A stretch of DNA of 27,177 nucleotides from an uncultured archaeon (GCA_964631415.1 CAZVZC010000014.1:14343-41519); one strand, 5' to 3'; counted from the first letter of the stretch, positions 1-27,177 are shown. The notes: generated by a model not told the origin, from the letters alone. Program-made: numbers and translations.

Positions 1-731
1 TGACCAGTCCGACCACGGCCTTCACTGTAGCCTTCGCGGTCATGCCGACCACGGCCTTCACTGTAGCCTTCGCGGTCACGGCCAGTGCGACCCTCGTCGT
101 ACCGGCGCTCATCAAATGACCTTCTCTTCGGCGCGAGGTCAGGACGCGGCTCTAGACCGAATCTCTGACCATAGTCAGTTGCGACCTCACGAGTTTCTCG
201 ATTCTCGCAACTCAGGCATACCAGGTTGTTGTGAGTAGTGAGAGTGAGCGGGCCACCGCACTTCGAGCATTTGCCGAGCAGGACGCCCAAGTTGGGCCCA
301 ACAAGCGTCAGCTGGACTGGTATTGAATGTGTGTTCATTGCCATCCCACGTATGATGTCGCCAAGTCTGATCTCGTCGTGCATTGACTTGACGTATCGGC
401 GGGTCACGTTGCTTATGTGTATCTCACCAATAAAGGGGCTATGAACATCCACGTCGTTGCGTTTCACTAGACTGACCTCTGCCCGCTGCTCATACACGTT
501 CGCGACCTCACCTACTAGGATATCGCCTTTGACTGGGAGCGCGATCCTTGTGGTTCCACCATGGTCGAGAACCTTTACACTGCGGTCTTTCAGATCGATA
601 TGGACACCTCCGGACGCAGCGGCATAGACAATTCCCTCTTTCTCATAAGTGCCGTCGCTGGGCGACAGCTCCTCAATGACACATAAGCGGTCTCCTGGAA
701 CAACGATATCGCCGCTCTTCACATCAGCCAT
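1..731 (-). CDS. csl4: Exosome complex component Csl4 (3'-partial; runs off window start) with low-complexity C-terminal extension
   Basis: Absent from the ORF track because it has no stop in the window. Manual translation from ATG at 731 gives MADVKSGDIVVPGDRLCVIEE...PVKGDILVGEV (S1 domain)...LGVLLGKCSKCG...LVCLSCENRETREVA (Zn ribbon), then an R/G/D/E-rich tail. It overlaps the stop of the upstream methylase. Confidence 0.92.
   Translation of the reverse strand, partial: MADVKSGDIVVPGDRLCVIEELSPSDGTYEKEGIVYAAASGGVHIDLKDRSVKVLDHGGTTRIALPVKGDILVGEVANVYEQRAEVSLVKRNDVDVHSPFIGEIHISNVTRRYVKSMHDEIRLGDIIRGMAMNTHSIPVQLTLVGPNLGVLLGKCSKCGGPLTLTTHNNLVCLSCENRETREVATDYGQRFGLEPRPDLAPKRRSFDERRYDEGRTGRDREGYSEGRGRHDREGYSEGRGRTG
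9..78. repeat. Coding tandem repeat, 36-bp period (34 bp identical, 2 copies)
   Basis: ccgaccacggccttcactgtagccttcgcggtca at 9-42 and 45-78; encodes DREGYSEGRGR(H/T) on the minus strand. Confidence 0.95.
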
Positions 732-1362
732 TCTGGTCACACTCTCTTCTACATATGCGGTAGAGGTCAACACCGACTAGGTGTTTCTCCTTCTTGTGGA
801 AGTCGTAGATTCTCGGTATTGGAAACTCGAATGTTTCAATCTGTGTCACCACTGCTCCGAGTTCCTCTATCGCTTCCTTCAGGAAGACACGATTCTTCTC
901 GATTGCGAGATGCATGCTATATATCACACCCGCAATCGATACTGCCTTCCTCAGGAACTTCAGGTCCGCCCCTCTCTTCTTTACCCCGAAGGGCGGGTTG
1001 CTCACCACAGTGTCAATGGATCCTCTCAGTTCTAAGGAGGATACATCTCCTAGGACCCAGTCTGTCGTGCCTTCTGTCCCGAGCAAGGCTGAGTTTCTTT
1101 GAGAGACCTTTAAGGCTTTGGTTTGAACGTCGATTCCTACCACTCGCTTTGCTCCAAGCATAGCAGCTCCGATGGCAAACACACCGTCCCCGCACCCAAG
1201 GTCGAACACTGTTTTGTTGGCTATGTCACCGTGTTCCATCTGGGCCGCGAAGAGTACGGCAGCAGCTACTGAGGGTGGTGTAGGATAACTTTCGAGGTTG
1301 ACGTCACGTTCGCTAAGCCGCTCAATGGACTGCAGAGCAATCTCTAGATCCCTCAGCCGCAA
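724..1362 (-). CDS. METTL5-like SAM-dependent N6-adenine RNA methyltransferase (COG2263)
   Basis: LESYPTP, DLGCGDG (motif I) and NPPFG (motif IV). GGTGA SD-like motif upstream of the TTG. Usual archaeal neighbour of csl4. Confidence 0.9.
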   Translation of the reverse strand: MRLRDLEIALQSIERLSERDVNLESYPTPPSVAAAVLFAAQMEHGDIANKTVFDLGCGDGVFAIGAAMLGAKRVVGIDVQTKALKVSQRNSALLGTEGTTDWVLGDVSSLELRGSIDTVVSNPPFGVKKRGADLKFLRKAVSIAGVIYSMHLAIEKNRVFLKEAIEELGAVVTQIETFEFPIPRIYDFHKKEKHLVGVDLYRICRRECDQNG

Positions 1363-1763
1363 TCACTTTCACCATCCAGCCCAAGGGAAGGGTTGCATGA
1401 GACTGAGAGATGCCCCATTCTCTTCTGCTTCGATTGATCGGAGGACCGCCATGCTGCAGCAGTTGGGACTCCCTCATATCGATACCGACAGTCGTGCAAT
1501 GTGATGCTTGGTTCCATGGCGGACCGGGAATATGATGGCCCCGGTCCCCATTTAAGCCCGCGTTTCTGTGAGCATCAGGCTCCAAGTATTGTCTGTTCGG
1601 AGTGTTTGGCCATCTACTCCAACGGTATGCTTGACCAATCTTGCGTTCGATTGACGACATAGTATCCCTCCATGTAATACGTAGCCTTATCTCTTCCACA
1701 CGCTCCATATGTTCCATCCGCAACATTGCAATGTACCCCGTCTTCGTATGGAGCTGAAGAACC

Positions 1764-3035
1764 TTGGAGAAGCCTTTGGACAAGCTGTTTGACAAGTTCC
1801 TGCAGGGTCAGGGCATCTTTAGGAAGAGGAGTGCTCTGAGACCAACTTATGTCCCTGACAAGATTCCCTATCGCGACGAGCAAATGAGGAGGATAGGTTC
1901 CATTCTGGGACCGGCACTACGGGGAGCACCACCATCGAACATATTGTGTTATGGGAAAACGGGTACTGGAAAGACTGTCGTTGCCCGATACGTCCTATCA
2001 CTGCTTGTTGAGAAGGCGGAGCAGAGTGGCATCAGATCACCGCTCACACCGTATGTAAACTGCCGGATTGTCGGAACCAACTATCGTGTGTTGAAACGCC
2101 TCTGCGACCAGATTGATGCAACGATGCCTGACGGTTCGGAGGTCCCATTCACAGGTCTGCCGACAGACGAGATTAGAGACCTGTTGAAGAGGAAGCTCGA
2201 CTCTGAGCCCAACATACTGACTGTTGTTCTCGACGAGGTGGACAGCTTGTTGAAGCGCGATGTGACCCAAGGCAATGACATTCTCTACGGTCTCACGCGG
2301 ATGAACAGTGAATTGGAGAAAAGCAAGATATCTATAATCGGTATAAGCAACGACCTGAAGTTCAAGGAGATGCTGGATCCGCGTGTCTTGAGTACTCTCG
2401 GAGAAGAGGAGGTCATATTTCCGCCATACAATGCAGTCGAACTGAAAGGGATTCTGCAACAGAGAGTGCAAATAGCTTTCAATGATGGAGCCATCGAGGA
2501 TGAGGGAGTGATAAACCTGGTAGGGGCGTTGGCTGCACAGGAACACGGCGATGCACGAAGAGCACTAGATCTTCTGAGAACCGCTGGAGAGCTTGCAGAA
2601 CGTAGAGGAGACGACAAGGTAACTCAAGAACATGTCCGAGAAGCTCAGAAGATAATAGAGCGGGATACAATCACTGAAGCGATAAAGACCCTGCCGATGC
2701 AGTCGAAGGCTCTCCTGTTCGCAGTATATGTACTGGCCGACAAAGGCCAGCGAGACATATTCACAGGAGAGTGTTTCAATGTCTACTCCGACATAGCAAA
2801 GGCGCTCTCCCTAGACACTCTGACACAACGAAGGATTAGCGACCTCATAAGTGAGCTTGACATGCTCGGGCTCATCAACACAACCGTGGTTTCGAAGGGG
2901 CGCTATGGTCGTACCAAGAAGATAAGGCTGGCAGTCGGCAAAAAGCACATCGAAAGCATCCTAGACTCCGACCCTCGACTGAGCAAGATAGCAGGAGAAT
3001 TGCTTGGACAATCACGGGGAGCATTGTCAGAGTAG
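1764..3035 (+). CDS. cdc6: Orc1/Cdc6 replication initiator
   Basis: Walker A GKTGTGKT, Walker B VLDEVD, GDARRALDLLR and a winged-helix C-terminus (LTQRRISDLISELDMLG...GRYGRT). Confidence 0.97.
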   Translation: MEKPLDKLFDKFLQGQGIFRKRSALRPTYVPDKIPYRDEQMRRIGSILGPALRGAPPSNILCYGKTGTGKTVVARYVLSLLVEKAEQSGIRSPLTPYVNCRIVGTNYRVLKRLCDQIDATMPDGSEVPFTGLPTDEIRDLLKRKLDSEPNILTVVLDEVDSLLKRDVTQGNDILYGLTRMNSELEKSKISIIGISNDLKFKEMLDPRVLSTLGEEEVIFPPYNAVELKGILQQRVQIAFNDGAIEDEGVINLVGALAAQEHGDARRALDLLRTAGELAERRGDDKVTQEHVREAQKIIERDTITEAIKTLPMQSKALLFAVYVLADKGQRDIFTGECFNVYSDIAKALSLDTLTQRRISDLISELDMLGLINTTVVSKGRYGRTKKIRLAVGKKHIESILDSDPRLSKIAGELLGQSRGALSE

Positions 3036-3057
3036 AGCCAAGAGTACCGTTCATTGT

Positions 3058-3225
3058 AAGTTGGACAAAGTTGGACACAGGAGTCTTTGCCCTCCCAGAA
3101 ACGGCACCGGGGCTGTACTCCTTGAGAACAGCCTGTACTCCGCCAACTTCGGAGATCGAGAGAACCAAGAAACACTTAGCTCGAATCTGAAAGTGTCCAA
3201 GACTGCCCAGCCTATGAACAGCTGT
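3058..3225 (-). repeat. ~168-bp dispersed intergenic repeat, copy A (inverted relative to copies B and C)
   Basis: The reverse complement is collinear with 27010-27177; 62/67 identity over 3058-3124 vs 27111-27177. Confidence 0.9.
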
Positions 3226-3234
3226 CGAGCACAC

Positions 3235-4890
3235 TCATGAGCTATGTGTATCACCAGTCGACTGATCCTCAAAGCTGTAGAAGAGCTTGAGCTCCGGAGA
3301 GAAGGTTCTGAGGTTCAGTAGTGTCACTATGCCTGGTGTTGGCTTGATGCCTTGTTTCTTCATGAACTCGGTCTGCCTCTGGAAGCAGCCTGAATTGATG
3401 ATTTGCACTTGCCGGTAGCTATCACATACGTTGTGATGAGCGTGGCCAAAATGCACTATGTCTGGCGGTGTGTCAATAACCATCCAGTCACGAGCCAGTG
3501 GGGCCAGCTCCGTCTTGCCACCATAGACTGGAGCAAGGTGTCTTTTCTGCAAGAGAGCCTTCATGGCCAGATCCGGTTTCTCGTAGGACACACCGGGCAA
3601 TTGCGTTGTCAGGTCATCCAAGGAGTCCCCATGTGTGATCAGAATGTTGACCCCCTCCACACGAAGATGACACGGGTCGCCCATCATCAGTAGCCTTTCG
3701 CCAAGGTCGTATAGCGGTTTGGCAAACTCGATGGGAATAGGGGGTCTAGGTAATGCCTGCCTAGACGCATCGTGATTGCCAGGTATGCAGACTATCTTAA
3801 TGCGTTCTGGTACATCACGCAGCTTGCGCGCAACACATGCGTACTGCTCAGCAATGTCTGGTAAGCGGAGGTCATCCTGCTGACTAGGATAGACACCGAC
3901 ACCATCGCACAGATCTCCCGCAATGAACAGATACTCGATATGATCGACGATACTGCGTTCGGTACTATCTAGGTCGTGCCCACTAATCCAGCTGATGAAC
4001 CTATCGAACTCATCTTCTAGGAAGTGATAGCTCCCGCAATGTAAGTCTGAGATGAATGCGGCGTAGACGTCCCTTTTGGCACGACCAATGTCACGTGGTA
4101 TTGGGACGTCCGGAAAGGTCACTCTGTCGGCAATCATCCGGCCGGGCTGGTCAATACGACCTGAAACACATATGACCTCATCCAAGAGTATGGAGTTGCC
4201 GCTCTCTAGGAGCTTCCGACCATCCGACCCTTCTCTCGACCCCGGAATCACACATTTAATAGACCCTTCGAAATCCTCAAAATCAATTGTCATGTTGCCC
4301 TGACGCGAAACTCTCTTGTCCCTGACCATGCCAATCACAGTGTAGCTGGGAACTGGCTCGGAGAACTCACCTGCAAGGTCAGGCGTCCTCCTGCGACGTA
4401 CGCCAATCTTCTTCTGCTTCAGTGCCTCGATTGACACCGCGTTGTGAGTGTCCACCCGACCCATGTACATCTTCTTTATGCGTTGAAATCTGTCTCTGAA
4501 TAGAGCAAGAAAGTCGTCTACTGTGCCGGCAGACCCCACCATGGAAGCGGCGGGGTTCTTGAGCACCTGAATCGAGTGCATGCCGTCTGTGTCTGGCGCA
4601 GGCGGCGCAGCGGCATCTGATGCGGCCGATGGACCAGAATCTGGTTCCGATATAAGAACCAAGGGGGCTTGATCGTTGATGCTTTCTGAAGCTGCCTTAT
4701 CGACGCAGGATTGCACGTATTCACGAGTCAGCACAACCGGACTGCTGGCTGAACCCAGGCTTTGTATAATGAAGTCTGCAACCTCAAGTGGTGAATCAAT
4801 AGTCAGAAGATAGTCTAGTGCATCTGGTGTGACCTGAAGTCCTGCCCGGATGAGCCTTTCCAGAACCGAACGACGAACTGCCGAGGTCAC
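3235..4890 (-). CDS. polB: DNA polymerase D small subunit DP1 (proofreading exonuclease)
   Basis: OB-fold followed by calcineurin-like phosphoesterase motifs SDLHCG, AGDLCDG, PGNHD, THGDS and FGHAH; ends with IKPTPG. Confidence 0.95.
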   Translation of the reverse strand: MTSAVRRSVLERLIRAGLQVTPDALDYLLTIDSPLEVADFIIQSLGSASSPVVLTREYVQSCVDKAASESINDQAPLVLISEPDSGPSAASDAAAPPAPDTDGMHSIQVLKNPAASMVGSAGTVDDFLALFRDRFQRIKKMYMGRVDTHNAVSIEALKQKKIGVRRRRTPDLAGEFSEPVPSYTVIGMVRDKRVSRQGNMTIDFEDFEGSIKCVIPGSREGSDGRKLLESGNSILLDEVICVSGRIDQPGRMIADRVTFPDVPIPRDIGRAKRDVYAAFISDLHCGSYHFLEDEFDRFISWISGHDLDSTERSIVDHIEYLFIAGDLCDGVGVYPSQQDDLRLPDIAEQYACVARKLRDVPERIKIVCIPGNHDASRQALPRPPIPIEFAKPLYDLGERLLMMGDPCHLRVEGVNILITHGDSLDDLTTQLPGVSYEKPDLAMKALLQKRHLAPVYGGKTELAPLARDWMVIDTPPDIVHFGHAHHNVCDSYRQVQIINSGCFQRQTEFMKKQGIKPTPGIVTLLNLRTFSPELKLFYSFEDQSTGDTHSS

Positions 4891-5048
4891 TTCGCCACCA
4901 AATGAACAGAGTTCGGACTAGTTTTAAACATTCCAAGATGACAAATGCCACGCCGACTGCCACTTTGCAGCGTACTGCTGCGGGAAGTGTAATAAGGCTA
5001 AGACCCTTACTTTGCCCAAGACCATCGAGTCTGGTTGGGACAAGAACA

Positions 5049-6029
5049 ATGCCATATGACGTCAGAAAGCTGCAGCAGACTGGAGGGAAAGAGGGCAGTT
5101 CTTTTCTAATCATATTGCCGAAAGAATGGATACTCCGACACAAGCTCGGGAAGGGGGATCCGGTTGTTGTCGCTGAACGTGAAGATGGCTGCCTCATCGT
5201 AGATCCCAGATTCCCAAGAGTTGGTGAGACCAAATCTACATCGATTGACATAGCTCAGAACCTGCGTTGGTCCATAACCAGTACGTACCTACTGGGATTC
5301 GATGAGATTCGGGTGACAAGCGACAAGCCCATCACAAACACTCAAAGAGAGGACCTGAGAAGAGTCATCAAGCGTTTTGTGGGACTGGAGGTCACCGACG
5401 AGGATGACAATCAAGTTGTCATCCAATGCCTTGTGGACCCTTTCACGCTCCCGGTTCGTAAGGCAATGCGAAGGATGAACTTGGTGGCGTCCAGAATGCT
5501 CAGCGATGCACTTGATGCGTACTTTGCTGGACTAAAGGATTTGGCAGATGATGTGGTCCAGCGTGATGAGGAAGTGGATCGGCTCTTCTTTCTGATAGTT
5601 CGCGAACTGAGATCGGCCATACAGTACCCAAGTATGTCTGAAAAGATGAGCATCCAGCCTGTAGAGGCACTTGACTTCCGACTGGCCGCTCAATATATTG
5701 AAAGAATCGCAGACCTAGCAGTTGACATTGCATCTCGGGCCAGCGAAGCTCTCGACGCAACGCTCACTGGAAAGATCGCACCAATAGCGTCAGTAGTCAA
5801 GGAGATGCTCTCGATGGCAGTGGCGAACCTGTTCAGATTCGATCCTGACAAGGTTGCATGGGTCATATCGGCAGAAGCAAAGCTGATTACGGACACAGCA
5901 TCTCTAAGACATGACATAATTGGAAGCCGAAATAAGGAGCCCCAGACTCATCTCTATGTTGTGGACAGTCTGTTGAGAATTGGTGAAACTGCAAAGGACA
6001 TAGCAGATCTTGCACTGCCGCAAGGCTAA
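5049..6029 (+). CDS. phoU: PhoU-family regulator with N-terminal AbrB/MazE-like domain
   Basis: RKLQQTGG..SFLIILPKEW (AbrB), DEEVDRLFFL and YIERIADLA (PhoU). ATG 5049 is preferred over 4902. Confidence 0.85.
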   Translation: MPYDVRKLQQTGGKEGSSFLIILPKEWILRHKLGKGDPVVVAEREDGCLIVDPRFPRVGETKSTSIDIAQNLRWSITSTYLLGFDEIRVTSDKPITNTQREDLRRVIKRFVGLEVTDEDDNQVVIQCLVDPFTLPVRKAMRRMNLVASRMLSDALDAYFAGLKDLADDVVQRDEEVDRLFFLIVRELRSAIQYPSMSEKMSIQPVEALDFRLAAQYIERIADLAVDIASRASEALDATLTGKIAPIASVVKEMLSMAVANLFRFDPDKVAWVISAEAKLITDTASLRHDIIGSRNKEPQTHLYVVDSLLRIGETAKDIADLALPQG

Positions 6030-6042
6030 GGAGGAGCCGACC

Positions 6043-7431
6043 TTGGCACAGAAGTTGTTCGGGACTAGTGGAATCCGTGGTGGCATCAGTGATAAGGTCA
6101 CTGTGGACCTAGCGCTTGATCTTGGCCGTGCCCTCGGAACCTTCCTCAGTGGTGGCAGTACTGTGGCAGTTGGTACGGACGCTAGGACATCGAGAATGGC
6201 TTTGAAGAATGCCTTCCTTGCAGGACTCATGTCAACAGGCGTTAACGCATTAGACATCTCGATTGCACCAATGCCAGCCGTCGCCTCTCAGAGCATAGTC
6301 AGTGGGCGGTCCGCTTCTGTGATAGTCACTGCAAGCCACAATCCGCCCACGGACAACGGGTTCAAGTTCTTCGTAGGCGGACGGGAGATGGTGAAGTCTG
6401 AGGAGGCAGCTCTAGAGAAACACGTTTCCACCAGAGCATTTCGTGTTGCCAGCTGGAGGGATGTCGGGAAAGTAGCACAAGAAGATATCAGGTCTGCCTA
6501 TCTTGAACGAGTCAGGCGGTTCCTTCTGAGCAGAGGCCAAGCCGCAGACGGAATGCGGGTTTTGATAGACTCTGCAAATGGTGCGGCCACGGAATACACT
6601 CCTACTCTTCTTGGGAAACTTGGTTTCCGGGTGACAACGATGAACTCACATCATGATGGTCACTTCCCCGGGAGACTGCCTGAACCGTCACCAAGCAATC
6701 TGGCTGACACTATGAAGGTCAGCGCCAAGTCTGACGCTGCTGTGACTCTGTGTCACGATGGTGATGGGGACCGACTTGCGGTCATTGACGAGAGAGGCCG
6801 TTTTGTAGACCAGAATAGAATCATAGCTCTGTTCGCAAGAGACGAGGTGCGGAGGAGGGGCGGCGGACTGGTTGTCACCTCCATCGACACATCGAGTGTC
6901 ATAGATGAAGTCGTGGAGGCTGCGGGTGGACAGGTCGTGAGGGTTCCGCTTGGCTCACTGCAGGAAAGGCTATCATCGGACAGTCGGAAGGAGATCGTCT
7001 TTGCCTCTGAGCCTTGGAAACCCATATTCACTGACTTGGGTGGTTGGATGGATGGTATCGCGGGCGCCGGGCGACTGGCACAGATGACATTCGATGCCGG
7101 CAATGGCAGCTGCATTCGGCTGATGTCCTCAATACCTGAGTATCCTGTGCTCCGCGACCAAGTGGCTTGTCCAGACGCAATCAAACCCCAATTCATGGCA
7201 AATGTGAGAAAGATGCTGTTATCGAAGGTCAGCAACATTCAGAGGGTGCTTGACATCGATGGAATAAGGGTCGAGTGCAGCGATGGTTCATATATACTAG
7301 TGAGGACCTCGGGGACTGAGCCAAAGGCTCGTGTTTACATAGGTGCGCGGACCCAAGAGTCCTTGGACAAGCTGGCCGAGATTTCTAGAGATGTGATGAA
7401 GAGAGCTCTTGAGGAGAACGGAATGCACTGA
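6043..7431 (+). CDS. Alpha-D-phosphohexomutase superfamily; probable archaeal phosphopentomutase (TK1777-like)
   Basis: FGTSGIRG, TASHNP (phospho-Ser), DGDGDR (metal) and RTSGTEP. The sugar-binding loop reads ASEPWK rather than GEESGH. AGGAGG SD before TTG 6043. Confidence 0.8.
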   Translation: MAQKLFGTSGIRGGISDKVTVDLALDLGRALGTFLSGGSTVAVGTDARTSRMALKNAFLAGLMSTGVNALDISIAPMPAVASQSIVSGRSASVIVTASHNPPTDNGFKFFVGGREMVKSEEAALEKHVSTRAFRVASWRDVGKVAQEDIRSAYLERVRRFLLSRGQAADGMRVLIDSANGAATEYTPTLLGKLGFRVTTMNSHHDGHFPGRLPEPSPSNLADTMKVSAKSDAAVTLCHDGDGDRLAVIDERGRFVDQNRIIALFARDEVRRRGGGLVVTSIDTSSVIDEVVEAAGGQVVRVPLGSLQERLSSDSRKEIVFASEPWKPIFTDLGGWMDGIAGAGRLAQMTFDAGNGSCIRLMSSIPEYPVLRDQVACPDAIKPQFMANVRKMLLSKVSNIQRVLDIDGIRVECSDGSYILVRTSGTEPKARVYIGARTQESLDKLAEISRDVMKRALEENGMH

Positions 7432-7503
7432 CTTCTATTGCTTCCCTACAACCTCGATAGTCCCGGAGTCACTGGCACACGGTTTGCAGTTCTGAGAATC
7501 GTT

Positions 7504-8049
7504 TCAAGGATTAGAGTTTCTGACCAAACCTACAGCCCACGCTCGCACCTTGCCCAGATTGCGGAAGTCCACTACTTCTGGGACCTCATTGCCCTGCATC
7601 TGTTTCTTCACAATACTCCGTACCAGAGTCCGCACAGCGAAGTTATACTTCTTGAAGTCAAAGACCCCGCCAAAAAGCCCTGTTGAAACAACGTTCAGGA
7701 ACGGATATGACGCGGCGATCTTGTCAAGGTACTCAGTCTGAGCCTCCTGACACGTGTCAGGTGAACCAGCAGATCCGCATACGACAAACAGGGCCACCTT
7801 GATCTTGGCTAGAGCATCCGTGTTGTGAGAGATAAAATCGAGCGGCTCCTTTGTCCACCGGCCGGCTTGAATTCCGCTTCCTATGATGACTAGATCATAA
7901 TCATGAAGTGGCCCAGACGGTGGTCCGTTCTTGAGATTGACTAAATCCACTTTGATTCCAAGTTCTTGGATTGCCTTGCTCATCTCTTGGGCTGCCTCTG
8001 CGGTTGAGCCATAGCGCGTGCCATAGCACAGGAGAACTCTCTCGACCAT
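7504..8049 (-). CDS. Flavodoxin-domain protein (HemG/Flavodoxin_5-like)
   Basis: YGTRYGSTAE FMN loop, YDLVIIGSGI, FGG and C-terminal DFRN..VRAW. Confidence 0.85.
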   Translation of the reverse strand: MVERVLLCYGTRYGSTAEAAQEMSKAIQELGIKVDLVNLKNGPPSGPLHDYDLVIIGSGIQAGRWTKEPLDFISHNTDALAKIKVALFVVCGSAGSPDTCQEAQTEYLDKIAASYPFLNVVSTGLFGGVFDFKKYNFAVRTLVRSIVKKQMQGNEVPEVVDFRNLGKVRAWAVGLVRNSNP

Positions 8050-8233
8050 AAGTCGACTCCATCATTTCTCCGTCTTAATAGTTCCGGGATGTGCCACAAG
8101 TTGGGTTTCTCTCTGGCACCCAGTTTCCACTGCAGAATCGTACAATCTGTTCAGCAAGGATTGTTACCCAAGCAATCACGTCTATGTTCCAGTCTAGGAG
8201 GAATTGGCCAGACAGAATCTGAGCATATTCGAG

Positions 8234-8332
8234 TGGCGCCGGGGATGGGATTCGAACCCACGAGCCACTAGGGCAACGGTTCACTCGTGCGTTGATTTCG
8301 AGACCGTCTCCTTTCCGCTGGGACACCCCGGC
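8234..8332 (-). tRNA. tRNA-Ser(CGA) with 15-nt intron at canonical 37/38 (8282-8296); CCA encoded
   Basis: GCCGGGG acceptor stem, ACGGT/ACCGT anticodon stem, long variable arm and GTTCGAATCC T-loop. BHB-like helix CTCG/CGAG with AAA and TGA bulges. Confidence 0.92.
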
Positions 8333-8355
8333 TTCGTGACCGAGTCCTTGTTGCA

Positions 8356-8368
8356 GGAATATAATGTT
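8356..8368 (-). promoter_or_regulatory. TATA-like box for tRNA-Ser
   Basis: cattatat on the minus strand about 27-34 nt upstream of the tRNA 5' end; the same motif precedes tRNA-Leu. Confidence 0.55.
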
Positions 8369-8421
8369 AGTGATTGACTTCGGCAGGTCCGCGTTCCTAG
8401 TCAGTAGTATCCTAGCGATGT

Positions 8422-8543
8422 TGGTGCGGAGGGCGAGATTTGAACTCGCGATTCGGTCTCAGGTTGACAAAGAAGCAGCCTGAGTACACCTACGTGACAG
8501 GATTCTAAGCCCTGCGCCGTTGGCCTAGCTTGGCAACCTCCGC
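8422..8543 (-). tRNA. tRNA-Leu(TAG) with 34-nt non-canonical intron in the variable arm (8452-8485); CCA encoded
   Basis: GCGGAGG acceptor, CAGGG-CTTAGAA-TCCTG anticodon arm and GTTCAAATC T-loop. Removing 8452-8485 gives an 88-nt class II tRNA with a CAC-GTAG-GTG variable hairpin. Confidence 0.9.
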
Positions 8544-8569
8544 GCAGTCGAATCGTAGCAACTGCCCTC

Positions 8570-8586
8570 GATATAATGGTTTTGCA
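8570..8586 (-). promoter_or_regulatory. BRE/TATA promoter for tRNA-Leu
   Basis: gcaaaaaccattatatc on the minus strand about 27-43 nt upstream of the tRNA. Confidence 0.6.
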
Positions 8587-8688
8587 GGTTTGCAGGAACA
8601 GGGAGGCTCCGCGAAGTATGTATCGTCCAGAAGTCAGTCACGGGAAAGCGGCAAAACTCATGGAGCGGGTTCTGTCACTAGGTCGTCA

Positions 8689-8859
8689 CTAGCCCTTTTC
8701 GGTGACTAGATTGCCACTCGAGTCTGTGACCGTTTCCCAGTCATGACTGCACCGGGGACAGTGCCACTTCCTTCTGTTGATCTTCCCGCCCCTTAGGACC
8801 TCCTTCTTTACCAATGCGACCTCCTTGAATCCACAACGCGGGCATGTTATCTCTGTCAT
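8689..8859 (-). CDS. Small zinc-ribbon protein, TFIIS/TFS C-terminal-like spacing (Cx2C-x24-Cx2C-xHxW)
   Basis: MTEITCPRCGFKEV...KWHCPRCSHDWET; the start could be 8859, 8883 or 8886. Confidence 0.7.
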   Translation of the reverse strand: MTEITCPRCGFKEVALVKKEVLRGGKINRRKWHCPRCSHDWETVTDSSGNLVTEKG

Positions 8860-8967
8860 GAATGATGTCCCTAAGTGAGCCATCATTCAAGGACATATCT
8901 AGTTTGCTGAGAAGTGTCCGACTGCAACCACTGCGAGAGGAGTGGTACGACCAGCCATGTCACAACC

Positions 8968-8976
8968 TTTTTATTA
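8968..8976 (+). promoter_or_regulatory. Probable TATA box for eS1 gene
   Basis: ttttatta about 100 nt upstream of ATG 9077. Confidence 0.4.
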
Positions 8977-9076
8977 GACTCGTCTGATGTCGCCCAGACC
9001 CCACGGTCTGACCACGGGAGTAGTCGAGATTCTCTAGGGTGTCTTACAGTATCTGCAACACGAGTGTGACGCTGAG

Positions 9077-9751
9077 ATGTCCTCAAAGGCAAAACAGGCC
9101 GCTGCTGCTGCCGTCAAGACAAGGGACAAGTGGCGAGAGAAAGTCTGGTATCAAGTAGTTACTCCAGACTATTTCGGAAGCAAAGACATTGGCATCACGC
9201 CTGCGGAATCTCCTGAGGCTCTGATCGGTCGCACCGTTGAGCCAACGCTCTACGACCTGACTGGCAACTTCGATCTCATCCACGTGAAACTGCGGTTCAA
9301 GATAACGGAAGCTGTGGGACAGCAGGCCAAGACTATATTTCATGGCCATGAATGGAGCTCAGACTATCTGCGGGGGCTTGTGAGGAGGGGCACATCCAGA
9401 ATTGACTGGATCGGTCCGATATTGACAAAGGACGACTTCATGATGAGAATCTCTGTGATCGTTTTCACAACGACACGGTCCAAGACCAGCCAAGAACACT
9501 CTGTGCGTAAGGCTATCGAGAAAGTCATTCTGGACCATGCAAAGAAGCACACCTTTGATGAGCTAGTTCAGAAGGTCGTTTTCGGGGAACTGGCGACCGA
9601 AGTCAATCAGGAAGTCAAGAAAATCGTGCCCGTCCGACAGTGTGAGATACGAAAGAGTAAGGTGCTGAAGGGACCAGAAGAGGTCAGATCTCGGAGAGCA
9701 CGACTCCGCCGCGGAACAAAGACAGAAGCACCCAAAGAGGAAGAAGAGTAG
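9077..9751 (+). CDS. rps3ae: 30S ribosomal protein S3Ae (eS1)
   Basis: DKWREKVWY, GRTVEPTLYDLTG, DYLRGLVRRGTSRID and EIRKSKVL. Confidence 0.96.
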   Translation: MSSKAKQAAAAAVKTRDKWREKVWYQVVTPDYFGSKDIGITPAESPEALIGRTVEPTLYDLTGNFDLIHVKLRFKITEAVGQQAKTIFHGHEWSSDYLRGLVRRGTSRIDWIGPILTKDDFMMRISVIVFTTTRSKTSQEHSVRKAIEKVILDHAKKHTFDELVQKVVFGELATEVNQEVKKIVPVRQCEIRKSKVLKGPEEVRSRRARLRRGTKTEAPKEEEE

Positions 9752-9784
9752 GCGCACACTCACTCCTTGACACAATCTGCACTC

Positions 9785-10162
9785 TCATTGTGCATGCTCG
9801 TCAGTAGTCATGCCGTCCAGTCTGTGCAATGCTTGGAGCAACAATACCATTAGATTCGCCAGCTTCGTTAGAGCCTCGATGTCATTCTCCGATTCCACCA
9901 AATCATTGAGCCCCACGAGCTTCCTGACCAGCGTTTCTCTCAGCTGTGGGAGTACTGCCTTTATAGTGTGAGCTTCAACTTCCTTCTCAGTGCGTGCAAC
10001 GACAATCCGCCGGTCACAAGACGCACAGTATATGTCACTACCCACCTTGAATAAAGGAGCACCGCACTGTGGGCATGCCTGTGCCAACATTGTGGCTCCA
10101 TGGCGCAACAGCTCGGCCATCTTCTTGATTGGCGCATCAGTTTTGTCTGCCAACTTGGACAC
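9785..10162 (-). CDS. UPF0148 / Sjogren-scleroderma autoantigen-1 (ZNRD2)-like Zn-ribbon protein
   Basis: KKMAELLRHGATMLAQACPQCGAPLF...YCASC. Confidence 0.88.
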   Translation of the reverse strand: MSKLADKTDAPIKKMAELLRHGATMLAQACPQCGAPLFKVGSDIYCASCDRRIVVARTEKEVEAHTIKAVLPQLRETLVRKLVGLNDLVESENDIEALTKLANLMVLLLQALHRLDGMTTDEHAQ

Positions 10163-10360
10163 CTTCAGTACTTCGGACTGTCTTGTTATTAGGTATAGCG
10201 CTGCGATGCTCAGAAGCAGAATATCTGTCGCCGTTTCGTGCGATACTTAGCACGTCCGAGCAAAAAAACCATGCCGCAATGTTGATATGTCTGAGCCAAG
10301 TCAGAAGCTCTGGTTGTTCGCACTCCATTCGTGCGCCAAGACTATTCAGAGGTGAGGCAG

Positions 10361-10624
10361 TTGGATCCCGAAACACAGAAGAGCATAGAGCAGTCGAAAC
10401 GTTTACTTAAACAGATATCTGAGGATTCTTCGGTCCCTCGGAACATACGCCGTGCAGCCAACGAAGCCATTGCTGTCCTTGATCGGAGCGCAGACTCTCC
10501 GGCTGTTAGGGCACAGAATGCAATATCGATTCTTGATGAGCCGAGTCAAGACCCGAATTGCCCGAATCATGCAAGGACAAAAATATGGCATGTTTCTAGC
10601 CTCCTTGAGCCGATACATGACTAG
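10361..10624 (+). CDS. UPF0147 family protein
   Basis: ISEDSSVPRNIRRAA...QDPNCPNHARTKIW; GAGGTGA SD before TTG 10361. Confidence 0.9.
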   Translation: MDPETQKSIEQSKRLLKQISEDSSVPRNIRRAANEAIAVLDRSADSPAVRAQNAISILDEPSQDPNCPNHARTKIWHVSSLLEPIHD

Positions 10625-10709
10625 CTATCGCAGGGAGTATGGACAAGAAACGATCCCGTCGCTTGGCCCTCACGAATGGGGTTCTGACGCCTAAGGTCCG
10701 GGCCAGTGT

Positions 10710-12212
10710 TTGTCTATGTACAAAGCGAGAATAAGGGGCATCTATTCACAGTCCTTGACTCAGATACTGCTGCAGAACCACTTTGATGTGGTGCAGCCTA
10801 CTCCAGAGGTGGCAAGGAGGTTTGGCCTGCCCTTCAAGAGTGAGATTCCAGACATGGACATCTGGGACCGAAGCGATCTCCAAGGTATCGTGGCAATTGC
10901 GTATGAGTCGGTTCTCATTCGATTGACAGATGTCCTGCGGAAACGCTTGGGCGGCGTCATAACACGTACACCGAGGGTGGCAAAGAGTTCTGTATACAGA
11001 GGGTCCGTTATGGGTGCGGATGAGAAGACAGGACAGACCAGAGTCGACTTGGGAGGAGTATCGGGGCTTCTGCCTGACAGGGAACCCAAGCAAGGGACTC
11101 AGATCATGGTTCAGGTCAGAGCGCATGACTATGGTAGAAAGGCCCCGGTTCTCTCCGCAAGTATAACAATCCCCGGAAAAGCCGCCGTACTCCTGCCTGA
11201 ACCCGTTGTCAGGCTCAGTACTAAAATCAAGGTGAGTGAAGAACGCAACCGTCTGGTAGAATTGGGGAGGAGGATTCGTGAGAATTCCGAGAACTGGGGA
11301 ATTCTGTGGAGAACCTCCGCAGAGAAGCTCACCGACGACGAGCTGAGAGATGAAGTTGATGACCTTCTGGACACAGCACACCAAGTCTATTCGAAGTTCA
11401 GTGAAACTGACAAACCGGGGCTCTTGTTTGAGGGTACCAGCAACGCTGACATCGAGTTTCCCGCCGAGGTCAAGGAAACGCTTGATAATACTCGCGCGAA
11501 AATAAGGCCAACAGTCAAACTTCACCACTTCTACAAGAGCGCCGGCTACGCAGGGTTGGTCGACCTTGCAGAGATGATTATAGAAGAACGGCCAGATGAG
11601 AGAGCTTATGTCACATCGAAGCTGGAGAAAGTATTCAATCGGGACATGCCCAAGGTCGATGACCAAATCAACATCGAGCATGTGAAACTGGACGGCAGAA
11701 ACATAATTCTCTCGAGGGGCCGCGTCATAAGTGTCAACCAAGGGGAACTTGTCATCCGCCGTCAGTTCAGGTACACCAACAGGAAGCTCAAGCTTGCCCC
11801 CGAGTGTCCCGATGATATCGAAACACCACCTGATGAGGGGGATTATGCAATAACCCACGTCGTTCCGGGTTCAGAAACTCTTGTCACGGAGTATTTCTCT
11901 CGAGACAAACAGCTCAAAGGGACATACGTCAATGTGAACACTGGCGTCGAGGTCTATCCAAACACTCAGAACAGTCCCAGCAGGGTTCGGTACGTGGATC
12001 TTGAGATTGACGTAGTCAGCCCGGCAGAGGGAGAAACGCGTGTCATCGACCAGCATCTGCTGAAGAGAGGGGTCCAACGCGGGTTCATAACCAAGGAGAT
12101 GGCGGACAGAGCACGGGCAAAGGCGAGAGCAGCGTACTCTGCTCTGACTGGCGATACTTCACCATGGAAACTGCCCGAGGACGACCTATCTGAGCCTTCG
12201 TCTGTCGATTGA
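10710..12212 (+). CDS. fau-1: RNA-binding protein / ribonuclease FAU-1 (RNase E/G-like N-part, DUF402 C-part)
   Basis: ARIRGIYSQSLT, WGILWRTSA, HHFYKS, KGTYVNVNT and YVDLEIDVV. Confidence 0.88.
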   Translation: MSMYKARIRGIYSQSLTQILLQNHFDVVQPTPEVARRFGLPFKSEIPDMDIWDRSDLQGIVAIAYESVLIRLTDVLRKRLGGVITRTPRVAKSSVYRGSVMGADEKTGQTRVDLGGVSGLLPDREPKQGTQIMVQVRAHDYGRKAPVLSASITIPGKAAVLLPEPVVRLSTKIKVSEERNRLVELGRRIRENSENWGILWRTSAEKLTDDELRDEVDDLLDTAHQVYSKFSETDKPGLLFEGTSNADIEFPAEVKETLDNTRAKIRPTVKLHHFYKSAGYAGLVDLAEMIIEERPDERAYVTSKLEKVFNRDMPKVDDQINIEHVKLDGRNIILSRGRVISVNQGELVIRRQFRYTNRKLKLAPECPDDIETPPDEGDYAITHVVPGSETLVTEYFSRDKQLKGTYVNVNTGVEVYPNTQNSPSRVRYVDLEIDVVSPAEGETRVIDQHLLKRGVQRGFITKEMADRARAKARAAYSALTGDTSPWKLPEDDLSEPSSVD

Positions 12213-12219
12213 CAGTGAG

Positions 12220-12468
12220 CTACTCTGTAGAGTTTATTGTCCTGATTGAGAGATCTATTGCACTCATAACATCTTCAATGGTGGCCCTCAGAGAGTCCAG
12301 ACCGCGGTCACACTCAATACTAAGATGAAGCCGCCCATCCTTGACTTGACAAGTGATTCTGAGACCCATCGGCAAGGGCATGTTGTCAGGTGATATTGCA
12401 TCCAAGATCCGTTCTGCTTCGCCTGCAGGCGAAATCTCAATCTCGATTGTCGCAACCATCAATATCAA
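12220..12468 (-). CDS. pcc1: KEOPS complex subunit Pcc1
   Basis: Size about 80 aa; AISPDN...SLRATIEDV pattern; position downstream of uS15-GAN. Confidence 0.85.
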   Translation of the reverse strand: MILMVATIEIEISPAGEAERILDAISPDNMPLPMGLRITCQVKDGRLHLSIECDRGLDSLRATIEDVMSAIDLSIRTINSTE

Positions 12469-13808
12469 TCACCTGCTTTGGCCAGCTTGTCTGACACGTT
12501 GAACAGGGTCATGCGGTCCTCCTTGGATGACAGCCTTACCAGTACTGACCTTGCGGACGTAGACATTGTAACCAGACCTGCGCTATTCAGTGCCAAGAAG
12601 ACTTTGGAAAGGTTCATGCTGTCTAACTGCCAGATGACTCCTGCATAGTCATCCTTGTACAGTACTAGAAGGACGTTTTGGTCAACATAGCCGCTTTCGA
12701 ACGCAATACGCCCCACATCCGAGAGAGTTTCGCTCCTTGCCTCGATGAGAGGCGCTGCAATTACATGACTGGAGACGTTTTCGACTTCGCGATTCTTCTG
12801 AGCCAGCACGAAGTGCTGAACACCAGAAATCACTCCTCTGCAGTGGACTCTGTATGAGTCAAGTGCCGATCGCAACATCCTTGCGCGATCACCAATCCAT
12901 AATGCCTGTGCGGTACCTAGGTCCTGTCTGCACCATGCAGCCTCAGCCAAGGTCTGAACACCAGAAACCCTACGCAGCGGACCGTCTTCGGGCTCCAGGC
13001 TTGTTTCGAAGTCAAGGCCCAGTAGTCTACGTATCACAGACTTGCCCAACTTTGGGACGAGCCTTTCAGTCAACCGCTTCTTCTCTTCGTTCGTCAAAAG
13101 CGATATCGGAATGTCGCGTTTCTGAGGAGCTATGTCTGCATCGTCAAGGAGGGCCTCGCAAGACTCTGGTACTCCACTGACACCGGGCAGGTATGGGCTT
13201 ATGCTGTTTGACAAGGTTTCCGTGAGTGGAAGGAAACTCGCCCCAAAGATTCTGAAACCTCTCTTCGCCTCCAGAACCCCGCCCTCTAACGCTAGCTTGA
13301 CCAAGCTCTTGGACTGTCGATCTGGTTCACTGATGGAGCTACTCTCAAGGAGGGATCCCGTTGCTGCAAGGAACAGCTCCTCAGGACCGACATCCAGTTT
13401 CTCCTGTGCAAGAGCGTAAGCTGCGATAGAAATCCCCTTTCCAAGCCCCAAGTGTGGATACGACGAGCAGCGCTGATCAAGACTACCACCTACCAGAATC
13501 GGGGTGTTCTCGCTTAGTTCAGTGACTTGGCTTCCTACAATGTCAATTCCAATCACAATGGGCACGCGGCTCGAGTGTGCCTTGATGACGGTTCCGAGTG
13601 TATCAATGTTCAAGACTGGTTCTGTGAATGTGGTGTGAAATACCCCGCCAGACTTCATGATGGAACGGCAGAGGAGTGCACTCGACAGTGTTGCTTCAGG
13701 AGCTGGCGAGCTCAATATGAATACACGTGAGCCTCTGTCTAGAGTGGCCTCTCGGCACTCTTCACGCAGTGCATCCAGCTCAGGGGTACTCAAGTCCCTG
13801 TCACTCAT
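12465..13808 (-). CDS. GAN/RecJ-Cdc45 family protein, catalytic DHH motifs degenerate
   Basis: Syntenic position uS15-X-pcc1. The central insert FRIFGASFLPLTETL..SISPYLPGVSG and LTNEEKKRL resembles archaeal GAN. No DxD, DHH or GGGH motif. Confidence 0.78.
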   Translation of the reverse strand: MSDRDLSTPELDALREECREATLDRGSRVFILSSPAPEATLSSALLCRSIMKSGGVFHTTFTEPVLNIDTLGTVIKAHSSRVPIVIGIDIVGSQVTELSENTPILVGGSLDQRCSSYPHLGLGKGISIAAYALAQEKLDVGPEELFLAATGSLLESSSISEPDRQSKSLVKLALEGGVLEAKRGFRIFGASFLPLTETLSNSISPYLPGVSGVPESCEALLDDADIAPQKRDIPISLLTNEEKKRLTERLVPKLGKSVIRRLLGLDFETSLEPEDGPLRRVSGVQTLAEAAWCRQDLGTAQALWIGDRARMLRSALDSYRVHCRGVISGVQHFVLAQKNREVENVSSHVIAAPLIEARSETLSDVGRIAFESGYVDQNVLLVLYKDDYAGVIWQLDSMNLSKVFLALNSAGLVTMSTSARSVLVRLSSKEDRMTLFNVSDKLAKAGD

Positions 13809-13843
13809 CCCGATATGAGTGGCAGAAGCCCATTTTGATAAAA

Positions 13844-14299
13844 CTATCTCAAGAGGATTGCTGCCTTGTCAGGAGAATACTTCCAGTCAGCAGGCAAGAC
13901 CCTCTGCTGCCTATAGTATCCTGACAGTCTGTGGATCTTGCTCTCTACGAGCTGAAGTCCTCGCTTTGACACGAGGTCTTTCTTGTGTTCCTCAAGGTGC
14001 TTGCGAATAGAAGTAGCCTTTGCGATCATGTTGCGCAAGTCCTCGGGGACTCTTCTTTCAAGGTCGTTCTCTCTCAGAATTGACAGTATCCTTTTGCCTG
14101 TCACGACCCGAACCAATGGCACACCGTATTGGTCACGAAGTATCATACCAATCATTGAGGGACTGTTACCAGCCTTGGCCAGCTCTACTATCTTCTTCTC
14201 AATCCACTGTGCATCTTTGTCTAGCCATTGGGGTGCTTGCATTGTCGAGGGCCGTGTGCTTCCGGCTTGGCCCTTGCGTCTGGTATGCATCCTCGCCAT
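13844..14299 (-). CDS. rps15: 30S ribosomal protein S15 (uS15; archaeal/eukaryotic S13-type)
   Basis: MARMHTRRKG, GMILRDQYGVP, PEDL, ESKIHRL and LPADWKY. Confidence 0.97.
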   Translation of the reverse strand: MARMHTRRKGQAGSTRPSTMQAPQWLDKDAQWIEKKIVELAKAGNSPSMIGMILRDQYGVPLVRVVTGKRILSILRENDLERRVPEDLRNMIAKATSIRKHLEEHKKDLVSKRGLQLVESKIHRLSGYYRQQRVLPADWKYSPDKAAILLR

Positions 14300-14361
14300 T
14301 GGAGTAACCTCTCAGTCATATTGTCGAAAGACCGGGTTCTCACCACCGCGGCTTGGCATTG

Positions 14362-14370
14362 GATATAAAC
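14362..14370 (-). promoter_or_regulatory. TATA box for rps15 operon
   Basis: tttatat on the minus strand about 65 nt upstream of the ATG. Confidence 0.5.
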
Positions 14371-14447
14371 GTTGTCGTGCGTCAAGAGCAATCGCCTTCA
14401 GTTGGCCGACTGGAGCCGGATTGATTGACTCGTCGATACTGGGCGCA

Positions 14448-15092
14448 TTAGTGGTATCGCCCTCGTTCACGAATCACTTCCATTCTTGAGAGAGCAGGTT
14501 CGGCCGCACTGCCAAGGAGATTCACGTATCCTTCAAGTGTAGCAGTCAGCATGACCTCCTGTTGGTCCCAGTGGGTAGTTTCAAGTGCTCGCCGAATGAG
14601 GTGTAGGTCTACTCCCTTCATCTCAGTTGTCGCATTCCATTCTGCTAGTCCAAAGTCCACCATCCAGAGACGCGATTTGGTGTCGATGAGCACGTTGCTC
14701 GTCGTGGGGTCGCCATGCACGACATTGCCCTGATGCATGCGTGCAACTGATTGCCCGAATTCGAAGCAGATTTCACGAAGCCTTGACTCTGGCACCGTAC
14801 CTGCCAGCTGCTTCAGTTGTTTCCCCTCAATGAAGTCCATGGCTATTGTATAGTTCTCAAGATCCGTCCAGTGCACAGTCGGGGTTGATACCCCAAGTGC
14901 ACGAGCATAGGTCAGCATCTTGCATTCTCTGTTGGTCCTTGTCTTCTTCAGCAGTTCATCGATGTCCTTGAGGAGATAGGGTTTCTGGGGACGCCATTTC
15001 AGTACTATGGGATAACCCCATTGCTCGGTCTTGAATATGGTTGATTCCGCACCCATAGCCCATTTCTCTAGCCTCAAGACAAGGTCCTCCAA
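14448..15092 (-). CDS. bud32: KEOPS kinase/ATPase Bud32
   Basis: GAES, HGDPTTSN, DFGLA, VDLHL and terminal RGRY; overlaps the 3' end of kae1. Confidence 0.93.
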   Translation of the reverse strand: MEDLVLRLEKWAMGAESTIFKTEQWGYPIVLKWRPQKPYLLKDIDELLKKTRTNRECKMLTYARALGVSTPTVHWTDLENYTIAMDFIEGKQLKQLAGTVPESRLREICFEFGQSVARMHQGNVVHGDPTTSNVLIDTKSRLWMVDFGLAEWNATTEMKGVDLHLIRRALETTHWDQQEVMLTATLEGYVNLLGSAAEPALSRMEVIRERGRYH

Positions 15093-16069
15093 GTTATGTC
15101 CTGTTCATCAGTCCGCCACTTGGGTAACACATAAGACTCAGCGACCGAAAGCCTGTTTCCCGCACTGTACTGCAGGATACCTGTCCAAGCAATCATCGCA
15201 CCCTGATCGCCGGCAAGAGATGGTGAAACTGTGTGAAAGCGGGCGTTGTGCCTAGCAGCCACCCCCGCCAAGATCTCTCCGAGACGCCTATTCCGTGCCA
15301 CACCACCAGTGAGCAGGATTTCGCTCTTCTTTGTATGTGCAATGGCACGCTCTGCAACTTCAGCAAGCATACCGAAGGCCGTTTCCTGTATGCTGAAACA
15401 CAAATCGGGCAACGATATATGCTCCGATTGGAGTTTCCTAGCTGCTGTGAGCATTCCCGAGTAGCTCACATCCATACCCTTCACTGAGTAAGGTAGACTA
15501 TAGTATGTGTTCCCCTTCATGGCCTCCTGCTCTATTGCAGGTCCAGCAGGGAAGCGCATGCCCATTGTGCGTCCGAACACATCCAGCATGTTGCCAATAG
15601 CGATGTCAAGGGTTTCTCCGAAAGTCCGAAACCGATTACCGGCGAAGGCAATGACTTGGGTGTTGCCGCCTGAAACATAGACTGTGACGGGGTCCTTGAA
15701 CCCCGACTCTAGGCAGCCTATCTCGATGTGTGCCACACAGTGATTCACTCCCGCGAGAGGAACTTCTAGCTTCAATGCCAGTGATCGGGCCATTGTCGCC
15801 GTTGCCCTTAGACAGGGCCCGAGCCCAGGGCCCCTTGAGAACGCAATCAGGTTTATGTCACGAAAACCAATCCCAGCCTCTGTCAGTGCCTTCGCAATGA
15901 TATCTGGACCCTTGTCCGAGTGATGTCTACTTGCCTCGCGGGGATGGATGCCTCCCTCCTGTGGAGAAAGCATGTCCCAGACATTCGAGAGAACCTTGCC
16001 CTGATCCGAAACCACTCCTGCTCCGAACGAATGTGCGGTCCCTTCTATCCCGAGACATGTCAGAGACAA
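15074..16069 (-). CDS. kae1: tRNA N6-adenosine threonylcarbamoyltransferase Kae1
   Basis: LGIEGTAH, GPGLGPCL, NHCVAHIE, VSGGNTQ, GETLDIAIGN and GGVA. Confidence 0.97.
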   Translation of the reverse strand: MSLTCLGIEGTAHSFGAGVVSDQGKVLSNVWDMLSPQEGGIHPREASRHHSDKGPDIIAKALTEAGIGFRDINLIAFSRGPGLGPCLRATATMARSLALKLEVPLAGVNHCVAHIEIGCLESGFKDPVTVYVSGGNTQVIAFAGNRFRTFGETLDIAIGNMLDVFGRTMGMRFPAGPAIEQEAMKGNTYYSLPYSVKGMDVSYSGMLTAARKLQSEHISLPDLCFSIQETAFGMLAEVAERAIAHTKKSEILLTGGVARNRRLGEILAGVAARHNARFHTVSPSLAGDQGAMIAWTGILQYSAGNRLSVAESYVLPKWRTDEQDITWRTLS

Positions 16070-16174
16070 GATTCGCAGCCCCGCCAGTGAAGACTTCGTG
16101 TTCCACTTAATGTTGCCGAGAGCAGCTATTCGAACGGAATTCGACTAAGTCAGAAAGCACTGTACAGCAAAGGG

Positions 16175-16181
16175 TTTATAA
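16175..16181 (+). promoter_or_regulatory. TATA box for Sm gene
   Basis: TTTATAA 35 nt upstream of GTG 16217. Confidence 0.55.
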
Positions 16182-16216
16182 TCTGCACAGAGGCCCGCCC
16201 GCGCGAGGATTCGTCT

Positions 16217-16447
16217 GTGTCTGCGGAGAAGATGCCAATCAAGGCCCTTGAGAATGTGTTAGACGACATTGTTTCAATAAAACTCAAAGACAACAGAATC
16301 TTCCGTGGACGACTCACAAGATGTGATATCTACATGAACCTCACGCTTGCAGATGCAGAGGAAATGCAGGGCAATCAGATTATGGCTAAGTATGGTTCAA
16401 TCCTGATAAGAGGAAACAACATCCTGTGGATTCAGATACCTGAATGA
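16217..16447 (+). CDS. Sm-like archaeal protein (SmAP/Lsm)
   Basis: Sm1 motif (LKDNRIFRGRL..DIYMNLTL.DAEE) and Sm2 motif (ILIRGNNI). Confidence 0.95.
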   Translation: MSAEKMPIKALENVLDDIVSIKLKDNRIFRGRLTRCDIYMNLTLADAEEMQGNQIMAKYGSILIRGNNILWIQIPE

Positions 16448-16486
16448 GAAGGAGATGCTGACCTGAAGGCTAGGACTGCCTAGCTT

Positions 16487-18505
16487 CTATCGTTCGACCT
16501 CTCTCTTGTAACGCTCAACCATATCCACTAGGTGATCCTCGCCCTCCTTTCGGGCCTTCTCTCGAACCTCCTTCATAAAACCCTGTAGTTGCTTCTCGAG
16601 CTTCTTCCGGCTTATGAATGCAAACTCATCGACTCTCTGAAGCTCAACCTGCTTTGCTTCGATGACAGGTATTGCTGCCTTCGTCAGCGCTTCTTCTGAA
16701 AGATGTGACAACGGTGTGTCAACAATGACAGCTTTCACCCCCCGATCGATCAACATGCCCGCAGTCTGGGGACCACCTCCGCTGGCATCTTCGAACAATA
16801 TGATGTCGCCGGACCCAATACTCACCCTCCGGAAACACTCAACTATTGACTCTCTCGTAAAATGAGGAATGATCTTCACAGCCAGCGTATCGCCCCTCAG
16901 TTCCAAACGCCTGACCCCTCTGAGTAGCTCAAGACGCTTAGTCAAATCCTGTACCTGCTTACGAAGCAAATCCACTTCGCGCCGCGTGCATCCTAGCTCG
17001 GACTCCTTCTTCACGACCTCCCGGTCGCGCTTCACGTGCCAGTAATTCTCATGACTCACTATTTCCAAACTATGCTCAAGCTCGCTTTCTCTGAACCTCA
17101 GAAACTCCACAAGACGCTTGAAGTCCTCATTGCGTTCGAGAAGCGCACGACTCTCGGCTTCTAGAGCCTCATTCTTCTCTTTGAGAGTGTCGAAACGGGC
17201 CTGTGTCAGGTCCTCTTTAGGGACTTGCTGCTCAGAAGTGATCTCGACAACTTTGTGCTCTTCTCGAGTAAGACTCATCAGCGCTTGGTTGACACTCATG
17301 CCCTTGACCACTAGCGCCTTCACGTGGTTTCTATCGACTGCAATCTGTTCCTCGCGGAGCTTGGAGTCAATCTCCTCAAGCTTCGGAAGAATGCTCCTGT
17401 AGGCGTAGACTGCGGCAGTCAATGCATCTCGCTCATGAGCATTCCCAATCTGCGCTTCTTGAGAGAACTGCCGAGCTAGCTCCTGTTTGTCCGCCACAGC
17501 AATGGGCCTGCTTGGAGTGAAAACCTCCACGTTGACCGTACTTGCTATCTTCTTGACAAGGTGTGGAACCGGGGTGACGTCCGTAGCCACCAAAACAGGA
17601 ACGCCATGCTCGTATACCATCCTGATCATGTCAGCCCGAGTCAGAGCTTTCTTGCTTGTCAGGAAAACGACTGTTCCGTCCAACGACATAAGACACAGCG
17701 CTGCTGTAGTCCCTGGGTCTATCCCCAAGATGAAGTACTGCGGTGTGAATTCGGAACGTACTGGCTTTGGTTCCAATGGCAGGAACTCGACCCGCTTCCG
17801 AACAGGGGAAACGAACACGTTGAAATCGCCGCCCCTCTTAGACTCCACAAGGCCCCGGATTGCAGGTAGGGGAGCATAGGCGACAAGATGCGAACTCGCA
17901 TATCCGAAATCCGACTCCCTCACATCAATGTCATATTCGATTCCAGCCGCCTTGAGCTGAGATTCCACGAAACGGGTCGCTTGCTGAATCTCCGAGTGCA
18001 GTTTTCTACGATATCGGTTGACGCTTTGCCCCCCTCGTCCCATCTTTCGCCCTCTTGTGACTTTGATCTCTGTCTGTTCGCCGAAGCATTCGAGACTGTG
18101 CCCAACTCCGATGGAAACTAGGTATGCTGCAACCCTTGCCGATTCCAGAGGAGTGAGCTTTCCCTTGGACTGAACCCCGTATCGTCGTGCAAGCACCCTA
18201 AGGGGGATTTGGTCGGGTGGCGCCCCCGTGACTTGGACCAGCTTTGTTTCGGATGGTATCTTGCCAGATAGTTCGACCAAGGACTTGCTGTCTGGGACCA
18301 TCTCAAAGACGTTGTCCGTAGCCAAGTAGCTGGGGCGAATCTCCCTCACAAGATTCAGCAGGTCTCCTTTTGACAGGTCTGGATACTCGTTCAGAACTGC
18401 TCCATCATGCATTATTACACATGAAAACCGTGGATTCGTCTTTGAGCGTGGGCTTTGAAACGGAAGAATGTCGAAACCCATAATGAACACGCCGTCATCG
18501 CCCAT
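16487..18505 (-). CDS. DUF460-domain protein (RNase H-like fold plus coiled coil, COG2433)
   Basis: IMGFDILP, LATDNVFE, GRGGQS.NRYRR, ILGIDPGTT, HERDAL.AA and a long coiled coil; ATG 18505 preferred. Confidence 0.88.
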   Translation of the reverse strand: MGDDGVFIMGFDILPFQSPRSKTNPRFSCVIMHDGAVLNEYPDLSKGDLLNLVREIRPSYLATDNVFEMVPDSKSLVELSGKIPSETKLVQVTGAPPDQIPLRVLARRYGVQSKGKLTPLESARVAAYLVSIGVGHSLECFGEQTEIKVTRGRKMGRGGQSVNRYRRKLHSEIQQATRFVESQLKAAGIEYDIDVRESDFGYASSHLVAYAPLPAIRGLVESKRGGDFNVFVSPVRKRVEFLPLEPKPVRSEFTPQYFILGIDPGTTAALCLMSLDGTVVFLTSKKALTRADMIRMVYEHGVPVLVATDVTPVPHLVKKIASTVNVEVFTPSRPIAVADKQELARQFSQEAQIGNAHERDALTAAVYAYRSILPKLEEIDSKLREEQIAVDRNHVKALVVKGMSVNQALMSLTREEHKVVEITSEQQVPKEDLTQARFDTLKEKNEALEAESRALLERNEDFKRLVEFLRFRESELEHSLEIVSHENYWHVKRDREVVKKESELGCTRREVDLLRKQVQDLTKRLELLRGVRRLELRGDTLAVKIIPHFTRESIVECFRRVSIGSGDIILFEDASGGGPQTAGMLIDRGVKAVIVDTPLSHLSEEALTKAAIPVIEAKQVELQRVDEFAFISRKKLEKQLQGFMKEVREKARKEGEDHLVDMVERYKREVER

Positions 18506-18651
18506 GGGCTCAGCACTTGCGAATGAAATAGCAGGTTCGGCTATAAGGATTGATATCGGCATGCTGCTTGCTGTGTGATAAATGGTCACAAACAGCAAGT
18601 TTAATAAAGCTATGTTTGCGCAACATCCAAAACCCATGCGAGGCGTGTCAA

Positions 18652-18933
18652 CTGTCAGAAACACTACAAATCAACGACGAAGATGCAGTCCTGCACGTAG
18701 GACGTGCCCTTTCATCAGCAACTCGCCTGAAAATACTAAGACTCCTTTCTGATGGGGAAAAGGACGTAACCAGAGTGGCTAGACACCTCGGAGGAACTGA
18801 GGCCAATGCAAGTGCCCAAATCAAGATACTATCCGAAGCTGGTCTGCTGGATTTCCGCTACGAACCGGGGCAGCATGGACTCAAGAAGATCTCGAGGACC
18901 AAGGTCAAACGCATCATCATCGACCTAAAATAG
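18652..18933 (+). CDS. ArsR-family winged-helix transcriptional regulator
   Basis: RALSSATRLKILRLL...ANASAQIKILSEAGL...PGQHGLKK. Start uncertain (CTG 18652 or TTG 18616). Confidence 0.85.
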   Translation: MSETLQINDEDAVLHVGRALSSATRLKILRLLSDGEKDVTRVARHLGGTEANASAQIKILSEAGLLDFRYEPGQHGLKKISRTKVKRIIIDLK

Positions 18934-19049
18934 CATTGGATGACGGGCTGCCGGGATAAGGATCGGGCACAGACTCCGCAAGAATCAGCATTGGACAGAA
19001 AAAGCGTGTGGGGCACGATGGCCCGAATGATGAGCACATGCTGACTCTC

Positions 19050-19712
19050 TCAGCGGCTGAGCATTATGCTCCAGCGGCGGATTCTCCTCAGGATGTTATC
19101 TCTCTCCTCAGGACGAATTCCTTTGTCGCCTCTGGCTCTTAGAAACCTGTCAACGACCTCTATGTCAGTTGCTACTTTCTCATTCGGGTTCTCTTTCGTT
19201 ATCAGGTAGTCTTTTGCCGCTTGCAGATACTCAGCAATAACCTGAGCTGAGGCCTCTCCTTTGCGCACCTCATGTGCAATGGGATCTAGGACTCTGGCGA
19301 CTGTCGCACTGACCTCAGAAGAGCGTCCGCTGGCCTTCGGTTCGGGACCTCCCGGTGCAGTCCTGGGACCCGTTTCGGCAGACTTCGCCGGTGTTTCGGG
19401 TTCGCTTGTTGCCGCTTCGGTCTTGCCGCCCGATACCGCAGGTCGAGTAGTAGTGTCAGCTTGTGCTGGTTTGGCCTCGACTGAGCCAGTCGTTGGCACT
19501 TGAAACCCCGCTACAGTACGAACTGCACTGGACGACGGAGAAACGATCTCTGAGAAGAGTTGTACGACTGATGGCTGTGAGTCGGCTGTCGTTTCATTGG
19601 TGGCTAGACCTAGTCGACGTCGTAGTTCACGTAGTTGGTCGAATAGCTCGACAAGTCCGGATTGCATATGGTCAATCAGTCGTTTTATTTCATCCGTGTT
19701 CTTGTCAGACAT
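19050..19712 (-). CDS. Hypothetical protein: N-terminal coiled coil, A/P/T/S-rich linker, C-terminal helical domain
   Basis: 220-aa ATG-started ORF, co-oriented 82 bp downstream of herA, with protein-like modular composition. Confidence 0.75.
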   Translation of the reverse strand: MSDKNTDEIKRLIDHMQSGLVELFDQLRELRRRLGLATNETTADSQPSVVQLFSEIVSPSSSAVRTVAGFQVPTTGSVEAKPAQADTTTRPAVSGGKTEAATSEPETPAKSAETGPRTAPGGPEPKASGRSSEVSATVARVLDPIAHEVRKGEASAQVIAEYLQAAKDYLITKENPNEKVATDIEVVDRFLRARGDKGIRPEERDNILRRIRRWSIMLSR

Positions 19713-19794
19713 CTGACTTATGCCCCGAGTGTTCTTCTGACCGCAAGGGGCGGATTCCGTTTATCAGAGTTGTGATGACATGCTTGGCGAACGA

Positions 19795-21306
19795 CTACTT
19801 ATCGGTCCTCCTGATGGCTTCAGAAAGACTCCCAATGACTCCAGCAGGTTCAACCTTTCTACGACGGATTTTGACAAAGGTTGGCACGGTGACCACTTCT
19901 CCAACAAAAAGGGCTTCTCCGACTTCGAGTGTCGTTATGGAGTCTAATGACGACCGGTCAATGCCCTCACTGCTCTTTCCGATGTGCTCAAGATCGTACG
20001 GGTTCGTGCACCTGAATACAGCCTGATTGCTGCACTGGCTTAGTACTGTTGTTGACAACTTTACGGGCCGCTGAGAAACTAGGCACAGTAGAGCAAAGAA
20101 CTTGCGTCCCTCTCGAGCAATCGTTTCGATTTGATTCCTTGAAATCGCCAGTTCGTGACGGCCCTCGGGACAGAACTGATGTGCCTCCTCTATGACTAGG
20201 AGGAATGGGGGTATTCTCTGCTGCCTTCTTAGAAAGAGAAGCTCACTCGCAAGGTACGATGTGACTATCTGTTTCTTCTTCAAACTGATGAAGTCACTGA
20301 GATCGATTAGAGTGAGCTTTCCGGGACTCATGATGCTGCTCACATCAGGTACTGCCTCAATGCCAAACAGACCAGTTTCATCCAGGTTGATGAGCCAACT
20401 GACAATCGCTTCTTTGGTGTTCTTGCTGATACTGTCATCACCACGAACCAGCTCCGCGAGGTCACTGAGTGTGTAGCGCTCCTTTGATCTCTTCCGTGCC
20501 TCCGATATTACTCGCCGCAGGTCACGTATCTGAATCCCACTCATGTCAGAAACAAAGGAACTCAATCCCTCAGCAGACAGCGATGGCACTGGTATCTGGA
20601 AGTGGGATCCACGGATGTGTTCAATCTCGATCTCACCATCAGAAAGGCCCAATTGGTCAGCGGTAATGTCTTTCAGGTATGTGTACTCGCCATGTACGTC
20701 CAAGACTACCACAGCAAGTCTTCCTTGTTCCTTGGCGCGCGAAAGAAGCTCTTCCAGTAGGACTGACACAAAATAGGACTTCCCCGCACCACTCATCGCA
20801 AGGATAGCTAAATGCTTTGAGAGCAGACGATCGATTGATGGTGTGAACTCAAGCTCATGATTGGACAGTCTACCCAATCTGAGTCCGTTCTTAGTTTCTA
20901 GTTTCAAGAACGGGGCAAGAACCTCTTCTTCAGTCCTTCTTACCGGGGCTCCCGGTGGGACTGAGAAGTAGGGACGTACGACCCGGCCTTCATCCCAGAA
21001 ACCCAATACGCGAACGCTTGCGATAGTGTACTGCCAACGATCGGTGGGAAGAATCGACCGAAGTGGCTCTCCCCTTGACTGATACTCTCTCACTGCCTCT
21101 GCATGTTCATAGTAGCGATTGGTCCGAACAAGATCCTGAACCCTTGCTATGACTGTGACACTTTCAACCATCACCGACACGAACTCGCCGCGCCGCACTA
21201 TGATCTCATCTGCGGCCCCCTCAACCACAAATGCGAACTCCAGTACATTCGGTGTGGACTCTGTACAGACAACTGTGCCAAGTCGGGCGTCTTGAGGATA
21301 TACCAT
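19795..21306 (-). CDS. herA: HerA-family bipolar helicase/ATPase
   Basis: N-terminal HAS barrel, HLAILAMSGAGKS (Walker A), DVHGEY, IEEAH (Walker B), IAREGRKF and SQRP. Confidence 0.93.
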   Translation of the reverse strand: MVYPQDARLGTVVCTESTPNVLEFAFVVEGAADEIIVRRGEFVSVMVESVTVIARVQDLVRTNRYYEHAEAVREYQSRGEPLRSILPTDRWQYTIASVRVLGFWDEGRVVRPYFSVPPGAPVRRTEEEVLAPFLKLETKNGLRLGRLSNHELEFTPSIDRLLSKHLAILAMSGAGKSYFVSVLLEELLSRAKEQGRLAVVVLDVHGEYTYLKDITADQLGLSDGEIEIEHIRGSHFQIPVPSLSAEGLSSFVSDMSGIQIRDLRRVISEARKRSKERYTLSDLAELVRGDDSISKNTKEAIVSWLINLDETGLFGIEAVPDVSSIMSPGKLTLIDLSDFISLKKKQIVTSYLASELLFLRRQQRIPPFLLVIEEAHQFCPEGRHELAISRNQIETIAREGRKFFALLCLVSQRPVKLSTTVLSQCSNQAVFRCTNPYDLEHIGKSSEGIDRSSLDSITTLEVGEALFVGEVVTVPTFVKIRRRKVEPAGVIGSLSEAIRRTDK

Positions 21307-21312
21307 CAGCTC

Positions 21313-22473
21313 TCAGCCTCCAAAGGGGTTTCTGGACCGTCTCTTTTCGAGTGCCGTGTAGGTCAGACCAGAAAGCGCCATTAATCGATCTACAATGAGC
21401 TGTGATTCATTGTTGCTGATTCTCGCCCTAGCATCTGCCTCTACTATTGGCGTCGGAATGCCGTATTCGTCGTGTTGTGATGATAGCGGCATTATGGCAG
21501 ATAGTGCCTTGTCAAGGGACTTGGCGTCCTCATCATCTCCTCTTGCCAGAACCTCAACCCTCAGTGGCAAGTCCTCTCGTGCAGTCTTAAGATAGGTCAC
21601 CCAAATCCTAGAAGCCCACGGTGACAAATCCTCAGGGAAAGAGTTGAGACTCTGCTGCAGTTCTGAGGAGTACTTGAATGCAAAAGTCCTCTCGCCCTCC
21701 TCTAGGAACGTGTCCAAGATGTCACAGTCTCTTGAGATTCTGAGCAACCATCGATAGTCGACACCTTGCATCATTTCAAAGACAGATGGATCCCTCATGA
21801 GGTGTGGTAAGACATCGCCCAATATAGTGGCAACGCGGGTTGAACGACTGTCCTTAACAATGCCTACCAGAGTCGTCCCTTTCTCATTGGCCTTGCGATA
21901 CATCTGCCTGTAGAGTGCCAAGACTTCCTGAAACTTGTCATTTGTGGCGGATCCGCTAGGCGGACGGTCGCGCGGGTGGTAGAACAGGCTGCCATCGACA
22001 AGAATCAGATCCGCATGGAACTCGTCAAGCACTGACAGTGTCACTCTTAGTTCAGTAGCCATTCTCTCTAACGAAACAAACTGGTCTAGTTCCAGTCCGG
22101 AAAGTGTGAGCATGATTGGTTTGACACTGGGACTTGGAAACGGGCTTGGAAAGAAGTCCACGGAGGGCCCCTCCTTTGGGCCGAACTGAAAGATAACTGC
22201 AATGCCACGTGTGAGGACCAAGTCCATCGATCTGAAGCTTCTCCGAACTAGTCCTCCGTCGATGCCTACTATCCTGAGACCCGATAGGGCCGTTGGCTCT
22301 ATTCGTGTTACGAAGCTGGTGTCTACGGTATTCGTTGCCACTGCGGGAAAACGTCGAAGGTCAATGTTGTTCTTTATTCGTCTGAGAACTCCTCCAAAAC
22401 GCTCACGAGTCGACTGTACTCTCTCGATTTCTTCGACAAGCGCAGAAAGCATCTTGTCGAGGCTCCGATCCAC
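21313..22473 (-). CDS. nurA: NurA 5'-3' nuclease
   Basis: VGIDGG, ILVDGSL, GIVKDSRS and YGIPTPIVEADARA. Confidence 0.92.
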   Translation of the reverse strand: MDRSLDKMLSALVEEIERVQSTRERFGGVLRRIKNNIDLRRFPAVATNTVDTSFVTRIEPTALSGLRIVGIDGGLVRRSFRSMDLVLTRGIAVIFQFGPKEGPSVDFFPSPFPSPSVKPIMLTLSGLELDQFVSLERMATELRVTLSVLDEFHADLILVDGSLFYHPRDRPPSGSATNDKFQEVLALYRQMYRKANEKGTTLVGIVKDSRSTRVATILGDVLPHLMRDPSVFEMMQGVDYRWLLRISRDCDILDTFLEEGERTFAFKYSSELQQSLNSFPEDLSPWASRIWVTYLKTAREDLPLRVEVLARGDDEDAKSLDKALSAIMPLSSQHDEYGIPTPIVEADARARISNNESQLIVDRLMALSGLTYTALEKRRSRNPFGG

Positions 22474-24149
22474 TAGGTTTCCCTCTTGTGTTTGTGTTCT
22501 AAGGCGGCTCTCAGAAAGGCGACATAAAGCGGGTGTGCACTATCCGGCCTAGACTTGAACTCGGGATGGTACTGCACTCCTATCCAGAATGGATGATCCC
22601 TCAACTCGACTGCATTGATTATCTTCCCTGTCGGGTCGTATGCGGAGATTGTCATCCCCTCACTCCTCATGCGGTGGACGTATCTCTCAATGAGGTGAAA
22701 CCGGTGCCTGAATCTCTCTCTTGTTTCAGTCAGTCCATAGATGCTGTGGAGTCGAGTGCCCTCGACAATCCTGACCCCTTGCCCACCGACCCTCATTGTT
22801 CCGCCCTTCTCATCTGTGGTTCTCTGATCATCCATCAAGTCAACGACTGGGTAGAGACTGTCCGGGTCCACCTCTGTAGTGTTCGCGCCCTGCCAGCCCA
22901 TTCGCTTTCTAGCAAAGGCTACCGTCCCAAGCTGACCACCATAGCAGATGCCGAGGAACGGGATGTCGTCTTCAAATGTCACAGCCGCAGCATTAATCAT
23001 ACCCTCGACCCCGCGGGATCCAAAACCTGGAGTCAAAAGCACTCCGTCGACGGCAGCGAACTCCTCGCGTAGGCAGTCTTCTTCGTATTTTGATTCTGTG
23101 TCTACCCACTTTATTTCGACCTTCACACTACTCTGTGCTCCTGCATGTGCTAAAGCCTCACTGATGCTCTTGTATGAGTCACTCAGAGTTGTGTACTTCC
23201 CAGGCATGGCAATTGTCACAGTTTCCGAATGGGTTTCGAGCGCCTTCACCGTTTCGCGCCATGAGTCAGTTTCGGGCACATGGGGCTCTAGTCCAAAGAA
23301 ACTAACGAGCGTTTCACCCAGACCTTGGTCCTCAAACGACAAGGGTAGTTGATAGACTACTGGGATGTCAGGATTCGAGATGACTCTCTCTTCAGGGACG
23401 TTGCAGAATAGAGCAATCTTCCTTCGTGGAGAATCGGGAAGACTCCGTTCAGCTCTGCACACAATGATGTCTGGCTGGAGTCCCAGACCCTGAAGAGCAC
23501 GGACACTGTGCTGTGTTGGTTTTGTCTTGAATTCGCCTACCGCAGCAAAATACGGTACAAGGGTTACGTGGACAAGAGCAGCCCTCTCTCGGCCCACCTC
23601 TCTTGACAGCTGTCTTACGGCCTCCAAGAAGGGCATGGCTTCAATGTCACCGACTGTCCCTCCAACCTCTACTAGCAGCACATCTGGTCTTGGTTCCTTG
23701 TTGGCGACTTCCCATATTCGCCGCTTGATACAGTCAGTGACATGAGGGATTATCTGTACTGTTTTGCCCAAGAATCTACCCTTTCTCTCTTCTAGAATGA
23801 CAGAGAGGTAGATTTGCCCTGAAGTTATGTTCTGAGATGGATGGACATCCATCCCGATGAATCGTTCATAGGTGCCAAAGTCCTGATCAACTTCGGTGAT
23901 TCTGAACTCGGAGTCATCTGCGGGTCTAAACACCCACGTCTGGTCGGTCACAAACACCTCACCGTGCTCAATGGGATTGAGAGTTCCGGGGTCGATGTTG
24001 AGGTAGGGGTCAATCTTCACAATCTGAATCTTGTACCCGCGAAACTGCAGTATCTTTGCTATCGATGCGGTGGTCACACCCTTCCCGATGCCAGATAGAA
24101 CACCTCCTGTCACAAATACGAACCTTGTGCTATTATTGTCAGACTTCAA
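22473..24149 (-). CDS. pyrG: CTP synthase
   Basis: [47 protein letters not shown] and HPEF; TTG 24149 preferred. Confidence 0.97.
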
Positions 24150-24268
24150 GACAGAACCCTCGAGATGATGAGCAGATTGGGTCTGGAGGAAACCCCTGAC
24201 CGTGCCAGTTGTGTGAGGTCGTAAAAAGCTATTCGCTTGACTCGTTCGGTTTCCACCGGCCCGTGTTT

Positions 24269-24850
24269 TCACAGTAGGGACGGAGCAAGGATACTTGTGC
24301 GTATGGCGTCTTGGAATAGAAAGGAGAACGCTTCTACAATATTGAATCCTTCCTTTGCTATGCTTCTGAAAACAGGGACTGACGAGGGGAGCTTGAGGTA
24401 GGATCTAATCGTATCCTCCGAAACCGTTCCAAGAAGGTCTTGCTTGTTGAGACATACAACAACCGGAAGAGGCCGTTCTTCGTCAGCCATCATCGTCATC
24501 AACTCATTCCAGCTCGCCAGATTCTCCTTCAAGAGGTGTTCTTGTGAGTCTGCAACGAATATCACACCATCAGCTCCCACTAGGACGACCTCTCTTGTTG
24601 ACCTGTAGAAGTCCTGTCCGGTTGCAGACCAGATGTGAGCACTAAGCGTCCAATTGTTACCCAAGGAGAACGGGATGGTACCGAAGTCGCAGAACATCGT
24701 TCGGCCTGCGGTGTTCTCGATTGATGTAAGACAGTCTGCACATTCAAACTTCGAGAACAACCACCTTAATGACGTGGTCTTTCCACTCATCGCAGGGCCA
24801 AAGAACACAATCTTGACTCCGACTGTTCGGCTGCCGTAGTCGATTATCAC
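24269..24850 (-). CDS. MglA-type small Ras-superfamily GTPase
   Basis: KIVFFGPAMSGKTT (G1), GRTMFCDF (G2 with Arg), SATGQ (Asp-less G3), GVIFVADSQ and NKQD (G4). GGAGG SD overlaps the upstream stop; GTG 24850 preferred. Confidence 0.9.
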   Translation of the reverse strand: MIIDYGSRTVGVKIVFFGPAMSGKTTSLRWLFSKFECADCLTSIENTAGRTMFCDFGTIPFSLGNNWTLSAHIWSATGQDFYRSTREVVLVGADGVIFVADSQEHLLKENLASWNELMTMMADEERPLPVVVCLNKQDLLGTVSEDTIRSYLKLPSSVPVFRSIAKEGFNIVEAFSFLFQDAIRTSILAPSLL

Positions 24851-24866
24851 CTTGCTCTTGACCCTC

Positions 24867-25787
24867 CTATGTTCCCCACATGCTGTCAACCCAAGCCCCC
24901 AACCCGGAGAGAGCGCCGCCCTTGACACAGTCGGAGAAGTCTTCGTGCCACTCTCCTCTGATGAAGCGGACCAGCTCAGGCATCTCTCCGGTTTCCCACC
25001 CGATGGCCTCGTAGAGATTCCGGTCGGTAAGCGTGATGGATGCTCCAAGCTGTCGAGCCAATCTTATACGTGAAAGGATCATCACAGCCCTGCGAGCCGC
25101 GTGGACATAGCTGTTGATCTCTTCATCGAACATATCATGTGTCAGCTTCTCGGAGTCGTCGTCAAGTTTCAGGACTTCATCCGCTATTTGCTCGGAGACA
25201 TTCAGATCACGTAAGGACTTCCTGAGTAGACGCCGAATTCGCTCAAGAGACTGTGTCTTTCGGCTGAGTATCTTGTTGACGATCATCTTCTCAACGTCTA
25301 GACAAGGCAGACCTGACTTGACAAGCGAAAAGCTGATTGCAGATGGCGATGTGACTCTGAGTACGCCGCAGTTGCCTGAGGTCTGCAGGATGTGTGACGC
25401 CGCCTTCACAAGAGTTTCCTCAGTCACGTGAAGCCCGAGAACGTCAGCGCCTAGAGGTATTGATACTATCCACCCCATGAACTGGGTGATCCGATCCAAA
25501 GCCAGCCTCAGACTACTCGATAGGCAACACACGACTGTCCGGCTCACCTCGTAGTCATGCCGCTCCTCGTCCCATACTGATCGGATCTCCCCCTCAGAGG
25601 TGAAATCGCGCCAAAAGACAAACTTGTGACGGTGCGGACACAGCATTGTCAGACTCTCCGTGAGGTCATCCACGAGTTCGGTGTCCTCCCCCGCCACCAA
25701 GATGGGTATTCGACCGAGTACCGAGTTCAAGAGCAATGGAAAGCCTGTGTTTGCCAGCTCTATCATCTGCATGATTGAGTAGGTCAC
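24867..25787 (-). CDS. Uncharacterised protein, candidate DENN-core (cDENN/dDENN)-like domain
   Basis: 306-aa ORF with a GTGA overlap to the upstream gene. N-terminal LNSVLGRIPILVAGEDTELVDDLTESLTMLCP follows the helix-strand-helix-P pattern recalled for folliculin/SMCR8 cDENN. The CDS is well supported; the fold call is tentative. Confidence 0.6.
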   Translation of the reverse strand: MTYSIMQMIELANTGFPLLLNSVLGRIPILVAGEDTELVDDLTESLTMLCPHRHKFVFWRDFTSEGEIRSVWDEERHDYEVSRTVVCCLSSSLRLALDRITQFMGWIVSIPLGADVLGLHVTEETLVKAASHILQTSGNCGVLRVTSPSAISFSLVKSGLPCLDVEKMIVNKILSRKTQSLERIRRLLRKSLRDLNVSEQIADEVLKLDDDSEKLTHDMFDEEINSYVHAARRAVMILSRIRLARQLGASITLTDRNLYEAIGWETGEMPELVRFIRGEWHEDFSDCVKGGALSGLGAWVDSMWGT

Positions 25788-26731
25788 TGGTTTCGCCTCG
25801 CAAGAACAAGACCTCCGGAAGTGCCGGACATGAGCAGTTCCCTGAGGTCATCTGGAACAGTAGGTTTCACCACGGAGGCAGAAGCCAGCACTCTTCGGGT
25901 TTCTTCTATGTAGTGCTTCAATAGCAACCTAATCAGTCCCAGCTTCTGGCTGGTTCGGTCAACCCAAAGGCTGAACACTCCGTTCGGTACTGCATAGATG
26001 AAGTGCCTAACGCGATCCGTTTCGCACAGCACGGTCTCAAGAGAACTGTTGCGAAGAGTCTTCACAACCCGTTCTGATGCATCGTATAGGGCAAATGACA
26101 TTGCAGCCATTCTGTCGTTTGTGAAGCCGTCAAGAGACACGCGGACACCTCCGCTCAACGCCAGAAAGACGGACTCGATTTCGCTGACGCTGTCGTGAAC
26201 TTGCCGTAGAATGTTCCTGAGTGCCATGGCTTGAGACCGATCTAGCGAAATAATCGAGCGGTTGGCCGCGTAGGCTGTACTGCGACTCTCTGCGACCGAG
26301 AACCCAGAAAGCACCTGCCGAGTTTCATCGGCGTTGTAAGAACGAAGCGGTGGAAGACGTTTCTCTGCCTCTTGCTTCAATAGAAATGACACCCGCGACA
26401 GAGAGTCTCTCATCTCAATGAAGAGCGCTGCAAGATTGACTCTGGGTGCTGTGGTGATTGCAAGAAAGTAGTCCGGGTCGTTGGGTAATGACGCTAGGAA
26501 GACCTTGGAAGTATCTGATTCCATCAAGAGATACTTGAAGCCATTGTGGATGAGTTTGGCCACCCCGAATATCGCACATGAGGAGGAAGCTACTGCAAAG
26601 ACCTCCTCCTTGCTGAACCATACACCTGCACTGGCAACCGGAAGGCCGTCCTTCTGAATGAGAACAACATTCTCAACTCCAGAGATTGTCTTGATGTTCT
26701 GGAGAGTTTCGTTGAGGCCTTCGATCACCAT
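25784..26731 (-). CDS. Tandem double Roadblock/LC7 (MglB-like) protein
   Basis: Two ~110-aa units: GVENVVLIQKDGLPVAS...VNLAALFIEM and EIESVFLALSGGVRV...MAAMSFAL...KLGLIRLLL. Confidence 0.85.
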   Translation of the reverse strand: MVIEGLNETLQNIKTISGVENVVLIQKDGLPVASAGVWFSKEEVFAVASSSCAIFGVAKLIHNGFKYLLMESDTSKVFLASLPNDPDYFLAITTAPRVNLAALFIEMRDSLSRVSFLLKQEAEKRLPPLRSYNADETRQVLSGFSVAESRSTAYAANRSIISLDRSQAMALRNILRQVHDSVSEIESVFLALSGGVRVSLDGFTNDRMAAMSFALYDASERVVKTLRNSSLETVLCETDRVRHFIYAVPNGVFSLWVDRTSQKLGLIRLLLKHYIEETRRVLASASVVKPTVPDDLRELLMSGTSGGLVLARRNQ

Positions 26732-26773
26732 GCAACCCCACATCAATCAGTTCAAGGTAGATTCCCAGTGTAC

Positions 26774-26784
26774 ACTATATAATC
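26774..26784 (-). promoter_or_regulatory. TATA box for Roadblock-DENN-GTPase operon
   Basis: gattatatagt on the minus strand about 45 nt upstream of ATG 26731. Confidence 0.55.
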
Positions 26785-26832
26785 ACCACACAGCAGGAGC
26801 TTCAGAGTCATCCCACTAAGCGATAGTGCGTG

Positions 26833-26995
26833 ACAGTCGCCTACAGGATGGACAATGTCGGACTCTCTAGAATACGAACCCAGCTAGCTCCTCACCGATT
26901 CAATCTCCGAAACTGTCCCTGACTGGCATGAAGCAGTAGGGCCCCAGTGCTGCTTCTGGGAGGATAAGCACTCCTGATCAGACCTTGTCCAACTA
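26833..26995 (+). repeat. Dispersed/tandem intergenic repeat, copy C (more diverged)
   Basis: Shares acag..gccta...ggac, atctccgaa, ccccagtgc.g.ttctgggagga.aag.actcctg and ttgtccaact with copies A and B. Confidence 0.8.
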
Positions 26996-27009
26996 ACAAA
27001 GGGCTGACA

Positions 27010-27177
27010 ACAGCTGCCTAGAAGTTAGACAGTCTTGGACATTCTCGAGTAGGGGCTTAAATAGCTCGAAGCAGACATCTCTTTGAGGCTGACTCGACAC
27101 ATTCCAGCCCCAAGGAGTACGACCCCAGTGCCGTTTCTGGGAGGACAAGGACTCCTGTGTCCAACTTTGTCCAACTT
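27010..27177 (+). repeat. ~168-bp intergenic repeat, copy B (reaches window end)
   Basis: Same length as, and collinear with, the reverse complement of 3058-3225. Confidence 0.9.

Follow-up and report, generated by a model that had tools for sequence, protein, structure and literature searches.

A conserved three-gene locus of Asgard archaea encoding a tandem Roadblock protein, a predicted DENN-fold protein and an MglA-type GTPase: a putative self-contained small-GTPase switch

The window analysed here, by which the whole stretch of 27,177 nucleotides is meant, carries on its minus strand three tightly coupled genes encoding a tandem Roadblock protein (Robl2), a 306-aa protein with a predicted DENN fold and a 193-aa GTPase, with a single conserved BRE/TATA element in front of them. 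The trio would probably constitute a self-contained Asgard small-GTPase switch, in which Robl2 supplies an MglB-like platform and the DENN-fold protein a second regulator, and as part of this same explanation, and with the same degree of belief, the three genes are predicted to form one transcription unit. The Thorarchaeote copy is real and biologically relevant, and not new; the combination of Roadblock, DENN and GTPase components had already been described in 2020/21.

The sequence features noted in the initial annotation were all found in place (Table 1). The stop of Robl2 and the start of the DENN-fold protein gene share the 4-nt GTGA overlap described there (25784-25787), and the Shine-Dalgarno motif of the GTPase gene (GGAGGG, 24867-24862) does overlap the preceding TAG stop (24869-24867), its first G (24867) being the final base of that stop, an overlap of 1 base. 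The start of the GTPase gene was placed at GTG 24850 because orthologues start with MIIDYG at the same position, and a 259-aa open reading frame for this gene was rejected as an over-extension. A longer Robl2 start, at TTG 26746, was likewise discarded, as it has no support in the orthologue alignment. One TATA box had been claimed to precede the three coupled genes, and this too was confirmed: the box (TTATATA, 26776-26782) lies within a 19-nt element, CTGTGTGGTGATTATATAG, which is kept in 9/9 Thorarchaeote loci whilst the surrounding upstream DNA is otherwise unalignable. This conserved BRE/TATA element would act as the promoter, and the second conserved upstream block, ATCTACCTTGAAC, is spaced in a manner that would suit a transcription start or a 5' leader.

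Table 1. Features of the three-gene locus, with positions counted from the first letter of the window
Feature	Position	Strand	Details
Promoter, BRE-like stretch and TATA box, CTGTGTGGTGATTATATAG (putative)	26775..26793	-	Lies ~48 nt ahead of the Robl2 start codon (ATG)
Second conserved upstream block, ATCTACCTTGAAC	26750..26762	-	Aligned block TTCTACTTTGAAC in the Thor-family upstream alignment
Robl2	25784..26731	-	ATG 26731, TGA 25784-25786, 315 aa
DENN-fold protein gene (fold predicted)	24867..25787	-	Start GTG 25787-25785, TAG 24869-24867, 306 aa
GGAGGG Shine-Dalgarno motif of the GTPase gene	24862..24867	-	Direct sequence reading; 11 nt before GTG 24850
MglA-type GTPase gene	24269..24850	-	GTG 24850, 193 aa
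GCTTTTTACGA, local version of the conserved TTTATACGAC TATA-type box	24219..24229	-	Downstream DNA compared across Thor-family loci

At the other end of the locus, a conserved TATA box of the TTTATACGAC type is found ~40 nt past the GTPase stop in the Thor-family loci, and the CTP-synthase Pfam domain starts at residue 50 of the long, over-extended pyrG open reading frame; taken together, these two observations argue that pyrG has a promoter of its own. The local version of the box, GCTTTTTACGA, is probably this pyrG promoter, its T5 run might serve to terminate transcription of the trio, and the element as a whole would mark the 3' limit of the three-gene unit. The apparent overlap of pyrG with the GTPase stop is not real, given the late start of the domain within the over-extended frame and the intervening TATA box. 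The gene was also rejected as a fourth member of the operon, since it lies downstream in the Thor family only, has its own conserved TATA box and gives way to a tRNA gene in two loci. The neighbours of the trio in this window are pyrG and NurA/HerA, and within about 3 kb beyond the trio no gene was found to be shared across families, the flanking genes being variable.

A comparison of gene neighbourhoods, named as a check in the initial annotation, showed conserved synteny of the trio across Asgard lineages, the order Robl2-DENN-GTPase being identical in all 46 of the 46 loci compared, which represent at least 10 Asgard families. The same three genes in the same order were found in 30/30 Thor-family loci with flanking DNA (one of these, L022, is cut, with the Robl2 part alone missing) and in 16/16 loci from other genera and families, a degree of synteny that is far beyond chance. 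The DENN-like gene is present, nearly always as a single copy, in 170 of the 301 sampled genomes of the phylum; it was found in 164 of the 182 sampled genomes of the 10 carrier families, and its matches in the other 20 sampled families were weak or none. Strong Robl2 orthologues were found in the same families as the DENN-like gene.

The GTPase carries the P-loop GPAMSGKT, a switch I with G49-R50-T51, a switch II with S75-A-T-G-Q79 and the NKQD motif, and its 193 aa comprise a G domain alone, without a C-terminal Roadblock domain. When it was searched against the PDB by phmmer, four MglA sequences were returned at E values of 3.1e-27 to 4.1e-27 and the next best match was Rab11B (1.1e-8), which places MglA ahead by 19 orders of magnitude. 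Pfam gave generic Arf/Roc/Ras/Gtr1 matches only (Arf, 5e-10), with Gtr1_RagA, at 2.9e-5, weaker than both Arf and Ras. Residue alignment to the MglA of M. xanthus equates R50 with R53, Q79 with Q82 and S75 with T78; among 22 orthologues from several families R50, T77, G78 and Q79 are invariant, and position 75 is always Ser or Thr, the G3 motif having one of these residues in place of Asp. The search, the alignment and the conservation of these residues all bear out the earlier assignment of the protein to the MglA type.

That the first protein is a tandem Roadblock protein, as was originally proposed, was corroborated by Pfam (Robl_LC7, E 3.1e-10, in 2 stretches), by its AF2 model, by structural matches and by alignment of its two halves to each other; an NCBIfam search of Robl2 gave no match. 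The model (pLDDT 78, pTM 0.75) contains two alpha-beta-beta-alpha-beta-beta-beta-alpha units, with Roadblock domains at residues about 1-125 and 159-284 and a low-confidence linker between them, and, going solely by that pTM, the two domains may pack against each other as a pseudo-dimer within the chain. In structure the N-domain is matched best by MglB (6hjm_B; Z 13.7, rmsd 1.6, 119 aa), and LAMTOR2 is among its best Foldseek matches (E 1.2e-6), whilst the C-domain aligns with the C-terminal (Roadblock) domain of RagC (6u62_C; Z 11.1, rmsd 2.8, 123 aa) and with dynein Roadblock (Z 10.1). The two halves are homologous as judged by profile comparison, in which hhalign gave a probability of 81.5% and an E value of 1.1e-5.

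The identity of the middle protein depends to a greater extent on structure prediction. Its AF2 model is of medium confidence (pLDDT 66, pTM 0.70), and in a VIA-align comparison with 48,161 chains the top six matches were all DENN proteins (Z 13.2-10.4): residues 345-558 of folliculin (FLCN; 6nzd_H, 3v42_B) gave the best match (Z 13.2, rmsd 3.5, 189 aa), with DENND10 (Z 12.4), SMCR8 (Z 11.7 and 10.9) and DENND1A (Z 10.4) also found, after which came P-loop ATPases at Z 9.8 or lower. These DENN matches cover both the alpha/beta core and the helical part of the model, to residues 284-302, and the protein is accordingly modelled as a cDENN alpha/beta core followed by a helical dDENN-like part. 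The best Foldseek match was again folliculin (E 6e-3), an Atlas shape search with the model returned SMCR8 and DENN clusters at a TM of about 0.5, and the named language-model neighbours all belong to the DENN clan, with scores of 0.95-0.85 (C9orf72-like, Folliculin_C/SMCR8_C, SPA and DENND11). The prediction of a DENN-like fold, for which a fold comparison had been named as the check, is thus sustained at the level of the models. When DENN-clan HMMs were run against 48 family members, Folliculin_C matched two (best E 4.8e-4) and DENN matched one (E 0.093). The protein of this locus (P0002) itself gave no Pfam match at E <= 1, including none to a DENN-clan HMM, and none in NCBIfam, and the family profile, run against PDB sequences, reached no DENN entry and gave spurious ferritin matches over a helical stretch only.

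A longin (uDENN) domain is absent from the 306-aa protein, as residue 1 of the model already aligns to residue 345 of FLCN, where the DENN domain of that protein starts, and a length of 306 aa leaves no room for such a domain; a folliculin-type arginine finger is therefore absent too. A search for longer, fused relatives of the protein, which is weak evidence on this point, found none. Across the family a C-terminal tail, EW..DF...GD...LWG, is strongly conserved and is modelled at low confidence. The surroundings of three distant family members have no bearing on the Thor operon: P0161 follows a 194-aa and a 281-aa gene, and neither P0187 nor P0184 has an adjacent GTPase-sized partner with a family match.

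In the switch that we favour, the GTPase is an MglA-family G domain in which both the catalytic arginine (R50) and the catalytic glutamine (Q79) are intrinsic, and the tandem-Roadblock protein corresponds to an MglB-type Roadblock dimer made as a single chain. By homology Robl2 would most likely bind the GTPase at its switch regions and promote hydrolysis by positioning R50 and Q79, as MglB does. Strict co-inheritance and fold suggest that the longin-less DENN-fold protein, of the folliculin/SMCR8/C9orf72 type, is most likely a second regulator of the same GTPase, and it may act as an exchange factor, or as a co-factor which, combined with the Roadblock platform, would re-create the “longin/Roadblock + DENN” arrangement known from eukaryotic DENN modules. 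The division of the partners into GAP and GEF is an assumption carried over by analogy from MglB and DENND1, and according to one account (PMC13408092) the part that regulators play for bacterial MglA is itself under revision. A prediction of the three-chain complex (Robl2, DENN-like protein and GTPase, with the DENN-like chain scored) gave 0.02, a value which speaks neither for nor against binding.

Other readings of the trio have to be set beside this switch. The middle protein could be a degenerate P-loop or secretion-ATPase-like alpha/beta domain, with its likeness to DENN proteins a coincidence of fold. The DENN core does resemble P-loop ATPase folds, and the RuvB-like, GspE and FlaI ATPase domains come next in the structural comparison (Z 9.8-9.1) and recur among the Foldseek matches; rows 4 and 8 of the Atlas search hold bacterial clusters, of which one is in part T2SSE, and the empty Pfam and PDB profile searches point the same way. 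This we consider most improbable, however, as the six best structural matches are all DENN and the best of them lies more than 3 Z units above the first ATPase, most ATPase matches end near residue 160 whereas those to DENN extend through the helical C-terminal part, no Walker A motif follows strand 1 (VAGEDTELV), and both the named language-model neighbours and the HMM matches to family members (Folliculin_C to two, 4.8e-4; DENN to one, 0.09) belong to the DENN clan. If the fold is accepted, the role of the protein could still be a different one, with the trio an archaeal counterpart of the MglA/MglB polarity system in which the DENN-fold protein is an effector or localisation adaptor, for example in the positioning of surface structures or cytoskeletal elements, and not a regulator of the nucleotide cycle. 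The closeness of MglA and MglB to the GTPase and the Robl2 N-domain agrees with this, and the conserved, low-confidence tail of the DENN-fold protein would fit a docking peptide or an amphipathic helix. However, no pilus, archaellum or cytoskeleton gene adjoins the trio in this window or is conserved beside it across families, and to our knowledge all characterised DENN-fold proteins act on the nucleotide state of a GTPase or belong to complexes that do so; we thus hold an adaptor role to be rather unlikely.

The initial annotation had itself proposed a minimal Ragulator/Rag/folliculin-type module for nutrient signalling, which would comprise a Roadblock anchor, a folliculin-like GAP and a Rag-like GTPase. 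Several matches lend themselves to this, namely that of the middle protein to the C-terminal DENN domain of folliculin, its best by structure (Z 13.2), that of the Robl2 C-domain to the C-terminal domain of RagC (Z 11.1) and that of the N-domain to LAMTOR2 (Foldseek E 1.2e-6), and the same analogy is made in the preprint of Liu et al. (10.1101/2020.10.19.343400). Against it, the GTPase is MglA-type (3e-27) and a G domain only, with Gtr1_RagA at just 2.9e-5; the longin domain and its arginine finger are missing, the arginine sitting instead in the GTPase itself; and none of the variable flanking genes indicates amino-acid sensing. The same preprint describes the GTPase family of the operon as distinct from Rag, and Asgards as being without TOR kinase (Liu et al., 10.1101/2020.10.19.343400). 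Membership of such a module, as was claimed, is therefore not borne out, the GTPase being neither Rag nor Gtr, the longin arginine finger being absent and nothing tying the locus to nutrient sensing. Because the GTPase is not a Rag, the comparison is only an analogy, and we judge the module very unlikely as an account of what the trio is.

The preferred switch bears most resemblance to the bacterial MglA-MglB pair of Thermus thermophilus and Myxococcus xanthus (PDB 3t12, 6izw and 6h5b), as MglA is the closest sequence relative of the GTPase among solved structures and its intrinsic Arg, Gln and non-Asp G3 residue are all kept. Here too the operon includes a gene for a Roadblock partner (46/46 loci), and the N-domain of that partner superposes on MglB (Z 13.7). 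However, MglB chains have one domain each and form homodimers, whereas the single 315-aa chain of Robl2 joins two diverged Roadblock domains, and the bacterial system, whose other partners are RomR/RomX and MglC, has no DENN-fold component. With FLCN-FNIP (a Rag GAP), C9orf72-SMCR8-WDR41 (an Arf/Rab GAP) and DENND1 (a Rab35 GEF) the 306-aa protein would have the cDENN and dDENN fold in common, as modelled, and the eukaryotic longin-DENN complexes are likewise associated with a small GTPase and a Roadblock/longin-type platform. Nonetheless, the catalytic (GAP) element of FLCN and C9orf72-SMCR8 is a longin arginine which the 306-aa protein does not have, and the clients of the eukaryotic complexes are Rag, Arf or Rab and not an MglA-type GTPase. 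With only one DENN-like gene in each genome, a partner for a DENN-DENN heterodimer is also not evident, unlike in the eukaryotic complexes. Ragulator, in which LAMTOR2/3 and LAMTOR4/5 heterodimers serve RagA/C, has in common with Robl2 the Roadblock fold and a pair of unlike domains as a platform, but its Roadblock chains are separate whilst those of Robl2 lie in one polypeptide, and no wrapping or anchor subunit of the LAMTOR1 type was identified. Rag/Gtr proteins consist of a G domain and a C-terminal Roadblock domain and form a heterodimer, whereas the GTPase of the trio has no Roadblock domain.

The trio is very probably the operon predicted by Liu et al. (bioRxiv 10.1101/2020.10.19.343400; Nature 2021), whose Fig. 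5b presents a conserved Asgard operon of Roadblock, small GTPase and DENN genes; the component types agree, as do the spread (170/301 genomes) and the constant order (46/46 loci) reported here. Their preprint describes the operon as conserved in most Asgard archaea, proposes an FLCN-like regulator and uses the labels “Rab-like” for the GTPase and “LAMTOR1-like” for the Roadblock protein (10.1101/2020.10.19.343400). The presence of all three component types in one putative operon across many Asgard lineages is matched here, but here the GTPase is MglA-type and not Rab-like, Robl2 is a fusion of two Roadblock domains of which the N-terminal one is closest to MglB, and the protein with the DENN fold, as modelled, is longin-less. 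The description is thus sharper than that published, with an MglA-type client that has an intrinsic arginine finger, a fused, putative pseudo-dimer closest to MglB and a longin-less DENN-fold protein, and it argues for a reading as “MglAB plus DENN” over one as a proto-Rag/folliculin system. That these three genes alone travel together also goes beyond the published prediction.

A more speculative, and distinctly unlikely, proposal is that Robl2 and the longin-less DENN protein together represent a “split” ancestor of the eukaryotic longin+DENN module, working on an MglA-type GTPase with its own arginine finger. If this were true, it is this trio, and not the Rag- or Rab-linked systems, that would mark the first recruitment of DENN to an MglB-type Roadblock platform, and the EW..DF...GD...LWG tail would be a docking or allosteric element.

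DENN, longin/Roadblock and small-GTPase proteins make up the core logic of eukaryotic membrane traffic and nutrient signalling, and the trio bears on the origin of the eukaryotic GTPase regulators. Most Asgard GTPases lie outside the operons of their regulators (Tran et al., PMC10933270). A compact, single-copy and strictly syntenic prokaryotic trio of this kind provides a matched set of GTPase and regulators which is otherwise hard to assign in Asgard genomes, and the “MglAB plus DENN” reading makes it tractable for biochemistry.

Three genes, Robl2 (tandem Roadblock), the middle gene (DENN-like, protein P0002) and a small GTPase gene, form a head-to-tail row on the window's minus strand. The GTG of the middle gene shares bases with the Robl2 stop (GTGA), and a GGAGGG motif overlaps the TAG of the middle gene by one base, with the GTG of the GTPase gene 11 nt further on. 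All three starts were set at these codons by orthologue alignments, according to which the longer mechanical ORFs (Robl2 from TTG 26746 and a 259-aa GTPase) are over-extensions. The 19-nt element containing the TATA box is kept in nine of nine Thor-family loci, the DNA further upstream being unalignable, and a second conserved block upstream of Robl2, TCTACYTTGAAC, lies at the place expected of a transcription start or leader. The layout described in the initial annotation, with its TATA box, GTGA overlap and SD motif running into a stop codon, is present in the sequence.

Coordinates of the three genes, their neighbours and related loci (window positions unless a locus is named; G000 is the source genome, C1 and C11 its contigs)
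Feature	Position	Strand	Detail
TATA box TTATATA	26776-26782		within CTGTGTGGTGATTATATAG
Robl2	ATG 26731 to TGA 25784-25786	minus	315 aa
Middle gene	GTG 25787 to TAG 24869-24867	minus	306 aa
Conserved tail of middle protein	24870-24950		residues 279-306
GTPase gene	GTG 24850 to TGA 24271-24269	minus	193 aa
Box GCTTTTTACGA	24219-24229	minus	probable pyrG promoter
pyrG ORF	22473-24272		5' end over-extended, ~45 codons
NurA and HerA-type (DUF87) genes	19795-22473	minus	adjoin pyrG downstream
Kae1 (TsaD) and Bud32-like kinase genes	14448-16069		adjacent but separate
L049 ORFs (G000:C1:100246-103764)	291-746, 762-1229, 1477-2040, 2051-2431		Roadblock and GTPase genes
L050 ORF (G000:C11:18769-22287)	1483-2352	minus	GTPase paralogue
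Second GTPase gene, family f9	L033:1723-2418, L040:1-447, L041:1-423	plus	

An identical order, Robl2-DENN-GTPase, holds at 30 Thor loci and at 16 others from different genera and families, so that the synteny check of the initial annotation was decisively passed and the three genes are seen to be co-inherited. A profile of the DENN-like family matched 170 of the 301 sampled Asgardarchaeota genomes, almost always in single copy. Strong E-values were confined to ten families (164/182 genomes), namely f1 (74/76), f9 (57/68), f12 (16/19), f3 (4/4), f15 (4/4), f24 (5/7) and four with one sampled genome each; the profile search did not find the gene in f5 (0/28), f14 (0/11), f27 (0/11) and others. 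The strong orthologues of Robl2 are distributed among these same families; elsewhere only weak Roadblock paralogues turned up. All-against-all comparison of the flanking ORFs revealed no other gene common across families beside the trio, and the unit is strictly one of three genes.

Downstream lie CTP synthase (pyrG), NurA, a HerA-type helicase, a DUF460 protein and Kae1 with a Bud32-like kinase, all of them housekeeping genes; NurA and HerA are the usual end-resection pair of archaea. The source genome (2.16 Mb) is 85% complete, and the window forms the end of its contig C14. Membership of pyrG in the unit was considered and rejected, because its place after the trio is peculiar to the Thor family, because two Thor loci (L013 and L017) carry an opposite-strand tRNA gene in its stead, ~20-110 nt past the GTPase stop (...GGTTCAAATCCCGGCGGTCGCACCA when complemented), because the CTP-synthase domain does not begin until residue 50 of the long ORF, and because pyrG probably has a TATA box of its own. 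This TTTATACGAC-type box, ~40 nt past the GTPase stop, is conserved at equivalent sites in L002, L005, L010, L015, L023, L026, L030, L046 and L047; it probably serves as promoter of pyrG.

The GTPase gave generic Pfam matches to Arf, Roc, Ras and Gtr1. Among all solved structures its best four matches were MglA (E 3.1e-27 to 4.1e-27), followed by Rab11B (1.1e-8). Its R50 aligns with MglA R53, the intrinsic arginine finger, Q79 with the catalytic Q82, and S75 with T78, a hydroxyl residue in place of the canonical Asp of DxxGQ. Across 22 orthologues from several families, P-loop (GPAMSGKT) positions 18-21, 23 and 24, G49-R50-T51, T77-G78-Q79 and the NKxD residues N135, K136 and D138 are invariant, and position 75 is Ser or Thr. 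Together these results confirm the MglA-type label; a Rag identity was rejected, there being no C-terminal Roadblock domain.

The source genome has ~10 small-GTPase genes, two of them paralogues 38-39% identical to the operon GTPase. The one at L049 (39%) has two single-domain Roadblock genes upstream of it and a third downstream, after which an undecaprenyl-diphosphate synthase gene follows; no DENN gene accompanies this cluster, which is mglBA-like and distinct from the operon. The third MglA-like paralogue, at L050 (38%), has a ~110-residue N-terminal extension without family match and neighbouring small ORFs without Pfam match. At three f9 loci the operon GTPase has a relative nearby (E 1e-13 to 1e-19), a second small-GTPase gene on the opposite strand that lies 0.5-2.5 kb past the operon GTPase gene and converges on it.

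Robl2 was rightly called a tandem Roadblock protein: Robl_LC7 matches two stretches (E 3.1e-10), and the AF2 model (pLDDT 78, pTM 0.75) has two alpha-beta-beta-alpha-beta-beta-beta-alpha units, residues 1-125 and 159-284, with a linker of low confidence between them. The N-domain best matches Myxococcus xanthus MglB (Z 13.7, rmsd 1.6, 119 aa), and also matches Asgard Roadblock crystal structures and LAMTOR2; the C-domain best matches the RagC C-terminal Roadblock domain (Z 11.1) and dynein Roadblock (Z 10.1). The halves match each other profile to profile (probability 81.5%, E 1.1e-5, 110 columns), which shows that the protein arose by internal duplication, and they would pack as in the MglB dimer.

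The middle protein has no match in Pfam or NCBIfam. Many Thorarchaeota have 306-aa proteins with which it shares 70-75% identity, its database namesakes are nearly all 'Candidatus Thorarchaeota', and an exhaustive profile search returned only 76 clusters at 50% identity, which makes the family small and Asgard-centred. With a medium-quality AF2 model (pLDDT 66, pTM 0.70), Foldseek placed the folliculin C-terminal domain first, albeit weakly (E 6e-3). An independent search of 48,161 chains was clearer, giving FLCN 345-558 (6nzd_H, 3v42_B; Z 13.2, rmsd 3.5, 189 aa), DENND10 (12.4), two SMCR8 entries (11.7, 10.9) and DENND1A (10.4). P-loop ATPase domains came next (9.8 or lower), most covering residues 1-160 only, and the sequence lacks a Walker A motif. 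Since an Atlas shape search also led to SMCR8 and DENN clusters, the named language-model neighbours all belong to the DENN clan (C9orf72-like, Folliculin_C/SMCR8_C, SPA, DENND11) and Folliculin_C matches (4.8e-4) were obtained for two of the 48 family members, the protein very likely has a DENN-type fold (cDENN plus dDENN), in support of the DENN core originally proposed. The chain has no longin domain and so falls outside the tripartite definition of a DENN module; fused Roadblock-DENN or longin-DENN forms were not found in the family, which is weak evidence. Across the whole family residues R26, P28, R53, E75, R83, W106 and E166 are conserved, as, strongly, is the C-terminal tail EW..DF...GD...(L/M)WG (pLDDT below 50), which may be a docking peptide or an amphipathic helix. 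A distant member, P0161 (311 aa, E 4e-18; ENA ERZ27256843 / ERZ27256988), is preceded by 194-aa and 281-aa genes on the same strand.

The combination of Roadblock, DENN and small GTPase has already been published. Judging by its description, the operon of Liu et al. (bioRxiv 10.1101/2020.10.19.343400; Nature 2021) is very probably this trio; the authors assign the GTPase to a family distinct from Rag, liken the module to FLCN/Ragulator and propose a GEF-like function. Our literature search found no later paper testing the module, and Tran et al. (2024; PMC10933270) mention MglA-like GTPases in MK-D1 and not DENN. The components and synteny of the initial annotation stand; its Rag/Ragulator/folliculin framing holds only as analogy.

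In the best-supported reading, the trio would form a self-contained, three-part GTPase switch, and it is the binding and activities of its proteins that we infer: an MglA-type GTPase would bring its own catalytic Arg and Gln, Robl2 would serve as a single-chain MglB-like platform, likely a GAP that positions them, and the DENN-fold protein would likely act as exchange factor or co-regulator. What this study adds to the published module is a set of refinements: an MglA-type client, a fused MglB-like pseudo-dimer, a longin-less DENN protein, a strict three-gene unit and a conserved promoter.
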